Assembly (NCBI GenBank): GCA_024408655.1
Contig: JAKSUV010000004.1
Location: 7,112-71,111 of the forward strand
Length of the DNA: 64,000 bases
Direction: 5' to 3'
Source: Bacilli bacterium
GTDB lineage: Bacteria > Bacillota_I > Bacilli_A > RFN20 > CAG-826
Part shown: positions 1 through 64,000 of the stretch, one piece after another
Layout: the number at the start of each line of letters is the position of its first letter
How positions within the stretch are numbered: position 1 is the first letter of the stretch
The notes under the pieces: generated by a model
What the model saw: the letters and a program-made list of their open reading frames with translations, nothing else
Told to the model about the DNA's origin: nothing
The model's database searches: none
Program-made: the position numbers and the translations under genes

Positions 1-990
1 ACCAAATAGGGCACCAAATTTTAAGATGTCATGGCCTGTTTCTTTTACTTTAACTAAGCGGTCCGCGCCTAATTCACGACCAACAATCACGCCCGCAGCG
101 ATCGCAATGCCAGTACTAAAAGAGCTCACGAGGTTTTGGGCCGTCATCATAAGCTGGTTTGCCGCGTTTAATTCGGTATCGTTAAATAAACCAATGACAA
201 CGACACCAGCAAGTGTCCCTAATCCCCAAAGGGTTTTACCAATAAAGACCGGCGCCATCAATTTGGACGAAGTTTTAAAGCGAGTAAAATCAGGATAAAA
301 AATCTTAACGAAGTGGGGCTGTACGACACATTTAGCACGGATGATAACGGTGGTGGCGATGAGTTCAGCAAAACGCGCAATCACGATTGATAAAGCGGCG
401 CCTAATGGTCCAAGGCGTAAGCCATATAAGAAAATGGAGTTAAGGATCACAACAAGTGATAATGTCGCAACCGCGATGATAGTTGCTTCTCGCTCTAAGC
501 GGGTATTTTTCACTAGTGAGTAATTCATCTTAATAGATGGAATAAATAGGAAGGAAATGCTAAAAATGCGTAAATAGTTAGCACCGATGCGAATGACCTC
601 TTCTTGACCGCTCTTGGCAAAGATCGCGATTAATTGTTCAGGAATCGCCATCGATAAAACAAAGAAAAGAACGCCAATAAAGATGGAAAGTTTTTGACAG
701 AAGTAAAAATCTTTCTCGACTTGGGGGATATCACCACGGCCATAGTGTTGGGAATAAAAAGTATTGCTAATAAATACGAGTGCCGACATGACAACATTAA
801 GGAACAAGAAGATTTGCGAAGCAAAACCAACCGCGGCAATGGTGTTTTCCGCTACGCCTGGATCAAGGGTTGGTCCAAGCATCAATGTGTTAATGGTGCC
901 GATTAAAACACCGATTAACTCAATAAAGGAAAATAAAAGAGTGAGTCTAATTAATTGGTTTCTAATTTTTTTATCAACGAATATATGCAT
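1..990 (-). CDS. MATE-family efflux transporter, N-terminal 330 codons (C-terminus runs off the window)
   Basis: Absent from the ORF track because it has no stop codon in the window. The reverse frame from ATG 990-988 is open for all 330 codons to base 1. It reads MHIFVDKKIRNQLIRLTLLFSFIELIGVLIGTINTLMLGP...SQHYGRGD...ANYLRIFSISFLF...LGPLGAALSIVIARF, a multi-TM pattern typical of MATE exporters. The short + strand ORFs listed here are antisense noise. Confidence 0.7.
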   Translation of the reverse strand, partial: MHIFVDKKIRNQLIRLTLLFSFIELIGVLIGTINTLMLGPTLDPGVAENTIAAVGFASQIFLFLNVVMSALVFISNTFYSQHYGRGDIPQVEKDFYFCQKLSIFIGVLFFVLSMAIPEQLIAIFAKSGQEEVIRIGANYLRIFSISFLFIPSIKMNYSLVKNTRLEREATIIAVATLSLVVILNSIFLYGLRLGPLGAALSIVIARFAELIATTVIIRAKCVVQPHFVKIFYPDFTRFKTSSKLMAPVFIGKTLWGLGTLAGVVVIGLFNDTELNAANQLMMTAQNLVSSFSTGIAIAAGVIVGRELGADRLVKVKETGHDILKFGALFG

Positions 991-1027
991 ATATTTATTT
1001 AACAAAGCGAGAGCTTGTATCCTTCCT

Positions 1028-2950
1028 TTACTGATTTTTTACTTTTGCAGTAACATCTGCGCCTAAAGACAATACATATTCGCCGTCATTAGCGGGCGAT
1101 GAAACGATTTCTGGTATTAAAGTGGCTACAATATTAACAGATTTGGTGCTACTTATTGGTGGAGGAAGTGTCAACTCTATATCTATGCCACCTTCATTAA
1201 ATATACTAGTTGAACCACTAGGAAGCCTACCTGCGATATCAATAATGAGGCAATTGTTATCATCGAAGGAGAATAAGGGGTGAGTATCACCGCTCGTCGC
1301 TGTCTTATCTTTAATCAATTCAATAATCGCGGCTTGTAATCCTTCTGCCTCTTTACTAGTTGGTATTTGACCTAAATATGCATCATTAAGCTTAAAAGCT
1401 ATTTTTCCTGCATCAGACGGCGATTGCAAAGTTGTGTCTAAAGTAATGAATGTGTCTTGGCCGTTAACATCTAAAGTAACGTAAGCATCCATTTTATTGG
1501 CTGCGTCAACTCCATTAAATTTAAAGTCCAAATCTTTAAGACCAAGATAGTTTATGCCATAATTTTCCGTATGTGTTTCGCTTATTCTTATCTTTTTAAA
1601 AATCGGTTTATTAAAACCAACAATATTGAGTTGTGAACAAAAAGCGCGGAGTGGTTTAGCAGGAATTTGGCATAACTCTCCCAACTCAATAGTGGCGGAG
1701 CCTATGTCTGCTAATTTTTGGAGTGCCGCAGTGTCATGGCAAAATTTATCTATCAAAATATCACTATCAAGTTTATCTTTGATTGATTGTTCTAATCCAG
1801 TGATAAAGGTGTCCCCTTCAGTTTTTGCGTTTACACGATATGGGCTGCCTTCATAATCTGCATAGTTTCCGTCAGTGATTATTTCTGAAACAGAAGACCA
1901 ATCAGTCACTTTTTCGCATACGTCCTTATATGATTCGTCAAAGCCGAAGACAAAGAAATTAAATAAATTAGGAATGTCGGTTTCCGACAAGGTGCTAATG
2001 TTGGCGGGATCATTAATAATGTTTAGCGTATAACCACGAGCGTCGTCAAATTTAAGATATTCTCTTGCGTACTTATCAGGACCTCCTATTTTTTCGGGAT
2101 AATGGATTAGGCTATATCCATATTCTTCTTTTGGTTGTTTTGAATCTAGATAAACTTTGACCCCGAGCCCATCGCTCGTTACTGGATCAAAAAGTTCTTC
2201 TAACTGCACTAATTCAATAAGAATGGACATCAAATCAATGGGAGCGTCTTCGTTGTTTTCTTTCTTACCAGAAATAATATTAACTAAATCGTTAATAAAG
2301 GTATGTCGGTCATAGGTGATTTCACCATGCTCTAAATCAGAATTAATATGAATACCAAAACCACTAAAGAAGTTATTTAGTTGTTCATCCGAGAAATATT
2401 TGGTGCCAAGTTTAAGCAGTGCATCCTCAATAAAATTAAGCAAAGGGACATGACCTAATTGAATTGTTTTTAATCTAAAAATAATATTGTCGCCTTTTTC
2501 GATAATTTCGGTTTTAACCTTAACACTAGTTTGGATAATGCTGTATTTAGCGTCGATACCAAAAGTATATTCTTTTCCATCGACCTGACAATAAAGTTGG
2601 GGGATATATTGTTGAACGTCCGTGGGGAAATATTGTTTCCGAACTAAACCTAACACTGAATTAAGTTCATCTTCACCGAGCTTTAATTCAACACGAGGAC
2701 AGTCCGCATCGGTCGTGTAATTAAGTGATTCATATAATTCATCATTAATGACTTCTTTTAAATCATTAATCTTTTGGACGTTACTTAAGTCCGCTCCAGG
2801 TTTCCAAGTCACTAAGAAACCTAAGATGAACGTTAGTGGTAACACTAAAAAGATGATTAAAAAGGAAATTAATATCTTTAAGCCAATATGCCGTTTTTTC
2901 TTTTTCGGCGCTTTGGTTTTTTCTTCCTTAACCGTTTCTTTTTTACTCAT
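1028..2950 (-). CDS. Hypothetical N-terminally anchored surface protein (640 aa), possibly with two YpmS/DUF2140-like modules
   Basis: Long ORF with a Lys-rich N-terminus followed by one TM helix (IGLKILISFLIIFLVLPLTFILGFLV). Related segments recur, IIFRLKTIQLGHVPLL and IAFKLNDAYLGQIPTS. I recognise no catalytic motif. Confidence 0.65.
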   Translation of the reverse strand: MSKKETVKEEKTKAPKKKKRHIGLKILISFLIIFLVLPLTFILGFLVTWKPGADLSNVQKINDLKEVINDELYESLNYTTDADCPRVELKLGEDELNSVLGLVRKQYFPTDVQQYIPQLYCQVDGKEYTFGIDAKYSIIQTSVKVKTEIIEKGDNIIFRLKTIQLGHVPLLNFIEDALLKLGTKYFSDEQLNNFFSGFGIHINSDLEHGEITYDRHTFINDLVNIISGKKENNEDAPIDLMSILIELVQLEELFDPVTSDGLGVKVYLDSKQPKEEYGYSLIHYPEKIGGPDKYAREYLKFDDARGYTLNIINDPANISTLSETDIPNLFNFFVFGFDESYKDVCEKVTDWSSVSEIITDGNYADYEGSPYRVNAKTEGDTFITGLEQSIKDKLDSDILIDKFCHDTAALQKLADIGSATIELGELCQIPAKPLRAFCSQLNIVGFNKPIFKKIRISETHTENYGINYLGLKDLDFKFNGVDAANKMDAYVTLDVNGQDTFITLDTTLQSPSDAGKIAFKLNDAYLGQIPTSKEAEGLQAAIIELIKDKTATSGDTHPLFSFDDNNCLIIDIAGRLPSGSTSIFNEGGIDIELTLPPPISSTKSVNIVATLIPEIVSSPANDGEYVLSLGADVTAKVKNQ

Positions 2951-3004
2951 ACAGATACGATATTTAATTATACCACCTGTTATATATTATATAATACTCA
3001 TGTA

Positions 3005-3904
3005 ATGATTACGCCTTTTTATAAGATCACCTATAGTTACCAAAATAAGCGGAAGTGTCTTTACGTTAAAGATGAGTCTCGCCAAGTAACGGGTTCAATT
3101 AAATATCGTCCTGCGACTTATATGGTCCGAAAAGCTTACGAATTAAAACTTATTGATGCCTCATCAACCCTAGTTGAAGTCACCAGTGGCAATATGGGTA
3201 TCGCTTTAGCCAAAGTTGCTAAAGACCTCGGCAATAAATTAGTTATTTATATGCCCGTGGACGCTAGTAAAGAAAGAAAAAAGATGATTACTGATCTTGG
3301 TGCAAAGCTCGTACTCGTCAAAGACTTCGCTGATGGTTTAACGAAGGCGAGTCAACATAAAGACGCTTATTATCTTCGCCAATTTGAAAATCAATATAAC
3401 GCGGACGCTTATGTCGCCTTTGCCCAAGAAATGGAATTTAAATTAAAAAAATATCCAGCCTTTGTTGCTAGTGTTGGTACCAGTGGTACCTTAATGGGGA
3501 CTGGTAGTTACTTAAAACGAAAATACCAAAGTAAGATTATCGCGGTGGAACCAAGTGAATCCCTTCTTTTCTCAACCGGTGTGAGTCATGGTCCACACGG
3601 GATTGCGGGTGTGGCGGATGGCTTTATCCCAAAAATCTATAAGAAAGATTTAGTGGATCAAGTCATTAGTGTAAGTACTGATGACGCGATTGCGATGGCG
3701 CAAAAACTCCGCGATGTCTTAAAGCTTGAGATTGGAATCTCAAGTGGAGCGAACTTTTTAGGCACGGTGTTAAGTGAAATCAATCACGCGGTGACTGTTT
3801 TCCCCGACCGGATGAACCGTTATTATTCCACGCGGCTCTTTAAAGAAAAAGTTTATTCCCGTTTAGTGGAATCTATTACCTTAGAAAAAATCGAAAAATT
3901 ATAA
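3005..3904 (+). CDS. PLP-dependent cysteine synthase (CysK/CysM) family protein
   Basis: Motifs GSIKYR (PLP-lysine region), TSGNMGIALA and GTSGTLMGTGSYLK. I chose ATG 3005 because the longer ORF from 2888 overlaps the upstream gene and translates as Phe-rich junk. A TATAAT box lies at 2990-2995. Confidence 0.7.
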   Translation: MITPFYKITYSYQNKRKCLYVKDESRQVTGSIKYRPATYMVRKAYELKLIDASSTLVEVTSGNMGIALAKVAKDLGNKLVIYMPVDASKERKKMITDLGAKLVLVKDFADGLTKASQHKDAYYLRQFENQYNADAYVAFAQEMEFKLKKYPAFVASVGTSGTLMGTGSYLKRKYQSKIIAVEPSESLLFSTGVSHGPHGIAGVADGFIPKIYKKDLVDQVISVSTDDAIAMAQKLRDVLKLEIGISSGANFLGTVLSEINHAVTVFPDRMNRYYSTRLFKEKVYSRLVESITLEKIEKL

Positions 3905-3918
3905 CGATTAATTAAACT

Positions 3919-4893
3919 ATGTCTTTATTAATGATTGTCATTCTTTCACTCATTGGTTTACTGGTTGTTTTAGCGTTAATGCTACTATTAACTAGCAAAA
4001 TTACCGCGAAAGTCTTTAAGCACCGGGCGGATGGTGATGTTCGTTATGCCTTTATGCTTAAAGAAGATTTTCCGCAATTAGTAAAAAAACCAGTAAGCAT
4101 AGTGAACGCAAAGAAGACGAGACTTAATGGGGCAGTCTTTTATTATCCAAAGCGTAAACATCTTGGGGTGATTATTTTTTATCACGGCTTATTTAGCGGA
4201 TATCTTAATTATCTCCAATTAATTGATTATTTCGCTCAACACGATTATATCGTGGTGGCCTTTGATTTTACCGCCAGTATGTCGAGTGGCGGTAAACATA
4301 TTGGTGGCTTAGCTATTAGCGAAATTGACGCGATGGCGATTATTCGATTCGCACTAAATCATCCGGAGTTAAAAGATTATCCACTTTATACAGTCGGTCA
4401 TTCTTGGGGCGCTCATACGGCGTTAACTTCGTTACTCTTAAGCGAAAAAATTAAAAAAGCGGTCGCGTTTAATCCGTTTAATTCCGATGTTGATGCCGCG
4501 TATTCTTTTTCACCGTTTTTTAAAGTATTAACCCCGTTTATTTATCTAAATAATTTGTTCCGCTTTGGCTATACCGCGACTTATAAAGTGACGGACGCTT
4601 TAAAGTATAGTGAGGCGGATAAACTAATTATCACCAGCGGAAAAGACCGAAATGTTAAAGAGGCCTACGGTTATAAGAAATTTAAAAAGATTAATGATAA
4701 ACATTTAACCTTACGTTATCTAAAAGAGGCGACTCACTTTACCTATATGGGTAACGATGGGGCGGAACATTTCACGAAAGAAATTGCCTTCCCACACCGT
4801 GGTCCAATTGATTTTACCAAGATTGATTACCAAAAAATTAACACGCTTAATTTATCACTATTAGATGAAGTGATAGCCTTCTTAAAGAAATAA
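3919..4893 (+). CDS. Membrane-anchored alpha/beta hydrolase
   Basis: N-terminal TM helix and a GxSxG nucleophile elbow (VGHSWGAH). Confidence 0.7.
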   Translation: MSLLMIVILSLIGLLVVLALMLLLTSKITAKVFKHRADGDVRYAFMLKEDFPQLVKKPVSIVNAKKTRLNGAVFYYPKRKHLGVIIFYHGLFSGYLNYLQLIDYFAQHDYIVVAFDFTASMSSGGKHIGGLAISEIDAMAIIRFALNHPELKDYPLYTVGHSWGAHTALTSLLLSEKIKKAVAFNPFNSDVDAAYSFSPFFKVLTPFIYLNNLFRFGYTATYKVTDALKYSEADKLIITSGKDRNVKEAYGYKKFKKINDKHLTLRYLKEATHFTYMGNDGAEHFTKEIAFPHRGPIDFTKIDYQKINTLNLSLLDEVIAFLKK

Positions 4894-5658
4894 TTATTTC
4901 TTCGGTAAATATTTTTGACCTTTTTTAATCGCCATTAATTCGAATTGGTCGATATCTTTTTCTTTTAAAAGTTTTTGGTCTTCTTTACTTAACTTTATTT
5001 GCTTAAATAAATCGGGCCGATATTTTTTCGTTAATTTTAGTTGTTGTTTCCGGTAATAACGATTAATCACTTTGTGATTACCCGAATATAAGACGAGCGG
5101 AACTTTATCACCTTGATAATCATAAGGTTCAGTGTATTGCGGATATTCAAGTAAATTATCGTTAAAGGATTCGTGCGTTAAAGAATCATCGGCGATAGCG
5201 CCTTTTAGTAAACGAATCACACTATCGCTAATCGCCATACTCGCCACTTCGCCACCCGTTAAAATATAATCCCCAATTGAGATTAATTCATCAACGTATT
5301 TATTGACCCGCTCATCAACTCCTTCATAGTGGCCACAGATAATAGTGATACTAGGAAGTTTCGCTAATTGAGCGGCCTTCTTTTGGCTATATCTTTCTCC
5401 GCGTGCGCACGTTAATATAATATGCGAGTGTTTCGCGTGTTTTTTTAAGGCGTCAACAATGGGTTGACATTTCATGACTAAACCCGCGCCACCAGAAACC
5501 GGCGGAGTATCAACTCGACCATATTTATCTTTGGTAAAATCACGAATGTTAATAATGTTAATTTCGACAACTTTTTTCTTAATCGCACGCTTAATAATTG
5601 AGTTAGTTAAAAAACCATCAAACATTTCTGGGAACAAAGTTAAGATATTTATTTTCAT
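4894..5658 (-). CDS. trmD: tRNA (guanine37-N1)-methyltransferase
   Basis: MKINILTLFPEMF..., GGAGLVM and YEGVDERV...GDYILTGGE are classic TrmD motifs. The gene sits downstream of rimM. Confidence 0.92.
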   Translation of the reverse strand: MKINILTLFPEMFDGFLTNSIIKRAIKKKVVEINIINIRDFTKDKYGRVDTPPVSGGAGLVMKCQPIVDALKKHAKHSHIILTCARGERYSQKKAAQLAKLPSITIICGHYEGVDERVNKYVDELISIGDYILTGGEVASMAISDSVIRLLKGAIADDSLTHESFNDNLLEYPQYTEPYDYQGDKVPLVLYSGNHKVINRYYRKQQLKLTKKYRPDLFKQIKLSKEDQKLLKEKDIDQFELMAIKKGQKYLPKK

Positions 5659-6155
5659 AACATTCCTTCAATTAATTTTACCTTAATTACTTTATCGGTT
5701 AAGTTAACACCTAAGATAAACGCTTCCACAAACGGAATATCAAATTGGCGGTGATCCGCGCTTTCGCAGCGAAGTAAATAATGAGCCGGTAAAGCAATAA
5801 CCGCTCTTACTTCACCAACAATCTGGTTGTTATCTTTGACTTTTAAGCCAACTAAATCACTTAAGTGATAATAACCATCAGGAAGCTTTGCGTCTTCTTT
5901 CTTTACATATAGTTCTTTACCAATTAATGAACTCACTAATTTCACATCTTGGTAATCTTTAAAAGAAACCACATCAAATTCCGCGTAATGATAAAAGGAA
6001 GCAACGACTAATGGACGATATTCGTTATTTTCACGGTAATAAACCGTATTACCAGTTTGGTAACGTAAAAAAGCGAAGTCGGTGTGTGAAAACACTTTGA
6101 CTTCGCCTTTTAAACCTTTTGGTTTACTAATTTTACCAAGTAAAAGGTAACCCAT
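5655..6155 (-). CDS. rimM: 16S rRNA processing protein RimM
   Basis: LGKISKPKGLKGEVKV N-terminus, in the conserved rpsP-KH-rimM-trmD order. Confidence 0.85.
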   Translation of the reverse strand: MGYLLLGKISKPKGLKGEVKVFSHTDFAFLRYQTGNTVYYRENNEYRPLVVASFYHYAEFDVVSFKDYQDVKLVSSLIGKELYVKKEDAKLPDGYYHLSDLVGLKVKDNNQIVGEVRAVIALPAHYLLRCESADHRQFDIPFVEAFILGVNLTDKVIKVKLIEGML

Positions 6156-6445
6156 TACTTCGCTTCGTTAGTAGTGGGGGATGTAGTATCTACTTTTCCT
6201 TTATTGGCAATATCTTCAAAATGAAGATGGACAAACTTATTGTCTTCTTTACCAGCGATGTTAATCGTTTCGCGTAAGGCATTCGCGATCACACCGTGTT
6301 TACCAATTAAACGACTCACATTGTCGTTATCGGCATAAATATAAATCGTAATATCTCTTTCTTCTTCTTTAAGTTCGATTTCGACTTTACTTGGATCAGT
6401 CACAATCGCATCAATGAAAGAATGAATAACTGCTTTATAATCCAT
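6155..6445 (-). CDS. KH-domain RNA-binding protein (YlqC family)
   Basis: RLIGKHGVIANALR contains the GxxG KH motif. The position between rpsP and rimM is conserved. Confidence 0.75.
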   Translation of the reverse strand: MDYKAVIHSFIDAIVTDPSKVEIELKEEERDITIYIYADNDNVSRLIGKHGVIANALRETINIAGKEDNKFVHLHFEDIANKGKVDTTSPTTNEAK

Positions 6446-6447
6446 AA

Positions 6448-6894
6448 TTACTTAGCCTCCTTATTTTCGGTTGCTGGAGTAGCAGGGGCATCCGCTTTTG
6501 GGGTTTCCGCCTTTGGCGCTTCAGTTGGTTTCGCTTCCACCTTTGGCATAGGAGCGGGTTTTACTTTCTTAACTTTGGGTTTTGCGGGACGGTCAAACTT
6601 ATTCTTTTTGACGGTCTTGCTCTTTTTATGGCTTGGACCTTTGCTCGCGTTATATTTAGCAATCACACCAAGAGAAGTTAATAGCGTCTTAATGGAATCG
6701 CTTGGTTGGGCACCGCTTTTAAGCCACTTCATGGCTAACTCTTCGTTAATTTCGGCTTTCCCGGTGGTAGGATTAAAACGACCAATTTGTTCGATGTAGC
6801 GACCATCACTCGCATAGCGAGAATCGGCAGCGACAATCCGGAAGTAGGGGTCGTTATGGCGACCTAAACGCGCCATTCTTAATTTAACTGACAT
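6448..6894 (-). CDS. rpsP: 30S ribosomal protein S16 with a long Lys/Ala/Pro-rich C-terminal tail
   Basis: MSVKLRMARLGRHNDPYFRIVAADSR is the S16 signature. The protein is 148 aa, against about 90 aa for a typical S16. Confidence 0.92.
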   Translation of the reverse strand: MSVKLRMARLGRHNDPYFRIVAADSRYASDGRYIEQIGRFNPTTGKAEINEELAMKWLKSGAQPSDSIKTLLTSLGVIAKYNASKGPSHKKSKTVKKNKFDRPAKPKVKKVKPAPMPKVEAKPTEAPKAETPKADAPATPATENKEAK

Positions 6895-7030
6895 AGATCT
6901 CTCCTTGTTGTTTCGATGAATAATATCCTACCCTAAATTATCAAAGTGTCAAGTAAAAATACTTAACAGTCTCAATATTACCCTTCTTGCGATAGTAGAG
7001 TATAATGAACTTGTTTGTGAGGAAGACTCT

Positions 7031-9337
7031 ATGTTAGAAATTAATCATTTATGTAAATCGTATAAATCAAAAAGTGGTGCGAGTGTCAAAGCGCTTGATG
7101 ATATTTCGTTAAAATTTCCGAAGACGGGAATGGTATTTATTCTTGGTAAATCGGGCTCAGGCAAATCAACTTTGTTAAACGTTCTCGGTGGACTCGATTC
7201 GTTTGATAGTGGTGAGTTCTACGTAAAAGGAACGCCCGTTCATAACTTTAAACAAAATAAATTTGATAGTTATCGTAATACTTATGTTGGTTTTATTTTC
7301 CAAGAATACAATATTCTTGATGAATTTACCGTTGGCCAAAATATCGCGTTAGCGATGCAACTACAAAACCAAAAGCCGACGAGTGAGGCCATTAATAAAA
7401 TTTTAGCGGATGTGGATCTTGATGGTTTAGGTGATCGGAAACCAAATGAGTTGTCCGGCGGACAAAAGCAAAGAGTCGCGATCGCTCGGGCTCTTATTAA
7501 GAATCCCCAAATCATTATGGCTGATGAACCAACCGGTGCGCTTGATAGTAAAACCGGGATCCAAATCTTTGATGTGCTTAAGAACTTATCAAGAGAACGG
7601 CTAGTCATTATCGTGTCGCATGACCGCGAATTCTCCGAAAAATACGCGGACCGGATTATCGAAATTAAAGATGGTCAAGTGTTAAGCGATGTCTCTTGTG
7701 CGAGTGGGAAACGCGTTCCAGTACAAGAGAATGTTATTTATCACGCGAACGAAATTACGGTTAAGAAGAACTATGTTCTTACCCAAAAAGATTTAAAAGA
7801 AATTAATGAATATCTTAAACACCAAAAAGCCAACTTAACGATTAAGTCGGGTAAGACCGATGACTATAAAGGCGCGGGTAAAGGCCGGTTTACCAAAACC
7901 GATGAAAGTAAAATTGTTACCGATAAATCGGGCTTTACTTTGATCAAATCAAAACTACCATTAGGTCGGGCATTTAAAATGGGCACTAGTGGTTTAAAAC
8001 ACAAAAAGTTTAAATTAGTGATGACCATCTTCCTTTCATTGATTTCCTTTAGTCTTCTTGGTATGTCAATTTCGATTGCGTTAGCAACACCCCAAAGCGC
8101 AACGCAAAACGCATTATACGATTCCTATATTAACTTTGCCTCATTTAATAAAGAGTTTTATGACGCAAAAAATAAAAACGTCTATTATGACCCCATTGGT
8201 TTTGATGATAGCGATTTAGAAGTTATTAAAAAAGAAACCGGCTGCCTTACAATCCCCGTTTATGAAACCGGATACGGAGTTAGTTCAGACGATGTTGATG
8301 AAGGGCCATTGCGCCAGCACGAAGCATATGTTTCTGAGTTTTCTGGATATGTACTATTAAACGATGATTTAAAAGGGAAATTCACCTATGTTCCGGGTGG
8401 TAAAGACCCAACAAATGAAAATGAAATAGCAATTCCTGATTATTTAGCGTGGTCATATGCTGACTATGGGAAAGGCGGTTTAGAACAGATAAAAGAGCCG
8501 GCCGAACTCGTTAATCAAAAAATTCACCTTGATAAAGAATACACTGTTACTGGAATTATTGATACTGGTTTTGATTTTTCAATCGGTAGATATGCTGACA
8601 TTCGTAAGCATGCCTGGAATGATCCGTATTCAGCTGAAATATCAGTGATGATGAATGAACTTTATTCATTTAAACAGTGTTCAATCGATGCATGTGTACT
8701 TGTAACCCAGCATTTACAGTATGCTACTCAAAAGGTGGTCCGTGTTGTCGCACCTTTTGATACGACCGATAAATCATTAATTAAAAAAGTCGTGAATTTC
8801 TCGTATGATCATTTGGCCTTGAGTGAAGCTGAGAAGGCTATACCAGAGCTATCAGAAGCCACCTATCGTCGTCTAGTGTTAAGTGATTATATTTCACAAG
8901 GAGTTCGGATGGCTTTTAACACGATGCAAGTCCTTACCCAAGTTTTCTTATATGTTGGTTTAGCCTTTGTCGTGTTCTCGGGTTTACTCTTAGCGAACTT
9001 CATCTCTAATTCAATTACTTACCAGAAAAAGGAAATTGGTATCTTGCGGGCGATTGGTTCAAGAAGCGCAGACGTCTTTAAGATTTACTTTGCTGAATCC
9101 TTCGTGATTGCGACGATTAACTTCATCTTATCAGCGGTGGCCTCTTGGGCTATCATGACTTTCGCCATTAACCCAAACATTAGTGCCGCTATCGGCGGAT
9201 TCTCTATCTTTAGTTTTGGTATTATACCAATCCTTGTTGTCTTTGGTGTCTCCTATCTTTCCGCTTTCGCGGCCACTTATCTACCGGTTAAACATATTGC
9301 TCGTAAACGTCCGATTGAAGCAATTCGCAATAAGTAA
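7031..9337 (+). CDS. Fused ABC ATP-binding / FtsX-type permease (MacB-like)
   Basis: Walker A GKSGSGKST, signature LSGGQKQR and Walker B IIMADEPT. These are followed by a TM helix, a large extracytoplasmic domain and C-terminal FtsX-like TM helices. Confidence 0.85.
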   Translation: MLEINHLCKSYKSKSGASVKALDDISLKFPKTGMVFILGKSGSGKSTLLNVLGGLDSFDSGEFYVKGTPVHNFKQNKFDSYRNTYVGFIFQEYNILDEFTVGQNIALAMQLQNQKPTSEAINKILADVDLDGLGDRKPNELSGGQKQRVAIARALIKNPQIIMADEPTGALDSKTGIQIFDVLKNLSRERLVIIVSHDREFSEKYADRIIEIKDGQVLSDVSCASGKRVPVQENVIYHANEITVKKNYVLTQKDLKEINEYLKHQKANLTIKSGKTDDYKGAGKGRFTKTDESKIVTDKSGFTLIKSKLPLGRAFKMGTSGLKHKKFKLVMTIFLSLISFSLLGMSISIALATPQSATQNALYDSYINFASFNKEFYDAKNKNVYYDPIGFDDSDLEVIKKETGCLTIPVYETGYGVSSDDVDEGPLRQHEAYVSEFSGYVLLNDDLKGKFTYVPGGKDPTNENEIAIPDYLAWSYADYGKGGLEQIKEPAELVNQKIHLDKEYTVTGIIDTGFDFSIGRYADIRKHAWNDPYSAEISVMMNELYSFKQCSIDACVLVTQHLQYATQKVVRVVAPFDTTDKSLIKKVVNFSYDHLALSEAEKAIPELSEATYRRLVLSDYISQGVRMAFNTMQVLTQVFLYVGLAFVVFSGLLLANFISNSITYQKKEIGILRAIGSRSADVFKIYFAESFVIATINFILSAVASWAIMTFAINPNISAAIGGFSIFSFGIIPILVVFGVSYLSAFAATYLPVKHIARKRPIEAIRNK

Positions 9338-9392
9338 AGTAAAAATTTGTGTTTAGTTCATAGATAGTGCTATCATAACTAGGCACATTCTT

Positions 9393-9468
9393 GGGGCAGT
9401 AGCTCATCTGGGAGAGCGCATCGTTCGCAACGATGAGGTAGCGGGTTCGATCCCCGTCTGCTCCACCA
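9393..9468 (+). tRNA. tRNA-Ala (anticodon CGC)
   Basis: 76-nt cloverleaf folded by hand. The acceptor stem GGGGCAG/CTGCTCC carries the G3:U70 Ala identity pair. Anticodon loop is TTCGCAA, T-loop TTCGATC, and CCA is encoded. Confidence 0.9.
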
Positions 9469-9482
9469 AGAAAACGAAAAAT

Positions 9483-9507
9483 AACAGCAAATATTGCTGT
9501 TTTTTTA
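9483..9507 (+). terminator. Intrinsic terminator after tRNA-Ala
   Basis: Hairpin aacagcaa/ttgctgtt followed by a T-run. Confidence 0.55.
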
Positions 9508-9519
9508 TGTAATAAAAAC

Positions 9520-11349
9520 ATGAAAATTAAACCAATGAAGTTAGTGAGTCTAGCGGCCTTAATCGTAACCGCGACTTATTTTGTCGGCTGCGCAAATAAA
9601 ACCGACCGTAATGATTTAGTCATTTTATATACGAATGACGTGCACGGCTTTTTTGGCGAAGAAAATCGTCTTACTTATTCTTCCGTGGCGAAATTAAAAC
9701 AAGAACTCATCGCCGAAGGTAATGACGTTTTGTTAGTGGATGCCGGTGATAATTTATCGGGTTCAATTAATGCTAATTACGATGAAGGCGCCACCGCGGT
9801 TAAGTTAATGAATATGACGGGTTATGATGTCGTTACGCTTGGTAACCACGAATTCGATAGTGGAGTTGCTCATTTACAAGACACGATGAAGAACGCTAAA
9901 TATAAATATATTTCTACTAATTTTTATCACCTAGATAATGGTCAAGCCACTACTCCGTTTACTGATACAAGTACAATCTTTAATTTTCATAATCATAAAG
10001 TCGGCGTGATTGGTATTACAACTCCGCAAACCATTGGTGATTGCACCCCTGATACTTTCCAAAACGAACAAGGTGAATTTATTTATACTTTCTTAAAAGA
10101 ATTAGATCAAGATGGCAAGATTTTCTTCACGAAAGTACAAGCGGAAATTGATCAATTAAAGACCGCGGGTTGTGAAACGATTATTGCCCTTACTCACTTA
10201 GGACAAGAAGATGATGAAGGCCAATCACCTCTCACGAGCGTCCAGTTTGTTAGAAAAACTAACGGAATTGATTTAGTAATTGACGCCCACACCCATCAAT
10301 ATATGCCCGGAAGCCTATATCCAAATAAAGACGGGAAATTAATTACGATTACCCAAACCGGGTCAAGTTTTTCGAATATTGGCCAAGCGTTGATCACTCG
10401 TACTAATAGTGTTTACACGAAGATGTATGATTATGAACACTATACTAAGCACGATGAAACAGTCAAAAAAGCCGAAGATGACTATGTCAACAAAATCGAA
10501 GAAGAATTTAAAGATCCACTCGGAAAAATGGATGTTGGACTAGTTCACTATGTTAAACATGATCCAAGCGAGTATCATGAATATAATTTGTCGGATTTTT
10601 GCGCCGATGGTTTTTATTACTACGCGAATAATCCCGAAGGCGATGTCCAAAAAGCGCTAAAAAATCAGTGGGTTAATATGGCCTTTATTAATAACGGCGG
10701 GATTAGAGAACAATATGTTAGTAAAAATACTACCTGGACGAAAAAGACTGGTTATGGTCTACTTCCTTTCCCTAACCACCAAGTGGTGCGGAAAGTTGAT
10801 GGCCAAACTTTATGGGAAGCGCTAGAGTTTAGTGTGCGTAGTGTTCCTAACTATAACAGTGGTTTACTTATTCCCGCCGGTATTAGATACAATTTAGACA
10901 AAAGCAAAACAGCCGAATTTATTGTTGATAAATCGGGTAATTATATCGAGGGGCCAACTAATTACAGCTATACAGATTCTTGTGCCCGCATCTCTAACAT
11001 TCAAATTTATGATTCTACAGAAGCCGATGGTTGGGCGGATTTTGACCTAAAAAAAGAATACTATATTGCCGGTAGTGACTATATCCTTAAAAAAGGCGGC
11101 GATAGTTTATTGATGTTCAGTGAGCCTTACGCTGATAAGAAAGATCGGACATACGAAATTGTTTACGAAGGCGATAACGACTACAAAGCTTTAAATAGCT
11201 ATGTCGATAATTTTGGCGATGCACCCGAAAGTACAACGGTTAATAGTGCAAATTCCCCTCTAAAGACTTTAGCGGGTGAATACGCTAATGATTGCATTCT
11301 TTATGAGGAAGAAGAACCCAATAAACGTATTATTCTACCGACAGCATGA
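9520..11349 (+). CDS. Lipoprotein, bifunctional metallophosphatase/5'-nucleotidase family
   Basis: Signal peptide with lipobox (YFVGC). Metallophosphatase motifs NDVHG, DAGDN and GNHEFD. Confidence 0.8.
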   Translation: MKIKPMKLVSLAALIVTATYFVGCANKTDRNDLVILYTNDVHGFFGEENRLTYSSVAKLKQELIAEGNDVLLVDAGDNLSGSINANYDEGATAVKLMNMTGYDVVTLGNHEFDSGVAHLQDTMKNAKYKYISTNFYHLDNGQATTPFTDTSTIFNFHNHKVGVIGITTPQTIGDCTPDTFQNEQGEFIYTFLKELDQDGKIFFTKVQAEIDQLKTAGCETIIALTHLGQEDDEGQSPLTSVQFVRKTNGIDLVIDAHTHQYMPGSLYPNKDGKLITITQTGSSFSNIGQALITRTNSVYTKMYDYEHYTKHDETVKKAEDDYVNKIEEEFKDPLGKMDVGLVHYVKHDPSEYHEYNLSDFCADGFYYYANNPEGDVQKALKNQWVNMAFINNGGIREQYVSKNTTWTKKTGYGLLPFPNHQVVRKVDGQTLWEALEFSVRSVPNYNSGLLIPAGIRYNLDKSKTAEFIVDKSGNYIEGPTNYSYTDSCARISNIQIYDSTEADGWADFDLKKEYYIAGSDYILKKGGDSLLMFSEPYADKKDRTYEIVYEGDNDYKALNSYVDNFGDAPESTTVNSANSPLKTLAGEYANDCILYEEEEPNKRIILPTA

Positions 11350-11966
11350 AAAAATATTCACTTTACCTCTTTGATTTTGATGGGACCTTATTTGATACGC
11401 TTGATTCATTAAAAGAAGTGTATCGTCTCTCTTTACTTAAGTATGGTTTAATTGCGAAAGAAGAAGAGTATCCACTTTATCTAGGTCAATCATTACCATT
11501 AACTTTTAAATATAAAGGCGGTAAGAAAGAAGACAGTAAAGCCTTTATTGAATATTTTCATACCATTGTGCACACTGACGAGGTGGTTAAAAAAACCAAA
11601 CTCTATGTTGATACACTCGACACATTTAAATATTTACACACGCACGCGATAAACTACGGGATTGTCACTGGTTCATCTAGTCAACGTGTTAAAAGTGTCC
11701 TTAAATATTTTGGAATTGATACTTCTCTAGTTAAAGTCATCGTGGGGAACGATATTTATCGCACGCCAAAACCTGATCCTGATCCAATTAATATTGCTCT
11801 AAAGAAAACCGGTTATTTAAGCCGCCGAAATGAAGTGGTGTATATTGGTGATGCTAAGCAAGACGAAGAGTGCGCCAAAAACGCGAAAATCGATTATTTT
11901 ATCGTGGACCGTCACCAAGACAACATCAAACCAAACCTAAAGTCGCTGCTTGATTTATTTAAGTAG
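11346..11966 (+). CDS. HAD-superfamily hydrolase (phosphatase)
   Basis: Motif I FDFDGTLFDT and motif III YIGDAKQDEE. The ATGA overlap with the upstream gene suggests translational coupling. Confidence 0.8.
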   Translation: MKKYSLYLFDFDGTLFDTLDSLKEVYRLSLLKYGLIAKEEEYPLYLGQSLPLTFKYKGGKKEDSKAFIEYFHTIVHTDEVVKKTKLYVDTLDTFKYLHTHAINYGIVTGSSSQRVKSVLKYFGIDTSLVKVIVGNDIYRTPKPDPDPINIALKKTGYLSRRNEVVYIGDAKQDEECAKNAKIDYFIVDRHQDNIKPNLKSLLDLFK

Positions 11967-12076
11967 CGCGCATGTATTAATATTAATGCGAACGATACTT
12001 CGCGCACGTTAATATATATTCACGCGCGTATATTAATATATATGCGAAATCGTTAGTATATTCGCATACGCGTATA
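11967..12076. repeat. Cluster of overlapping palindromes and alternating purine-pyrimidine GC/AT blocks
   Basis: 12-nt palindrome attaatattaat (11976-11987). Hairpins gcgaa-N6-ttcgc (11988-12003), cgcgc-N18-gcgcg (12001-12028), cgcgtatat-taat-atatatgcg (12025-12046) and gcgaa-N12-ttcgc (12044-12065). Palindrome atacgcgtat (12066-12075). Confidence 0.6.
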
Positions 12077-12140
12077 AATATTAAATAATGTGCATCATCA
12101 TAATTATTATCCGAATCGGCGTTAGAAAAAACAAAATTAT

Positions 12141-12169
12141 TTGACAAGTCGAAAAAGACTAGTAATATA
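12141..12169 (+). promoter_or_regulatory. Putative sigma-70 promoter of the rpsL-rpsG-fusA operon
   Basis: TTGACA at 12141-12146, a 16-17 nt spacer, then TAATAT/AATATA. About 75 nt upstream of the rpsL ATG, which has a strong SD (aggagg). Confidence 0.55.
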
Positions 12170-12244
12170 TACCTCGCTGCGATTTTGTCAGCGATTAAAA
12201 TTCAGTGTTTGATACACACGGTATTGTGAACATAGGAGGAACAT

Positions 12245-12664
12245 ATGCCAACAATTAACCAATTAGTGAGAGAGGGTCGTAAATCCTCGACCTACAAGAG
12301 TAAAGCGCCAGCTTTAAATAAGCGCTGGAACTCATTAAAAAAGATTGAAAAGGACCAAAACGGTGCCCAAAAGCGGGGTGTTTGTACTCGGGTGGGAACC
12401 ATGACTCCGAAAAAGCCAAACTCAGCGTTACGGAAATACGCTCGTGTGCGTTTAAGTAACGGTTACGAAGTGACGGCCTATATCGGTGGGGAAGGTCATA
12501 ACCTACAAGAGCACTCCACAGTGATGATTCGGGGTGGCCGGGTGAAGGACTTGCCAGGTGTCCGTTATCATATTATTCGTGGAACGCTTGACTGTGCAGG
12601 TATTGAAGCACGTCGTCAAGGTCGGAGCCAATACGGCACGAAAAAACCCAAGAAATCTGAATAA
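12245..12664 (+). CDS. rpsL: 30S ribosomal protein S12
   Basis: [13 protein letters not shown]...[10 protein letters not shown], unmistakable S12. Confidence 0.97.
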
Positions 12665-12682
12665 TTAATGGAGGAATAGAAT

Positions 12683-13153
12683 ATGCCACGTAAAGGAAGA
12701 GTCGCCAAAAGAGACGTGTTACCAGATCCGGTCTATAATTCAAAATTAGTGACCCGGTTAATTAACCGCATTATGATCGATGGGAAACGCGGCACGGCGC
12801 AAAACATTTTATATGACGCGTTTAAAGTCGTCGAAAAGAAAACTGAAAAACCCGCCATGGATGTATTTGGTACAGCCTTAAATAACATCATGCCCGAAGT
12901 TGAATTAAAAGTGAGACGTATTGGGGCAGCTAACTATCAAGTGCCAATTGAAGTGACACCAGAACGTAAAATTGCGCTTGGTTTAAGATGGCTAGTGACC
13001 TATGCTCGTTTAAGAAACGAAAAGACGATGCAAGACCGTTTAGCCGCGGAAATTATTGACGCTGCTAATGGTACTGGTGCTTCGGTCAAGAAAAGAGAAG
13101 ATGTTCATAAGATGGCGGATGCGAACAAAGCTTACGCCCATTACCGTTGGTAA
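12683..13153 (+). CDS. rpsG: 30S ribosomal protein S7
   Basis: [28 protein letters not shown]... is canonical S7. Confidence 0.97.
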
Positions 13154-13165
13154 GAGGAATAGTTT

Positions 13166-15247
13166 ATGGCTCGTGAATTTGATTTAGCCCATACCCGTAA
13201 CATCGGGATTATGGCGCACATTGACGCTGGTAAAACAACGACCACTGAACGGATTCTTTATTTTACTGGTAAGATCCATAAGATTGGTGAAGTGCACGAT
13301 GGTGCCGCCACCATGGACTGGATGGAACAAGAACAAGAAAGAGGTATTACGATTACCTCCGCGGCAACGACTGCCACTTGGAATGGTAACCGGATTAATA
13401 TTATCGATACGCCAGGGCACGTCGACTTCACCGTTGAAGTTGAACGTTCCTTACGGGTGCTTGATGGTGCGGTCACCGTTCTTGATGGAAAAAACGGTGT
13501 TGAACCACAAACGGAAACTGTGTGGCGGCAAGGGACAAAATATGGTGTTCCGCGGATTGTCTTTGTTAATAAAATGGACGCGATTGGCGCCGACTTTGAT
13601 ATGTGCGTGGCGAGTTTACATGAACGTTTAGCCGCGAACGCTGAAGCCGTTCAATACCCAATTGGTGCCGAAAGTGAATTTAAAGGCGCGATTGATTTAA
13701 TCGAAAAGAAAGCCTACTTCTACGAAGGCGATAAAGACGAAAAGCCCGTTGAAAAGGAAATCCCTGAAGAATATAAAGAGAAGTGTGCTGCTTTACGGCA
13801 AAAGTTACTCGAAGCCTTAGCGGGTTTTGATGATGACTTTATGATGATGGTACTTGATGGTAAGGAACCTGATATTCCCACCATTAAGAAAGTCATTCGG
13901 AAAGCCGTTTTAACTGGTACATTCTTCCCGGTGTTCTGTGGTTCGGCGTATAAAAATAAGAATATTCAATTACTCCTGAACGGGGTTGTTGATTATTTAC
14001 CAAGCCCACTTGATATTCCACCGGCGAAAGGTATTAACCAAGCCGATGATAAAGAATATCTTTGTCATCCGGATGATAACGCTCCTTTAGCGGCGTTAGC
14101 CTTTAAGATTGCCACTGACCCATTCATTGGTCGACTCGCTTATGTTCGGGTTTACGCTGGTACTCTTAAGAGTGGTAGTTATGTGATGAATACCACTAAA
14201 GGCAGTAAAGAAAGAATTGCTCGTGTCGTTTTAATGCACTCCAACCACCGGCAAGAAGTTAGTGAACTCCATGCGGGTGATATTGGCGCGGTCGTTGGTT
14301 TAAAGAATACGACCACTGGTGATACTTTAGCCGATGAAAAACTTGATGTTGTCTTAGAGAAGATGGAATTCCCTGAGCCCGTGATTGAAGAAGCGGTGGA
14401 ACCAAAATCAAAAGCCGACCAAGATAAGATGGCGATTGCTTTAACGAAGTTAGCCGAAGAAGATCCAACCTTTAAAGTGCACACCAATAGCGAAACTGGT
14501 CAAACTATTATCGCCGGTGTTGGTGAATTACATCTTGATATTATTGTTGACCGGATGAGACGCGAATTTGGTGTCCAAGTAAACGTTGGTGCACCGCAAG
14601 TTGGGTATCGCGAAACGATTCGTGTACCCGCTGAATGCGAAGGTAAATACATTAAGCAATCGGGGGGTCGCGGTCAATATGGTCACGTCTGGATTAAGTT
14701 TGAACCAAATCCCGGCAAAGGCTTTGAATTTGTTGACGCGGTCGTTGGTGGTAGTGTTCCGCGGGAATACATTAAGCCAACTAACCAAGGCTTAGTTGAT
14801 GCGATGAACCGTGGCTTAATTGCGGGCTACCCCGTGATTGACGTGAAAGCTACCCTCTTTGATGGTAGTAGCCACGAAGTTGATAGTAGTGAAGCGGCCT
14901 ATAAGATTGCGGCGAGCTTAGCTTTAAAAGAAGCCGCGCGGAAATGTTCGCCCGTGATTCTTGAACCAATTATGAAAGTGGAAGTAACAGTCCCAGAACA
15001 ATATTATGGTGATGTCATTGGTGATATTGCTCGTCGGCGTGGTAACATGACGGGTGAAAGTCAACGGGGTAACGCGAAGGTGATTGACGCGGAAATCCCG
15101 TTAGCGGAAATGTTTGGTTACGTGACCGACTTACGGAGTTTCACGCAAGGTCGTGGTAACTACACCATGCAATTTGATCACTATGGCGAATGCCCAAGAT
15201 TCGTCCAAGACGAAATCATTAAGAAAAGCGGCATGAGTAACCGCTAA
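13166..15247 (+). CDS. fusA: Elongation factor G
   Basis: [28 protein letters not shown] and NKMD GTPase motifs. 693 aa. Confidence 0.97.
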
Positions 15248-15264
15248 TAAACACACAAACGAAA

Positions 15265-15290
15265 AGCACCCCTTTATGGGGTGTTTTTTG
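15265..15290 (+). terminator. Intrinsic terminator after fusA
   Basis: gcacccc-tttat-ggggtg followed by tttttt. Confidence 0.65.
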
Positions 15291-15304
15291 TTATAATATT
15301 AACA

Positions 15305-16906
15305 ATGAGTAACAAAATTAATCTTTTCCAGCGGATTAGTAATCGCGTGGGTCAGACTTATAGCGGTCAAAAGATTCCGCGGGGAACGAAATGGACTTAT
15401 TCAGTTTCCGGAACTTTTCGTGATGCCGCTTACGCTTTAATGTCGGCTTTCGTAATTGTTTACGCAAAAGAAGCGGGCATTATTGATATTGGTTCAGCAG
15501 CGATTTTAGGTGCGATCTCAGCGGTTTTAATTGCGTTTCGCGTCTTTGACGCGGTAAATGACCCAATCATGGGTGTCATTATTGAGCGGGTCCATTTTAA
15601 AACCGGTAAATATAAACCATGGATCTTTATCGGTAGCTTCATCTCGATGATTACCTATTTAGCCTTGTTCTGCGGGCCGAAAATCTTCCCTTGGTGTCGC
15701 GATTGGGTGTATGTTGGTTGGTTCGCGGTTTTCTATTTATTGTGGGATATTGGCTTTACGATGAACGACATTGCTTATTGGAGCATGCTCCCGAGTATGT
15801 CAAGCGTTGAAAAAGAACGGGCACAAGTGACTTCCATTGTTCTATTTTGTTGTAACATTGGTGAATTTGTCGTGACCGCTTTAACACCGTTTTTAACCCA
15901 AACGAATATTTTAGGCACCGATGCCTATTGGGTGATTTGTCTAATTGTTACCGGTTTATTTCTCATCAGTCAGACTTGTGTCTTTATCTTTTGTAAGGAG
16001 CGTTCACGAAATTTATTAGACCGGAAAGCCGAGAAGCCGGCAAGCGTGAAAGACTTATTTAATGTCTTAAAGAATAATTCGCAAGTGCGAACGATGATTA
16101 TCGTGATCTTGCTCTATTATATTTCCATTCATATTATTAACGGCTTAATGAATGATGTGCTTTGGATTACTGCTGGTTATAATGAAGCAAAACAATTACA
16201 GTTCTATTTCACTTTCGTTAATACCGCCGCGGTTTTATTACCACCCGTATTTATTCCGTTATTATTAAAGAAGTTTTCGTTAAGAAAAGTTGCTAATGTT
16301 GGCCTAGTGGGGATGTTAGCAACCCGGATTATCTTCTTATTCTATGGTTCACCAATCGGTAATAATTTAATTGCGCCACCGCAAATTCTTGGTGGAGGCT
16401 TAGGTGCGGGCTACGCGACTTGTTTCTGTATCCTTTCGGCTTTGATGGTGTTATCGCAAACCGTTGCCTATAACATTTTCTTAATCATGATGAGTAACAC
16501 GATTGAATATAACGAATATAAAACTGGCGACCGCCAAGAATCAATTATTTTCTCACTTCGCCCGTTTTCCACTAAACTCTCTTCTTCCATCAAAGAAGGG
16601 GTGGTGTTTGTCGCCTTATTAACGACGGGTATTAATAAAATTGAAGGCGAGATTGGTAAGATTAATGATTCAGATTTAGATCCAGCACAAAAAGAAGCGG
16701 CAATTACTGAAGTATTACGAGGCGTTACCGCTAGCCAAGTTTGGGGATTAAAACTAATCATGGTGATTATTCCATTACTTTGTATCATTGCTTGTTATTT
16801 ATTAATCCGTAAATATTACTTTATTGACGAAAAGTATTATGCCAAAATTTGTGATGAAATTGATAAGCGCAATAAAAAGGATTTAAAAGAAGCGAAGGCA
16901 AAATAA
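15305..16906 (+). CDS. Glycoside-pentoside-hexuronide (GPH):cation symporter family transporter, copy 1
   Basis: FDAVNDPIMGVIIERVHFKTGKYKPWI is the GPH/MelB-type signature, in a 12-TM-like profile. I chose ATG 15305 because the GTG at 15281 lies inside the fusA terminator. TATAAT at 15292-15297. Confidence 0.8.
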   Translation: MSNKINLFQRISNRVGQTYSGQKIPRGTKWTYSVSGTFRDAAYALMSAFVIVYAKEAGIIDIGSAAILGAISAVLIAFRVFDAVNDPIMGVIIERVHFKTGKYKPWIFIGSFISMITYLALFCGPKIFPWCRDWVYVGWFAVFYLLWDIGFTMNDIAYWSMLPSMSSVEKERAQVTSIVLFCCNIGEFVVTALTPFLTQTNILGTDAYWVICLIVTGLFLISQTCVFIFCKERSRNLLDRKAEKPASVKDLFNVLKNNSQVRTMIIVILLYYISIHIINGLMNDVLWITAGYNEAKQLQFYFTFVNTAAVLLPPVFIPLLLKKFSLRKVANVGLVGMLATRIIFLFYGSPIGNNLIAPPQILGGGLGAGYATCFCILSALMVLSQTVAYNIFLIMMSNTIEYNEYKTGDRQESIIFSLRPFSTKLSSSIKEGVVFVALLTTGINKIEGEIGKINDSDLDPAQKEAAITEVLRGVTASQVWGLKLIMVIIPLLCIIACYLLIRKYYFIDEKYYAKICDEIDKRNKKDLKEAKAK

Positions 16907-17799
16907 TGAACGCGATTGGGATTGATGTTGGCGGCACCAATATAAAAATTGGTGTTGTTTCTAAACAAGGGAAAGTCCTTAAACAAGACGCCTTTCGCGT
17001 TGATCCAAAAGAAGCTGGTTTAACCGCCTTAAAACGAATTGCTAAAATTATTAACCAATACCACAAACAATACGACATAAAAGGCGTTGGCGTCGGAATG
17101 CCAGGTATTCTTGACTTATCGACGGGTGAACTATTATATTCTTCAACAACTTTAAATTCGTGGCGCCATATTAATATCATTAAGACATTAACCAAATTAA
17201 CGAAATTAAAAGTAAAAATTAGTAACGACGCGAATGTAGCCGCTTTAGCGGAAGCGCGTTTTGGTAAATATAAAAACGTTAATTCGTTAATTTTATTAAC
17301 CCTTGGAACCGGTGTTGGTGGGGGAATTATTGTTAATAAACATTTAGTGCAGGGTAATAATGGTCAAGGAGCCGAACTTGGTCATATGTCGATTGACTAT
17401 CACGGACGAAAATGCGGTTGTGGACGGATTGGATGTCTAGAGGCCTATGTGAGCGCGAAGGCGCTTAAAAAAGACGCCGCTAAAGCGTTTAAAAAAGAAA
17501 TACCGGTTAAAGACATCTTCGCTTTATACGAAAAAGGTAATCCAATCGCTAAGAAAGTGATTAATGAATACATCACCTACTTAGGTGAAGGGATTTTAAA
17601 TTATTGTATTATCTTCCGTCCCGAAGTCATTTTATTATCGGGCGGAATTGCTAAGTCTGGCACTTTATTAACTAAGCCATTAAATACTTATTTAAAAAAG
17701 CATCATTACGGGATTAAAGGAACCGCTAAAGTGCTTGTTGATGTAGCTTCATTACAGTATGATAGTGGTATTATCGGAGCCGCCAGTTTAATTTTATAA
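16906..17799 (+). CDS. ROK-family sugar kinase
   Basis: IGIDVGGTNIKIG ATP-binding N-terminus and the CGCGRIGCLE zinc motif typical of ROK kinases. Confidence 0.85.
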   Translation: MNAIGIDVGGTNIKIGVVSKQGKVLKQDAFRVDPKEAGLTALKRIAKIINQYHKQYDIKGVGVGMPGILDLSTGELLYSSTTLNSWRHINIIKTLTKLTKLKVKISNDANVAALAEARFGKYKNVNSLILLTLGTGVGGGIIVNKHLVQGNNGQGAELGHMSIDYHGRKCGCGRIGCLEAYVSAKALKKDAAKAFKKEIPVKDIFALYEKGNPIAKKVINEYITYLGEGILNYCIIFRPEVILLSGGIAKSGTLLTKPLNTYLKKHHYGIKGTAKVLVDVASLQYDSGIIGAASLIL

Positions 17800-17811
17800 A
17801 AGGAGAGTTTT

Positions 17812-19380
17812 ATGTTTGAACGATTAACGAGCAAAATAGGTCGAACCTATAGCGATGAAATTATTCCAAAACGCACCAAGTGGATTTACACCACGAGTGG
17901 TCTAGGTCGCGACGCGGTGTACGCGATGGTGTCAGTTTTCTTAATCACTTTTATTACGAAGGCTGGTTACTTAGACGGTAACTATGAGGCGATGTTTGCC
18001 ACAATTTCTGGCATTATTATTGGTTACCGAATCTTTGACGCCGTGAACGATCCGTTTATGGGTGTCATTATTGAAAAATGTCATTTTAAAACCGGCAAAT
18101 ATAAGCCGTGGATATTCCTTGGCTCACTTACGAATACTATAACTGTCCTAGCGTTATTCTTAACGCCAGCATTCTGTACTTGGTGTCGAGGCTGGGGATT
18201 TGTGGCTTGGTTTGCGGTTTTCTATTTACTTTGGGGCATGACCTTTACTATGAACGATATTGCCTTCTGTTCAATGCTCCCGAGTATGTCGAGTAACGAA
18301 AAGCAAAGAACAAGAGTCACTTCCTTATTAATGATTTTTGAAAACGGTGGATCATTTATGATCTCTCTTATCGTGCCATTTATGGCGCAAACCTCGCTTG
18401 GTATTCAAAACGCCTATTGGGTTGCCGCGATTATTATTGGTTTCTTATTTGTGGTGGGACAAACCGCTTTATTCTTCTTCTGTCCTGAACATAAACGCAA
18501 TTTAGCCGCAGAAGCAAAAGCCGAACCACCGCGGTTCCGCGATATGATTCAAATCTTTAAAAAGAACCGCTTAGTGAGAATCATGGTCATTGTCATCTTT
18601 GTTTGGTTTATCTCCTTATTTAGCCTAGAAGGCTTAATGCAAGATGTCTTCCTTTTAGCCGTTGGCTATAACGCGGGCTTCCAATTAATGAGCTGGTTCA
18701 GTTTTGTGAAGATTGGGGCGATTGTTATCCCAATGTTATTTATGCCACGTATTTTAGATAAAGTTCCGAAGATGAAAGTCTTTAAGATTTGTATGAGCAC
18801 AATGATTGTCTCGTACATCCTCTTCTTTATCTATGGGGCACCTTTAGGTGGAACATCCTTTATCGCTCCAAGTTTTGTCTTTGGCACAGTGAGTCCAGCG
18901 TATGTCACACTTTTATTTATCATCGCGTTAGTGATGTATGTGGCGAATAGCTGTACCTATAACGTCATCTATCTCTTTATGGAGAACACCGTTGAATATA
19001 ACGAATATATTAGTGGTCGTCGGCAAGAATCAGTTATCTTCTCGATGCGTCCGTTTGCGACCAAGTTTGCAAGTAGTATCCAAATACTAATTACCGATGC
19101 GGCAATGTATTCAACTGGTTATATCGCGGTATCAAAAGCGATTAACGATAATAATAACTTATATCCAGATAATCCTGAGAAAGCCGCTGAGTTAAACGAA
19201 GAAGTCATTAGAAATGCCTTAAGCAATCCAGGTATGATTTATGGCATGCGTGTTTGGTGTGTATTAGTACCCGCCATCTTACTTGTCGTCGCTTTCTTCT
19301 TATTAGTGAAGTTCTATGATTTAAGTGACGCTAAATACACAAGTATTTGTAAAGAACTTAGTGAACGGAAGCGGGCCTAA
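17812..19380 (+). CDS. GPH:cation symporter family transporter, copy 2 (paralogue of 15305-16906)
   Basis: FDAVNDPFMGVIIEKCHFKTGKYKPWIF and FTMNDIAFCSMLPSMSSNEKQRTRVTS align closely with copy 1. SD aaaggag lies upstream. Confidence 0.8.
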   Translation: MFERLTSKIGRTYSDEIIPKRTKWIYTTSGLGRDAVYAMVSVFLITFITKAGYLDGNYEAMFATISGIIIGYRIFDAVNDPFMGVIIEKCHFKTGKYKPWIFLGSLTNTITVLALFLTPAFCTWCRGWGFVAWFAVFYLLWGMTFTMNDIAFCSMLPSMSSNEKQRTRVTSLLMIFENGGSFMISLIVPFMAQTSLGIQNAYWVAAIIIGFLFVVGQTALFFFCPEHKRNLAAEAKAEPPRFRDMIQIFKKNRLVRIMVIVIFVWFISLFSLEGLMQDVFLLAVGYNAGFQLMSWFSFVKIGAIVIPMLFMPRILDKVPKMKVFKICMSTMIVSYILFFIYGAPLGGTSFIAPSFVFGTVSPAYVTLLFIIALVMYVANSCTYNVIYLFMENTVEYNEYISGRRQESVIFSMRPFATKFASSIQILITDAAMYSTGYIAVSKAINDNNNLYPDNPEKAAELNEEVIRNALSNPGMIYGMRVWCVLVPAILLVVAFFLLVKFYDLSDAKYTSICKELSERKRA

Positions 19381-19382
19381 AT

Positions 19383-20249
19383 ATGTCCTATTTAGTTAAT
19401 ATTTTAAAACGGCTTAAATTTCCTAAGGATTGCCAAGCAGAAGTTTTAAGCGCCTACCAAAAAATTAAAAACAAGAAAGATATCGAAAAGATATTGAAAC
19501 AATATAAAAACGAAAATGTTGATTTTCCTAAACTTATTGCGAGTTGGCAGCCGATTCTTAAAAAATATAAGATCAATCAATATCTCGGTGACTTACTATT
19601 TTGTTTATTACTGTGCGAAAAACAAGAAGTCTTATATAAGAAACACCATTTATCAAACGCTTTATTTATTGAAACGATGATGGATCTTAAATATAAGGCG
19701 ATTGAATGTAAACTTGTTAAACATACCTGGGGATTATTTGTAACCCCGTGGTATGGTAGTTTCTTTAAATTAAAGTTGTTTTCTTTAGGAAGACTTCAAT
19801 TTGAAGTCTATACGTTCTTGGCCGATTACGATAATAAAAATGTTCACTTAAAAGCGGGGCAACCGTGTTTAAATGTTCATATCGCGCGAAATGGTGAACC
19901 ACTTGATATTAAGGAATGTAAGAAGTCAATCGCACGAGCGAAGAAATTCTTCCCACCGTATTTTAAGGATTACATTCTCTTTAGCTGTGATTCCTGGTTC
20001 TTATTTAATAAGACATTAGAATTTGTTGGGAAAGATTCTAATATTTATCGTTTCTCAAAACTCTTTAAATTAATTAAGATGATTCCGGTGAAAGACCAAA
20101 GCGAAGAGATGTGGCGTTTATTTGATGATGACACAAGTGACTTAAGTAAACTAAAAGCCAAAACAAGTCTCCAGAAAAAATATCTAAAATATTTAAAACA
20201 AGGCGGAAAAATCGGTTTAGGCCTTGGTTATTTTATTTATAAATTCTAA
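19383..20249 (+). CDS. Uncharacterised cytoplasmic protein co-transcribed with the transporters (possibly a DUF5596/acyltransferase-like family)
   Basis: 288-aa ORF starting 2 nt after the transporter stop. The family assignment is from memory only. Confidence 0.55.
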   Translation: MSYLVNILKRLKFPKDCQAEVLSAYQKIKNKKDIEKILKQYKNENVDFPKLIASWQPILKKYKINQYLGDLLFCLLLCEKQEVLYKKHHLSNALFIETMMDLKYKAIECKLVKHTWGLFVTPWYGSFFKLKLFSLGRLQFEVYTFLADYDNKNVHLKAGQPCLNVHIARNGEPLDIKECKKSIARAKKFFPPYFKDYILFSCDSWFLFNKTLEFVGKDSNIYRFSKLFKLIKMIPVKDQSEEMWRLFDDDTSDLSKLKAKTSLQKKYLKYLKQGGKIGLGLGYFIYKF

Positions 20250-21521
20250 TTATTTAGCGTGCTTAATCTCAATCAGTTGGCCATGCTTTAAGCGACTTTC
20301 TTCCGCGGCATAACACATCAAATGACTTTCAATGGACGAGGCTAAGGTTGTAGCGGCACTATCGTTTTTACCGGTCACGATTTGATAAAGTGCGTTGACT
20401 AGACCTTCATCGCCTCCGCCATGACCAAATGAACATTTGCTTTGGATTTTATTAAACGGAACGACTACAACTTTTTCGCCAAAGCGTTTAATTAAAATTT
20501 CGTGCCGCTCTTCGTCTAAATCAATTTCCCCGATGGTGCCATGGAATTTATAAATTCTACCGGGTTTCGCGGTAAAGCCAGTCATACATAAATTAGCGGT
20601 CACCCCGTTTTCAAAAGTCATAATGGTTTGTTGATGATCAACAACATCATTACGACAAGTAAAGACACACTCGCCATATTCATTACTTTCATACGCTTTC
20701 TTTAAATTCTTCTCTGTTAATGGATAAGTGGTGCAGGTGACATTAAAGGGCCAATCATTCTTGGGTGAACCCTTTTCTTTCCACATTTTGATATAAAGGG
20801 TTTTGGCACTATAAGGGCAAGTATCAATATATTTACAGGTCGCGCACCGTTTACTCGCACCTTTTGGTTGATGCTTCTTATTAAAGAAATCTAAGCGACC
20901 CATCGATGAAACATATTGGCAGCGGCTCTTCGCGTAATATTGTAATAAATCCATATCGTGACAACATTTGGCTAAGATCATTGGCGAAGTCTTTTTACTA
21001 TCATGCCAATTGCCCCGGACAAAACTATGGGCCTGGTGCCAATAGGCTACTTGTTCAAGGGCGTCAATATCCATTAATGTTCCAATCGTGCCTTGATCAA
21101 TTAAACGCGCGACTTCTAAGTACGCTGGCGCGTAGCGAAGAACGTGACAAACAATCACCTTTCTTTTGCACTTTTTCTGCGCCGCTAATAAACGGAAACA
21201 TTCACTCTTACTCGGGGTGATGGGTTTTTCAAGCAACACATGATAGCCAAGGCTCATCGCTTTAATCGCGTGCCGGACATGGTCTTGATCTTGGGTTGCG
21301 ACAATACAGACATCGGCTAATTTCTTTTTAAAGAAAGCCTTCTCGTCTTTAAATAATAAGTGCGATGGAATTTTAAATTCTTTCTTCGCTAACGTAAGCC
21401 GGACAGCCCGCGCATCACACACACTCACAACTTGGTATTGATTCGATTTATGCATTAAGGTGCCATAAGCATCAATCCCGCGGCTTCCTCCACCAATAAT
21501 TGCGACAGTTAGTTTTTTCAT
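20250..21521 (-). CDS. Gfo/Idh/MocA-family NAD(P)-dependent oxidoreductase with a Cys-rich insert
   Basis: Rossmann N-terminus KLTVAIIGGGSRG and EKP motif (HVLLEKP). Insert CATCKYIDTC at residues 226-235. Confidence 0.85.
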   Translation of the reverse strand: MKKLTVAIIGGGSRGIDAYGTLMHKSNQYQVVSVCDARAVRLTLAKKEFKIPSHLLFKDEKAFFKKKLADVCIVATQDQDHVRHAIKAMSLGYHVLLEKPITPSKSECFRLLAAQKKCKRKVIVCHVLRYAPAYLEVARLIDQGTIGTLMDIDALEQVAYWHQAHSFVRGNWHDSKKTSPMILAKCCHDMDLLQYYAKSRCQYVSSMGRLDFFNKKHQPKGASKRCATCKYIDTCPYSAKTLYIKMWKEKGSPKNDWPFNVTCTTYPLTEKNLKKAYESNEYGECVFTCRNDVVDHQQTIMTFENGVTANLCMTGFTAKPGRIYKFHGTIGEIDLDEERHEILIKRFGEKVVVVPFNKIQSKCSFGHGGGDEGLVNALYQIVTGKNDSAATTLASSIESHLMCYAAEESRLKHGQLIEIKHAK

Positions 21522-21536
21522 AATTATTTCTCCTTA

Positions 21537-22625
21537 TTAATATTTATTAATTAAACTATTCATTTGTTTGTATTGTTTTTCCATTTCGCTTACTAATTTA
21601 AGTTGAGTGCGAGCACGTACTAAGTTATGAGTAGAGTACTTAATATGGAAATAATGATCACCTTCAAGATAATCAGTTAAGAAACGCATCCCACATTCAA
21701 GTGTCATTATGATACTTCCTAACGCCAAATTCTCTTTTTCTTTCTTGGTAATTACTTTACCTAAGGTTTTTAGGAAACCTTTTAAAAAGATTTCGTATAA
21801 ATCAAGCCGGAAGTGTACTTTGCTTAAATCTTTTTCATCTTCTTTCGCGGAGTTGGTGCCAAAACGAATTGCATCACCAAAATCATAGCAAAGGGAACCT
21901 GGCATAATCGTGTCTAAGTCAACAACTGCGATAGGGCGATGTGTTTTTTCATCAAACAAGATATTGTTTAGTTTTGTATCGTTATGAGTAACGCGCGTTG
22001 GGATTATTTTCTTCTTAAGCATATTAACAATTAATGGACAATATTGTTGATGGTTAATAATAAATTTAATTTCTTTTTGGCAAGTCTTCGCGCGTTTCAT
22101 CTTATCGAGTTTAACCGCTTTTAAGAAAGCTTTATAACGAAGTTCGGTGTTATGGAAATTAGGGATAATTTCGTATAATTTATTCGCGTTAAACTTCGCT
22201 AAAATTTTGTAGAAATTCGCAAACGCCACCGCGGTGTAATAAAAATCTTGTGGTTTTTTAATGATTTGTAGACTTACCGTGTGGTCAATAAAATATAATA
22301 CTCGCGCGTAAAGATTCTCATATTTAACATAGGATTTTTTATCCTTAGTAAACACGATATTAATGGTTTCGCGTAGTGGATCACCACCTTGTTTAACAAT
22401 TGCTTGGCGATAAAACTTAGTAACAGCAACATAATTTTCCATTAAGTGCGAGACGGGATGAAAAATCTTATCGTTAATGATTTGTAAGATATACCGCTCT
22501 TTATTTTTGAAAGTTACTAAATAGGTATTATTAATATGACCTTCGCCATAAGGAACAGCCTTAATTACTTCGCTATTAATTGGATATAATTGAAAGATTT
22601 TCTTAATGTCGACGAGTTTAAGCAT
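21537..22625 (-). CDS. APH-fold sugar kinase resembling N-acetylhexosamine 1-kinase (NahK/LnpB)
   Basis: VTHNDTKLNNILFD (Brenner-type catalytic loop) and VVDLDTIMPGSLCYDFGDAIR. I chose ATG 22625 (362 aa) because a minus-strand TATAAT (22641-22636) lies inside the longer ORF extension. Confidence 0.7.
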   Translation of the reverse strand: MLKLVDIKKIFQLYPINSEVIKAVPYGEGHINNTYLVTFKNKERYILQIINDKIFHPVSHLMENYVAVTKFYRQAIVKQGGDPLRETINIVFTKDKKSYVKYENLYARVLYFIDHTVSLQIIKKPQDFYYTAVAFANFYKILAKFNANKLYEIIPNFHNTELRYKAFLKAVKLDKMKRAKTCQKEIKFIINHQQYCPLIVNMLKKKIIPTRVTHNDTKLNNILFDEKTHRPIAVVDLDTIMPGSLCYDFGDAIRFGTNSAKEDEKDLSKVHFRLDLYEIFLKGFLKTLGKVITKKEKENLALGSIIMTLECGMRFLTDYLEGDHYFHIKYSTHNLVRARTQLKLVSEMEKQYKQMNSLINKY

Positions 22626-22726
22626 ACCTTTTATTATTATATTAGTTTTAATCATAAAACGATTAAAAACATCATTTATTTCACCCACGCGTATTCAGAT
22701 AATAAAAAAGTGGTTTATAGAAAGTT

Positions 22727-22754
22727 ATTGATTTGTCTAGTTTTAATGTATAAT
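22727..22754 (+). promoter_or_regulatory. Putative promoter of the three-gene islet
   Basis: TTGATT (22727-22732), a 16-nt spacer, then TATAAT (22749-22754). Confidence 0.5.
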
Positions 22755-22785
22755 GTATCTATCAATGGAAAAAGGAAAATGAGTT

Positions 22786-22959
22786 ATGGCTACATCAAGC
22801 ATATTTGCTAGTTTTGATATTAAAGAGTCGAAGAAAGCCGAGTCTTTTGCTTTTGCTTTAAAATCTTCGATAGACGCAACCAAAAATGATAAGCAATTAG
22901 CCAATTGTGATTCAGTAAAGAATAAACAAGATTTATCCAAAATAATTAAAAAACTTTAA
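22786..22959 (+). CDS. 57-aa ORF, candidate antitoxin/partner of the downstream GNAT protein
   Basis: Below the ORF-track cutoff; read from the DNA as MATSSIFASFDIKESKKAESFAFALKSSIDATKNDKQLANCDSVKNKQDLSKIIKKL. A purine-rich stretch (aaaggaaaa) lies about 6 nt upstream. The ORF ends 10 nt before the next ATG. Any resemblance to the RHH start of DUF1778 antitoxins (K-E-S-x-K/R-A) is weak. Confidence 0.45.
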   Translation: MATSSIFASFDIKESKKAESFAFALKSSIDATKNDKQLANCDSVKNKQDLSKIIKKL

Positions 22960-22969
22960 GTCTTATTTT

Positions 22970-23560
22970 ATGGCTGAATATATAAGGGTTAATATCCTAG
23001 ATTTAATCGAGAACTTTGGCGAAGATAAGGTTAAGAAAGCCGTTTCTAGTTTTGCTTGTGAAAAAAACGCTGATGTTGAATTGTTTTTAAAAACAAACGC
23101 CATTGAATTTGCTAAAAAGAAAACATCTATTACATATTTAGTAATTAGAAAAGAGCCTGTTGCATTGGTTGGTTATTTTACCTTGATGCACAAATCAATT
23201 GTAGTAAAACCGGGGCCACATTTATCTTCTATGCTTATCCGCGCTATAGAAAAATGTGCTAAGTTAGATGAAACAAACCGTGTTTATAATGTTTCTGCAT
23301 TTTTAATCGCCCAATTTGCCAAAAATTCTAATATTAAAGATTTAGAAGCTCATTTTGGTGATAAATTAATGGGGTATGCTTTAAATACTCTTATAGAAAT
23401 TAGGAGAAACATAGGTGGGAGAGTCGTCTTTCTTGAGTGTGAAAAGAACAAAACAAAATTAGTTAATTTTTATCAAAAAGAAAATAATTTTTTTAGAATT
23501 TTTGGATCTAGGATAGATGAATCAGGCAAAACATATTTACAACTTTTAAGGCATTTTTAG
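22970..23560 (+). CDS. GNAT-fold protein resembling TacT/AtaT/KacT-type acetyltransferase toxins
   Basis: FACEKNADVELFLKTNAIEFAKKKTSITYLV...LVGYFTL matches the family N-terminal pattern F-x-[CS]-G-x3-L-x-x-[FW]-L...T-[FY]-[VL]-V...G-[FY]-[FY]-[ST]-L. The C-terminal VVFLECEKNKTKLVNFYQKENNF retains the conserved FY. The acetyl-CoA loop looks degenerate (AHFGDKL). Confidence 0.6.
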   Translation: MAEYIRVNILDLIENFGEDKVKKAVSSFACEKNADVELFLKTNAIEFAKKKTSITYLVIRKEPVALVGYFTLMHKSIVVKPGPHLSSMLIRAIEKCAKLDETNRVYNVSAFLIAQFAKNSNIKDLEAHFGDKLMGYALNTLIEIRRNIGGRVVFLECEKNKTKLVNFYQKENNFFRIFGSRIDESGKTYLQLLRHF

Positions 23561-23567
23561 AAGATTT

Positions 23568-23918
23568 ATGAATTATAAATGGAAAAAAGAATTTGAAGAA
23601 ATAAAAGAAACTAGTATTCTCAGTTGTTTTAAAACTAATGCAGATGGGGTAGATGTGATGGCAATCATATCTATATCGCCTGTAATTGATGAGCTTAACA
23701 AAAAACGTATTATAAATCTCAGTATATATTTTAAAGCCGGAAGTGTTACCAAAGGTACATATAGATGGGTAGTATTAGATATCTTAGATTTAAGTAAGCA
23801 ATATAGCGCTCATTATAAAACAGAGTTTTCTCCATATTGTCTCTTAGAAAGCTACTATGTTCGTAGGTTTCCTAAACTAACTATTTTGTTTCATGGGACA
23901 TGCGCATATATTGACTAG
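23568..23918 (+). CDS. Hypothetical 116-aa protein, third gene of the islet
   Basis: ORF 7 nt after the GNAT stop. Very AT-rich. No recognisable motif. Confidence 0.5.
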   Translation: MNYKWKKEFEEIKETSILSCFKTNADGVDVMAIISISPVIDELNKKRIINLSIYFKAGSVTKGTYRWVVLDILDLSKQYSAHYKTEFSPYCLLESYYVRRFPKLTILFHGTCAYID

Positions 23919-23949
23919 ATAACAACAATTAAATTTGATGAAAAAAAGT

Positions 23950-23978
23950 TTGCAATTAACAATAACTTGCTATAAGAT
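23950..23978 (+). promoter_or_regulatory. Putative tuf promoter
   Basis: TTGCAA (23950-23955), a 17-nt spacer, then TAAGAT (23973-23978). Strong SD aagaggag before ATG 24027. Confidence 0.4.
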
Positions 23979-24026
23979 ATAACACGCTACGAATTTAGCA
24001 TTCGAAGAGAAAAGAGGAGATTTTTT

Positions 24027-25211
24027 ATGGCAAAAGAGAAATTTGACAGAAGTAAAGTCCACGTTAACATTGGTACGATTGGCCACGTTGACCATGGTAA
24101 AACCACTTTAACTGCGGCAATTACTAAAGTCCTTTCGGCAAAAGGCGGTGCGGTCGCGAAAGCGTACAACGAAATCGATGCAGCGCCCGAAGAGAAGGAA
24201 CGTGGTATTACGATTAATACTGCCCACATTGAATACTCAACTGCGAAGCGTCACTACGCTCACGTTGACTGCCCGGGGCACGCTGACTACGTTAAGAACA
24301 TGATTACTGGTGCAGCGCAAATGGATGGAGCGATCTTAGTGGTTGCGGGTACCGATGGCGTCATGCCACAAACGCGTGAACACATCTTACTTGCTCGCCA
24401 AGTTGGTGTTCCTTATATTTGTGTCTTCATCAACAAAGTTGACTTAGTTGACGACAAAGAATTACTCGACTTAGTCGAGATGGAAGTCCGTGACTTACTC
24501 ACTTCCTATGGTTTCCCAGGTGATAAAGTTCCTGTGATCCGTGGTAGTGCGAGAAAAGCCCTTGATGGCGACGCGGAAGCGGCTAAACAAATCGAAGCGC
24601 TTATGGATGCGGTTGATGCTAACATCCCTGATCCAGTGCGTGATGTTGATAAACCATTCTTACTCCCAATCGAAGACGTTATGACCATTTCTGGTCGTGG
24701 TACCGTTGTCACTGGTCGGGTCGAACGCGGCAAATGCAACCTCAACGACGAAATGGAAATCGTTGGTATTAAACCAACCCAAAAGACCGTTGTTACTGGT
24801 CTAGAAATGTTCCGGAAGACCCTTGAGTACGCTCAAGCGGGTGATAACGTTGGTGTCCTCCTTAGAGGTATCAACCGTGATCAAGTTATCCGTGGTCAAG
24901 TCTTAGCGAAACCGGGAACAATCGTTCCTCACGTTAAGTTCACTGCGACTGTCTACGTCTTAAAGAAAGAAGAAGGTGGCCGTCATACTGCGTTCTTAAG
25001 TAACTATCGTCCACAATTCTATTTCCGTACGACCGATATTACTGGTGTTATTACTCTTCCTGCTGATGTGAAGATGGTTATGCCTGGTGATAACGTGGAA
25101 CTCACCATCGAACTCATTCACCCAATCGCGATTGAAAAGGGAACTAAGTTCTCCATCCGTGAAGGTGGCCGGACCGTTGGTGCGGGTACCGTGAGTGAAA
25201 TTCTTAAGTAA
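24027..25211 (+). CDS. tuf: Elongation factor Tu
   Basis: [33 protein letters not shown]..., DCPGHADY and NKVD. Confidence 0.98.
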
Positions 25212-25238
25212 TTAAGAAAACTCCTTATATAAAACTTA

Positions 25239-25266
25239 AATACCCCGTTAACGCGGGGTATTTTTA
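25239..25266 (+). terminator. Intrinsic terminator after tuf
   Basis: ataccccg-ttaacg-cggggtat followed by ttttt. Confidence 0.65.
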
Positions 25267-25369
25267 TTTCATAGCGTATATACACGCACGACCGTTAAAT
25301 ATAATAGCCAAAAAAATTATTAACATATCACTAGTGATTGTTGTATAATAATTCCCGAGGTAAAAATAT

Positions 25370-26845
25370 ATGAAAAATAAAAAGTACTTATTTGCATTAC
25401 CAATCTTTGCGTTAGCAGGTTCGGGTGCGTTAGTGGGATGCGGTGGAGAATCCTCTAAACTTTTGTTTGAAAGTAAAGTAGAAGTTGAAAACACTGGTCG
25501 TGATGACATATCAATTACCATAGATAACTCTTCTGTCTACAGCAACACGGACTATAAAGCAACAGTGACATTAACTCAAAGCCCAAAAACCGGTGCTGGA
25601 ATCAAAGAATATCGTGGACTGCCGTCAAAAGAAGATGAAGTTTTTAGTATAAGTTACGAAACTAAAGACGGCAAATATGTAGACATAGAAAAAGCGCAAT
25701 ACACATATGAAATTAATCCCAATGACCGTAGGATTGGGTATATAACAATTAAGAAAGATGTCGTTAATGGTCTTGCTACAAAAAAAGATATTGGTAAGAC
25801 AATCTGGATATCTTTTGATGGCGCGTTACCGACGCTTAGATATAATGTTGGAGTCGAGTTAGATAGTAGTCAGTCATATACCGAGGATGATTATAAATTT
25901 ACTATGGAAGAAGGCACAACCACAATTGAGGCCGGAGCAGAATATAGAACTAAAATTGTGTTAGATTCCAAAACCGAGTTCCCAGCTCCGATTTTGAAAT
26001 TGCCGACAACTGATGCAGAAAATAACGTTTCTGTTTATGTTGGCAATGAGAAAATTGATTATGTTGATGATTGGACCTGGAGTGCTAATGCATTTGTCGC
26101 AAATTTTGGCATTGAAGAGGACATTGCTTGTGGAAATGTAAGGATTGTTGTAAAGTTGAACGCGGAGTCATTTGGGTTGTTTGGCATTAAGGCCGTGGCT
26201 GATGATGATTTTAAAGGAGAAATCACTTTCTCAAATTCTCAAATCGAAAAAGATAATGAGAACTTTAACGCTAATATCAACTTAACCCAAAAGGAAGGGA
26301 TTAAACCGAGCGAACGGCGTCAGTTAACCGCTCCTGATAAAATAGCGGTTAAATACAAGAATAATCAAGGAAGCATAGTTACTTTAAACTCCAAGAGTGA
26401 TTATTCGTACACACTTAATCCTGACAGAATGAGCGCAAAATTTACATTGATGTCGGCTGCTATTGCAACAATAAAAGCAGAAATTGCTACAGAAGACATT
26501 GACAAATTTCTTCTTGTTGATTTTGGCAAATTGCCAAATTATCAATGTTCGGTATCTGCCGAAGCTAAAGATGTTGGCCCTGAATATCACATTAGTCTTA
26601 CTACACCGTTTGCTGATATCGGTAATGAATATAATAGCGGATTGACCTTGTCGGCCAAAACAGATGATAAAGATTTTCCTTCAACTTTTGAACATGGTGA
26701 GATTTATGTTGATGAAGTAAAAATATCAACCAAAAACATTACATGGAGGCTTATGGAAGATAAGAATTCTGCTAAAATAGTAATTCCAGGCAATTACGTG
26801 ACTGGTGATATTCGGATAGTAGTTCCACTTGTAGATCAACAATAA
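25370..26845 (+). CDS. Lipoprotein of unknown function with (A-B)x2 internal duplication
   Basis: Signal peptide with lipobox (ALVGCGG). Two A modules (ATVTLTQSPK...YTYEINPNDR / ANINLTQKEG...YSYTLNPDRM). Two B modules ending GNVRIVVKL / GDIRIVVPL. Confidence 0.75.
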   Translation: MKNKKYLFALPIFALAGSGALVGCGGESSKLLFESKVEVENTGRDDISITIDNSSVYSNTDYKATVTLTQSPKTGAGIKEYRGLPSKEDEVFSISYETKDGKYVDIEKAQYTYEINPNDRRIGYITIKKDVVNGLATKKDIGKTIWISFDGALPTLRYNVGVELDSSQSYTEDDYKFTMEEGTTTIEAGAEYRTKIVLDSKTEFPAPILKLPTTDAENNVSVYVGNEKIDYVDDWTWSANAFVANFGIEEDIACGNVRIVVKLNAESFGLFGIKAVADDDFKGEITFSNSQIEKDNENFNANINLTQKEGIKPSERRQLTAPDKIAVKYKNNQGSIVTLNSKSDYSYTLNPDRMSAKFTLMSAAIATIKAEIATEDIDKFLLVDFGKLPNYQCSVSAEAKDVGPEYHISLTTPFADIGNEYNSGLTLSAKTDDKDFPSTFEHGEIYVDEVKISTKNITWRLMEDKNSAKIVIPGNYVTGDIRIVVPLVDQQ

Positions 26846-26868
26846 CAATACAATTAGTTCATTTTAAT

Positions 26869-26895
26869 AAAAGCGCCACGTGTTTGGCGCTTTTA
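26869..26895 (+). terminator. Intrinsic terminator
   Basis: aaagcgcca-cgtgtt-tggcgcttt followed by a T-rich tail. Confidence 0.55.
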
Positions 26896-26950
26896 TATTA
26901 TGAGAAGTGCAAGATTGCAGCAATTCTATTTAACGGGTTATAATATCTTC

Positions 26951-27334
26951 ATGCCAAACTATGAATTAAATGTAACTGTTATTAAGATACTAGAGACAGT
27001 TTATGAATTAAATGAAAAGAATTATTATCCGAATGCTCATGGAGTGTTAAAGATAGTAAATGGTGTCATTGATGAAGAAACTGCTCCTTTTATTAAATTA
27101 AAAACGTTCTCCACTTTAACTAGTGTTAAAGGTCGTCAGTTAGCGAGCGATATTCATCAACTTGTGCGATATGGTTATTTATCCTATCAACATAATAAGA
27201 GCGATGATCAAATGTATTTAAGAATTACCTTTAAGGGTGAAAGTAATCTTGAAGATTATTTAAAACATCACCGCGTTAGTTTTAAAAAAGCGAATAAAAA
27301 GAAAGCAGAAAAAACCATTGCGTTAATTAAATAA
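26951..27334 (+). CDS. Small stand-alone winged-helix protein resembling the RecQ RQC domain
   Basis: The pattern ...GVLKIVNGV.....FIKLKTFSTL......LASDIHQLVRYGYLSYQ...MYLRITFKG parallels RQC winged-helix spacing. I chose ATG 26951 because TTGCAG-18-TATAAT (26915-26944) lies inside the longer ORF. Confidence 0.45.
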   Translation: MPNYELNVTVIKILETVYELNEKNYYPNAHGVLKIVNGVIDEETAPFIKLKTFSTLTSVKGRQLASDIHQLVRYGYLSYQHNKSDDQMYLRITFKGESNLEDYLKHHRVSFKKANKKKAEKTIALIK

Positions 27335-27380
27335 TTAATTTCGTTCCCCCGAAGTAAATTATTTGTTTCATAATATTATT

Positions 27381-29393
27381 ATGGAGCTCAGCAAAAGCCA
27401 AACGGTTAACCGCGCTTTAGCGCATTATGGGATTAGAACGTATCTCGATGTTTTAGAACACACTCCTAGGACTTACGAAGATATGAATCCAACGGAAAAC
27501 GAAGTGATGATATTAGATAAGTCACGGGTGGTTTTTTATGGTTATATCACGCGTTTCCCAACCTTATCACATTTCGCTCGTGTTTCGTTGGTTCGATTTG
27601 GTTTTCGGACCTTAGCGGGTAATGAATTTAATATTGAAGCGTATAATCGCCCTTATTTAGTGAAGATTCTTAATAGTGGGGTTAAATATGTTTTAGTGGG
27701 TATCTTTGACCAAAAGAAACATAAAGTTAACTTAGTAAATATTTCTAAATATAACGAAGTTAGTTATACCGAAGCTAAGCCCGTTTATTCCTTACCAAGT
27801 GAAGTTGATCAATTAACCTACCGCAGACTTGTTAACCGGGCGTTTTCTTATTATCAAGAAAATAACTACGAGATTAAAGATGTTGTTCCGGCTTATTTCA
27901 TGAAGAAGTATCGTTTACTTCCTCGGAAGGAAGCATTAGAACTACTTCATCATCCTAAAGACTTTAAAGATGTTCATGCGGGTTTACGAGTGCTTAAATA
28001 CGAAGAGTGTTTAAAGTTTACTTTAAAGACCGAACTTATCCGGGAAGAAAATAAAAAGTTAGAAAAGAATAAGAAACAACATATTAATACGAAACTCGTG
28101 GATGAGTTTATTAAGACGTTACCCTATAAACTAACTAAGTCACAAGATGAAGCCTTAATTGAAATTTTATTTGATATGAATAAGACAAGTCTTATGTATC
28201 GTTTATTACAAGGGGATGTTGGTAGTGGTAAGACGTTAGTGGCCGCCTTAGCTTTATATGGTAATTATCTAAGAAATGATCAAGGTGCCTTAATGGCCCC
28301 AACCGACGCTTTAGCTAGACAACATTACGTGACGCTATGTAACTTATTTAAAGATACCAAGATGAAGATTGCCTTATTAGTGGGGCAAACTCCATATAAA
28401 GAGAAGAAGGCGATTGAACTTGGTTTAATTAATCACGAGATTGATATTGTCGTTGGAACGCACGCCTTATTTTCCAAAAGTGTTGAATATTCTTCTTTAG
28501 GTTTAGCCATTATTGATGAACAACATCGTTTTGGGGTTAACCAAAGGTTACTTTTAGCCTCGAAAGGTTCTCACGCGGATTTACTCTTAATGAGTGCGAC
28601 CCCAATTCCCCGTACTCTTGCGTTAACCATCTATGGTGACTTAGATGTCTCCACGCTAAAAGAATTCCCGTTTGATAATAAACAAGTTAATACTCTTATT
28701 ACTGATAGTAACGATAAAAAGATTGATGAATTAATTAATGATTCACTCGCGCATCATCAACAAGTCTATATTATCGCGCCTTTAATCATGGATGATTTAA
28801 CCGCGGATAAGGTAACAGTCGAAACACTCTTCGCCCGTTATTTACTTAAATATCCCGGTAAAGTAGTTTTATTACACGGTAAGCTCACGCAAGAAGAGAA
28901 GCTCTACGCTTTAGAGAGTTTTAAAAAGAACCAATACCCAATTATTATTTCAACCACCGTGATTGAAGTAGGACTAGATGTTAAAACCGCTAATCTTATG
29001 ATTATCTATGATGCGAGCAGTTTTGGTTTAGCAAGTCTTCATCAATTACGCGGTCGGATTGGGCGTGATGGTAAGAAGGCAAATTGTGTCCTCATCTATG
29101 ATGGTAGTGAAGAAAGTGAACGCGATAAGCTTGAAGTTTTAGTCCATTCTAACGACGGCTTTTATATCGCGAACGAAGACTTAAAGCGGAGAGGTCCGGG
29201 TGAGTTAGGCGGATACCGGCAATCAGGATTACCATCCTTTAACTTTGTTAATCTGATTGATGACTTTAAGATGTTTACTTGCGCGCGTGATGATAGTAAG
29301 TTTATTTTACTCCATCGCTTAGAACCTGGTTTCCGTCGTTTACTTAAAGAAGCGAATGAAGAGATCAATAACGATAAGTTCACGAATGTTTAG
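27381..29393 (+). CDS. recG: ATP-dependent DNA helicase RecG
   Basis: Helicase motifs LLQGDVGSGKT, DEQHRFG and MSATPIPRT, plus the QLRGRIGR arginine finger and the C-terminal TRG-like motif. Confidence 0.9.
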   Translation: MELSKSQTVNRALAHYGIRTYLDVLEHTPRTYEDMNPTENEVMILDKSRVVFYGYITRFPTLSHFARVSLVRFGFRTLAGNEFNIEAYNRPYLVKILNSGVKYVLVGIFDQKKHKVNLVNISKYNEVSYTEAKPVYSLPSEVDQLTYRRLVNRAFSYYQENNYEIKDVVPAYFMKKYRLLPRKEALELLHHPKDFKDVHAGLRVLKYEECLKFTLKTELIREENKKLEKNKKQHINTKLVDEFIKTLPYKLTKSQDEALIEILFDMNKTSLMYRLLQGDVGSGKTLVAALALYGNYLRNDQGALMAPTDALARQHYVTLCNLFKDTKMKIALLVGQTPYKEKKAIELGLINHEIDIVVGTHALFSKSVEYSSLGLAIIDEQHRFGVNQRLLLASKGSHADLLLMSATPIPRTLALTIYGDLDVSTLKEFPFDNKQVNTLITDSNDKKIDELINDSLAHHQQVYIIAPLIMDDLTADKVTVETLFARYLLKYPGKVVLLHGKLTQEEKLYALESFKKNQYPIIISTTVIEVGLDVKTANLMIIYDASSFGLASLHQLRGRIGRDGKKANCVLIYDGSEESERDKLEVLVHSNDGFYIANEDLKRRGPGELGGYRQSGLPSFNFVNLIDDFKMFTCARDDSKFILLHRLEPGFRRLLKEANEEINNDKFTNV

Positions 29394-29438
29394 ATATATG
29401 GTTACACCACATTTAAACAGTTGTGCTAAAATGTAGTT

Positions 29439-32195
29439 ATGAAAAAGACGGTATTAGTTACACCAATCATGTTTGGATTATTTTTGGTGAATTTAACTAG
29501 TTGTGGTGCGAATAACGATCACTTTGTTACTTTCGAATGTAATGGTGGAACGCCCCACATTGAAACCCAAAGAGTCAAAGATGGGGCGAAGGCAACTAGA
29601 CCCGCTGATCCAACCGCTGACTTTGGTACTTTTATTGACTGGTATAGCGATGAAGAATGTACGCATGTTTATGATTTTAATACACCTGTTACAAACGATA
29701 TCACTTTATACGCGGACTATGATACAACGGTTAGTTTTACCTTCATTGGTCAACATTGTACGATTAATAATCAATCCGAATTTGTCGAAACACGTAACTA
29801 TAACGAATTTGTTACCTACGAAATTGCCGCCGAAAGCGTGGCCTATTCGATTGAAGATAGTATCGTTTTTCGTATTAATGGAGTTGAAAGTAAAGACTAC
29901 ACTTACGATTCACAGACTGGTCTTTTTTCCGCAAGTTGTAAAGGCGATGCTAGTTTAACGATTACGGCCAAAAAGATGCTCGCGACGGAAGTCTCGGTTC
30001 TAACTGAAGATACGATAACATCTGATTATGTTATTAAGTTTGATTACACGATTGAAAATGATGATGGCCCGTTCTTTGTCGATTGGGGTGACGGCAATAT
30101 TGATTCAAAATGCATTCACCCTTACCTTGTCGCGACGAAAAATCCCAAAATTACCATTTATGGTAATGTCAGTAAAGTGTCATTCGCTGATATCGATGGC
30201 CCATATACTGAGGCTAATAAATGTGTAAACAAAATCGTTTTTCCTGGATGCGTCAACGATTTTCCAGATTACGCCTTTAACGGCATCGAAAAACTTGAAA
30301 AAATTCATTTACCCGACAAAATGAAAAATATTGGTGTTGGGGCTTTTAGTGGTACCAATTTAAAAGAATGTGTCTTTCCGACCTTAGAAAGTAAAACAAT
30401 CGCCGCCAATACTTTTCTTAATTGTTCTAATCTAGAAACAGTCTTTATTCCTAACGGAATTACAACCATTGACACTGCCGCTTTTAGCGGTTGCACAAAC
30501 CTTGGTGAATTAATTTTACGGAAAGATGTTGTATCAGTGAAGAAAGACGCTTTTAAAGAGTGCACTCTATTGCGGTTATTTTGTTTAAATGAAAAAGGAG
30601 TTATCATCTTTGAAGATTTTGATGAGAGCAGCATTGCCGAGATTGAATATGGCTGTGCGGGCAAAAACATTGACACGACTGGACAATATTCTTGCTTAGT
30701 CAAAAAAAATTCTTCACAAGCAAAAGAAATCACCATCTTAGAGTGTTTAAAATTAAATGATGATTCTGGCAAAGTAGTCATTCCTCGTGAATTAACTGTA
30801 AATGCCATTAATGGTTCTGAAACATTGCCAGTTACCTCGATTGGTTATCAAGCTTTTTCTAGCGAAACTGTCCGTGATTTGGTTAAGGAAGTTGACTTCA
30901 CAATGAATCCCGGTGTTGTTCTTGATGTCGAAGCTTTCCGCGGGTGCCATAATTTAGCGACTCTAACTTTCGAAACTAGTTATGCGGCAAGAGGGAATAA
31001 TTATCATTTGAAATTTGATGATCGCGCTTTTATGAATTGTTATGCTTTAGCGGGTGATACACCAGTGATTTTGTACTATGACACAATTGCGTCGATGGGT
31101 AGTGATGTGTTTAAGATGGACAATGGAAAAGGCTGCCAAGTGTGGTGTGAAGAGGAAATTAAACCTGATACTTGGGAAGAGGATTGGAACGTTTCGGGCA
31201 TTACCAATTACGGGCTTTGTTATATTGGTAATGACACGACTGATACATACAAGGTCAAATTGTATCACGATAATCAGAAAACAAAGGAGAGTAATGAAGA
31301 TAAATTTTATATCAGCATCGTTAGCAAAATCAATCCAAAAGTGACTACCTGGACGGTTGAAGAAACATTAAAAATCAGTGGCTATGAGCGCGCTTCTGAT
31401 CCTATTGAAGTAAGAGTTATTGATGAATCGTGTATGGCGGCTAACACGAATATTCAAACGGTTGAAGCGCCCACTGTTACGGTAATTAAACGAGCTGCCT
31501 TCAATGCATGCTCCAATTTAAAAGTTTTTAAGTTTTCCCCTAAGATTAAAGAAATAGAACATAGCGCGTTTTTTTATACCACGATGCCAGAACTTAATAT
31601 CGATAAGGAAAATGCAGAAATGACCGTCCTTCACGATATTGGCGGTTCGTTTAGGAAAATAACTCTTCCAAATAGTTTAAAATCAATTGACAATGGGGCG
31701 TTTTGTCAAAAACCCTCGCTAGAGACAATTGATTATGATGCCGATAAATGCCAATTAGAAAGCGTGGGCGCAAGTGCCTTTTACATGGCCGAGTCGTTAA
31801 AAATTGATGAATTAAATCTTAAATGTGCCGAATTTTTGGGCGACGGCGCTTTCAATATGGCAAACAGTGTAACTACTGTATCTTTGCCTAATGCCGTGAC
31901 TTGCGAAAATGCAGTATTTTATGCTTGCAATCTTATATCGATAACCTTCGGTCAACGTTTACAGGAACTTGGAACCAATATATTTGGTCAAGATTTTGAT
32001 CTTGAAACAATTGATTTGAGCCAAGTGCAAAATGTCCCAAATGTTGTAGGCGATAACATTGGTATTCGTCCAGATGCGACATGCAAAATTTATGTTCCAG
32101 AGGCATTATTCGAAGATTTTAAAAAACATAAGTCGTGGAGTAAGTACGCGAATAAATTTGTGGTGGGGCCGCCACCAGCTCCTAGCGCTATATAA
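29439..32195 (+). CDS. Surface lipoprotein with a Listeria-Bacteroides repeat and BspA-type leucine-rich repeats
   Basis: Lipobox LTSCGAN. VTFECNGGT...FIDWYSDEECTHVYDFNTPVTNDITLYADY is the Flg_new/InlB-B-like repeat. Many I-x-x-x-AF-x-x-C-x-x-L units (for example IDTAAFSGCTNL, IKRAAFNACSNL). Confidence 0.8.
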   Translation: MKKTVLVTPIMFGLFLVNLTSCGANNDHFVTFECNGGTPHIETQRVKDGAKATRPADPTADFGTFIDWYSDEECTHVYDFNTPVTNDITLYADYDTTVSFTFIGQHCTINNQSEFVETRNYNEFVTYEIAAESVAYSIEDSIVFRINGVESKDYTYDSQTGLFSASCKGDASLTITAKKMLATEVSVLTEDTITSDYVIKFDYTIENDDGPFFVDWGDGNIDSKCIHPYLVATKNPKITIYGNVSKVSFADIDGPYTEANKCVNKIVFPGCVNDFPDYAFNGIEKLEKIHLPDKMKNIGVGAFSGTNLKECVFPTLESKTIAANTFLNCSNLETVFIPNGITTIDTAAFSGCTNLGELILRKDVVSVKKDAFKECTLLRLFCLNEKGVIIFEDFDESSIAEIEYGCAGKNIDTTGQYSCLVKKNSSQAKEITILECLKLNDDSGKVVIPRELTVNAINGSETLPVTSIGYQAFSSETVRDLVKEVDFTMNPGVVLDVEAFRGCHNLATLTFETSYAARGNNYHLKFDDRAFMNCYALAGDTPVILYYDTIASMGSDVFKMDNGKGCQVWCEEEIKPDTWEEDWNVSGITNYGLCYIGNDTTDTYKVKLYHDNQKTKESNEDKFYISIVSKINPKVTTWTVEETLKISGYERASDPIEVRVIDESCMAANTNIQTVEAPTVTVIKRAAFNACSNLKVFKFSPKIKEIEHSAFFYTTMPELNIDKENAEMTVLHDIGGSFRKITLPNSLKSIDNGAFCQKPSLETIDYDADKCQLESVGASAFYMAESLKIDELNLKCAEFLGDGAFNMANSVTTVSLPNAVTCENAVFYACNLISITFGQRLQELGTNIFGQDFDLETIDLSQVQNVPNVVGDNIGIRPDATCKIYVPEALFEDFKKHKSWSKYANKFVVGPPPAPSAI

Positions 32196-32259
32196 CTAAC
32201 AGTTAGATAAGTCAAAAGTCACCTTTCCTTCTTTTTAGTTATTGTATAATAATGGTTGT

Positions 32260-33237
32260 ATGAAAATTGTCGTTGATTTATTGGGTGGCGACTTAGGTGT
32301 TGCTGCTACTTACGAAGGGCTAAACGCTTTTTTAAAAGCGCATTCCGATGTTAATGTGATTGCGGTTGGTCCTAAAAACATCTTAGCCCCGTTAGAAAAT
32401 AAGAACGTTAAGATTATTGACGCCAATCAAGTGATGCCGATGGACGCGCACGCTTTAGACATCTTACATGATCAAGACTCGAGTATGGCGAAAGCCGTCA
32501 ATATGTTAGTAAGTGATGAAGCGGACGCGATTGTTTCTTGTGGTAGTACGGGTGCTTTACTAACCTTAGCGAGTATCCGCGTGAAGAAGTTAAACGGGAT
32601 TCTTCGTCCTGCTTTAATTTCACCGATTCCAACTTTAAAACCCGAAAAGAAAACTTTATTGCTAGATTTAGGCGCCAGTAACGAAAATAGCGTTGATGAA
32701 TTAATCTCCTTTATTAAGATGGCGGTCATATATTATGAAGCGGTGTATCATAAGACACCGAACTTCGCTTTACTTAGTAATGGGGTAGAAGAAGGGAAAG
32801 GTAGTCCACTAGTTCAAGCAACAAGAGAAAAGATTGTTGAATTAATGCTGCCTCATTTTGCGGGTTATATTGAAAGTAGCGAAATCCTTCAAGGCAATGT
32901 TGATATTATTGTAACCGATGGCTTTACGGGTAATATTGCTTTAAAAGCGCTCGAAGGAACGGGTAATGTTGTTAAAACATTATTAAGAGAAACCTTTACT
33001 AAATCACTCTCTCATAAACTCGCTTACTTACTGGTTAAGCGTGATTTAAAGAAGAAACTTAATATGCTTTCATCTAAACCTTTAGGGGGCGCGATGTTTA
33101 TTGGCATGAAGAAAGTGGTAGTGAAAGCGCATGGTAATAGTGATGCCATCGCCTTTAAGAATGCGTTAGAAACCGCTTATATGTGCGTTAAGAACGATTT
33201 AGTGAAGAAAATCAAGGAAGGAGTAGGGGATGAGTGA
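32260..33237 (+). CDS. plsX: Phosphate acyltransferase PlsX
   Basis: MKIVVDLLGGD... and TDGFTGNIALK. I chose ATG 32260 because the TTG at 32242 lies inside the TGTATAAT box (32243-32250). Confidence 0.9.
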   Translation: MKIVVDLLGGDLGVAATYEGLNAFLKAHSDVNVIAVGPKNILAPLENKNVKIIDANQVMPMDAHALDILHDQDSSMAKAVNMLVSDEADAIVSCGSTGALLTLASIRVKKLNGILRPALISPIPTLKPEKKTLLLDLGASNENSVDELISFIKMAVIYYEAVYHKTPNFALLSNGVEEGKGSPLVQATREKIVELMLPHFAGYIESSEILQGNVDIIVTDGFTGNIALKALEGTGNVVKTLLRETFTKSLSHKLAYLLVKRDLKKKLNMLSSKPLGGAMFIGMKKVVVKAHGNSDAIAFKNALETAYMCVKNDLVKKIKEGVGDE

Positions 33238-33919
33238 TAAACGTCTTAAACCGCTTCTTTCGCGTTTTAAAGTTAAAGCCCATCACTATGAACTTTATCT
33301 CGCCGCTTTTACGCATCCTAGTGTTAATCTTGGTGAACATAAGGTTGAGGATTATCAACGGTTAGAATATGTTGGCGATTCAGTACTGGGTGCTTCGATT
33401 GCGACTTTATCATATAAACTCCGTCATGATTTACACGAAGGCGAATTAACGCGCTTAAGAAGTTCACTGGTGGACACCAATGGTCTTTCGCGTTTAGCCT
33501 ATCAATATGAATTCGCTAAATATATTAAAGTGGGTCCATCATTTAAAACTGATTTAAATAAATCACCCAAGATTCTTGAAGATGTCTTTGAAGCCTTTAT
33601 CGGGGCGATTTATTTAGACCGGGGTTTTGATTACACCTTTAAGGTGGTGGAAAGAATCTTTAAAGATAAGATTATTCACTTTAACTATGAAGCAAGTGTT
33701 GACTATAAAACCAAAATCCAAGAATTATGTCAGGCTGATCACCACACTGATTTATCATATCGCGTAATGAGTAAACATGGACCAGCGAATAACCCAAGCT
33801 TTAAAGTTGGCTTATATTACGATGGCGTCTGTTTAGGTTATGGTTTTGGTGGTAGCAAAAAGAAAGCGGAGCAAGCCGCCGCCAAAGCCGCTTTAAATAA
33901 ATTAGCGAAAGGAAAGTAA
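33230..33919 (+). CDS. rnc: Ribonuclease III
   Basis: QRLEYVGDSVLG signature and a C-terminal dsRBD (GPANNPSFKV...GSKKKAEQAAA). Confidence 0.92.
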   Translation: MSDKRLKPLLSRFKVKAHHYELYLAAFTHPSVNLGEHKVEDYQRLEYVGDSVLGASIATLSYKLRHDLHEGELTRLRSSLVDTNGLSRLAYQYEFAKYIKVGPSFKTDLNKSPKILEDVFEAFIGAIYLDRGFDYTFKVVERIFKDKIIHFNYEASVDYKTKIQELCQADHHTDLSYRVMSKHGPANNPSFKVGLYYDGVCLGYGFGGSKKKAEQAAAKAALNKLAKGK

Positions 33920-33920
33920 T

Positions 33921-34898
33921 ATGGGTTTATTTTCTTTTATTAAAAAGAAATTTTCTCACGAAGCAAAATCTAGTGATAGTCTTTTAACCTACGATAAAGG
34001 TTTAGATAAAGCCAAGAAATCCTTTACCGATAAAATCCAAAAGATTGGTGAAGGAAACGCGCCGATTCCTAGTAACTATTTTGATGAACTCGAAGAGATT
34101 CTTATTGAAGCCGATGTTGGCGCGAGTTTAACCATGAAGATTATTAATGAACTCGCCGAACAAATTAAAAAAGAAAAGATTATGACGCTTGAGGCGGCCA
34201 ATGAAGCACTCATTGATACAATGTTTCGTGACTATGCACCAAGTACAAGCGATAACGAAATTACCTTTAATCATCATCCTGAAGTTTTATTAGTGGTGGG
34301 AGTAAATGGGGTTGGTAAAACGACGACTATCGCTAAACTCGCTAATCGTTACCTTAAGCAAGGTAAAAGTGTGGTCTTAGGCGCAGCGGATACTTTTCGC
34401 GCGGGTGCTGTCGAGCAATTAAAAGAATGGGGTAATCGCTTAAAGATTGATGTTGTGACCGGAGCAATGAACGCTGATCCAGCGAGTGTTGCTTATAACG
34501 CCACTAAGTTAGCGAAAGAAAAGAACGCTGATTTATTAATCATTGATACGGCCGGGCGTTTACAAACAAAGATGAACTTAATGAACGAACTTAGTAAGAT
34601 TGCCCGTGTCATTGCTAAAGATATTCCGGATGCTCCGCATGAGACCTTCTTAATTTTAGATGCGACGACTGGACAAAACGGGGTGATTCAAGCGAAAGCT
34701 TTTAATGAAGCGACGAAAATTTCTGGGGCGGTTATTACCAAAATGGATGGAACATCCAAGGGTGGTATTTTACTTGCAATTAAGCATGAACTAAATATTC
34801 CTGTTCGTTTTATTGGACTAGGTGAAGGGATTGATGATTTAATGCCGTTTGATCTTGAAAATTATCTCCATGGTTTATGTGTTGGTAAAGAAAAATGA
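33921..34898 (+). CDS. ftsY: Signal recognition particle receptor FtsY
   Basis: VGVNGVGKTTT, DTAGRL and TKMDGTSKGG. Ends in TGA. Confidence 0.92.
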   Translation: MGLFSFIKKKFSHEAKSSDSLLTYDKGLDKAKKSFTDKIQKIGEGNAPIPSNYFDELEEILIEADVGASLTMKIINELAEQIKKEKIMTLEAANEALIDTMFRDYAPSTSDNEITFNHHPEVLLVVGVNGVGKTTTIAKLANRYLKQGKSVVLGAADTFRAGAVEQLKEWGNRLKIDVVTGAMNADPASVAYNATKLAKEKNADLLIIDTAGRLQTKMNLMNELSKIARVIAKDIPDAPHETFLILDATTGQNGVIQAKAFNEATKISGAVITKMDGTSKGGILLAIKHELNIPVRFIGLGEGIDDLMPFDLENYLHGLCVGKEK

Positions 34899-35188
34899 AC
34901 GCTAGTGAAAAACAACAACACGCAATCCTTTTACTTGAAACCTATGGTTCGCTTTTAACTAATAAACAATTAGCGATTATGAACGATAAATATAAATATG
35001 ATTTATCGCTACAAGAAATCGCCGTAAGACATAAGATTACCCGTTCTGGCGCGCTTGATGCGATTAAACTTGCCACGAAGAATCTTGAACATTACGAAAC
35101 GAAATTACATTTAATTAAGAAAAAAGCCACGGTGCTAAAGTTAATTAAAGACACAAAAGTAAAAAGTAAAATCAAAGAGATTTTATAA
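34895..35188 (+). CDS. ylxM: YlxM/p13-like putative DNA-binding protein (UPF0122)
   Basis: YGSLLTNKQLAIMNDKYKYDLSLQEIA is a sigma-70 region-4-like HTH. The position directly before ffh is conserved. Confidence 0.75.
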   Translation: MNASEKQQHAILLLETYGSLLTNKQLAIMNDKYKYDLSLQEIAVRHKITRSGALDAIKLATKNLEHYETKLHLIKKKATVLKLIKDTKVKSKIKEIL

Positions 35189-35202
35189 GGTATAATCTTG
35201 CT

Positions 35203-36552
35203 ATGGCCTTTGAAGCGTTAACCGATCGATTTTCAAGTATCATCAAAAAGTTAAAAGGGGAGACCTATTTAACTGAGAAAAACATGGAGGAAATGCTAAA
35301 AAGCATTCGCCTCGCCCTTTTAGAAGCGGACGTCAACTATAAAGTTGTTAAAGAATTTATTAATAACGTTAAAGAGAAAGCGGTTGGCCAAGAAGTCTAT
35401 AAGAAAGTTAATCCATCGCAGATGATTACCAAAATCGTCCACGATGAACTAGAGACTTTATTAGGTAGCGATCAAAGTGAGATTAAATATCCTTCGACGC
35501 GTCCACTTGTAGTAATGCTTTGTGGTTTACAAGGGACTGGTAAAACCACGACTGCGGGTAAACTCGCTAAGTATTTCCAAGAAAAACTTCACAAGAAAAC
35601 TTTATTAGCGGCGTGTGACGTCTATCGTCCCGCAGCGATTGATCAATTAAAACAGATTGCGAGTCAAGTGCACGCTGATTTCTTTTCACTCGGAAAAGAA
35701 GATCCAGTGAAGATTGCATCTAAAGCTAAAGAAAAGACCTTTAACGAACATTATGATGCTTTAATTCTTGATACCGCGGGTCGTTTACAAATTGATGCGC
35801 CCTTAATGGAAGAGCTTAGTAAGATTAAAGCGGATGTAAAACCTGATGAGATTCTATTACTTGTTGACGCCGCGAGTGGACAAGACGCGATTAACGTTGC
35901 GTTAGCGTTTAATGAACAACTTGGTTTAACGGGTTGCATTATGTCAAAACTTGATGGTGACGCCCGGGGTGGTGCTTCTTTAAGTATTCGTCATTTGACG
36001 AATGTCCCGATTAAATTTGTCGGTGTCGGTGAAAAATTATCCGATTTAGATGCCTTCCATCCGGACCGCATGGCGGACCGAATCCTTGGTATGGGGGATG
36101 TCGTCACTTTAGTGGAGAAAGTCCAAGATGAACTTGACGAGAAGGCAATGGAAAAAGAGGCGCGGAAGATGATGTCCGGTTCCTTTACCCTTGATGATAT
36201 GCTCCACCAAATGAAACAATTTAAACGGCTTGGTTCTTTAACTAGTTTATTAAAGTTTATTCCCGGAATGCCAAGTATTACCGATGAACAAAAAGCGAAA
36301 GCGGAAACCGAAATGAAAAACTTTGAAGTGATTATCAATTCCATGACCAAAGAAGAACGTCTCCATCCGGAAATTCTCAAGAATTCCCGGAAAGTAAGAA
36401 TCGCGAAAGGATCGGGCAAAACGAATATGGATATTAACCGGGTCTTAAAGAAGTACGAACAAATGAAAGAAATCACCAAACGCATGAACGCGTATAAAAA
36501 AAGTGGTGGAAGAGGTCTACCACCCGGAATGAATTTTCCCGGAATGATGTAA
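35203..36552 (+). CDS. ffh: Signal recognition particle protein Ffh
   Basis: GLQGTGKTTTAGKLA, DTAGRL and SKLDGDARGG, with a Met-rich M domain. Confidence 0.96.
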   Translation: MAFEALTDRFSSIIKKLKGETYLTEKNMEEMLKSIRLALLEADVNYKVVKEFINNVKEKAVGQEVYKKVNPSQMITKIVHDELETLLGSDQSEIKYPSTRPLVVMLCGLQGTGKTTTAGKLAKYFQEKLHKKTLLAACDVYRPAAIDQLKQIASQVHADFFSLGKEDPVKIASKAKEKTFNEHYDALILDTAGRLQIDAPLMEELSKIKADVKPDEILLLVDAASGQDAINVALAFNEQLGLTGCIMSKLDGDARGGASLSIRHLTNVPIKFVGVGEKLSDLDAFHPDRMADRILGMGDVVTLVEKVQDELDEKAMEKEARKMMSGSFTLDDMLHQMKQFKRLGSLTSLLKFIPGMPSITDEQKAKAETEMKNFEVIINSMTKEERLHPEILKNSRKVRIAKGSGKTNMDINRVLKKYEQMKEITKRMNAYKKSGGRGLPPGMNFPGMM

Positions 36553-36578
36553 AAAGTGGGGTATAATAATATTTCGCT

Positions 36579-36652
36579 AGGGGTATCGTACAAAGGTAGT
36601 ACAACGGTCTCCAAAACCGTTTATGTGGGTTCAATTCCTACTACCCCTGCCA
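36579..36652 (+). tRNA. tRNA-Trp (anticodon CCA)
   Basis: 74-nt cloverleaf folded by hand. Acceptor AGGGGTA/TACCCCT, anticodon loop CTCCAAA, T-loop TTCAATT, discriminator G and encoded CCA. Confidence 0.9.
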
Positions 36653-36662
36653 TATAATCAAT

Positions 36663-36684
36663 AAGTCCGTTAACGGACTTTTTT
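36663..36684. terminator. Bidirectional intrinsic terminator (tRNA-Trp / 815-aa fusion gene)
   Basis: Perfect 18-nt palindrome aagtccgttaacggactt, with tttt on the + strand. The convergent gene ends at 36695. Confidence 0.6.
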
Positions 36685-36694
36685 AATGCAAAAA

Positions 36695-39142
36695 TTAAGT
36701 TTTCTTGAGCATTTTTATTAGCCAAGAAGTAGAAATCTTGCTCGCTTTTTCAGAAAACGTTTTAAAATCGATTCCGCTATTACCATCAGCCGTATCGGAA
36801 ATACTTCTAATAATACAAAAAGGTGTTCCGTTTTGTAGACAAACCTGGCCAATTGCCGCGCCTTCCATTTCCGCGCATAAAGCACCTGGAAAGTTTTTCA
36901 GGATGTCATTTCTTTGCTTCATAGTGGAAACAAATTGATCACCGGAAACAATAATTCCTCTTTTTACATTAATTCCATCAGCCTTAGCCGACATAATTTT
37001 ATCCGCTAATAATTTGTTGGCTCTCATTTCAACTGCACCAAGGGCGTCAATATAACCAAGTGGTAAACCAATCTTGCGTAAATCTAAGTCCCATTCAATT
37101 ACCGAATCAGAAATGACCACATCGCCAACTTTTAAGTTTGGATCAAGCGCACCAGCGCAGCCGGTGTTAATAATATAATCCGGATGATAACCATCAATCA
37201 TTGCTTGGGCACAAATACCAGCGGAGACCTTACCCATCCCACACTGCATAATAATTACTTCGTTATTACCTAATATTCCGGTATAGGCTGGTTTATTTAG
37301 TAAGGTAATCTTTTTCACATTCGAAAGTTCGGCCCGGAATAAATCTTCTTCGTATTTTAAAGCGGCAATGATTCCATAACGGATTCTTCGCGCGTCGGCT
37401 TTTTTGTTTTCGTGGATTAAACTCGGGAGAACAAGCTTACCACAAGTTAAATCATCGTTATCTTCTTCGTGCGTATCTTCAAACACGATGACATCCCAGC
37501 CGTTTTTAATAAAATCTTGTTCGAGTTTTTTAATTAAGGAAGTTTTCATAGTGCTAAAGCCATTGTCCACGGCGTTATAGGTGGTATAAATCGGCGTAAG
37601 CTTAATCATGAATTTTTGTTTATCAAATAATTTATTAATTTTTGCGATGTCGATGGTTAAAGTGTCACCAACGGCAAAAGATAGGGCATATTTCATACCC
37701 TTTGGGAGGGGCATTTTCTTAGCAATCTCGGCAATATCTTCAAGCGGTAAAGAGCGATCAGCCATTAAGAGGCTTCTTATCTTATTATCGGTAGTGTGAA
37801 TACTAAATTGTAATAAGGCTTGACCATTATAGACTTCATTTTTAATTCGACAATATTCAAGAATAAAGCGCTCAACTTTAACCTTATTTCTTGGCAACAT
37901 CGTTGAGACATTCGGCACAATTTGCTCAACATCGATTTTATTCGTGATGATTTTTCTTAAATCATATTCGATAAAATTAAGTAATTCATCGTTCATGGTC
38001 GGTTCACCCATGCGCATGAAGTTGATTTCAAAGTATTTCGTGTGCGAGAGGTAGTGGGTGTCTAAGATTACGTTTAATTGATAGGCGAATTCTTCGCTAG
38101 TGACGTTACCATGTAAACCAAGCCCTGGACAATCACAAAAGGCACAGGCCATATTACAGCCTTTTTGACAAGACAAAAGGACATACCACCCACGCTCATA
38201 ATTAATTTTCGTTAGTTCGTTACGACCTTGGTAGCCTAAGAAATCCGCTTTCCGAATATGTTCTGGGTAATCGCCCGGATATGAGACGAATTCAATGTAT
38301 TTTTTACTGTCGACATAAATTGTTCCGTGGCTTCGACTAATGATTTTTAGTCCCGCGTTTTTCTTAATGATATTGTGACGAGTCATCATCGCAATGATTG
38401 AAAGAAGCAAAATTGAATTGGTCGTAATGATTGTTACTCGATAAATGATCTGCCAGATTTTTGGTGTTTCTTCATTTTGGTGGAGTAAATAAACAACTAG
38501 AATATCTAGACCAAAAATTAGTAACTGCACTAACGAGGAAATGAGGATGATCATTTCGTTACCGGATAGTTTCCGTTTTCCTTTATGGAGGAAGCGCGAA
38601 TACATGTGATCTAATAGAACCATTAACGGTAGGCCAAACGCTAGACACATGACAAAGTCATTAAGTCCGGCAAATAACGCTGTTTCCCATAACCCTGATC
38701 CGGAGGCATAGAGTTGAATTAAACCAACGGCGATACCAATCGGGATAGCGTTAAAGGCCATTAAAAGGACATAAGCAATCACTTTATATGGCGAATCTAA
38801 GCGTGTCCGCATTGAGATGGTTTTTACTAATAATTTCCAAATGTAGTAGGGCAATAATCCATAGATTAGTTGTGGTATAAACCCCATCAATGCCACGATA
38901 ATTCCATAGCCAGAAACTAAATCAGAAAAAAAGTTGGCGAACGCACAACTAATTGCCGCGGGCCAACCATACGCCAAGCCTAAAACCGGGTTAAGAGCAG
39001 CGGATGGTCTTACATCAGAGACCATGTACGCGGGCAAAGTTTTGTTAAACGTTATCGTAATGGCAAAAAAGAGAATAAAAGTCGTTAAAAACACGATGAT
39101 ATTCTTTTTACTAAAGATTTTTTTGAATAGTTTTTCCATCAT
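36695..39142 (-). CDS. Tri-domain fusion: polytopic ECF-S-like membrane domain + RlmN/Cfr-like radical-SAM domain + MTA/SAH (5'-deoxyadenosine) nucleosidase domain
   Basis: Residues 1-258 hold about 6-7 TM helices (VRPSAALNPVLGLAYGWPAA...FFSDLVSGYG). Residues ~270-575 carry CNMACAFC (CX3CX2C, nt 38135-38158), NFMRMGEPTMND, LLQFSIHTTDNKIR and DDLTCGKL, all RlmN/Cfr-like. Residues ~586-815 carry GIIAALKYEED, CGMGKVSAG, CAEMEGAA and IRSISDTAD, matching MtnN/Pfs catalytic motifs. Confidence 0.8.
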   Translation of the reverse strand: MMEKLFKKIFSKKNIIVFLTTFILFFAITITFNKTLPAYMVSDVRPSAALNPVLGLAYGWPAAISCAFANFFSDLVSGYGIIVALMGFIPQLIYGLLPYYIWKLLVKTISMRTRLDSPYKVIAYVLLMAFNAIPIGIAVGLIQLYASGSGLWETALFAGLNDFVMCLAFGLPLMVLLDHMYSRFLHKGKRKLSGNEMIILISSLVQLLIFGLDILVVYLLHQNEETPKIWQIIYRVTIITTNSILLLSIIAMMTRHNIIKKNAGLKIISRSHGTIYVDSKKYIEFVSYPGDYPEHIRKADFLGYQGRNELTKINYERGWYVLLSCQKGCNMACAFCDCPGLGLHGNVTSEEFAYQLNVILDTHYLSHTKYFEINFMRMGEPTMNDELLNFIEYDLRKIITNKIDVEQIVPNVSTMLPRNKVKVERFILEYCRIKNEVYNGQALLQFSIHTTDNKIRSLLMADRSLPLEDIAEIAKKMPLPKGMKYALSFAVGDTLTIDIAKINKLFDKQKFMIKLTPIYTTYNAVDNGFSTMKTSLIKKLEQDFIKNGWDVIVFEDTHEEDNDDLTCGKLVLPSLIHENKKADARRIRYGIIAALKYEEDLFRAELSNVKKITLLNKPAYTGILGNNEVIIMQCGMGKVSAGICAQAMIDGYHPDYIINTGCAGALDPNLKVGDVVISDSVIEWDLDLRKIGLPLGYIDALGAVEMRANKLLADKIMSAKADGINVKRGIIVSGDQFVSTMKQRNDILKNFPGALCAEMEGAAIGQVCLQNGTPFCIIRSISDTADGNSGIDFKTFSEKASKISTSWLIKMLKKT

Positions 39143-39276
39143 TTTCGCTCAACGATAATATTATAATATTATATCCGCACCTAATGTTAAAAATGAGCAT
39201 AGATTTTTATTATTAGACTCGATTAGAGGCGAACTAGTCATAAAATGGATTATGATTGTTGTTATTTTGGACAAAC

Positions 39277-39298
39277 CGATTGATATAAATATCAATTG
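39277..39298. promoter_or_regulatory. 22-bp near-perfect palindrome in the divergent intergenic region (candidate operator)
   Basis: cgattgatataaatatcaattg has core TTGATAT-aa-ATATCAA, 20 of 22 positions symmetric. It lies between the fusion gene (-) and the membrane-protein gene (+). Confidence 0.45.
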
Positions 39299-39361
39299 AA
39301 ATTTTCGATTATTTTCTTATAATTATTAATGGATTTAATCCAAATAATAAGGAGAAAATAT

Positions 39362-39904
39362 ATGGAATTAAAAATTAGTTATAAGAAGTTAGCTAACATT
39401 TTATTAGGTCTAGGGTGTTTGCTAACGATTTGTAGTATTTTTTGCTTTTTTGGCGCCGGTTTTAATGAAATAGTTAAGATCGAATCGGAATTTTTGCCTT
39501 TGCCTACATTTACTGTTGTTGGCCCTTCTATGTTTTCATTAATGTTTGGTGGCGTTTGGGTCGATGCGTTTGAGACTCATTTCGACGCTTATGCGGGATT
39601 AACCGCGCTCTTTGTTATTGCGATGATAGCTTTAGCCATCGCTCTTGTTATCATCATTGGGATTGTTTCAAAGAAGATTAATCAAAATGCAATAAGTTTA
39701 ATTGCTATTATTATGTGTGCCGTTATTCTTGTTGCCGTCATTATGTCATTCTGCACGCTTAAATTATTAAACAATCTTGATGAACTAGAAATTGAAGGCG
39801 GCGTTATTAAATTAGGATCAGGCGCAATTAGCTATTCAGTGTTAGGTCTTATCGCTTTATTATCTAGTGTCGGCGGCGTTATTCTTAGCAAGAAAGCTGC
39901 TTAA
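39362..39904 (+). CDS. Hypothetical polytopic membrane protein (180 aa)
   Basis: Four or more hydrophobic helices. I preferred ATG 39362, which has a strong SD (aaggag), over the in-frame ATG 39329, which sits 5 nt after a TATAAT box. Confidence 0.6.
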   Translation: MELKISYKKLANILLGLGCLLTICSIFCFFGAGFNEIVKIESEFLPLPTFTVVGPSMFSLMFGGVWVDAFETHFDAYAGLTALFVIAMIALAIALVIIIGIVSKKINQNAISLIAIIMCAVILVAVIMSFCTLKLLNNLDELEIEGGVIKLGSGAISYSVLGLIALLSSVGGVILSKKAA

Positions 39905-39930
39905 TTATCTTTCTAATTATTATTAATTAA

Positions 39931-39960
39931 ATAGGAAGGATTTCCCTTCCTATTTTTTTT
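39931..39960 (+). terminator. Intrinsic terminator
   Basis: 9-bp stem ataggaagg/ccttcctat, a 5-nt loop, then a T8 run. Confidence 0.7.
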
Positions 39961-39999
39961 AAAAACATTATGCATTAGTAAAAGACTATAGTAAATAGT

Positions 40000-40797
40000 T
40001 TACTTTTTACTCTTGGGTTTACTTTCTTTTTCTTTTACTGCCGTTTTTACTTTCGGTAATAAACGAGCGATACCAAAGTCATAAACAATCGCACCAAGAA
40101 CTGCACCAACGGCAGGCACAAATAGATAAAGAAGAGCTTGGCAATCGGGACCAAAGACTAAGCTTAGATCAGCGCCATGCGCGGCACCCCAAATTAAAGC
40201 GAATAAACGAGGGCCAAAGTCGCGTGTCCAATTAAAGCAAGCACCGCTATAGGGACCAGCAATTGTGACCGCAAAGGTGATATAAAGCGCTAAAACTAGT
40301 GGGAAGAGCGCCCGGCTTGGTTTATTAACGATTCTCTCATCGTTACTAGCAATGACAACGATAATTAAGAAAGCGGTAAAGATGAGTTCAAGCGGGATCG
40401 CGGCAAACCATTGGCCGGTATTGTAGTTACAATATAATAATTGGACAGCATCGTTAACAGCCATCTTACTGATGACGTTATAAAAGACGCCATACACCAT
40501 CGCAGCTCCGCAGAACCAACCAACGAGTTGAGCGCCAATATAAGGAAGTAAGGTCTTTTTATCTTGGCGTTTAGTTATCACCATTGCAAGGGTAATGCCC
40601 GGATTAAATTGCGCACCACTTACAGGAGCAAAGATTAAAACCGTAAAGGCAATGGCTAAGCCAAATAGCATCGAGAATTCGTATTGATCGATTAGATGCT
40701 CTTGGGGACTAAGCAAGACTAAGCAACTTAGACCAAAGAAGCCGACTAAAAGCGAACAAAGAAATTCGCTGATACATTGTTTTTTAATTGAGACCAT
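40000..40797 (-). CDS. MIP/aquaglyceroporin-family channel with non-canonical NPA boxes (NPG and NWT)
   Basis: The overall GlpF-like pattern is SGAQFNPGITLA ... GACFNWTRDFGPR. Codons AAT CCG GGC at 40605-40597 and AAT TGG ACA at 40233-40225 were read directly from the DNA. Confidence 0.85.
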   Translation of the reverse strand: MVSIKKQCISEFLCSLLVGFFGLSCLVLLSPQEHLIDQYEFSMLFGLAIAFTVLIFAPVSGAQFNPGITLAMVITKRQDKKTLLPYIGAQLVGWFCGAAMVYGVFYNVISKMAVNDAVQLLYCNYNTGQWFAAIPLELIFTAFLIIVVIASNDERIVNKPSRALFPLVLALYITFAVTIAGPYSGACFNWTRDFGPRLFALIWGAAHGADLSLVFGPDCQALLYLFVPAVGAVLGAIVYDFGIARLLPKVKTAVKEKESKPKSKK

Positions 40798-40860
40798 AGA
40801 TTTACCTCGCTAATAATATAGTAAAGTCTTCGCCACAATAACTCAAGATAAGTTATAATA

Positions 40861-41286
40861 ATGGTCGTGAAACGAGAAATAATCTTACGAAACATTTTAT
40901 TTACCTTCGGTGTCATCTTGGCCTTAGTTTCAAGTACCGTTTTAGTTTTAGAAATTATTCATTTAGTCCAAGGTCCAATCATTGAAGAAACTTCTTACTT
41001 AGTTTTACAATTTGCGACCGTTATCTTTAAACTTATTCTTTCTCTTTACGCCATTTATGGCCTTCGGCGGATTGATGAAGTCATCAATCCTTTATTTACT
41101 TTTACCATCCTTTATATGGTATTCGTCACTTTCCAAACGATTTCGTTTGTGGGTAATGGTGGATTAGCGCATTTATTAGAGCCAACGAGTCTTAACGCGA
41201 TTCTTGACTTAGTAGTGGCGATTATCTTCTTTGCCATTACCTTAACCTTTAAGATTGATGATTGGCGGAGTAGTGATAAGGAGTAA
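40861..41286 (+). CDS. Hypothetical small membrane protein (4 TM)
   Basis: Hydrophobic ORF. TATAAT at 40854-40859 abuts the ATG, so the true start may be the GTG at 40867. Confidence 0.5.
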   Translation: MVVKREIILRNILFTFGVILALVSSTVLVLEIIHLVQGPIIEETSYLVLQFATVIFKLILSLYAIYGLRRIDEVINPLFTFTILYMVFVTFQTISFVGNGGLAHLLEPTSLNAILDLVVAIIFFAITLTFKIDDWRSSDKE

Positions 41287-41291
41287 TAGGT

Positions 41292-42197
41292 ATGCAAAAA
41301 GCGATTTGTCCAAAATGTCAGAGTGTTATTAGTATTGATGAAAAGATGACCGCATTTACTTGCCCTAATTGTCACGAACAAGTCTTTACTGATTCCGCGC
41401 TTAAACATTTAGCGAAAACCACTAACGCTTATAAAAGACGGGGTGAAATTGCCTTACTTGGATCAAGTGATTATCCGAAAGCGTTTACCATTTATTCTTC
41501 GCTTGCGAAGATTGTCCCTGAAGACTTAACGGTTTTATTAAGCGTCGCGATTAGTAAACTTTATTGCACGAATCTACACGAGATTCATATTAAAGAGGCC
41601 ACCGATTTATTGCTTAAGGGCAGTGATAAAGTAGAGATTGGCGAGAAAAACGCGAGTGTCTTAGGCGAATATTTAATGCGGATTCGTGAAGATATTAATA
41701 AAGCGATCGAAGCTTTTAAAGCGCATGCGCATGAATCTAATTATGCGCTTAATCTATATAAGACCGCTCTTAAAGAATATTTAGATTATCTACAAGCGGA
41801 TTTATCAATTTATGAAGCGCTTAGTAAATATCGTCCTTCTTTCCTAGAGAATGACAAAGTCATTAATGAAGAGATAAAGCGAGTGAATGATTTATTAAAA
41901 GAAAAGATTACGGTCAAAAACGCTAGTAATGATAAGCACGATTTTTATAACGCGAAAGGCGAAGTCATCGTCGATATTTATCCTAACACCAAAAAGCTTT
42001 ACAAGATTCGGATGTATTTATATGGGGTGGTTGGTTTAGGCATAATCTTATCGATAATTGGACTTATCTTATTAAGTATTAAAGACATGAATCCATTAGC
42101 GACTTATCTTGTCTTAGGGATTGGTTTAACCTTCTTTATTGGTGGTTACTTTGTCGGTCACCATTTACGTAGTAAAAATTACCACTTAAATTATTAA
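41292..42197 (+). CDS. Zinc-ribbon protein with helical middle region and C-terminal TM pair
   Basis: CPKCQSV...FTCPNCHEQV (CxxC-N17-CxxC) at the N-terminus. Two TM helices near the C-terminus (LYGVVGLGIILSIIGLILL, LVLGIGLTFFIGGYFVG). Confidence 0.6.
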   Translation: MQKAICPKCQSVISIDEKMTAFTCPNCHEQVFTDSALKHLAKTTNAYKRRGEIALLGSSDYPKAFTIYSSLAKIVPEDLTVLLSVAISKLYCTNLHEIHIKEATDLLLKGSDKVEIGEKNASVLGEYLMRIREDINKAIEAFKAHAHESNYALNLYKTALKEYLDYLQADLSIYEALSKYRPSFLENDKVINEEIKRVNDLLKEKITVKNASNDKHDFYNAKGEVIVDIYPNTKKLYKIRMYLYGVVGLGIILSIIGLILLSIKDMNPLATYLVLGIGLTFFIGGYFVGHHLRSKNYHLNY

Positions 42198-42793
42198 ATT
42201 AAGTTATTAACTTTTAAAGTTGTCACTAATTTTTTACACGCTTTCGCGCGGTGGGAGATTTCGTTTTTGCGTTTACTTCCTAAATGAAAGAAAGTTTTAC
42301 CATCGCTTTTAGCGATAAAGATGGGATCATAACCAAAGCCGACTTCTTTAACATCATAGTCTCTAGCGATACTACCTTCAGCAATACCTTCAAAGACTAA
42401 AGGAGTTTTCGCAAGATTCACTAACACAATCACACAATGAAAGGTCGCAGAGCGATCTTTCCCTTTAAGCATCTCAATAATTTTTTGGTTGGCTTTGACT
42501 TGATTCCCGCATTCAGTTACAAAGCGTGCTGTCTTTAAACCAGGAAAACCTTTGTAGGCTTTTAAACATAAACCAGAGTCATCCGCCATAACGGGCATAT
42601 TAACAATTTTGGCGGCCGCCAACGCTTTGATCGTTGCGTTTTCCTCAAAAGTCTTCCCGTTCTCTTTGACTTCTGGTAGCGCTAAATTAAGATCTTTAAA
42701 CGAATATAAAGTAATGCCGTGTTTACTAAGTAAAGTGCGGTATTCTTCGACTTTATGTTGGTTGCTTGTCGCTAAAACAATTTCAAAATTCAT
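42194..42793 (-). CDS. rdgB: RdgB/HAM1-family non-canonical purine NTP pyrophosphatase
   Basis: VLATSNQHKVEEY, DDSGLCL...GFPG and GFGYDPIF. Confidence 0.87.
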   Translation of the reverse strand: MNFEIVLATSNQHKVEEYRTLLSKHGITLYSFKDLNLALPEVKENGKTFEENATIKALAAAKIVNMPVMADDSGLCLKAYKGFPGLKTARFVTECGNQVKANQKIIEMLKGKDRSATFHCVIVLVNLAKTPLVFEGIAEGSIARDYDVKEVGFGYDPIFIAKSDGKTFFHLGSKRKNEISHRAKACKKLVTTLKVNNLI

Positions 42794-42797
42794 GAGT

Positions 42798-42871
42798 TGG
42801 AGCAGGTGGCGAGAATCGAACTCGTGTAATCAGCTTGGAAGGCTGATGTTCTACCATTGAACTACACCTGC
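42798..42871 (-). tRNA. tRNA-Gly (anticodon UCC)
   Basis: The reverse complement GCAGGTGTAGTTCAATGGTAGAACATCAGCCTTCCAAGCTGATTACACGAGTTCGATTCTCGCCACCTGCTCCA folds as a 74-nt cloverleaf. Anticodon loop CTTCCAA, discriminator U and encoded CCA. There is one A-C mismatch at the base of the T stem. Confidence 0.85.
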
Positions 42872-42894
42872 AGCAGGTTTTATCTTACCACAAA

Positions 42895-43197
42895 TTAATT
42901 AACGAATTTAGCTAATTGTGGGTAATCCATGTAACCAATCGCGGTCCGGGTAATTGAACCGTTTTGAAAAAGGATGAAAGTGGGGACACTAGTGATGTGA
43001 TACATCGCGGCGGCAATATGAAATTTATCAATATTAATTTTTAAGATTGTTAAGTGGGGGCATTCTTTAGCAAGTTTTTTTAGATGTGGATCAATCTTTT
43101 TACAAGGCTCGCACCAATCCGCGTAAAAATCGACCAAGACTTCCTTTTCTAGCTTAAGCATATTGAATTGTTGTCGGCTCTTATATTCGTAAATCAT
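42895..43197 (-). CDS. Thioredoxin-family protein (WCEPC active site)
   Basis: DFYADWCEPCKK redox motif in a 100-aa thioredoxin-sized protein. Confidence 0.8.
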   Translation of the reverse strand: MIYEYKSRQQFNMLKLEKEVLVDFYADWCEPCKKIDPHLKKLAKECPHLTILKINIDKFHIAAAMYHITSVPTFILFQNGSITRTAIGYMDYPQLAKFVN

Positions 43198-43200
43198 AAA

Positions 43201-44121
43201 TTAGAGTCCGGGTAGATAGCCAAATCCTAAGAAGAATCCTAACACTATAATCCCTAAGTGAATTGGGTAATAGAGATAGAAGCTTAACTGTAGGTATTTG
43301 TTTTTATACCCCCTCTTACCATTATAAAGAAGAATTGGGATAATTGCGAATAAAACGTACGATTGAATTGGCATGGAATAAATGTCGAAGTGGTAATTAA
43401 TAATACTAAGGAGCCAAAAGAAAAGCGTTAACAGCAAAAGATAAACCGCCCAAAGGATATTACTCACACTTCGATAATAGCTAGATGAACGTAGTTCCGC
43501 TAGCGGTCGTTCGTTTTTATGATCTTTCGCGACACTTAATACATAATAGTCGCTCACTTGGTATAAGAAATAGAAACCAACCATCATTAAGAAACCGTAT
43601 AAATCATATTGGGGACGTAAGAAAGTGGGCCACCATAAAACATCCGCTTCGTTAAAACTACCAACTAGATTGGCGGTAAAGCCCATAATGACAACGATTA
43701 AAGGAATGATTGCTAATACACTCTTCTTATCTTTTCGTTCGATGAGTAAGATAAAACTCGCAGCGCAAACAAAACTTAAGAAAATATTATCGAAGTTAAT
43801 ATGCCAAACAAAATACATGATGACTTCGGGGATCATAATAATCATGGTCATTAAGCCCATCTTCGCTAAATATTTTTCTTTATCGTGACTATGACGCATC
43901 GCTTCCGCAAACAAAAGGGCGAATAAGGGTAAGGCTAAGCGACCAATACAACAAAAGATATGACCAGTAAGACTAAGGGGACTAGTAAAGAAAGCGGGAT
44001 CATCAACCGTTAAGCCGCTATAAGTCATTAAAAGTAGACCGATATGGTCTAAGCTCATCGTGAAAGCGGCAATAATTTTTAACGCTAAGCTATTAAGTAA
44101 ATGGAAGTTTCTCTTTTTCAT
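43201..44121 (-). CDS. TraX-family membrane protein
   Basis: ALKIIAAFTMSLDHIGLLL N-terminal signature, polytopic. Confidence 0.7.
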   Translation of the reverse strand: MKKRNFHLLNSLALKIIAAFTMSLDHIGLLLMTYSGLTVDDPAFFTSPLSLTGHIFCCIGRLALPLFALLFAEAMRHSHDKEKYLAKMGLMTMIIMIPEVIMYFVWHINFDNIFLSFVCAASFILLIERKDKKSVLAIIPLIVVIMGFTANLVGSFNEADVLWWPTFLRPQYDLYGFLMMVGFYFLYQVSDYYVLSVAKDHKNERPLAELRSSSYYRSVSNILWAVYLLLLTLFFWLLSIINYHFDIYSMPIQSYVLFAIIPILLYNGKRGYKNKYLQLSFYLYYPIHLGIIVLGFFLGFGYLPGL

Positions 44122-44948
44122 TGAATAGTTAAAGCTAAAGCGAAAGTCACGAGGTTTACGAGTACGTGAGCATACACCGAAGCACTAAAGCCTTCGTGTT
44201 CATATAAATAGCAATATAAGAAAGCAGGGACAAGATGAATCGGAATGTTTAAACATTCGTTAATCGGATTAGAACCCATAAACTGAACCCGGATTAAGGT
44301 ATAAACAAGGATCGGAGCGATATAGGCGAAAATCCGGTTCCGTTTTCTAACGACCGTAAATAAACCTAAGCGGTAAGTAAATTCTTCGGCGATGGGTTCA
44401 AAAAGCGCAAAGATAAAGAAAGCCATAATCGGTTGATTACGAATGATAGCAAGAATCATTGTACGGTTACTATCTGGGACAAAGCCAACATTAGCGGCGA
44501 GTAAAATACCTTGATAGGCAAAACAAAAACCGATTGTGACTGCACAACCAATGAGTCCGGCAATAATCGTCCGCCACTTCCGGGCGCCTTGGATAATTAA
44601 GCCAAAGTCAGTCCAAAGGATTGATAGGGTAATTCCATAGACAACGCCATACGCGACAAGGTTTTGGATCGCGGACTTTAAGATATCATCAAACCGTAGG
44701 GTTGATAAACCGAGTTGCATTAGATAAGAAAATAAGAAATAGCCAAAGAAACCAGCGACAAATAAAACGACTTCTTTATAGTCGCTTAAAAAAATCATTC
44801 GTTCAAACCGGGGCTCTAAAGGAAAAGTTTTATTGCGGGCATTACAGGTTGGACAGTTACTTAAAAAAGCATCATATTCGTTTCGGCATTCTGGACATTT
44901 ATGAAACTTTTTCACGGAAAATATTATAACATATAATAAGAAGTGCAA
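44118..44948 (-). CDS. CPBP-family intramembrane glutamic protease (CAAX/Abi type) with N-terminal zinc ribbon
   Basis: CPECRN...CPTCNARN ribbon and EPIAEEFTYRLGLF (EExxxR motif). A 4-nt overlap with traX. The alternative start GTG 44915 would remove the hydrophobic leader that overlaps a TATAAT-like box. Confidence 0.72.
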   Translation of the reverse strand: MHFLLYVIIFSVKKFHKCPECRNEYDAFLSNCPTCNARNKTFPLEPRFERMIFLSDYKEVVLFVAGFFGYFLFSYLMQLGLSTLRFDDILKSAIQNLVAYGVVYGITLSILWTDFGLIIQGARKWRTIIAGLIGCAVTIGFCFAYQGILLAANVGFVPDSNRTMILAIIRNQPIMAFFIFALFEPIAEEFTYRLGLFTVVRKRNRIFAYIAPILVYTLIRVQFMGSNPINECLNIPIHLVPAFLYCYLYEHEGFSASVYAHVLVNLVTFALALTIQ

Positions 44949-44952
44949 TTTG

Positions 44953-45522
44953 ATGTTTATCCCTGCTCATAATGAAGTCTTTACCCTTACTTGCGATAAA
45001 TCTAAATTTATCGCGTGTCTTTTCTTTGTCAGTTCAACTGATGAGGTAAAAGCGCGTTTACTGGAGTGTAAAAATCTTTATCCAAAAGCACGTCATTATC
45101 TATACGCTTATAAGATTAAAAACCAGAGTAAAAGTAATGATGATGGTGAACCGGGTGCGATTGCGAAAGGTTTCCTAAAAATTCTTGATGAAAAGCAGTT
45201 AGATCAAACACTCATTATTGTGGTGCGTTATTTTGGTGGCGTGAAATTAGGTGCTAGTCGCCTTTTACGGACTTATCTAAGCGCGGTAACTAGTGTCATT
45301 AACCAAACTAAAACGAAAGAAATTACTCATGTTTATGTTTACCAAATTGAAACGGATTATGCGACTTTTAATAAATTAAAAAATGCCGGTTATCAACTTG
45401 AAAATGTTTCCTATAATGATACAATTAAACTAACCATAATTGCGAAGCAACCACTCGATAATGTGCTAAAAACTTATCGGGTAAAAAACTTCACGGTGGA
45501 GGAAACTAATCGCGCACTATGA
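44953..45522 (+). CDS. YigZ/IMPACT-family protein (UPF0029)
   Basis: KSKFIACLF..., ARHYLYAYK, NDDGEPGAIAK and VVRYFGGVKLGASRLLRTY. Confidence 0.75.
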   Translation: MFIPAHNEVFTLTCDKSKFIACLFFVSSTDEVKARLLECKNLYPKARHYLYAYKIKNQSKSNDDGEPGAIAKGFLKILDEKQLDQTLIIVVRYFGGVKLGASRLLRTYLSAVTSVINQTKTKEITHVYVYQIETDYATFNKLKNAGYQLENVSYNDTIKLTIIAKQPLDNVLKTYRVKNFTVEETNRAL

Positions 45523-46712
45523 ATTACTTAATTGCCCGGCGAAAGAAATTACTTAACGCTTTACCTGATCACGCATTACTTCTTTTATCATCGGGTCAAA
45601 TCATTAAAGCGAGCCAAGATAATAATTATCCGTTTTATCTCAACCGTAATTTCTTTTATCTTGCCAATATCAAACAAGTTAATTCTTTCTTTTTAATTGA
45701 TAAGGACCGCGCTAAATCCTATTTATTTATTGACGCTTATGACCGCCATCAAGAAGTGTGGTTTGGCCGGAAATTAACCAAAAAAGAAGCGCTAGATGCA
45801 TCGCTCGTTGATGAAGTTTTCTTAACGAGTTCCCTGCGTGAAGAAGTTGACCGCTTAATGAGTCATAATCGGACACTATATTTAGATTATGGGGCGGATA
45901 GTTACCAAACTTTATCGGCGCAATTTCGTGATTATAAAATCGCGGATGTTAATCCAATCTTAACTTCAATGCGTTTAATGAAAGACGAAGAAGAAGTCGC
46001 GTGTATTAAAAAAGCGATTGATATTACTAATATTGGCTTAACTAAGATTACAAGCCTTCTCAAAGAAGGGAAATGTAACCGTGAAGTCGAAATCTATAAC
46101 GCTTTTAACCACGCCATCTTAGATGAAGGCACTCACGAAATTGGCTTTCCTAGCATTATTGCTTCGGGTATTCATGCATGCTGTTTACATTATCCAACGC
46201 CTTATGACCGACTAGATAAAAAAGGCGTTTTGCTTTGTGATGTGGGGAGTGGCTATAACTGTTATAGCGCGGATGTCACAAGAACGTATCCAATCAGCGG
46301 AAAATTTACGCCCCAACAAGCTTTAATTTATCAAATTGTTTTAGATGCGAATAAAGAAGCGATTAAATTAATTAAACCAGGAATGACTTTTAAGTCACTC
46401 CAAACTTTTACGAAAGAATTTTTAGCCGCTCGCTGTTTAGAAAAAGGTTTAATTAAAAAGCCGGATGATATCACTAATTACTACATGCACAGTGTTTCTC
46501 ATCCCTTAGGGCTTGATACCCATGATGTGGGTGGACGCGATTTAACTTATGCACCCGGAATGGTGATTACCGTTGAACCTGGTTTATATTTTGAAAAATT
46601 AAAAATCGGGGTGCGCATCGAAGATGATGTCTTAGTGACCGAAGAGGGTCACCGCGTCTTAAGTGCCCAAATTCCAAAAGAAATTAAAGATATCGAAGCA
46701 TTATTTAAATAA
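45519..46712 (+). CDS. M24-family Xaa-Pro aminopeptidase
   Basis: Metal-ligand context DVGSGYNCYSADVTRT, HSVSHPLGLDTHD, VITVEPGLY and GVRIEDDVLVT. Confidence 0.82.
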   Translation: MNYLIARRKKLLNALPDHALLLLSSGQIIKASQDNNYPFYLNRNFFYLANIKQVNSFFLIDKDRAKSYLFIDAYDRHQEVWFGRKLTKKEALDASLVDEVFLTSSLREEVDRLMSHNRTLYLDYGADSYQTLSAQFRDYKIADVNPILTSMRLMKDEEEVACIKKAIDITNIGLTKITSLLKEGKCNREVEIYNAFNHAILDEGTHEIGFPSIIASGIHACCLHYPTPYDRLDKKGVLLCDVGSGYNCYSADVTRTYPISGKFTPQQALIYQIVLDANKEAIKLIKPGMTFKSLQTFTKEFLAARCLEKGLIKKPDDITNYYMHSVSHPLGLDTHDVGGRDLTYAPGMVITVEPGLYFEKLKIGVRIEDDVLVTEEGHRVLSAQIPKEIKDIEALFK

Positions 46713-46723
46713 GGAGAAGACTT

Positions 46724-48208
46724 ATGAAGAAGTATGTGATGGCCATCGACCAAGGAACCACCAGTAGTCGAGCAATTTTGTTTGACCGCCAAGGAAAACC
46801 CGTCCGGATTGCCCGACGGGACATTAAAACCTCCTTCCCTCAACCCGGTTGGGTGGAAGAATCCGCGAAAGACATTTGGCTTTCAGTGGTGGGTAGTATT
46901 GAAGAAGTCATGGAAGAAGAAAACGTCCAATGGGACGAAATTGATTCCATCGGGATTACTAATCAACGTGAGACGACAATTGTCTGGGATAAAAAAACCA
47001 TGCAACCCGTGTATCCGGCGATTGTTTGGCAATCCCGCCAAACCGCGAGTCTATGCGACGCAAGAAGTAAAAAATCTGATTTTATCTTTAGGCGGACTGG
47101 CTTACGCTTAAATCCATATTTCTCGGCGAGTAAGATTCGCTTTATTCTTGACCATGTTAAAAACGGCCAGAAGCGGGCGGAAAAAGGTGAATTATTATTT
47201 GGCACGGTTGAAACCTGGTTAATTTATAAATTAACAAATGGTCATTCACATGTGAGTGATGTCACTAACGCCAGCCGCACCATGTTATTTAATATTCGGA
47301 CAAGAAAATGGGATCCTGAACTTTTAAAGATTTGGAATATTCCGCTTAAGATGTTACCCAAGATTTCTCCCACCGCGGAAGACTTTGGTCAAGCCGAATT
47401 CTTTAAATCCAATACCCATATTTGTGGGGCGATTGGTGATCAACAATCCGCGCTCTTTGGACAAACCTGTTTTAATAAAGGCGAAAGTAAAAATACCTAT
47501 GGTACCGGTTGCTTTATGCTCATGAATATTGGTGATAAACCAATTTTAAGTAAACACGGTTTACTCACCACCGTAGCCTGGGAAATTAATCATCATGTGA
47601 CCTACGCCCTAGAAGCCAGTGTCTTTATGGGTGGAGCGACAATTCAATGGCTCCGCGATGGTTTACAAATTATTAAATCTACGCCCGAAAGTGAAAAGTT
47701 AGCTTTAAAGGTAAAAGATACCGATGGCGTTTATCTAGTCCCCGCCTTTGTGGGTTTAGGAACTCCCTATTGGGATAACGATGTACGGGCCGCTTTCTTT
47801 GGTTTAACTCGCGGCACTAGTAAAGAACATATTTGTCGGGCAGCGCTTGAAGGCGTGGCTTACCAAATTGCTGATTCTTTGCGCGTAATGCAAGATGAAA
47901 CCAAGATTAAACTCAAAGCGTTACGGGTTGATGGCGGCGCAAGCGCTAATAATTTCTTAATGCAATTCCAAAGCGATATTTTAAATACAAAGGTGCAATT
48001 ACCCGTTTGTGTTGAAACCACGGCGTTAGGGGCGGCTTATATGGCTGGCTTATTCACCGGTTTTTATAAGAGCCAAACCGCGATTGCGAAAAACCATCGT
48101 TACCAAAAGATTTATACGCCCAAGATGGATAGAAAACTGGTCGCACAAAAATTAGCGGGTTGGGAACTCGCGGTCGCTAGTGCCCGGAACTTTAAACCCC
48201 ATAAGTAA
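46724..48208 (+). CDS. glpK: Glycerol kinase
   Basis: YVMAIDQGTTSSRAILFD, ITNQRETTIVWD and GAIGDQQSALFGQ. Confidence 0.96.
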   Translation: MKKYVMAIDQGTTSSRAILFDRQGKPVRIARRDIKTSFPQPGWVEESAKDIWLSVVGSIEEVMEEENVQWDEIDSIGITNQRETTIVWDKKTMQPVYPAIVWQSRQTASLCDARSKKSDFIFRRTGLRLNPYFSASKIRFILDHVKNGQKRAEKGELLFGTVETWLIYKLTNGHSHVSDVTNASRTMLFNIRTRKWDPELLKIWNIPLKMLPKISPTAEDFGQAEFFKSNTHICGAIGDQQSALFGQTCFNKGESKNTYGTGCFMLMNIGDKPILSKHGLLTTVAWEINHHVTYALEASVFMGGATIQWLRDGLQIIKSTPESEKLALKVKDTDGVYLVPAFVGLGTPYWDNDVRAAFFGLTRGTSKEHICRAALEGVAYQIADSLRVMQDETKIKLKALRVDGGASANNFLMQFQSDILNTKVQLPVCVETTALGAAYMAGLFTGFYKSQTAIAKNHRYQKIYTPKMDRKLVAQKLAGWELAVASARNFKPHK

Positions 48209-48220
48209 ATACTTATTTTC

Positions 48221-49474
48221 ATGAAATTAATTACCCGTAGTTTAGGTTGTAAAGTAAACGCATACGAGACAGGAGCGGTTGCCGCGAAACTTTACCAAGC
48301 GGGTTTTAAGCGTGGTGATGATAAACATTTTGATGTCGCTCTTATTAATACTTGTACGGTGACCCATGTTGCGAGTCAAAAATCGCGGCAACATATTCGT
48401 CAACTAAGAAAACTTAATCCAAACGCGATTATTGTCGTGATGGGTTGCTACGCGAATCATCATCCGAAAGAAGTATTAAAAGAATGCGCCGCGGATATTG
48501 TAGTAGGGGTTAATGAACGGAAGAAGATACCGACCTTAATTAAAAATTACCAAGCAAAGCATAAGAAACAACAAGCCGTTCAAACTATTGATTATCTTCG
48601 CCATAAAGTTAAATACGAGGAATTAGGGATAGCGCCATTATTTGAAAATACCCGGGCCTACGTTAAAATTAGCGATGGCTGTAATAATTTCTGTTCCTAT
48701 TGTACTATTCCAACCACCCGTGGTCGTTTACGGAGTCGTGATCCTCACGCTATTCTGCTTGAGATTCGTGAATTATTAAAACGCGGCTATAAAGAAATTG
48801 TTTTAACCGGAATTGATACATCAAGTTATGGGCAAGAATTTAAACATTATCGTTTTGCGGATTTACTGAAAGATATTCTGATAAAATTCCCAAAACTATA
48901 TCACTTACGGATTTCTAGTATCGAAATTAGTGAGATTGATTATCACTTTTTAACGCTGTTAAAACAATATCCAAATATTGCCTCGCATTTACATATTCCA
49001 CTTCAATCAGGATCAGACCGGGTCTTAAAAATGATGAACCGTAAATATCTAACAAAAGATTATGCAGCAAAAATAAACGCGATTCGTCGTATTCGTCCTG
49101 ATATCGCAATTACCACTGATTTAATTGTCGGTTATCCTAATGAAGACGAACAAGCCTTTAAAGAAACTTTAAAATTTATTCAAAAAGTTAATTTCGCTGA
49201 TATGCACGTCTTCCCTTTTTCTCCGCGCGAAGGAACGGCGGCATATCTTATGAAAGATTTATCGCCACTAGTCAAAAAAGCGCGGGTGAAGAAAGTGATG
49301 GATATCGCTAAAGCGATGAGAGCAAATTATATAAAACGTTTCCTTAACAGAAAACTTGAAGTGCTCTTTGAAACTAATGATAGCGGTTTAACTAGTAACT
49401 ATCTGCGTGTCTACGCGCACCATGCACCAAATTCAGTTCATAAGATTAAACTAACAAAAATTAATACTAAATAA
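48221..49474 (+). CDS. mtaB: Radical-SAM methylthiotransferase, MtaB-like
   Basis: N-terminal UPF0004 domain (SLGCKVNAYE), radical-SAM CNNFCSYC, and a TRAM-less short C-terminus. 417 aa. Confidence 0.78.
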   Translation: MKLITRSLGCKVNAYETGAVAAKLYQAGFKRGDDKHFDVALINTCTVTHVASQKSRQHIRQLRKLNPNAIIVVMGCYANHHPKEVLKECAADIVVGVNERKKIPTLIKNYQAKHKKQQAVQTIDYLRHKVKYEELGIAPLFENTRAYVKISDGCNNFCSYCTIPTTRGRLRSRDPHAILLEIRELLKRGYKEIVLTGIDTSSYGQEFKHYRFADLLKDILIKFPKLYHLRISSIEISEIDYHFLTLLKQYPNIASHLHIPLQSGSDRVLKMMNRKYLTKDYAAKINAIRRIRPDIAITTDLIVGYPNEDEQAFKETLKFIQKVNFADMHVFPFSPREGTAAYLMKDLSPLVKKARVKKVMDIAKAMRANYIKRFLNRKLEVLFETNDSGLTSNYLRVYAHHAPNSVHKIKLTKINTK

Positions 49475-49583
49475 TCAGTATTTATCGTAGTTATAAAGGA
49501 AAAACTATACAATGTCTAATTTTGCTTGTCAGGGGCTTTATTTATCTACTATAATATTTAGCGTTAACTAAAGGAGAATACTT

Positions 49584-49844
49584 ATGGCCGTTCCACAACG
49601 AAGAACTAGTAAAGCTCGTAAAAGATTAAGACGTACGCATTTTAAACTAAGCGCGAAAGGCTTAGTCGCCTGCCCACACTGCGGTGAAATGATTCAACCA
49701 CACAAAGTGTGCCCCTTCTGCGGATATTATAATGGTAAACCCATTGTCGTAAAGAAAAATAAAGGCGCGAATGCTGCACCCGCTAAAACTGATAAAAAGG
49801 CGAGCAAAAAAGACGAAAAGAAAACCGACGAGAAAAAGAAGTAA
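49584..49844 (+). CDS. rpmF: 50S ribosomal protein L32 with Lys-rich C-terminal tail
   Basis: [19 protein letters not shown]...CPHCGE...CPFCGYY. SD aaaggag upstream. 86 aa, against about 57-60 aa for a typical L32. Confidence 0.9.
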
Positions 49845-49847
49845 TTA

Positions 49848-50498
49848 ATGGAAATTAACCGTTACATTGATCACACTTTACTTAAGGCAAACGCACTTGC
49901 TAGCGAAATTAGTAAGCTTTGCTTAGAAGCGAAACAATATCATTTTAAAAGCGTTTGCGTAAACCCGGGTTTTGTCTCACTTGCAAAAAAAGAATTACAA
50001 GGGAGCGATGTTTTAGTGTGCACCGTGATTGGCTTTCCGTTAGGTGCGACTACTTGTGCTTCGAAAGTTAGCGAAACCAGTAACGCTTTAAAAGATGGCG
50101 CGGACGAAATTGATATGGTGATTAACATTAGTCACGCGAAGATGCATGACTATCAATATATTGAAAACGAAATTAAAGCGATTAAAACGGTTTGCCAAAA
50201 CCACACTTTAAAAGTTATCTTAGAAACTTGTTTATTAACGGATGAAGAAATTGTTGCGACTTCTTTAGCCGCCAAAAACGCGGGAGCGGATTTTGTTAAA
50301 ACCTCAACCGGTTTTTCAACTGGCGGAGCCACTATCCACGCGGTGAGCCTTATGCGTAAGACTGTTGGTGAAACGATGGGCGTTAAAGCGAGTGGCGGAA
50401 TTCATACTTACCAAGAAGCCCTTGAGATGATTAACGCGGGCGCTACCCGGATTGGAGCGAGTAGTGGCGTTGCGATTATGCAATCGTTAAGTAAATAA
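49848..50498 (+). CDS. deoC: Deoxyribose-phosphate aldolase
   Basis: IDHTLLK, EIDMVINI, FVKTSTGF and VKASGGI (Schiff-base lysine context). Confidence 0.92.
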   Translation: MEINRYIDHTLLKANALASEISKLCLEAKQYHFKSVCVNPGFVSLAKKELQGSDVLVCTVIGFPLGATTCASKVSETSNALKDGADEIDMVINISHAKMHDYQYIENEIKAIKTVCQNHTLKVILETCLLTDEEIVATSLAAKNAGADFVKTSTGFSTGGATIHAVSLMRKTVGETMGVKASGGIHTYQEALEMINAGATRIGASSGVAIMQSLSK

Positions 50499-50502
50499 AA
50501 GT

Positions 50503-50526
50503 GCCGAGCAATCGGCTCTTTTTTAT
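50503..50526 (+). terminator. Intrinsic terminator after deoC
   Basis: gccga-gcaa-tcggc followed by tctttttt. Confidence 0.55.
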
Positions 50527-50571
50527 TTTTAATAAAAATTATCAAGAAATTTGCTATAATCATTTTTGTTT

Positions 50572-52053
50572 ATGAGAGCACAAGCCTTTGACATGCGCAA
50601 GTACGTCTTGGTCCAACGGCGGGCCATCGAGAAGCGGATCAAAAGTTTTGGCGACAAACTTTATCTTGAATTTGGCGGCAAGCTCTTTGATGATAATCAT
50701 GCCTCGCGGGTCTTACCCGGTTTTGAACCCGATGCAAAATTAAAACTACTTTTAAGTTTACGGAAACAACTAGAAGTTGTTATCGTTGTGAATAGCGATG
50801 ACATTATTTCTAATAAAGCGCGGAGTGATATTGGTATTTCCTATCAAGACGAAGTGAAACGGTTAATCGACGCGTTTAACGATGTAAAGATTTATGTTTC
50901 GAGTGTAGTTTTTAGTTTCTATAAAGAAAACGATGCGATTCGTAATTTTAAGCATTTCCTAGAAACCAACAACGTAAAAGTTTATAAACATTACGAGATT
51001 AATGGTTATCCGGAAAACGTTAGTTTAGTCGTGAGCGAAGACGGCTTAGGGAAAAACGAATACATTAAAACCACTCGTCCATTAGTGGTCGTGACCGCGC
51101 CGGGTCCAGGAAGTGGCAAGATGGCAACTTGTTTAAGTCAGCTTTATCACGAAAACAAAAACCATGTCCGAGCGGGTTACGCAAAATACGAAACTTTCCC
51201 GGTTTGGAATTTACCATTACGTCACCCCGTTAATTTAGCCTACGAAGCGGCCACTGTCGATTTAAATGATCTTAACGTGATTGATCCATTCCATCTTGAA
51301 GCCTATCACCGGATGGCCACTAGTTATAACCGTGATGTCGCGAGTTTCCCATTACTCCAAGCGATTTTTAAAAAGATTTATGGCTCTTCGCCTTATAAAT
51401 CCCCAACCGATATGGGTGTTAACATGGTTGGTTTTGCGATTAAAAATAAAAAAGTGGCGATTAAAGCGAGTAATGATGAAATCATTCGTCGATATTTCCA
51501 AACTATGAAGAGTAACTTCTTAGGTAAGTTACCAGATTCAGCGGTGGAAAAAGCGCGCATTATTATGAGTGAAGCGAAACTTTCAGTCGATGACCGGAAA
51601 TGTGTAAAGCCGTGTAACGAAAGAGCTGCCCAAACAGGTGTTCCGTGTATGGCGCTAGAAAAAGGGAACAAAATTATTACCGCGAAACGCAGTCAACTTT
51701 TAGGTGCCCCGGCCGCCTTATTACTTAATACCTTAAAATCATTTGCCAATATCGAAGATAAACAATTAATCTTGTCGCGCCGGGTGATTGAACCGGTGAC
51801 GGATTTAAAAGTTAATATCTTACGCAACCATAACCCACGGATTCACGCGGAAGAAGTTTTGATTGCCTTAGCTTTACAAGCTGACACAAATCCGTTAGCG
51901 GAAGCGGTCCTTAAACAAGTACCGAAACTCCGTGGTCTACAAGCCCACTCAAGCGTGATCTTACCGGTTGTGGATATGAAGACCTTCCGTAAATTAGGAA
52001 TGAATGTGACGGAAGAAGCCAAGAGTTACGCGGGTAAAATCTTTACAAAGTAG
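50572..52053 (+). CDS. DUF1846 (UPF0371) family protein
   Basis: FD..KY...Q..AI..RI..F.DKLYLEFGGKLFDDNHASRVLPGF is the N-terminus characteristic of UPF0371. I preferred ATG 50572 over TTG 50566. Extended -10 box TGCTATAAT at 50552-50560. Confidence 0.78.
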   Translation: MRAQAFDMRKYVLVQRRAIEKRIKSFGDKLYLEFGGKLFDDNHASRVLPGFEPDAKLKLLLSLRKQLEVVIVVNSDDIISNKARSDIGISYQDEVKRLIDAFNDVKIYVSSVVFSFYKENDAIRNFKHFLETNNVKVYKHYEINGYPENVSLVVSEDGLGKNEYIKTTRPLVVVTAPGPGSGKMATCLSQLYHENKNHVRAGYAKYETFPVWNLPLRHPVNLAYEAATVDLNDLNVIDPFHLEAYHRMATSYNRDVASFPLLQAIFKKIYGSSPYKSPTDMGVNMVGFAIKNKKVAIKASNDEIIRRYFQTMKSNFLGKLPDSAVEKARIIMSEAKLSVDDRKCVKPCNERAAQTGVPCMALEKGNKIITAKRSQLLGAPAALLLNTLKSFANIEDKQLILSRRVIEPVTDLKVNILRNHNPRIHAEEVLIALALQADTNPLAEAVLKQVPKLRGLQAHSSVILPVVDMKTFRKLGMNVTEEAKSYAGKIFTK

Positions 52054-52108
52054 TTGCAAAAGATAGTGATTTCGATAATAATATTGAAAGTTTTAAGGAG
52101 GTGAAGTT

Positions 52109-52282
52109 ATGCCGAAGACAGTTGTTCGTGAAGGTGAAACGCTTGACGAAGTATTACGTCGTTTTAAGCGTTCGGTCAATAAATCGGGCGTTCTTTATGA
52201 TGTACGTCGGCACGAAGCCTTCTATCCTAAAAGCTTACGTCGCAAAATGAAAAGCGAAGAGGCTCGTCGGAGACGTTACTAA
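52109..52282 (+). CDS. rpsU: 30S ribosomal protein S21
   Basis: Below the ORF-track cutoff; read from the DNA as [59 protein letters not shown] aaggagg 7 nt upstream. Confidence 0.88.
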
Positions 52283-52290
52283 TTAAATTA

Positions 52291-52327
52291 ACAAGAAAGA
52301 CCAGGAGTAATCCTGGTTTTTTCTTGT
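52291..52327. terminator. Bidirectional terminator hairpin between rpsU and the AAA ATPase gene
   Basis: acaagaaagaccagga-gtaa-tcctggttttttcttgt forms a stem of about 16 bp with one bulge. T-run on the + strand. Confidence 0.65.
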
Positions 52328-52354
52328 GCTATAAAAACTTTAATCGTGTTTGTG

Positions 52355-53710
52355 TTATAACAGGAAAGTAAGATATTGCGGAATAGTTAATATCTTAGAA
52401 TTTTCGCTGATATTCGCGTCCTTTATTCTGATTAATTTGTGGACATTGGGATATTTTTCTTTGTCTGATAGAACCACATTGGCCGATTTAGTTCTTCCGT
52501 CTTTAGCCTTTACTTCAATTAGGGTAACATCACCTTTATATTCGGTAACAAAATCAATTTCGAGTCCTGAATCCTTATGGTAGTAATATAAATTATGATT
52601 ATTCTTAATCATGGAATCCGCCACCAAGCCTTCGTATATTGCTCCACGGTATATCCCGTATTTATCACTTATTAAATTAATCGATGAATCTTTGTTTAGC
52701 ATCGCCATCAAAAGACCGATGTCGGTCGGATATAATTTAAAACAATTATCAATCTTATTTCCGCTAAAGGGCTGTGATAATTGACTGAGGTTATAGCATT
52801 TTTTGATAAGTCCGTATTCCACTAGCCACTGGATGGCAGGATCAAAAACTGCACTGCGCCCTTTTTTCATAATTTGTGCGTAAGCAAATTTATTGTTTTC
52901 CTTAGCAAGCTGGGAGGGAATCGAATCAAATACTTTATTGATATTATTCAGTAAGTGTTTGTTATAGATAACGTCTTCGTTTTGATTTAAGTGCTTACCA
53001 AAATCATCCTTGAATTCTTCGAGCAGATCGTTTTGCTCTTGTTTAGCTAACGAAAAAGAGTTAGACAAAATATATTTTTTTACGACGCGTGGCATCCCGC
53101 CAACGATTAAATATTCGCGGTATAAATCTTTAAATCGATTATTGATTACCTCTGGCACCGTTTCTTTATTAGCGAAGCACTTCTTGATTTGCTCGATGGT
53201 AACCTTATTAACCTTTTTAGCATATAAAAATTCTTCAAAATCAAGCGGATGCATAGTAAGAGAATGCTCAAATCCAACTGGAATACTTTTATAATTTGGA
53301 TTATAGCCCTTAATGCCAAGTAGCGACCCGCTCTCAATAATGGCGAAGCGGCCGTCTTCGATAAAATATTTAATTGACGCTCTAGCAGCGCTACATTCTT
53401 GGACTTCGTCAAAAATAATGACCGTTTGGTTTGCCACAAATCGATACGAATCATCATAAGAAGATAATTCTCTAATTATTCGGTTAACATCAAAATCGCC
53501 TTTAAAGACAACTTTAATTTGTTCGTTTTTAATAAAATCAATATAAACAACATTTTTGAAATGTTGATGCGCAAATTCTTTAATAAGCGTAGATTTACCA
53601 ACTTGTCTCAACCCTTTTATTAGTAGAGCCTTTTCCTCTTTTAGGTTATCGAACCAGTTTTGAAATTCAGTCTCTAGCTTACGTTTAAATATTATTTCTT
53701 TCTCGCTCAT
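52355..53710 (-). CDS. AAA-family ATPase with C-terminal DUF4143-type domain
   Basis: Walker A LIKGLRQVGKST and Walker B VIIFDEVQ. 451 aa, matching the AAA_14 + DUF4143 architecture recalled from memory. Confidence 0.78.
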   Translation of the reverse strand: MSEKEIIFKRKLETEFQNWFDNLKEEKALLIKGLRQVGKSTLIKEFAHQHFKNVVYIDFIKNEQIKVVFKGDFDVNRIIRELSSYDDSYRFVANQTVIIFDEVQECSAARASIKYFIEDGRFAIIESGSLLGIKGYNPNYKSIPVGFEHSLTMHPLDFEEFLYAKKVNKVTIEQIKKCFANKETVPEVINNRFKDLYREYLIVGGMPRVVKKYILSNSFSLAKQEQNDLLEEFKDDFGKHLNQNEDVIYNKHLLNNINKVFDSIPSQLAKENNKFAYAQIMKKGRSAVFDPAIQWLVEYGLIKKCYNLSQLSQPFSGNKIDNCFKLYPTDIGLLMAMLNKDSSINLISDKYGIYRGAIYEGLVADSMIKNNHNLYYYHKDSGLEIDFVTEYKGDVTLIEVKAKDGRTKSANVVLSDKEKYPNVHKLIRIKDANISENSKILTIPQYLTFLL

Positions 53711-53735
53711 TTATTGCTCCTTTCGTAATTACTTT

Positions 53736-53789
53736 ACACTTTTTATAGCGAACTTTCAAGGCGTTAATACACTTTTTCAAGCGAACTTT
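53736..53789. repeat. Two 21-nt direct repeats (19/21 identical) spaced 33 nt, upstream of the ATPase gene
   Basis: acactttttatagcgaacttt (53736-53756) and acactttttcaagcgaacttt (53769-53789). Confidence 0.7.
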
Positions 53790-53978
53790 ATTGGCTTTTA
53801 TGCATTTATTAAGCGTTAAAAACACATTATTCCGCGCTTGTTAACGATAATAAGAACACGAGCAGAACAGAAAAGAACAATTGAATGTATCGGTTTTCTA
53901 TATTTATAAATAAATATAAAAATAAATTCGCGTCAGGTGGTAAAAAAATACATATTTTAATGTAGGAGGAAAAGAACG

Positions 53979-54512
53979 ATGATAAAAATAATAATCTTAG
54001 TAATCTTAGCAACCGTAGTTGGACTAGCGGTTTTTAACGCAGTGGATAATGCGACCGGGGGTGGAGGAAGCGATCCGACTGAACCAATTGGTAATACCAT
54101 TACCGTGAGTATCACGGGTGAAGTCAATAAAGTTGGGACTTATTATATTGATACCGGGAGTAGTCTTGCCGATTTAATTGCCGCGGCGGGCGATGTCACT
54201 AGTAATGCGGATCCCAAAGCCTATAATTCAACTTTCGTTTTAGCGAACAAACAAAGTTTTTACATTGCGCCAATCTATCGGAGTAGCGAAACCTGTTCAT
54301 CGGAACCTATCGAAAAGGTGAATATTAATACCGCGAGCGCCGAAGAGATTGATGCGGTTAAAGGATTTGTCCTTAATCAAGGCGTTGCCGACAACATTGT
54401 TGAGTATCGAAAAAGTAAAGGCGCCTTTGCACGGATTGAAGAACTAAAAGACGTAAGCTATATTGGCGCAGCGACGTTTGAAAAGATGAAAGACTATGTC
54501 ACCCTCAAATGA
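53979..54512 (+). CDS. comEA: Competence protein ComEA (helix-hairpin-helix DNA receptor)
   Basis: N-terminal TM helix. VNINTASAEEIDAVKG...ADNIVEYRKSKGAFARIEELKDV...IGAATFEKMK is the HhH region. Confidence 0.82.
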   Translation: MIKIIILVILATVVGLAVFNAVDNATGGGGSDPTEPIGNTITVSITGEVNKVGTYYIDTGSSLADLIAAAGDVTSNADPKAYNSTFVLANKQSFYIAPIYRSSETCSSEPIEKVNINTASAEEIDAVKGFVLNQGVADNIVEYRKSKGAFARIEELKDVSYIGAATFEKMKDYVTLK

Positions 54513-56545
54513 GATTATTATTAGTCTTTCTTGGTTTATTCCTTGGCTTAACGATTGTTGGTGAGCATCTTATCGCTTTAACAATCGTGACGCTATGCGT
54601 CGCTATTTTTATTTTTTGGCGTTTTCCCAAGAAATTCGGCTTAATTTTTTCCGTAGCGGTTGTTGTTGGTGTTGCTTATTCATTTTTTAATTTACGTCTT
54701 AATCCGATTGAAGGTAGTTATCTAGGCATCGTTATCGAAGCCCGGAGTAACTACTATATCGTGTGGTGTAAATTTGAGCGACTCATTGTTTACGAAAATA
54801 ATAACAGTAAAGAAATTGGGGATATTATTCGCTTTTCGGGTAACCTCAACGAACTCGTTGATACATCACTAGAAAGTGAATTCAATTTTTATCATTATCT
54901 TCGTAATTTAGGCGTGAGTCGTGAACTAGTGGTAAGTGGGAGTGACGCTATTTTTAATAATTTTATTAAACTTAAAGCGTATAAGTTAATGTTTCTTAAT
55001 TTATTTGATAGCGGGGCACGCGATTATATTGATGCGTTACTTTTTAACGTGAAAAATTATGACAGCGAATCACTTCAACTCGCGAGTTCTCTTAATCTCA
55101 TCTACTTATTTTCTAACGCCGGAATTTATTTAAGTCTTCTTTTTCGGATAGTTGAATATTTTCTTTTTCTTCGCTTTGATAAACGCGGCAGTCGCATTGG
55201 TTCACTTTTGATTTTATCGTGGTATTTAATCTTTACTTTACCAAAAGTGGGGGTGAGACGTATTTTGTATCTTAAAGTCTTTTCGTTAATTAACGAAGGG
55301 AAACTAAAAAAGCGGTTTACTTATGTTGAAGTGATATCGCTAGTAGGAATCACGATGCTTCTTTTTAACCACTACCTAGCTAGACAATCTAGTTTCTATC
55401 TTGGTTTCTTATTGTCACTTACTTTTCTTTTAGTTCGCTCGACTCTTAACCGCGGGAAACGATACCAAGTTTTCCTTAAAACAAGCGTTTTCCTCTTCTT
55501 TTTTCTACTCCCCGTTTCCTTAATGGACCAACACGAGTTTCATCTTTTAGCCATTCCCTTTCAAACGATTTTAACGCCAATGATGTTTCTTTTAATGTTC
55601 TCGGGTGTGATAAGTTTCTATTCTTACCCGATTAAACCTTACTTTAACGCTTTAACTAGTGGCATTAATTACACCTTAAAGGGTTTTAGTTATATTGATC
55701 TAACGGTTAACTTCAAAGATTTTAACGAATATTATTTAATCATTTATTATTTGTTGTTCTTTTTAATCATCTATTACTTTGAAGCGTTTTATTACGCGCG
55801 GTCGCGATTATTTACATTTATGTTACTCGCAACTTTCTTAATTCAGATTGTGCCGTATGAATATTTATACGCTGATTCAATTTGCTTTTTAAACGTGGGG
55901 CAAGGCGATTGTTGTCTTGTGCGACATAACGCTTATAACATCATGATTGATACGGGTGGTCTTACTTATAAAGACATCGCAACGGAAGTGAGCATTCCGT
56001 ATTTAAAAAAGAAAGGAATATATCAATTAGACTATGTCTTTATCTCGCATGATGACTATGACCATTGTGGTGCATTAAATAGTTTAAAGAATAACTTTAA
56101 TGTTAAACATATCATTGATAATCAATCTGCGTTTAAAATTACGATTAGTGATTTAGTCATTGAAAATCTTAACGCCTGGGCAAGTGAAGCAAAAGATAGT
56201 AATGATGCCTCTCAAGTTTTATTATTGACCGCAGCGCACCGCCGGGTCCTAATGATGGGGGATGCATCAACTAGTGTTGAAAAGAAATTAATGAATGCCT
56301 ATCCAAAAGGATTAAATATCGATTTATTAAAACTTGGTCACCATGGATCAAAGACTTCAAGTAGCTATGAATTTTTAAAATGGGTTGATCCAAGTGACGC
56401 GATTATTAGTGTTGGAAAAAATAATTATTACGGTCATCCGAATAAGGAGGTCTTAATGAATTTAGAAAGTCTTAAGATTCCTTACCATCGGACCGATGAA
56501 GTTGGGAGCGTTATTTACTATGGAAATAACTTCTTACGCGCATAG
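54509..56545 (+). CDS. comEC: DNA internalisation competence protein ComEC/Rec2
   Basis: Polytopic competence domain plus a C-terminal metallo-beta-lactamase fold (LNVGQGDCCLV, SHDDYDHCG, LGHHGSKTS). Confidence 0.85.
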   Translation: MRLLLVFLGLFLGLTIVGEHLIALTIVTLCVAIFIFWRFPKKFGLIFSVAVVVGVAYSFFNLRLNPIEGSYLGIVIEARSNYYIVWCKFERLIVYENNNSKEIGDIIRFSGNLNELVDTSLESEFNFYHYLRNLGVSRELVVSGSDAIFNNFIKLKAYKLMFLNLFDSGARDYIDALLFNVKNYDSESLQLASSLNLIYLFSNAGIYLSLLFRIVEYFLFLRFDKRGSRIGSLLILSWYLIFTLPKVGVRRILYLKVFSLINEGKLKKRFTYVEVISLVGITMLLFNHYLARQSSFYLGFLLSLTFLLVRSTLNRGKRYQVFLKTSVFLFFFLLPVSLMDQHEFHLLAIPFQTILTPMMFLLMFSGVISFYSYPIKPYFNALTSGINYTLKGFSYIDLTVNFKDFNEYYLIIYYLLFFLIIYYFEAFYYARSRLFTFMLLATFLIQIVPYEYLYADSICFLNVGQGDCCLVRHNAYNIMIDTGGLTYKDIATEVSIPYLKKKGIYQLDYVFISHDDYDHCGALNSLKNNFNVKHIIDNQSAFKITISDLVIENLNAWASEAKDSNDASQVLLLTAAHRRVLMMGDASTSVEKKLMNAYPKGLNIDLLKLGHHGSKTSSSYEFLKWVDPSDAIISVGKNNYYGHPNKEVLMNLESLKIPYHRTDEVGSVIYYGNNFLRA

Positions 56546-56567
56546 TTTTCATATATAATATGAAGTA

Positions 56568-57551
56568 ATGATTTACGTCTATTATAGCGAACTACAAAAA
56601 AGCTTCTTAAAACGGGAAGCCCGGAAGATTATGAAATCCTCTTTAGGTGAACCTAATGACTTTAACTATGTCCGGGTGGACGCGAAAGAAGTAACGGTTC
56701 AAGAAATCGTTAATCATTGTTTAGAAGTACCGATGCTTGAAAATAAAAAAGTGGTGGTCGTCGAAGACGCTTTCTTTGTCGCTAGTAGCAAAAGTAAAGA
56801 AAAGATTAATAAAGATAATGACTATGATGTTTTACTTAAGTATCTTACTCATCCAGTTGAAGAAACTGATTTAGTGCTTTTAGTTTATGCGGATAAACTT
56901 GATGCGCGTAATAAAGTGTTTAAAGCGTTAAGTGAAGCGGGCGCTCACTTTGCTGGGTTTGCGCCACTAAAGGAAGGCGAATGGTTACGTTATACGGAAG
57001 CATTGGTCGAGAAAAGCGGTTTACAATTTGCTAGTAGCGCCGTCCGTGAATTAGCGCGCCGTACGATTAATGACCGTGACCGGTTAATTAACGAAATTGA
57101 AAAACTGGGTTTATATAAAAAGGATATCTCGATTAATGATGTTGTTACATTAGTAAGTGAACCATTAGAAGACCGGGCATTTACTTTAACTAACGCTTTA
57201 CTCGCTGGTAAAACTGATGACGCTTTATTTATTTATCACGACTTAATTACTAAAAGTATGGACCCCAGCGCTTTGTTAACGATGATTGCCAATCAATTCC
57301 GCTTTATGTATATCGCTAATTATCTTAATCGTCACGACCAGGGGCTAGGAGAGATTGCAGAGCAATTAAACGCGAAAGAGTTCCGGGTAAAGATGGCGCT
57401 AGTAAACGCAAGGGCAGTTAAACAAGTCGGAATCGCGAAGATTCTTGATGATATTTATGTCGTAGATAAACAAATAAAAAGCGGTCGGGTGGACCGCTTT
57501 GTGGCGTTTAGTTTATTTATTACTAACTTCGCTCGTAATTATTTACTTTAA
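56568..57551 (+). CDS. holA: DNA polymerase III delta subunit
   Basis: Conserved comEC-holA-rpsT(-) synteny. 327 aa with a delta-like helical C-terminus (LTNALLAGKTDDAL). Confidence 0.78.
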   Translation: MIYVYYSELQKSFLKREARKIMKSSLGEPNDFNYVRVDAKEVTVQEIVNHCLEVPMLENKKVVVVEDAFFVASSKSKEKINKDNDYDVLLKYLTHPVEETDLVLLVYADKLDARNKVFKALSEAGAHFAGFAPLKEGEWLRYTEALVEKSGLQFASSAVRELARRTINDRDRLINEIEKLGLYKKDISINDVVTLVSEPLEDRAFTLTNALLAGKTDDALFIYHDLITKSMDPSALLTMIANQFRFMYIANYLNRHDQGLGEIAEQLNAKEFRVKMALVNARAVKQVGIAKILDDIYVVDKQIKSGRVDRFVAFSLFITNFARNYLL

Positions 57552-57806
57552 AGTATTATAAAGTTTTTGAATTTCCGCTTTTTGTCGCGCAGCGGTATTT
57601 TTATGTTCCGCATGGGTACTAACTGCTTTATCGATTAAGCGCATCGCACTTTTAAGTGCAGCCGTCGCGGCCGCTTTATCTTTTTTCTCAACCGCGGCTT
57701 TGACTTTTTTCATCTCGGTCCGTAACGCACTCCGCGCTGAATAGTTCCGTTGCCGGGCCTTTTCATTGGTGATGATTCGTTTCATTTGTGATTTAATTTG
57801 CGCCAT
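57543..57806 (-). CDS. rpsT: 30S ribosomal protein S20
   Basis: MAQIKSQMKRIITNEKARQRN is the S20 N-terminus. Confidence 0.92.
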   Translation of the reverse strand: MAQIKSQMKRIITNEKARQRNYSARSALRTEMKKVKAAVEKKDKAAATAALKSAMRLIDKAVSTHAEHKNTAARQKAEIQKLYNTLK

Positions 57807-57911
57807 AAGATTACCTCGTTTGACTTGATATAATATAGCAAATTATTACCTAATTTACAATGAAGAGTTAATTTACCTTATTAAGCGAGTGAATATATAA
57901 TTATATATAGG

Positions 57912-58847
57912 ATGAATATCGCCGATTATCGCTTAATCTATATGGGCACTCCCGGAATCAGTGCCAAAACTTTTGAAGCTTTAATTAAAGCGGGTTTTCA
58001 TTTTGTCGCCTTGATTAGTCAAGAAGATAAAGAAGTGGGGCGGAAGAAAGTTCTAACGAAAACACCCACGAAGATTGTCGCTGAAAGATATCATATTCCG
58101 GTTTATCAACCTAAAAAGATTAAAGAAGACTATCAATTTGTTGAAACGTTAAAGCCCGATTTAATTATTACCTTTGCCTATGGGCAAATTATTCCTAAAG
58201 GTTTATTAAATATTCCGCGTTTTGGTTGTGTGAATCTTCATGGTTCACTTTTACCTAAGTATCGTGGAGCGGCACCTATTCAAAGAGCGATTATCCATGG
58301 TGAGAAAGTAACTGGTATTACTTTAATGCGCATGGTTGAGGCGATGGACGCGGGTGAAATGTACGCTAAAGAAGAAGTAGTGATTACGCCTAATGATACT
58401 TATACTTCGTTATCCGATAAATTAAGTGTAGCGGCAAGTAAAGTTGCGATAACTTATATACCACAACTACTAGAAGGGACTTTAAAAGGGACAAAGCAAG
58501 ATGAACAAGCGGTAAGTTTCGCGCCGAAAATCTTGCCGGAAGAAGAACATCTTGATCTAACTTTACCCGCGGAAACCCAGATTAACTATATTCGCGCTTT
58601 AGCGGATAACCCCGGCGCTTATCTTTTTCTTGGCGAAGAAAAGTTAAAAATTTATGCCGCCAAAATCAAACAAAGAACGGTCCGTTATCCAGTTGGTCAT
58701 ATTGCTTTTGTTGAAGGGGCGTTAGTCTATCAAGCCAAAGATGCACTAATCGAATTAATTAAAGTTAAACCCCAAGGGAAAAATATGATGAACGCACTTG
58801 ATTATAAAAACGGTCATCCCTATATTATCGGTCAGAGCCTAAAATAG
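57912..58847 (+). CDS. fmt: Methionyl-tRNA formyltransferase
   Basis: YMGTP, NLHGSLLPKYRGAAPIQRAI. Confidence 0.92.
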   Translation: MNIADYRLIYMGTPGISAKTFEALIKAGFHFVALISQEDKEVGRKKVLTKTPTKIVAERYHIPVYQPKKIKEDYQFVETLKPDLIITFAYGQIIPKGLLNIPRFGCVNLHGSLLPKYRGAAPIQRAIIHGEKVTGITLMRMVEAMDAGEMYAKEEVVITPNDTYTSLSDKLSVAASKVAITYIPQLLEGTLKGTKQDEQAVSFAPKILPEEEHLDLTLPAETQINYIRALADNPGAYLFLGEEKLKIYAAKIKQRTVRYPVGHIAFVEGALVYQAKDALIELIKVKPQGKNMMNALDYKNGHPYIIGQSLK

Positions 58848-58881
58848 TTGCTATAATATAAATATATTAAGGAGTATTTGT

Positions 58882-59370
58882 ATGGGTTTATTTGATCGGT
58901 TCAAAAAAAGCGACGCAGATCCATTAACTATCTACGCGCCTATTTCTGGTAAAGTTGTTCCGCTTGAACAATTAGCGGATAAAACATTCTCGAGTAAAAT
59001 CATGGGTGATGGCGTTGCCATTATTCCAGCCGAAGGCAAAATCTTCGCACCGGTTAACGGAACCATCAGTGCTTTACTTGATACGAAACATGCCTATGGC
59101 ATTACCGCTGAAGGTGGTTATGAACTTTTAGTTCACATTGGTCAAGACACTGTCAATTTAAAAGGTGAAGGTTTTACTACTAAAGCGAAGCAAGATAAAA
59201 AAATTAAGAAAGGTGAATTACTAGGAACCTTCGATATCGACTTTATCAAGAAGAGCGGTTATGAGATTGCGACTCCAGTGATTCTAATGCAGGGTGATTA
59301 CAAGATTAAGAATAGAACTGACGCGGCCGAAGTTAAAGCCGGCGACGTTTTATTTACCGTCAGTAAGTAA
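58882..59370 (+). CDS. crr: PTS EIIA-Glc (Crr-like), stand-alone
   Basis: GDGVAIIP, the HAYGI phosphohistidine region and LVHIGQDTVNLKGEGF. Confidence 0.85.
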   Translation: MGLFDRFKKSDADPLTIYAPISGKVVPLEQLADKTFSSKIMGDGVAIIPAEGKIFAPVNGTISALLDTKHAYGITAEGGYELLVHIGQDTVNLKGEGFTTKAKQDKKIKKGELLGTFDIDFIKKSGYEIATPVILMQGDYKIKNRTDAAEVKAGDVLFTVSK

Positions 59371-59587
59371 TAATTTGTTTGAGATAAACCCGATTTGTTG
59401 AACACAATTGTTATATCTTTGTATCACGAGTTTTTGCTAATTCTTACGAATTATACTCATAAAATGCATCATAGTTGACGAGTTAGTAAATAGCGTTATA
59501 GGTCTAGTAAAGTTTATATTTAGATTAATTAAGATATAATGTAAAAGATAAGTTTTAAATAAAACTTTGGCGAAAGATTAGATAATT

Positions 59588-60679
59588 ATGAAAACTAAAT
59601 GGACAAAAAAGGCCATCAATGAATGGTATAAATCCTTGCCTTGGCTAACCGGTACGAATTTTTTACCGAGTAACGTTATTAATCGTTTAGATATGTGGCA
59701 AAGTTACCATCGTGAAGAACATTTACTCCGAGCCGAGAAGGAATTAGCGTTTGCCGAAAAATTAGGTTTTAATACGATAAGACTATGGGCCAATTTTGAT
59801 GTTTATTATAAAGAGCCCAAAGAGTTTATGAAAACGCTATCGCGTTATATTGAATTAGCGAGAAAATACCACCAGAAAGTTATGATGGTATTAGCGTATG
59901 AAGAAGATCTTCCTTTTGGCAATAAATTCGTTGCCAAAAAATTAGGACCCCAAAAGCTATACTACAATCATTTTAATCGCGATTATGTCGAGCGCGAGGA
60001 GCACTTAAAGAAGGGAGATTACAAACATTATTTAGAATATAAGGAAACTAGACCCCTATTCTTAGAAATGGTTAAAAAGATTGTTCTAAAGTATAAAGAT
60101 GACAAGATTATCTTCGCGTGGAATGTAATGAATGAACCTGGAAATACCTTAAAAGCTAAACAGGCTATGCCCATTCTAGATACTTTATTTGAATTTGTTA
60201 GAAGTTTAAACCCGAGTCAGCCTCTCGCCGCTGATGTATGGTCAACCGTGACTAAAGATGGTAAACCCGCTAACAAACTTGAACAGCACGCTTTCGATCT
60301 TTCCGATTTTTGTTCTTTCCATTCATATTTAAACTTTAAAGAATTTAAAAGAAATGTTTTAGCGGCTAAATCTTGGGGTAAACCAGTTATTGTTACTGAG
60401 TGGTTAAACCGCGTAAATCATAATGAATTTTATGATTGCTATCCTTGGCTAAATAAGCAGAAAATCGGTTCCTATATTTGGGGATTTATTCAAGGTTTAA
60501 CCTATACGACCGAACCTTGGGAATCAATATATTTAGATATGGCTAAAGGTAAAGATATTTCAATGTTTAATATCACTAAGTGGCAACATGAATTATTTAG
60601 AACTAACTTTCGTCCATATGATTATAAAGAATTCGCAACTCTCTGTAAGGTTAATAAAATAAAGTTTTTAATTAAATAG
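59588..60679 (+). CDS. Cytoplasmic (beta/alpha)8 glycoside hydrolase, GH5-like
   Basis: NTIRLW, WNVMNEPGN (acid/base NEP) and VIVTEW (nucleophile Glu). No signal peptide. Confidence 0.6.
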   Translation: MKTKWTKKAINEWYKSLPWLTGTNFLPSNVINRLDMWQSYHREEHLLRAEKELAFAEKLGFNTIRLWANFDVYYKEPKEFMKTLSRYIELARKYHQKVMMVLAYEEDLPFGNKFVAKKLGPQKLYYNHFNRDYVEREEHLKKGDYKHYLEYKETRPLFLEMVKKIVLKYKDDKIIFAWNVMNEPGNTLKAKQAMPILDTLFEFVRSLNPSQPLAADVWSTVTKDGKPANKLEQHAFDLSDFCSFHSYLNFKEFKRNVLAAKSWGKPVIVTEWLNRVNHNEFYDCYPWLNKQKIGSYIWGFIQGLTYTTEPWESIYLDMAKGKDISMFNITKWQHELFRTNFRPYDYKEFATLCKVNKIKFLIK

Positions 60680-60786
60680 ATAAACCGTATCGTTTTTTTA
60701 GAAATACACAATCAATAATGAGTACACATTTTGATTTGCGATTAAAGGACTTTTAATATAGTATAAAACTGAAAGGTTTTCATGTA

Positions 60787-63075
60787 ATGAAAAAAGGTAA
60801 ACTCCTTGTTGCAGTTTCAATGGTCACACCCCTTTTAACTAACTGTGGTTGTAGCAACGACGATTGTTTTATTAAATTAGAAAACTCCACTAACTGTGAG
60901 TTACGCGTATCGCCTGATGCAAAAGCGGTTGACTCAATTAAATTCACTAAAGGTGCTAAAAATCTCGAATTCTATATTTACCCAGCCGACGCTGACATGG
61001 ATAAACACATCCATGTTAATTCGATTACTACTGGGAAAAAAGATTTTAGTGGTCACTATGAAGTAAAAGATTCTTTCCATTTTATAACCGACGACACTAA
61101 ATTAACCGACGACTTAATCATTAGCGCTGATGCGGTTAATACTTTTACAGTCACTTTCCATGCTAACGACGGAAAATATAGCGATGGGACTACAACTCGT
61201 AAAGTAAATGATGTAGAAAAAGGTGAGAAATTTGGTGAAGTGCTAAAGCGCTTAGATGAAAAACCGACTCGACAAATAAAAGATTTGCTTGAGGGTTGGA
61301 CAGATATTAATAAAGCGCCAGTTAAGGATGACTTTGTGATTAAAGACGATCTAACAGTTTTTGCTAACTTTGTGACTTATACTAATTACGCTATATTCGA
61401 AGATATACACGAACACATTGACACAAGCAACATGCAATTTTATGAAGGCCAAGCTTACACTGCATTTAATGCTGCTTATGGTTTAAAATTTAATTTTTTG
61501 TTTGAAATCGGATATGAACTTTATAGTGAACAGTATCTTGGGATAGAAGTTTTAGATATTACTATGCCAGAACGTAAAATACCATACACTCTTGTTGGTA
61601 ATTCATTATCTATTATGTCAAAAGACATTGGGGATCATGACATTATTATTAGGAATATTAGAGCCAGCGCCATACAATATGACGTTTATAAACCCAGTAG
61701 CCGTACATATTTAGAAGGCATTGATGATAGTGGAACTCCAAAACCAACAATTGAATCTGGATACACAGCAATCATTACTTTTAAAGATGGCTATCGGGTG
61801 CCTAGTCGCCAAATGGTGGTCGTAACGATTGGTGGGAAGAAGTACGAAAAATTTTCTTGGGATTTAGATCCTGACAATGAACACCAAATTAAATTTATTA
61901 TTCCGCCAGGAGATGTTGCGGGTACTGTATCATACGATTTCTATTCTTATGAGCTCAGAGTAGCAGGGTCTGTTTGTGAACTTGGAGAAGATGCGCAAAA
62001 TCCGGTGGCGGGGATGAAAGTTACCTTAATTTCAGTTAACGGGGCATATAGTGAAACGACTTCAACCGATTCAGCCGGATATTATAAATTTGAATCCATT
62101 GATCCTGATGTTACTTATGAAATTAAAATTGATTTAAGCACCGGATGCACTGCCGGACAAACTTGGGTCTCTAATTACGATACACTAACTATTTCTCCTG
62201 AAGAAATTAGAGATGAAGTTAATAAAGATTTTTATGTTGCTAATTATGATGATTTAGATGATAAACCTTTAAAAATAAAGGTTAACGATGGTTATGCTAA
62301 TTATGATATTTCCGCTTATAACGGGAAGGCTAAATCTACTTATGATGGTTCAACCTACTACGATATAGATCTAAAAGAATATGACACTAATTTGCTGCTA
62401 AAGTGTAATCTTCGTAGAACTAGCGTTGAAGAGTTTTATATTTTAGACATGCCGACGATAGTTGCTCCTATTGATATATCGGAAACAGGCGAAGTGATAG
62501 ATTTAAATATTGGCGCTTATAAGTCTTATCTTACTCTTTGGTGCTGCATGATTCCTCAAGTCTTCTACCCGGGTTGTGGGATTGCAACTAGTAGAGCGAA
62601 CGAAAATTTTGCATTTATGATTCATTCATCTACTCTTAGAAGAGATGATTTAACCTATCAATTTGCTTTTACAACCGATAATACGAGTTCTACATTAAAT
62701 GAGCGTGTTTTTATTGTGAATTTTACTACTTCGGGCGAAATTATATCAATAACCGATGGGGTTGGGAGAAAAGTCAATCATCCTGAGCTAGTCCATGTAT
62801 ATTATCATGACGCTACTAAAGAAGGCGCTTTCCCAGCGATTGAAGTTAGCACTACTGCTGATTTTATTAGAGCGCAAGGAATATCGATGACAGACGATCA
62901 AGACATTTATTGCACGATGCGTTCATCTTGCGCTGGCTACTATGGAGAACTTATTCCATTACCAACAGAAGAAATTAAACTAGATAATCCAACTACATAT
63001 CCATTGCTCAAAGCTGACGGTTCTTTTAATCCGCCATCATTCCAAGACGATGGTTCTTTTGGTTCATTGCAATAA
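60787..63075 (+). CDS. Large surface lipoprotein with a Listeria-Bacteroides repeat and a CarboxypepD_reg/SdrD-B-like domain
   Basis: Lipobox LLTNCGC. FTVTFHANDGKYSDGTT...EGWTD...DDLTVFANF is the repeat. VAGMKVTLISVNGAYSETTSTDSAGYYKFESI is the beta-sandwich motif. Confidence 0.72.
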   Translation: MKKGKLLVAVSMVTPLLTNCGCSNDDCFIKLENSTNCELRVSPDAKAVDSIKFTKGAKNLEFYIYPADADMDKHIHVNSITTGKKDFSGHYEVKDSFHFITDDTKLTDDLIISADAVNTFTVTFHANDGKYSDGTTTRKVNDVEKGEKFGEVLKRLDEKPTRQIKDLLEGWTDINKAPVKDDFVIKDDLTVFANFVTYTNYAIFEDIHEHIDTSNMQFYEGQAYTAFNAAYGLKFNFLFEIGYELYSEQYLGIEVLDITMPERKIPYTLVGNSLSIMSKDIGDHDIIIRNIRASAIQYDVYKPSSRTYLEGIDDSGTPKPTIESGYTAIITFKDGYRVPSRQMVVVTIGGKKYEKFSWDLDPDNEHQIKFIIPPGDVAGTVSYDFYSYELRVAGSVCELGEDAQNPVAGMKVTLISVNGAYSETTSTDSAGYYKFESIDPDVTYEIKIDLSTGCTAGQTWVSNYDTLTISPEEIRDEVNKDFYVANYDDLDDKPLKIKVNDGYANYDISAYNGKAKSTYDGSTYYDIDLKEYDTNLLLKCNLRRTSVEEFYILDMPTIVAPIDISETGEVIDLNIGAYKSYLTLWCCMIPQVFYPGCGIATSRANENFAFMIHSSTLRRDDLTYQFAFTTDNTSSTLNERVFIVNFTTSGEIISITDGVGRKVNHPELVHVYYHDATKEGAFPAIEVSTTADFIRAQGISMTDDQDIYCTMRSSCAGYYGELIPLPTEEIKLDNPTTYPLLKADGSFNPPSFQDDGSFGSLQ

Positions 63076-63085
63076 GGAGAAAGTT

Positions 63086-64000
63086 ATGAATAAAATGTTA
63101 TTAGTTAAATTACTCATATTAGTATCAGCGGCGGGCTCATTATCTTGTGGGAGTGCTTATGGTTTAAAACCTAGCGAAACCATTGCTCAAGTAGAACCGA
63201 TTGTTACCGGTAACCTTCAAGAATTTAAGATGGTATCTCCTGGTGTCGACAAGCATTTACAATTTTTAAATATATCCATTATCTATAATTCGGATACTAA
63301 ACAATTATATTATTCGTTAAAAGGAAACACTCAATCTGGTAGTTACGAAAATAACCAGTTAGGATTTATCACCGGTGATAGAGAAAAACCCGAAAACACT
63401 AAAGATAATTTTTATAATTCTTTTCAATCTGTAGAAATGCTCGGTCCGACAGAAATACACGACGCCTATAATACACGTTCAGGCAAAAGAGAATGTGTCG
63501 ATTACACCTATAATTCTTATACATTAACTGCAACAAATGCATCTAACAAAAAAATGCAAATTGAATGTCGACTATATGACACCGGTTTTGCTTTCCGTTA
63601 TAAATTTGATTCGGATGGAATAGTTAATGATAAAGAGGATACTAACAACACTGAGAAAACTACTTTTGCTGTTTACACAGGCGATAATTGTCGATATATC
63701 TATCAACAAGGGGATCAGGGTAAATATGAAGAGGATTACGAAAGACTTTACGAAAATTCTAGTTCACTTAATACCCACACCTATCGAGTGTTTCCGTTTT
63801 TAGAAACAAAAAAAGGTGAACCCGCCATCTTATTTGCCGAAGCGGGGTTAAATGGAACTTATAGCGATTCGGGATTATATAGTAGCAAAGGTAGCCCTAA
63901 CCTCCAGGTTATGCCAACGAAGCAAGAACGTACGTGGGAATTTAATTTTACACCTAGAACGATTAGCATGAATAACTTTGTTTCTCCATGGCGAGTGTTT
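63086..64000 (+). CDS. Secreted/lipoprotein glycoside hydrolase, GH97-like N-terminal region (partial, runs off the window)
   Basis: Absent from the ORF track. SD aaggag, then ATG 63086, open for 305 codons to the window end. Signal/lipobox SLSCGS. RLYDTGFAFRYKF and SPWRVF resemble GH97 N-domain hallmarks. Confidence 0.5.
   Translation, partial: MNKMLLVKLLILVSAAGSLSCGSAYGLKPSETIAQVEPIVTGNLQEFKMVSPGVDKHLQFLNISIIYNSDTKQLYYSLKGNTQSGSYENNQLGFITGDREKPENTKDNFYNSFQSVEMLGPTEIHDAYNTRSGKRECVDYTYNSYTLTATNASNKKMQIECRLYDTGFAFRYKFDSDGIVNDKEDTNNTEKTTFAVYTGDNCRYIYQQGDQGKYEEDYERLYENSSSLNTHTYRVFPFLETKKGEPAILFAEAGLNGTYSDSGLYSSKGSPNLQVMPTKQERTWEFNFTPRTISMNNFVSPWRVF

Follow-up and report, generated by a model that had tools for sequence, protein, structure and literature searches.

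A GC-poor islet in the 64,000-nt stretch of DNA analysed here (the window) carries a copy of a large, uncharacterised and mobile two-gene module, A and B, which is most likely, in a judgement we hold with moderate confidence, a toxin-antitoxin (TA) pair. The islet lies between a sugar-utilisation cluster and tuf, which starts at 24027 downstream of a third open reading frame, C. The features of the islet, including the part of it shared with a homologous locus from our survey (L007), are as follows.

22728..22754, + strand: promoter-like TTGATT-15 nt-TATAAT (TTGATT at 22728-22733, TATAAT at 22749-22754)
22727..22766, no strand assigned: inverted repeat ATTGAT...ATCAAT around the -10 element, conserved in L007
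22773..22777, + strand: Shine-Dalgarno-like AAGGA, 8 nt before the ATG of A, read from the sequence
22786-22959, + strand: gene A, 57 aa, starting MATSSIF; small partner, candidate antitoxin
22970-23560, + strand: gene B, 196 aa, predicted GNAT acetyltransferase of the TacT/AtaT-like branch, candidate toxin
23568-23918, + strand: ORF C, 116 aa; adjoins B and is possibly co-transcribed, outside the conserved module
22697..23559, + strand: shared mobile block (promoter, gene A and gene B), from alignment to L007

The coordinates agree with the preliminary description of three tightly spaced ORFs on the same strand, with gaps of 10 nt (A-B) and 7 nt (B-C). The low GC content which it had reported relative to the flanks was borne out by computation: A, B and C have a GC content of 29.3-30.5% and a GC3 of 23-24%, compared with means of 37.7 +/- 4.0% and 34 +/- 5% for the genes of the window (n=52), and they rank first, third and fourth lowest in GC among these 52 genes. 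As had also been stated, no integrase or transposase was found among the genes neighbouring the islet in the window. A search of positions 22400-24200 against Rfam returned no RNA family.

The promoter elements TTGATT and TATAAT given earlier are present, but the spacer between them is 15 nt and not 16, and a consensus promoter scan which allowed spacers of 16-18 nt missed the site for this reason. From the -35 element to the ATG of A the sequence is nearly identical in L007, whereas the coding DNA is only 84% identical. Homologous loci have AGGAGG at the position of AAGGA in the window. We infer from the sequence that the ATTGAT...ATCAAT repeat is a candidate operator, its 6-nt arms being short enough to have arisen by chance; inspection of 76 upstream regions by eye revealed no family-wide operator. 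A 16-nt inverted repeat bracketing the islet was considered as a terminal inverted repeat, was borderline in significance (5/100 shuffles) and absent from L007, and is probably due to chance.

The AF2 model of B (pLDDT 93.9) had a complete GNAT topology and we are confident of the fold. In a Foldseek search of the PDB with this model, ranks 1-20 were all tRNA-acetylating toxins, with TacT, AtaT, GmvT and KacT among the best (best toxin match E = 2.3e-9; TM-score on the target 0.66-0.73 for these ranks), and TA-type tRNA acetyltransferases made up 33 of the top 35 matches (E = 2e-9 to 4e-7), with a sequence identity in the alignments of only 11-19%. Generic GNATs scored more weakly than the TA-type toxins, and N-terminal acetyltransferases such as Ard1 were also among the matches, at E of about 2e-6. 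A search of viral models gave generic GNATs only, again with weaker scores. Profile-profile comparison of the B family with six DUF1778-linked GNAT toxins using hhalign gave a probability of 95.6% (E = 1.3e-8) over 135 collinear columns, in which FxC, TY(L)V, GYF, G130 and the catalytic Tyr were paired, whereas a generic RimJ-like GNAT, used as the negative control, reached a probability of 0.2% against the B profile. The earlier proposal that B is TacT/AtaT-like was upheld by structure ranking, profile comparison and control together. Judged from the model and the alignments, B is a GNAT protein with a specific kinship to the TacT/AtaT/KacT/GmvT toxin branch.

Searches with sequence only were less informative. 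B alone had no match among PDB sequences, and the B profile gave only non-significant N-terminal matches there, to GmvT, TacT3 and AtaT2 (E = 0.3-1.2). A Pfam scan of 24 relatives of B yielded nothing significant and did not reach the GNAT models, Pfam and NCBIfam scans of A, B and C likewise yielded nothing significant, and PADLOC-DB 2.0 gave no match to any of the three at E <= 1.

All motifs quoted for B in the preliminary description were found in its sequence (F28-A-C30...F39-L40, T55-Y-L-V, V67-G-Y-F-T-L, N166-F-Y168 and AHFGDKL at residues 127-133). Four residues, Y168, Q115, K75 and C157, were 100% conserved in 81 B-family sequences, and Y168 falls in the same column as the Tyr that is invariant among the aligned toxins. 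In the toxins the catalytic Tyr stands at the end of helix alpha-4 (TacT Y140, AtaT Y144, KacT Y145). The acetyl-CoA loop of B is approximately 10 residues long and variable except for G130 (97% conserved), which is at the start of helix alpha-3 and pairs with an invariant Gly of the toxins, so that the Q/RxxGxG/A motif is reduced in the B family to one conserved Gly within a longer loop. The B protein of the window deviates at two family sites with at least 95% conservation (G117A and Q145R). Its pI is 9.4, compared with 8.7-9.6 for canonical toxins and a B-family median of 5.5, and the acidity in the family is concentrated in the N-terminal 27 residues.

The A protein is conserved, a point on which the earlier proposal of a TA module depended. 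A profile search recovered a family of 2,433 clusters with members of 57-65 aa, and 98 unique A sequences were spread over several phyla, phages and plasmids. The start MATSSIF is near-invariant, and residues 1-6 have the highest information content of the protein (4.0-4.3 bits in the 98 unique sequences); the N-terminal codons vary synonymously, and the constraint therefore acts on the protein. With a copy of 84% identity in a second metagenome as the reference, dN/dS was 0.11 for A and 0.053 for B, and on these values A and B are real genes under purifying selection and not chance ORFs. The AF2 model of A alone was of moderate quality (pLDDT 73), with two helices following an unstructured N-terminus, and had no match in Foldseek. 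A and five relatives had no Pfam match at E <= 10, including the DUF4065 and HTH/Xre models, and no DNA-binding domain was detected in A by Pfam or by Foldseek with the model. It had been suggested that A could be a miniaturised RHH/DUF1778 antitoxin. This was not supported, the A family having an hhalign probability of 0.5% against the DUF1778 alignment and lacking a Pfam match, and by these sequence comparisons A is a separate, new family with no detectable relation to DUF1778 or any Pfam family.

The pairing of A with B was supported by the survey of other loci. In every one of the 78 genome loci with upstream DNA, A was found upstream of B and in the same orientation, and this arrangement recurred in 53 of 54 viral contigs and in 9 of 9 metagenome loci. 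The two genes overlap by 4 nt in 37 of the 78 genome loci and by 8 nt in a further 14, consistent with translational coupling. Across cognate pairs, the net charge of A was anticorrelated with that of B (rho = -0.53, uncorrected for phylogeny), which fits direct binding of A to B; most B proteins are acidic and most A proteins basic, the reverse of canonical GNAT toxin/antitoxin pairs.

Carriers of the pair include members of several phyla, temperate C. difficile phages (among them phiCD119), C. botulinum phages, Acinetobacter plasmids and streptococcal satellites, and several genomes have two diverged copies. The pair is often found beside other TA or defence genes, and the genes near it include RelE/HTH, AbiGi/AbiGii, PIN, serine recombinase, IS transposase and OLD-like ATPase genes. 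When the region 22000-24200 of the window was compared with L007, only 22697..23559 aligned (84% nucleotide identity over 868 columns), the alignment beginning 89 nt before the ATG of A and ending at the stop codon of B. The module looks horizontally mobile, in keeping with the acquisition proposed in the preliminary description, being GC-poor, patchy across phyla and present on phages, plasmids and satellites. It shares several generic traits of type II TA modules: it is bicistronic and coupled with the small gene first, patchy in distribution, linked to mobile elements and multicopy. To look for conserved synteny or an empty site, the kinase gene upstream of the islet was used as a marker; an exact look-up of its protein gave no match, and the relatives recovered by a metagenome scan were at most 60% identical and had neither tuf nor an oxidoreductase gene close by.

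ORF C had been proposed as the third component of a toxin or defence cassette, and a B-C gap of 7 nt, a GC content as low as that of A and B and the lack of a predicted terminator between B and C would suit such an arrangement. We consider it very improbable, as a C-family HMM gave no match in 80 genome and 54 viral loci carrying B, so that C is present in none of these 134 other B loci, and homologs of C were found in places where neither A nor B is close by. In L007 an 88%-identical B is followed by a convergent 514-aa gene in place of C, and C lies outside the block common to the two loci. The co-occurrence expected of three genes was found elsewhere for A and B, but never with C alongside. 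Nor is C a pure ORFan: a word-indexed search found only C itself, but a full HMMER search gave six remote, full-length relatives, and C is a real gene, not a chance ORF, belonging to a sparse family (112-124 aa) in unrelated genomic contexts. On these comparisons C is an unrelated neighbouring gene and A and B form a two-gene unit. For the window itself the outcome is a modest one, a two-gene mobile insertion next to an unrelated small gene.

By analogy with the toxins nearest to it in structure, B would transfer an acetyl group from acetyl-CoA to the alpha-amine of charged tRNA, which would halt translation, and A, translated first and coupled to B, would bind and silence it. A is, on this analogy, probably the antidote of B. 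Carried by phages, plasmids, satellites and genomic islands, the pair would help to maintain these elements or act in abortive defence. We infer the toxicity of B, its neutralisation by A and an aminoacyl-tRNA target from this kinship, and the basic pI of the window B, like that of canonical toxins, is in favour. Evidence against the TA reading includes the absence of a detectable DNA-binding or DUF1778 domain in A, the degenerate acetyl-CoA loop motif, the substitutions of the window B at conserved sites and the lack of significance in the sequence-only searches (PDB, Pfam, NCBIfam and PADLOC). With most B proteins acidic and most A proteins basic, the analogy with tRNA-binding toxins is weaker across the family, and this inverted charge pattern, together with the invariant N-terminus of A, hints at a non-canonical mechanism.

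Two other readings of the pair were weighed. B could be a non-toxic accessory acetyltransferase whose target is a small molecule, a component of a phage or a host protein, acting for instance in counter-defence or in metabolite or antibiotic modification, with A as its regulator or chaperone and no role in addiction or abortive infection. GNATs are functionally very diverse, the NCBI and PHROGs annotation of B is 'acetyltransferase' and nothing more specific, acidity sets most B proteins apart from toxins that bind tRNA, and in phages B lies in accessory regions, which also harbour counter-defence genes. For GNATs that are not in the DUF1778-linked clade, Bikmetov et al. (2022, PMC9177977) warn that different physiological roles are possible, which leaves room for such functions. 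We nevertheless regard this as rather unlikely, because an obligatory, tiny and co-translated partner (134 loci surveyed) is unusual for an ordinary enzyme, the structural and profile affinity of B is specific to the toxin branch and not to generic GNATs, and the pair lies close to RelE, PIN and AbiG systems, with more than one diverged copy in some genomes.

Another reading starts from the N-terminus of A. An Ala in second position promotes cleavage of the initiator Met by MetAP, and N-terminal Ala, Ser and Thr are classic substrates of N-alpha-acetylation (NatA, RimI/J). With Met removed, A would begin Ala-Thr-Ser-Ser-Ile, and this invariant end could be the acceptor of B or plug its acceptor site, so that A would control B as an N-alpha-acetylated substrate or as a pseudo-substrate. 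In one version B would be an N-alpha-acetyltransferase devoted to A and working like RimI or NatA, and in the extreme version it would be the modifying 'antitoxin' of a small toxic A, as in type VII TA systems; in a further version A would inhibit B through its alpha-amine, not through a C-terminal helix, which is the part through which DUF1778 antitoxins act. The protein-level constraint on residues 1-6 of A, the presence of Ala2 followed by acetylation-prone residues, the Ard1-type enzymes among the Foldseek matches, the variable N-termini of DUF1778 antitoxins and the pairing of a basic A with a mostly acidic B all point this way. We judge this enzyme-substrate or pseudo-substrate reading, in any of its versions, to be unlikely: TA-type toxins are ahead of N-terminal acetyltransferases by about three orders of magnitude in Foldseek E, the small-first overlapping gene order and TA/defence-island context suit a classical type II module equally well, and a conserved N-terminus could also be a protease degron or a ribbon strand.

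If the preferred reading of A and B as a TA or abortive-defence module is correct, A would represent a new antitoxin family, and mobile elements of clinical relevance would offer many examples to test. If instead the invariant N-terminus of A is the control point, an acetyltransferase toxin would be regulated in a way that is new, either by a control mode or in a type VII-like enzyme-substrate TA system not seen in DUF1778 antitoxins, and the GNAT module itself would be new and very widespread among gut Bacillota, the phages of these bacteria and Acinetobacter plasmids.

A literature search found no paper describing the A-B pair, its coverage being incomplete and the absence not proof. The closest catalogue entries are two PHROGs families with no assigned role beyond the 'acetyltransferase' label of one of them: B matches phrog_1758 (E = 1.1e-33, residues 18-184), of which the B-type partner gp75 of phage phiCD119 is an example, and the A-family protein of the same phage, gp74, matches phrog_3291 (E = 2e-39), whereas the A of the window is too divergent to match it. 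With the N-terminal acetyltransferases (RimI/RimJ/RimL, Ard1/NatA) B shares the GNAT fold and, by analogy, acetylation of an alpha-amine, and their Met-processed Ala/Ser/Thr substrates resemble the MAT start of A, but these enzymes matched at E of about 2e-6 compared with 2e-9 for the toxins, and the RimJ-like GNAT had no profile match.

The GNAT/DUF1778 type II systems (TacAT, AtaRT, KacAT, ItaRT, GmvAT) are nearest. Their toxins are the closest structural neighbours of B and share its GNAT fold, the N-terminal FxC...FL...TY(L)V...GYF signature, the catalytic Tyr in helix alpha-4 and the Gly at the start of helix alpha-3, and their genes are likewise bicistronic, small gene first and overlapping, and carried on mobile elements. 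The A-B pair differs in its 57-65-aa partner, which has an invariant MATSS start and no detectable DUF1778/RHH homology, and in B itself, which has an extra acidic N-terminal segment (approximately 25 residues), a beta-3/beta-4 insertion and a degenerate loop, is mostly acidic and is only 11-19% identical to the toxins. It also differs in distribution, the B family being found mainly in Bacillota, from which GNAT toxin homologs had appeared almost absent (Bikmetov et al. 2022, PMC9177977). GNAT toxins have so far been tied to DUF1778 antitoxins and rarely to DUF4065 (PMC9177977). The DUF4065 (Panacea)-GNAT pair VcaAT is a precedent in which a GNAT toxin has taken up another antitoxin family (PMC9177977), and predicted GNAT-Xre pairs, as cited from Makarova 2009 in PMC3870246, would be a further one; A matches neither the DUF4065 nor the HTH/Xre models. 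Set beside these systems, B belongs to a sister branch of the GNAT toxins, one that is abundant in gut Bacillota and always coupled to a different, uncharacterised small protein.

The islet ahead of tuf was made up of three tightly spaced ORFs on the same strand, as in the preliminary description, with a gap of 10 nt between A and B and of 7 nt between B and C, and with tuf starting at 24027. The features are listed below.

22728-22733 / 22749-22754: promoter-like TTGATT / TATAAT, spacer of 15 nt
22786-22959, + strand: gene A, small partner, 57 aa
22970-23560, + strand: gene B, GNAT protein, 196 aa
23568-23918, + strand: ORF C, 116 aa

The promoter-like site was real, while its spacer, previously given as 16 nt, was computed to be 15 nt; the consensus scan missed the site because only spacers of 16-18 nt were allowed. 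The same scan found no terminator anywhere in 22500-24100 and no Rfam family was found in the islet region. The low GC content first noticed by eye was borne out, as A, B and C have a GC of 29.3-30.5% (GC3 23-24%) against means of 37.7 ± 4.0% (GC3 34 ± 5%) over 52 window genes, among which they rank first, third and fourth lowest in GC. The islet lies in a split str operon (12245-25211), with rpsL, rpsG and fusA at 12245-15247 separated from tuf by about 8.8 kb of sugar-utilisation genes plus the islet. The intervening genes, up to 22688, encode two MFS transporters, a ROK kinase, a NAT_N/GNAT_C N-acyltransferase, a GFO oxidoreductase and an APH-like kinase, the last being followed by the islet and then tuf. 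A 491-aa lipoprotein-like ORF at 25370-26845 and a 144-aa ORF at 26900-27334 follow, neither with a Pfam match; the latter is as GC-poor as the islet (GC 29.9%, GC3 24%) and may be another acquired gene.

A database search with protein B returned 52 relatives of 193-203 aa, a few of them named 'GNAT family acetyltransferase', and a protein identical to B came from a 'Bacilli bacterium' MAG. The best Pfam match of B was Acetyltransf_1 at E = 0.11, none of 24 B relatives reached the Pfam GNAT models, and NCBIfam and PADLOC scans with B gave no match; PHROGs assigned B to phrog_1758 ('acetyltransferase'). The AlphaFold2 model of B, made with an alignment of relatives (pLDDT 93.9, pTM 0.88), had the full GNAT topology, with an N-terminal strand and two helices as extras and a helix inserted between beta-3 and beta-4. 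When this model was compared by Foldseek with 350,542 PDB chains, tRNA-acetylating TA toxins (TacT, TacT1-3, AtaT, AtaT2, KacT, GmvT and 7byy) made up all of the top 20 matches and 33 of the top 35 (E = 2.3e-9 to 4e-7), and generic GNATs such as PaiA and Ard1 ranked below them with weaker scores. A profile of six genuine DUF1778-linked GNAT toxins from plasmids, one a 99% match to Salmonella TacT, aligned with the B family over 135 collinear columns (probability 95.6%, E = 1.3e-8), pairing FxC, FL, TY(L)V, GYF and beta-4, with G130 of B opposite the invariant loop Gly of the toxins and Y168 opposite their invariant catalytic Tyr; a RimJ-like GNAT used as control gave 0.2% probability. K75, L112, I113, Q115, L155, C157 and Y168 were conserved in 100% of 81 family members. 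Taken together, the structural ranking, the profile match, the control and the conserved residues place B in the TacT/AtaT-like branch of the GNAT superfamily. The motif reading made from the sequence by eye was correct, including the degenerate pyrophosphate loop, which is longer in B and keeps a single conserved Gly.

In every related locus first examined, an ORF of 57-67 aa starting MATSSIF stood upstream of the B homolog, and this conservation excludes A as a chance ORF. A profile built from six A proteins retrieved 2,433 clusters (57-99 aa), none of which is named or has a Pfam domain; at the loci of three of these clusters, picked solely for long contigs, A was followed in 3/3 by a B homolog of about 44% identity. 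PHROGs assigned the A-family protein gp74 of phage phiCD119 to phrog_3291, for which it gives no function. The proposal that A is a miniaturised RHH antitoxin was not supported, as alignment of A to DUF1778 gave an hhalign probability of 0.5% and no Pfam family was matched at E <= 10. With no kinship to DUF1778 or Pfam found, A stands for a family of its own. Its monomer model (pLDDT 73) had an unstructured N-terminus and then two helices, with no structural match in the PDB.

The pairing of A with B was consistent. The A-family HMM matched in 78 of 80 B loci of species-representative genomes, the two exceptions being loci without upstream DNA. A and B shared a strand; in 37 loci they had an overlap of 4 nt and in 14 one of 8 nt. 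Among 54 viral contigs with B, 41 had an A match and 12 of the remaining 13 had a small upstream ORF starting MAT[KSI][ST]F. The pair was present in C. difficile phages phiCD119 (gp74/gp75), phiC2, phiMMP01/03, phiCDHM19 and phiCD418, in C. botulinum phages c-st and D-1873, in streptococcal satellite phages and in 46 Acinetobacter plasmid records. In phiCD119 (locus L018, 47694-53230) gp74/gp75 lie in the right-end accessory region and adjoin the anti-repressor Ant and a gene with a DUF4868 domain, which we take to be KwaB-like. Hosts were patchily distributed over Lachnospiraceae, Oscillospiraceae, Ruminococcus, Selenomonas, Erysipelothrix, Treponema, Synergistaceae, Flexilinea, Bacteroidales and Acinetobacter. 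Neighbouring genes included RelE/HTH, AbiGi/AbiGii, PIN, MNT-like nucleotidyltransferase, serine recombinase, IS transposases, OLD-like ATPases and Dam-like methylase, and two diverged A-B copies occurred in one genome in Butyrivibrio MAG JAMPEU01, Lachnospiraceae MI.11_2 and Clostridia bacterium C2 (L032+L059, L031+L060, L041+L089).

Closest to the module of the window was L007, from another metagenome, with A 91% and B 88% identical in protein sequence; dN/dS was 0.11 in A and 0.053 in B, indicating purifying selection on both. From promoter to ATG of A (window 22721-22785, L007 4313-4377) the two were almost 100% identical, against 84% in coding DNA, which suggests regulatory constraint; a short inverted repeat, ATTGAT/ATCAAT, surrounds the -10 element in this stretch. 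Hosts, patchiness, neighbours, copies, selection and promoter conservation are all typical of type II TA/abortive-defence modules. A 16-nt inverted repeat (15/16 bases complementary) at 22715-22730 and 23960-23975 brackets the whole A-B-C islet, its right arm overlapping a tuf promoter-like TTGCAA...TGCTATAAG; it is probably due to chance, since 5/100 shuffles gave equally many matches and it is missing from L007.

A three-component cassette, as suggested earlier, was refuted because the C-family HMM had no match in 134 genome and viral loci carrying B and because the nucleotide alignment of the window with L007 spans only 22697-23559, that is promoter, A and B up to the stop codon of B; in L007 the next gene after B is a convergent one of 514 aa. 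A word-indexed search with C returned only C itself, and an exhaustive HMMER search gave six full-length relatives (112-124 aa, 26-35% identity), on which basis C is a real but sparse family. These relatives adjoin unrelated genes, among them one for a large surface-like protein, one for an OLD-like ATPase and one for an LRR surface protein accompanied by a SecB-like gene, and never lie near A or B. In L027, L028 and L029 the C homologs lie just downstream of large surface-like/LRR proteins, or have an OLD-like ATPase and a possible nuclease as neighbours; conceivably, then, C is a small protein of the immunity type or of defence islands. C may be co-transcribed with A-B but is a separate gene. 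The original interpretation was partly supported: the two-gene TA-like module stood, the cassette with C as its third member and the shrunken RHH antitoxin did not.

By analogy with the nearest structural relatives, B would most probably acetylate the alpha-amine of aminoacyl-tRNA, with acetyl-CoA as donor, and so arrest translation, and A, made first and coupled with B, would bind and silence it. We consider this account reasonably probable; the data show the A-B pairing, its mobility, the fold of B, its kinship to the toxin branch, the catalytic Tyr and selection on both genes, whereas toxicity, neutralisation by A and the tRNA target are inferred. The net charges of cognate A and B proteins were anticorrelated (rho = -0.53, p = 9e-7, a statistic that ignores phylogeny), which fits direct binding. 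Canonical pairs combine a basic GNAT toxin (pI 8.7-9.6) with an antitoxin that is in most cases acidic, whereas in these families (L030-L109) the majority of B proteins are acidic (median pI 5.5), mainly through the extra N-terminal segment, and the majority of A proteins basic (median 9.2), an inversion that weakens the tRNA analogy for the B family at large. In the window pair, atypically, A and B are both basic, and two sites of B that are at least 95% conserved in the family are changed (G117A and Q145R).

The most conserved part of either protein is residues 1-6 of A, M-A-T-x-S-I/F (window 22786-22806), which reaches 4.0-4.3 bits over 98 unique sequences; from phylum to phylum, and in phages and plasmids, it hardly changes, while its codons vary synonymously; the N-termini of DUF1778 antitoxins, in contrast, are variable. 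Because of this N-terminus and the charge pattern, two other explanations keep some weight beside an A-silenced translation blocker. That the processed N-terminus of A is a substrate or pseudo-substrate of B seems to us quite unlikely, and that B is an accessory acetyltransferase without toxicity, regulated by A, unlikely.

Bikmetov et al. 2022 (PMC9177977) describe a 'true TA clade' of GNAT toxins linked to DUF1778, one subclade of which is linked to DUF4065. Among the bicistronic GNATs that fall outside it, some are, in their account, preceded by short, divergent ORFs of unknown role, and for the outside GNATs they allow either unidentified antitoxins or other functions. A passage of PMC3870246, citing Makarova 2009, gives GNAT-Xre pairing as an earlier prediction. 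We do not place B in the DUF1778-linked toxin family, because its partner was compared with the defining DUF1778 and did not match. A literature search of incomplete coverage found no paper on the A-B pair, of which the window copy is just one member; the family is sizeable, lends itself to testing and seems to be unstudied, and a few of its traits hint that the mechanism is non-canonical. A-B fits the description of the outside-clade bicistronic GNATs (PMC9177977), but whereas their upstream ORFs are short and divergent, A forms a large, well conserved family and is no divergent noise. By this comparison we rate A-B as a variant of the GNAT-type TA kind with a new partner family.

Follow-up and report, generated by a model that had tools for sequence, protein, structure and literature searches.

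The window analysed here (a stretch of 64,000 nucleotides from contig JAKSUV010000004.1 of the horse-gut Bacilli bacterium assembly GCA_024408655.1) contains an uninterrupted ATG-to-stop open reading frame (ORF) of 815 amino acids, which was originally predicted from sequence alone to fuse an ECF-S-like membrane domain, an RlmN/Cfr-like radical-SAM domain and an MTA/SAH/5'-deoxyadenosine nucleosidase (Table 1). This observation is confirmed. The CX3CX2C motif, NFMRMGEPTMND, LQFSIHTTDNKIR, DDLTCGKL, CAEMEGAA and ISDTAD are present in the translation, and profile searches, which had been set beforehand as a test of the prediction, placed the three parts in order as QueT (PF06177; residues 24-178), Radical_SAM (PF04055; residues 325-456, 23.5 bits) and PNP_UDP_1 (residues 588-809, 159 bits). 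To determine whether the fusion could be an assembly chimera, we searched for homologues and found that 56 protein clusters from independent assemblies (NCBI, ENA, JGI and Logan) share the architecture down to 37-43% identity; about 16 GTDB species genomes also carry it, and the identical protein is in NCBI from a Bacilli bacterium MAG. The architecture is thus not an assembly artefact. Two apparent two-domain forms were not used as independent evidence, since one (protein P0060) is a three-domain gene broken by a frameshift and the other (P0012) lies on an error-ridden contig.

Table 1. Coordinates, in window positions, of the fusion gene, its parts and the adjacent palindrome.
Position	Strand	Feature
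36695..39142	-	Whole 815-aa ORF encoding the S-component, radical-SAM and MtnN fusion (end coordinate includes the stop codon)
38363..39142	-	N-terminal integral-membrane domain, residues 1-260: QueT-family ECF S-component core (residues 24-178) followed by two extra hydrophobic helices (about residues 194-255)
37418..38359	-	Radical-SAM domain, residues 262-575, with a predicted RlmN/Cfr-like fold; member of the unnamed family phrog_24834
38135..38158	-	CX3CX2C motif for the [4Fe-4S] cluster (C329, C333, C336), followed by D337 and C338
37850..37852	-	Codon of C431
37442..37444	-	Codon of C567 in DDLTCGKL, the equivalent of the RlmN Cys355 methyl-carrier cysteine
36698..37381	-	C-terminal MTA/SAH/5'-deoxyadenosine nucleosidase (MtnN) domain, residues 588-815
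39280..39295		Palindrome TTGATATAAATATCAA in the divergent intergenic region; probably not a conserved regulatory site

Two details of the original prediction do not hold. Firstly, the cysteine four residues upstream of the cluster motif (C325), read as the shifted upstream cysteine of RlmN/Cfr and so a candidate second catalytic cysteine, is Cys in only 4 of 130 family members and Thr in 111, and we reject it as a catalytic residue. Secondly, although the palindromic site between the gene and a divergently paired membrane-protein gene is unique in the window (one match against 0.05 expected), one arm is already mutated at a 99%-identical locus (L060), the site is absent upstream of other homologues and no Rfam element is present there. 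The divergent pairing with the membrane-protein gene is likewise not conserved.

The N-terminal domain scored 39.8 bits against the Pfam QueT gathering cutoff of 33.7, and 36 of 37 fusion homologues hit QueT (best E 3.6e-13), whereas no NCBIfam S-component model matched; this assignment to the QueT family in particular was not part of the original prediction. An ECF S-component is a compact ~6-helix membrane domain with both ends cytoplasmic. The AF2 model shows eight helices, hydropathy shows about 6-7 hydrophobic segments, and K/R-rich stretches lie at residues 1-14, 104-119, 184-197 and 256-275, although the helix count from the model and hydropathy does not by itself place the C-terminus in the cytoplasm. 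Within the 64-kb window, no EcfA-type ATPase motif pair was found apart from one 805-aa ABC protein. Since QueT is a queuosine-precursor transporter family, we considered whether the protein could be an all-in-one queuosine salvage machine, in which the QueT domain would import queuosine or queuine, the nucleosidase domain would release the base (the role of QueK) and the radical-SAM domain would cleave queuine to preQ1 (the role of QueL). This would fuse onto one polypeptide the three functions of the C. difficile queK-qrtT-queL operon (Yuan et al. 2019, as described in PMC11130926 and PMC12632869), in which an ECF S-component, a nucleoside hydrolase and a radical-SAM lyase are encoded by separate genes and QueK is an IunH-family hydrolase, not MtnN. 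In favour of this view, the hosts are gut bacteria, where queuine salvage is common, and PMC12632869 notes that a non-orthologous replacement for QueL may exist in streptococci. However, even though QueT genes are typically controlled by a preQ1 riboswitch, Rfam scans for preQ1, NAD+ or SAM riboswitches upstream of the gene and of about 18 homologous fusion loci found nothing. No tgt, queA, queK, qrtT/queT or other queuosine gene recurred as a neighbour of any family member in about 80 genome loci and 80 viral loci, and no tgt or queA motif occurs in the window; the only link is the fusion to a QueT-family domain itself. The close free-standing relatives of the radical-SAM domain sit in NAD operons instead (see below). 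In addition, the MtnN mechanism protonates purine N7, which 7-deazaguanine nucleosides lack, and the MtnN domain in the window scores as a housekeeping equivalog. QueL (C. difficile CD1684, Q186P0) is tabulated in the queuosine literature under IPR006638, a signature that RlmN-type proteins are not known to carry. Overall, we consider the queuosine reading unlikely.

We next examined the middle domain, for which RlmN/Cfr is the nearest known family by sequence and by predicted fold. RlmN/Cfr models matched residues 309-572 with E values of 3e-12 to 6e-12, a family profile searched against the PDB hit only Cfr and RlmN, and the AF2 model (pLDDT 83.5, pTM 0.85) gave as top Foldseek hits the RlmN-type structures 6fz6 and 4pl2 (TM 0.62 and 0.57, respectively). 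The domain also shares with RlmN and Cfr the CX3CX2C motif, the MGEP SAM-binding motif and a C-terminal-loop cysteine, C567, which aligns with RlmN Cys355 (AACGQL) and is conserved in 76 of 79 genome-derived and 126 of 130 total members. The three cluster cysteines and D337 are invariant in 130/130 members, C338 is conserved in 58/79 and is Val in the DPANN/CPR/Bacteroides subgroup, and C431 (72/79 and 125/130) is the only other widely conserved non-cluster cysteine. In marked contrast, the domain fails the curated cutoffs of the RlmN/Cfr family (TIGR00048, 45.2 bits against 290; CfrAB, 46.4 against 530; TIGR04432, 43.2 against 550). No cysteine sits at the position of the resolving Cys118, seven residues before the cluster motif in RlmN; it is T/S/N in 126/130 members. 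As originally predicted, the RlmN RNA-binding N-domain is absent: matches start at RlmN model position ~98, and a ~55-residue beta-strand sub-domain takes its place. The domain is therefore not a member of RlmN/Cfr. Some databases do name homologues '23S rRNA (adenine2503-C2)-methyltransferase' and phage copies often lie next to DNA methylases, which could point to a membrane-tethered paralogue that methylates adenine C2 or C8 in rRNA, tRNA or, in phages, DNA; however, fusion to a small-molecule S-component and the embedding of relatives in NAD operons (see below) do not fit a nucleic-acid substrate, and we regard this reading as very unlikely and reject it for rRNA.

Instead, the domain belongs to a separate, large and unnamed family, phrog_24834 ('unknown function'), which it matched over its full length with 198.7 bits (E 2.5e-58, residues 11-312 of the domain). 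More than 1,454 relatives were found at E <= 1e-8, of which the listed top hits are mostly free-standing ~318-aa proteins with 42-47% identity over about 95% of the domain; an exhaustive profile search gave 2,011 hits, and the family includes 286 viral contigs. Across 130 members, 83 of 324 positions are at least 93% conserved; the domain in the window shares all 83, and these positions, including all candidate catalytic residues, are common to the fusion and free-standing clades, which argues for one conserved chemistry.

To obtain clues to the substrate we inspected gene neighbourhoods, and found that free-standing members lie inside Preiss-Handler NAD-salvage operons, on the same strand and tightly spaced, in at least five unrelated settings with different gene orders. 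In Alphaproteobacteria (6 species) the order is pncB-pncA-rSAM-nadE-DUF5662-nrtR; two Firmicutes loci (L026 and L027) contain pncA, pncB, Nudix, rSAM, nadE, nadD, pncC, nrtR and nadK; two DPANN loci (L084 and L085) contain pncB, pncA and nadE; a Woesearchaeota locus (L081) and a CPR locus from Peregrinibacteria (L088) contain NMNAT, NadE and Nudix; and jumbo-phage contigs (L137, L141 and L158) contain PncA-like, NAPRTase-like and Nudix genes, with PnuC, NADAR and NadE occurring elsewhere in viral loci. NAPRTase, NAD_synthase and Isochorismatase are among the most frequent Pfam families in the ±2 neighbours of about 60 loci. More distant relatives (P0097, P0102 and P0131; E about 1e-34 to 1e-41 to the family profile) are fused to an isochorismatase-family domain, and in three Firmicute loci (L004-L006) an isochorismatase gene follows the close free-standing member, although the contexts of the rSAM-isochorismatase fusions, and of TrxR-rSAM fusions, were uninformative. 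This link to NAD salvage was not foreseen in the original prediction and provides a concrete substrate class to test. No radical-SAM step is part of the known NrtR-regulated Preiss-Handler pathway (pncA, pncB, nadD, nadE), and literature searches for a radical-SAM link to nicotinamidase, NrtR or NARP pathways found nothing.

The NAD-salvage context does not, however, extend to the fusion genes. None of those examined lies next to NAD genes, no NAD-salvage homologue was found in the window, and the neighbourhoods of three fusion homologues (L001-L003) show no conserved partner. The only family label on the transport domain is QueT, a queuosine-precursor transporter, not a niacin transporter. 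In phages, most copies sit among replication, recombination and DNA-methylase genes rather than NAD genes. Further, the fusion proteins form their own clade, only 40-44% identical to the free-standing, NAD-linked clade (itself 62-90% identical within), and the substrate could therefore differ between the two. It is thus possible, though less likely than a niacin-type substrate, that the logic of import, conversion and clean-up is the same but that the QueT-like pocket was re-purposed for some other imported heteroaromatic metabolite, unrelated to both NAD and queuosine. S-component families are known to shift specificity, and free-standing S-components of the same subtype (P0330-P0332) occur in unrelated contexts, where a 316-aa neighbour that might have been the radical-SAM partner is not one. 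On the other hand, the conserved positions shared by both clades favour the same chemistry and a similar substrate, and there is no positive evidence for any particular third substrate.

The C-terminal domain is a bona fide MtnN, scoring 223.9 bits with PRK05584 (cutoff 169) and 172.6 with TIGR01704 (cutoff 73.8) and matching S. aureus MTAN (3bl6) at E 3e-48. Residues E598, E760, D783, R779, F737 and M759 correspond to E. coli E12, E174, D197, R193, F151 and M173, respectively; E598, E760, D783 and F737 are present in all 8 members of the window's clade, in which S76 is replaced by Cys. Both SAH and 5'-deoxyadenosine (5'-dA) inhibit radical-SAM enzymes and MtnN relieves this, as in its role as helper of BioB and LipA, but here the nucleosidase is covalently fused to its radical-SAM partner and tethered to a membrane domain. 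We also considered whether the nucleosidase is a pathway enzyme rather than a by-product scavenger, such that the radical-SAM domain would add the 5'-deoxyadenosyl radical to its substrate, as MqnE does, and the MtnN-like domain would remove adenine from the adduct, as aminofutalosine nucleosidase does. MtnN doubles as aminodeoxyfutalosine nucleosidase in the futalosine pathway, and such PDB entries are among the hits; in the larger Clostridia clade the domain has diverged below the MtnN cutoffs with altered active-site residues (E12 to D/N, S76 to V, E172 to D), which suggests a specialised substrate; and in the distant relatives the same C-terminal position is taken by a different hydrolase, the isochorismatase-family domain. 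However, the window's own domain is canonical by score and residues, most family members are free-standing with no nucleosidase nearby, and the conserved Cys355-like residue points to RlmN-type rather than MqnE-type chemistry, making this explanation very unlikely.

Overall, we tentatively favour the view that the gene encodes a self-contained, membrane-anchored salvage machine. In this view, the QueT-family S-component domain would capture a small heteroaromatic vitamin-type precursor at the membrane; the radical-SAM domain, on the cytoplasmic side, would reductively cleave SAM and chemically convert that precursor, probably with participation of C567; and the fused MtnN domain would hydrolyse the inhibitory by-product 5'-dA, and SAH as well if a methyl group is moved. 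Because free-standing members of the same tightly conserved family are embedded in Preiss-Handler operons and more distant relatives are fused to an isochorismatase-family domain, the most likely substrate class is a niacin/NAD-related pyridine compound that is converted into a usable NAD precursor. The analysis itself establishes the domain identities, the conservation of the fusion, the family membership and the NAD-operon context of the family, whereas we infer that the fusion clade shares the substrate class of the free-standing clade, that flow runs from import to conversion and that MtnN has a housekeeping role. The original interpretation is thus partly supported: its three domain assignments hold, and its inference that the enzyme acts on an imported small molecule rather than rRNA is reasonable and fits the evidence, but the two-SAM methyl-synthase chemistry releasing SAH and 5'-dA that it proposed remains an inference. 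The specific chemistry is conjecture in the absence of biochemical data. One scheme that fits the retained Cys355-like and the missing Cys118-like residue is demethylation of an N-methylpyridinium compound, such as trigonelline or N1-methylnicotinamide, through an S-methyl-cysteine intermediate on the RlmN-like scaffold that is then cleared by 5'-dA radical chemistry; an alternative is Minisci-type C-methylation of the pyridine ring. That the family catalyses such a previously unknown radical reaction on a vitamin B3-type compound feeding the Preiss-Handler pathway, with the fusion as single-polypeptide importer, converter and scavenger and with phages carrying the free-standing enzyme to boost NAD supply during infection, is doubtful on present evidence but not excluded.

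We found no paper describing this architecture, in which transporter, catalyst and by-product handler are named in one construct, making the reaction directly testable. If the queuosine reading were right instead, the protein would be the non-orthologous replacement for QueL/QueK that the queuosine field has suggested may exist. If the NAD link holds, it would add a radical-SAM step to NAD precursor salvage, a pathway regarded as fully mapped, in reduced-genome gut bacteria, DPANN archaea, CPR bacteria and many gut phages, and would give a first small-molecule substrate to the RlmN/Cfr branch of radical-SAM enzymes, so far known only to act on RNA. It would also assign a function to phrog_24834, a widespread phage gene of unknown function, which bears on current work on phage NAD+ reconstitution against NAD-depleting defences.

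The window carries an uninterrupted 815-aa ORF on its minus strand and every motif named in the original prediction is present in its translation, so that the observation itself, a single polypeptide fusing three domains, holds. The window comes from, or is 99% identical to, a horse-faeces 'Bacilli bacterium' MAG (locus L060), and the identical protein is in NCBI (P0001), named only '5'-methylthioadenosine/adenosylhomocysteine nucleosidase'. To establish whether the fusion could have arisen through an assembly join or a missed frameshift, we searched for proteins with the same architecture. The three-part arrangement recurs in 56 protein clusters from independent assemblies, down to 37-43% identity, and also occurs in about 16 GTDB species genomes of gut Bacilli and Clostridia, and it is therefore a selected fusion rather than a chimera or a missed frameshift. 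One apparent two-domain protein consisting of the S-component and the radical-SAM part (P0060, on locus L177) is a three-domain gene interrupted inside the nucleosidase domain. The next ORF continues with IVNFGVVGGL, and this is either a frameshift error or a pseudogene.

We next determined the identity of each domain by profile searches. Pfam places the core of the N-terminal domain in the QueT family of ECF S-components, above the gathering cutoff (39.8 against 33.7 bits), and 36 of 37 fusion homologues hit the same model, whereas the generic ECF_trnsprt model barely registers. Two further hydrophobic helices follow the QueT core, and the K/R-rich segments of the protein include the linker into the enzyme part. 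The C-terminal domain scores as an MtnN equivalog (223.9 against 169 bits), is close to S. aureus and E. coli MTAN, and keeps the equivalents of Glu12, Glu174, Asp197, Arg193 and Phe151. In contrast, in the larger Clostridia clade of fusions this domain has diverged below the MtnN cutoffs, with changes of Glu12 to Asp/Asn, Ser76 to Val and Glu172 to Asp. The middle domain hits only RlmN/Cfr models, at 43-46 bits against cutoffs of 290-550. A family profile finds only Cfr and RlmN in the PDB, and an AF2 model of the domain (pLDDT 83.5, pTM 0.85) is closest to the RlmN-type structures 6fz6 and 4pl2, with TM of 0.62 and 0.57, respectively.

Since the original prediction had likened the middle domain to RlmN/Cfr, we considered whether it is a member of that family. 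It resembles one but is not a member. The domain keeps the CX3CX2C motif and a cysteine in the C-terminal loop (C567), which aligns with the methyl-carrier Cys355 of RlmN and is conserved in 76/79 genome-derived members. However, it lacks the RNA-binding N-domain and has no cysteine at the Cys118 position. The shifted upstream cysteine put forward in the original prediction (C325) is Cys in only 4 of 130 members. C431 (72/79) is the only other broadly conserved non-cluster cysteine, and C338 is invariant in the fusions but is Val in a DPANN/CPR/Bacteroides subgroup. The interpretation first offered for this protein is supported only in part.

Having established that the middle domain lies outside RlmN/Cfr, we investigated the family to which it belongs. 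A profile of the domain finds 2,011 proteins at E <= 1e-3 in an exhaustive search and more than 1,454 at E <= 1e-8 in a word-indexed search, and among the 120 best hits listed most are free-standing ~318-aa proteins, 42-47% identical over about 95% of the domain. The domain matches phrog_24834, 'unknown function', over its full length, and no Pfam or NCBIfam model describes the family. Across 130 members, 83 of 324 positions are at least 93% conserved. Free-standing members are 62-90% identical to each other across Alphaproteobacteria, Firmicutes and phages, whereas the fusions form a sister clade at 40-44% identity. More distant relatives occur fused to an isochorismatase-family domain at the C-terminus (proteins P0097, P0102 and P0131) or to a thioredoxin-reductase-like flavoprotein at the N-terminus (proteins P0109 and P0157), the latter possibly a built-in reductant for the cluster or for a disulfide; the one neighbourhood of this type examined, that of P0109, was uninformative.

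To determine the genomic setting of the family, we clustered and annotated the neighbours of about 60 free-standing copies in species genomes. The dominant neighbours are Preiss-Handler NAD-salvage genes, in lineages too distant and in gene orders too different for shared ancestry of the arrangement. In six Alphaproteobacteria, including Ca. Enterousia, the order is pncB-pncA-rSAM-nadE-DUF5662-nrtR. The Firmicute locus L026 contains pncA, pncB, a Nudix ADPR-hydrolase-like gene, rSAM, nadE, nadD, pncC, a 650-aa SAM-dependent methyltransferase, nrtR and nadK, and locus L027 contains a similar set in a different order. In the DPANN archaeon L084 the genes are rSAM, pncB, pncA, glutamine-dependent nadE and Nudix, in the Woesearchaeote L081 they are rSAM, NMNAT and Nudix, and in the Peregrinibacterium L088 they are nadE, NMNAT and rSAM. 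NCBIfam confirms several of these assignments above cutoff, namely PncB (441 against 297 bits), NadE, NadD and PncC, whereas NadK is the clear best match but scores below its cutoff (189 against 220 bits). Two further proteins of these clusters have no assigned role: the methyltransferase of L026 is of the PRK06922-type, class I (683 bits against a cutoff of 602), and represents a second SAM-using enzyme in an NAD operon, and the DUF5662 protein (~165 aa, PF18907), which sits between nadE and nrtR in the alphaproteobacterial NAD operon (loci L042, L044, L045, L048, L049 and L074, at +1/+2 of the radical-SAM gene), is another uncharacterised member of the same cluster. In Firmicute loci L004-L006 an isochorismatase gene follows the radical-SAM gene directly. 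In a prophage-like region (loci L008-L010), a 256-aa RibU/FolT-like ECF S-component gene lies four genes downstream of the free-standing radical-SAM gene, which is a second, unfused association of the family with an S-component.

Free-standing members are also common in gut phages. IMG/VR holds 286 relatives, many on 50-360 kb contigs, and the copies singled out here (L137, L141, L158, L100, L152 and L159) are on IMG/VR contigs of 38-361 kb. Jumbo-phage contigs L137, L141 and L158 place PncA-like, NAPRTase-like and Nudix genes right after the radical-SAM gene, and other viral loci add NadE, PnuC and NADAR. A gene for S-adenosylmethionine synthetase (MetK) lies 2-5 genes upstream of the radical-SAM gene in 7 viral loci (L107, L109 and five others), which suggests that the phage also supplies the SAM that the enzyme would consume. 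More often, however, phage copies lie among replication and DNA-methylase genes, and the cultured Bacteroides phage Versailles (L175) carries its copy (WAK79139), annotated only as a 'radical SAM domain-containing protein', in its replication module. No queuosine or 7-deazaguanine gene recurs anywhere among the loci surveyed.

The fusion genes have no conserved neighbours. The window holds no NAD-salvage homologue and no tgt or queA motif, and no riboswitch of any kind was found upstream of the gene, either here or in about 18 homologous loci. The intergenic palindrome and the divergent membrane-protein gene, to which the original prediction had drawn attention, did not hold up as conserved features: the palindrome is unique in the window but not conserved, and the divergent partner is not kept in relatives. 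Overall, the fusion looks like a stand-alone functional unit. A second radical-SAM protein encoded in the window has the motif ISDGCNNFCSYCTIP, which looks like that of a MiaB/RimO-type methylthiotransferase, and is unrelated to the finding. The positions of the features described are collected in the table below.

Positions of the fusion gene, its domains and other features in the window and in related loci
Sequence	Position	Strand	Feature
Window	36695..39142	-	815-aa fusion ORF
Fusion protein	residues 24-178		QueT-family core of the N-terminal domain
Fusion protein	about residues 194-255		two further hydrophobic helices
Fusion protein	residues 262-575		middle domain (radical SAM)
Fusion protein	residues 588-815		C-terminal MtnN domain
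Window	36579-36652	+	tRNA-Trp(CCA) gene, between ffh and the 3' end of the fusion gene, convergent with it
Window	42798-42871	-	tRNA-Gly(UCC)
Window	9393-9468	+	tRNA-Ala(CGC)
Window	~48680	+	421-aa ORF, second radical-SAM protein
Window	22001-24000		local dip in G+C content to 0.296, against about 0.37-0.39 elsewhere in the window
L175 (Bacteroides phage Versailles, ON453897.1)	15696-16703		free-standing family member
L026 (Firmicute)	8895-10847		650-aa SAM-dependent methyltransferase
P0109, P0157 (L091)	5578-7431		fusion to N-terminal thioredoxin-reductase-like flavoprotein
L008	7790-8560		RibU/FolT-like ECF S-component gene
L177	3333-5693		P0060, interrupted three-domain gene

The fusion and its radical-SAM family are in public databases but carry no functional name, and a literature search found no paper connecting a radical-SAM enzyme with nicotinamidase, NrtR regulons or phage NAD reconstitution. 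The individual parts are of types already described, whereas the combination, the family and its association with NAD salvage appear to be new.

The most economical reading of these results is an import, conversion and clean-up module, in which the S-component would capture a small heteroaromatic precursor, the radical-SAM domain would transform it, and MtnN would remove 5'-dA, and SAH too if a methyl group moves. The last step rests on the established product inhibition of radical-SAM enzymes. The domain identities, the recurrence of the fusion and the genomic setting of the family are what the sequences themselves show, whereas import, catalysis, by-product removal and the nature of the substrate are inferred from them. 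Pyridinium and pyridine rings are chemically suited to RlmN-like chemistry, and retention of the Cys355 equivalent without the Cys118 equivalent fits either a modified methyl-synthase or a demethylase that passes an N-methyl group to Cys567 and clears it by 5'-dA radical chemistry, although both schemes are conjecture. The QueT label of the N-terminal domain, and the parallel with the C. difficile queK-qrtT-queL pathway, keep a queuosine-salvage reading alive, although we consider it unlikely. The repeated, independent embedding of the family in NAD-salvage operons, together with the isochorismatase genes fused to or next to family members, points to a niacin-type pyridine compound as the substrate, an assignment that is probable for the free-standing clade and that we favour, but only tentatively, for the fusion.
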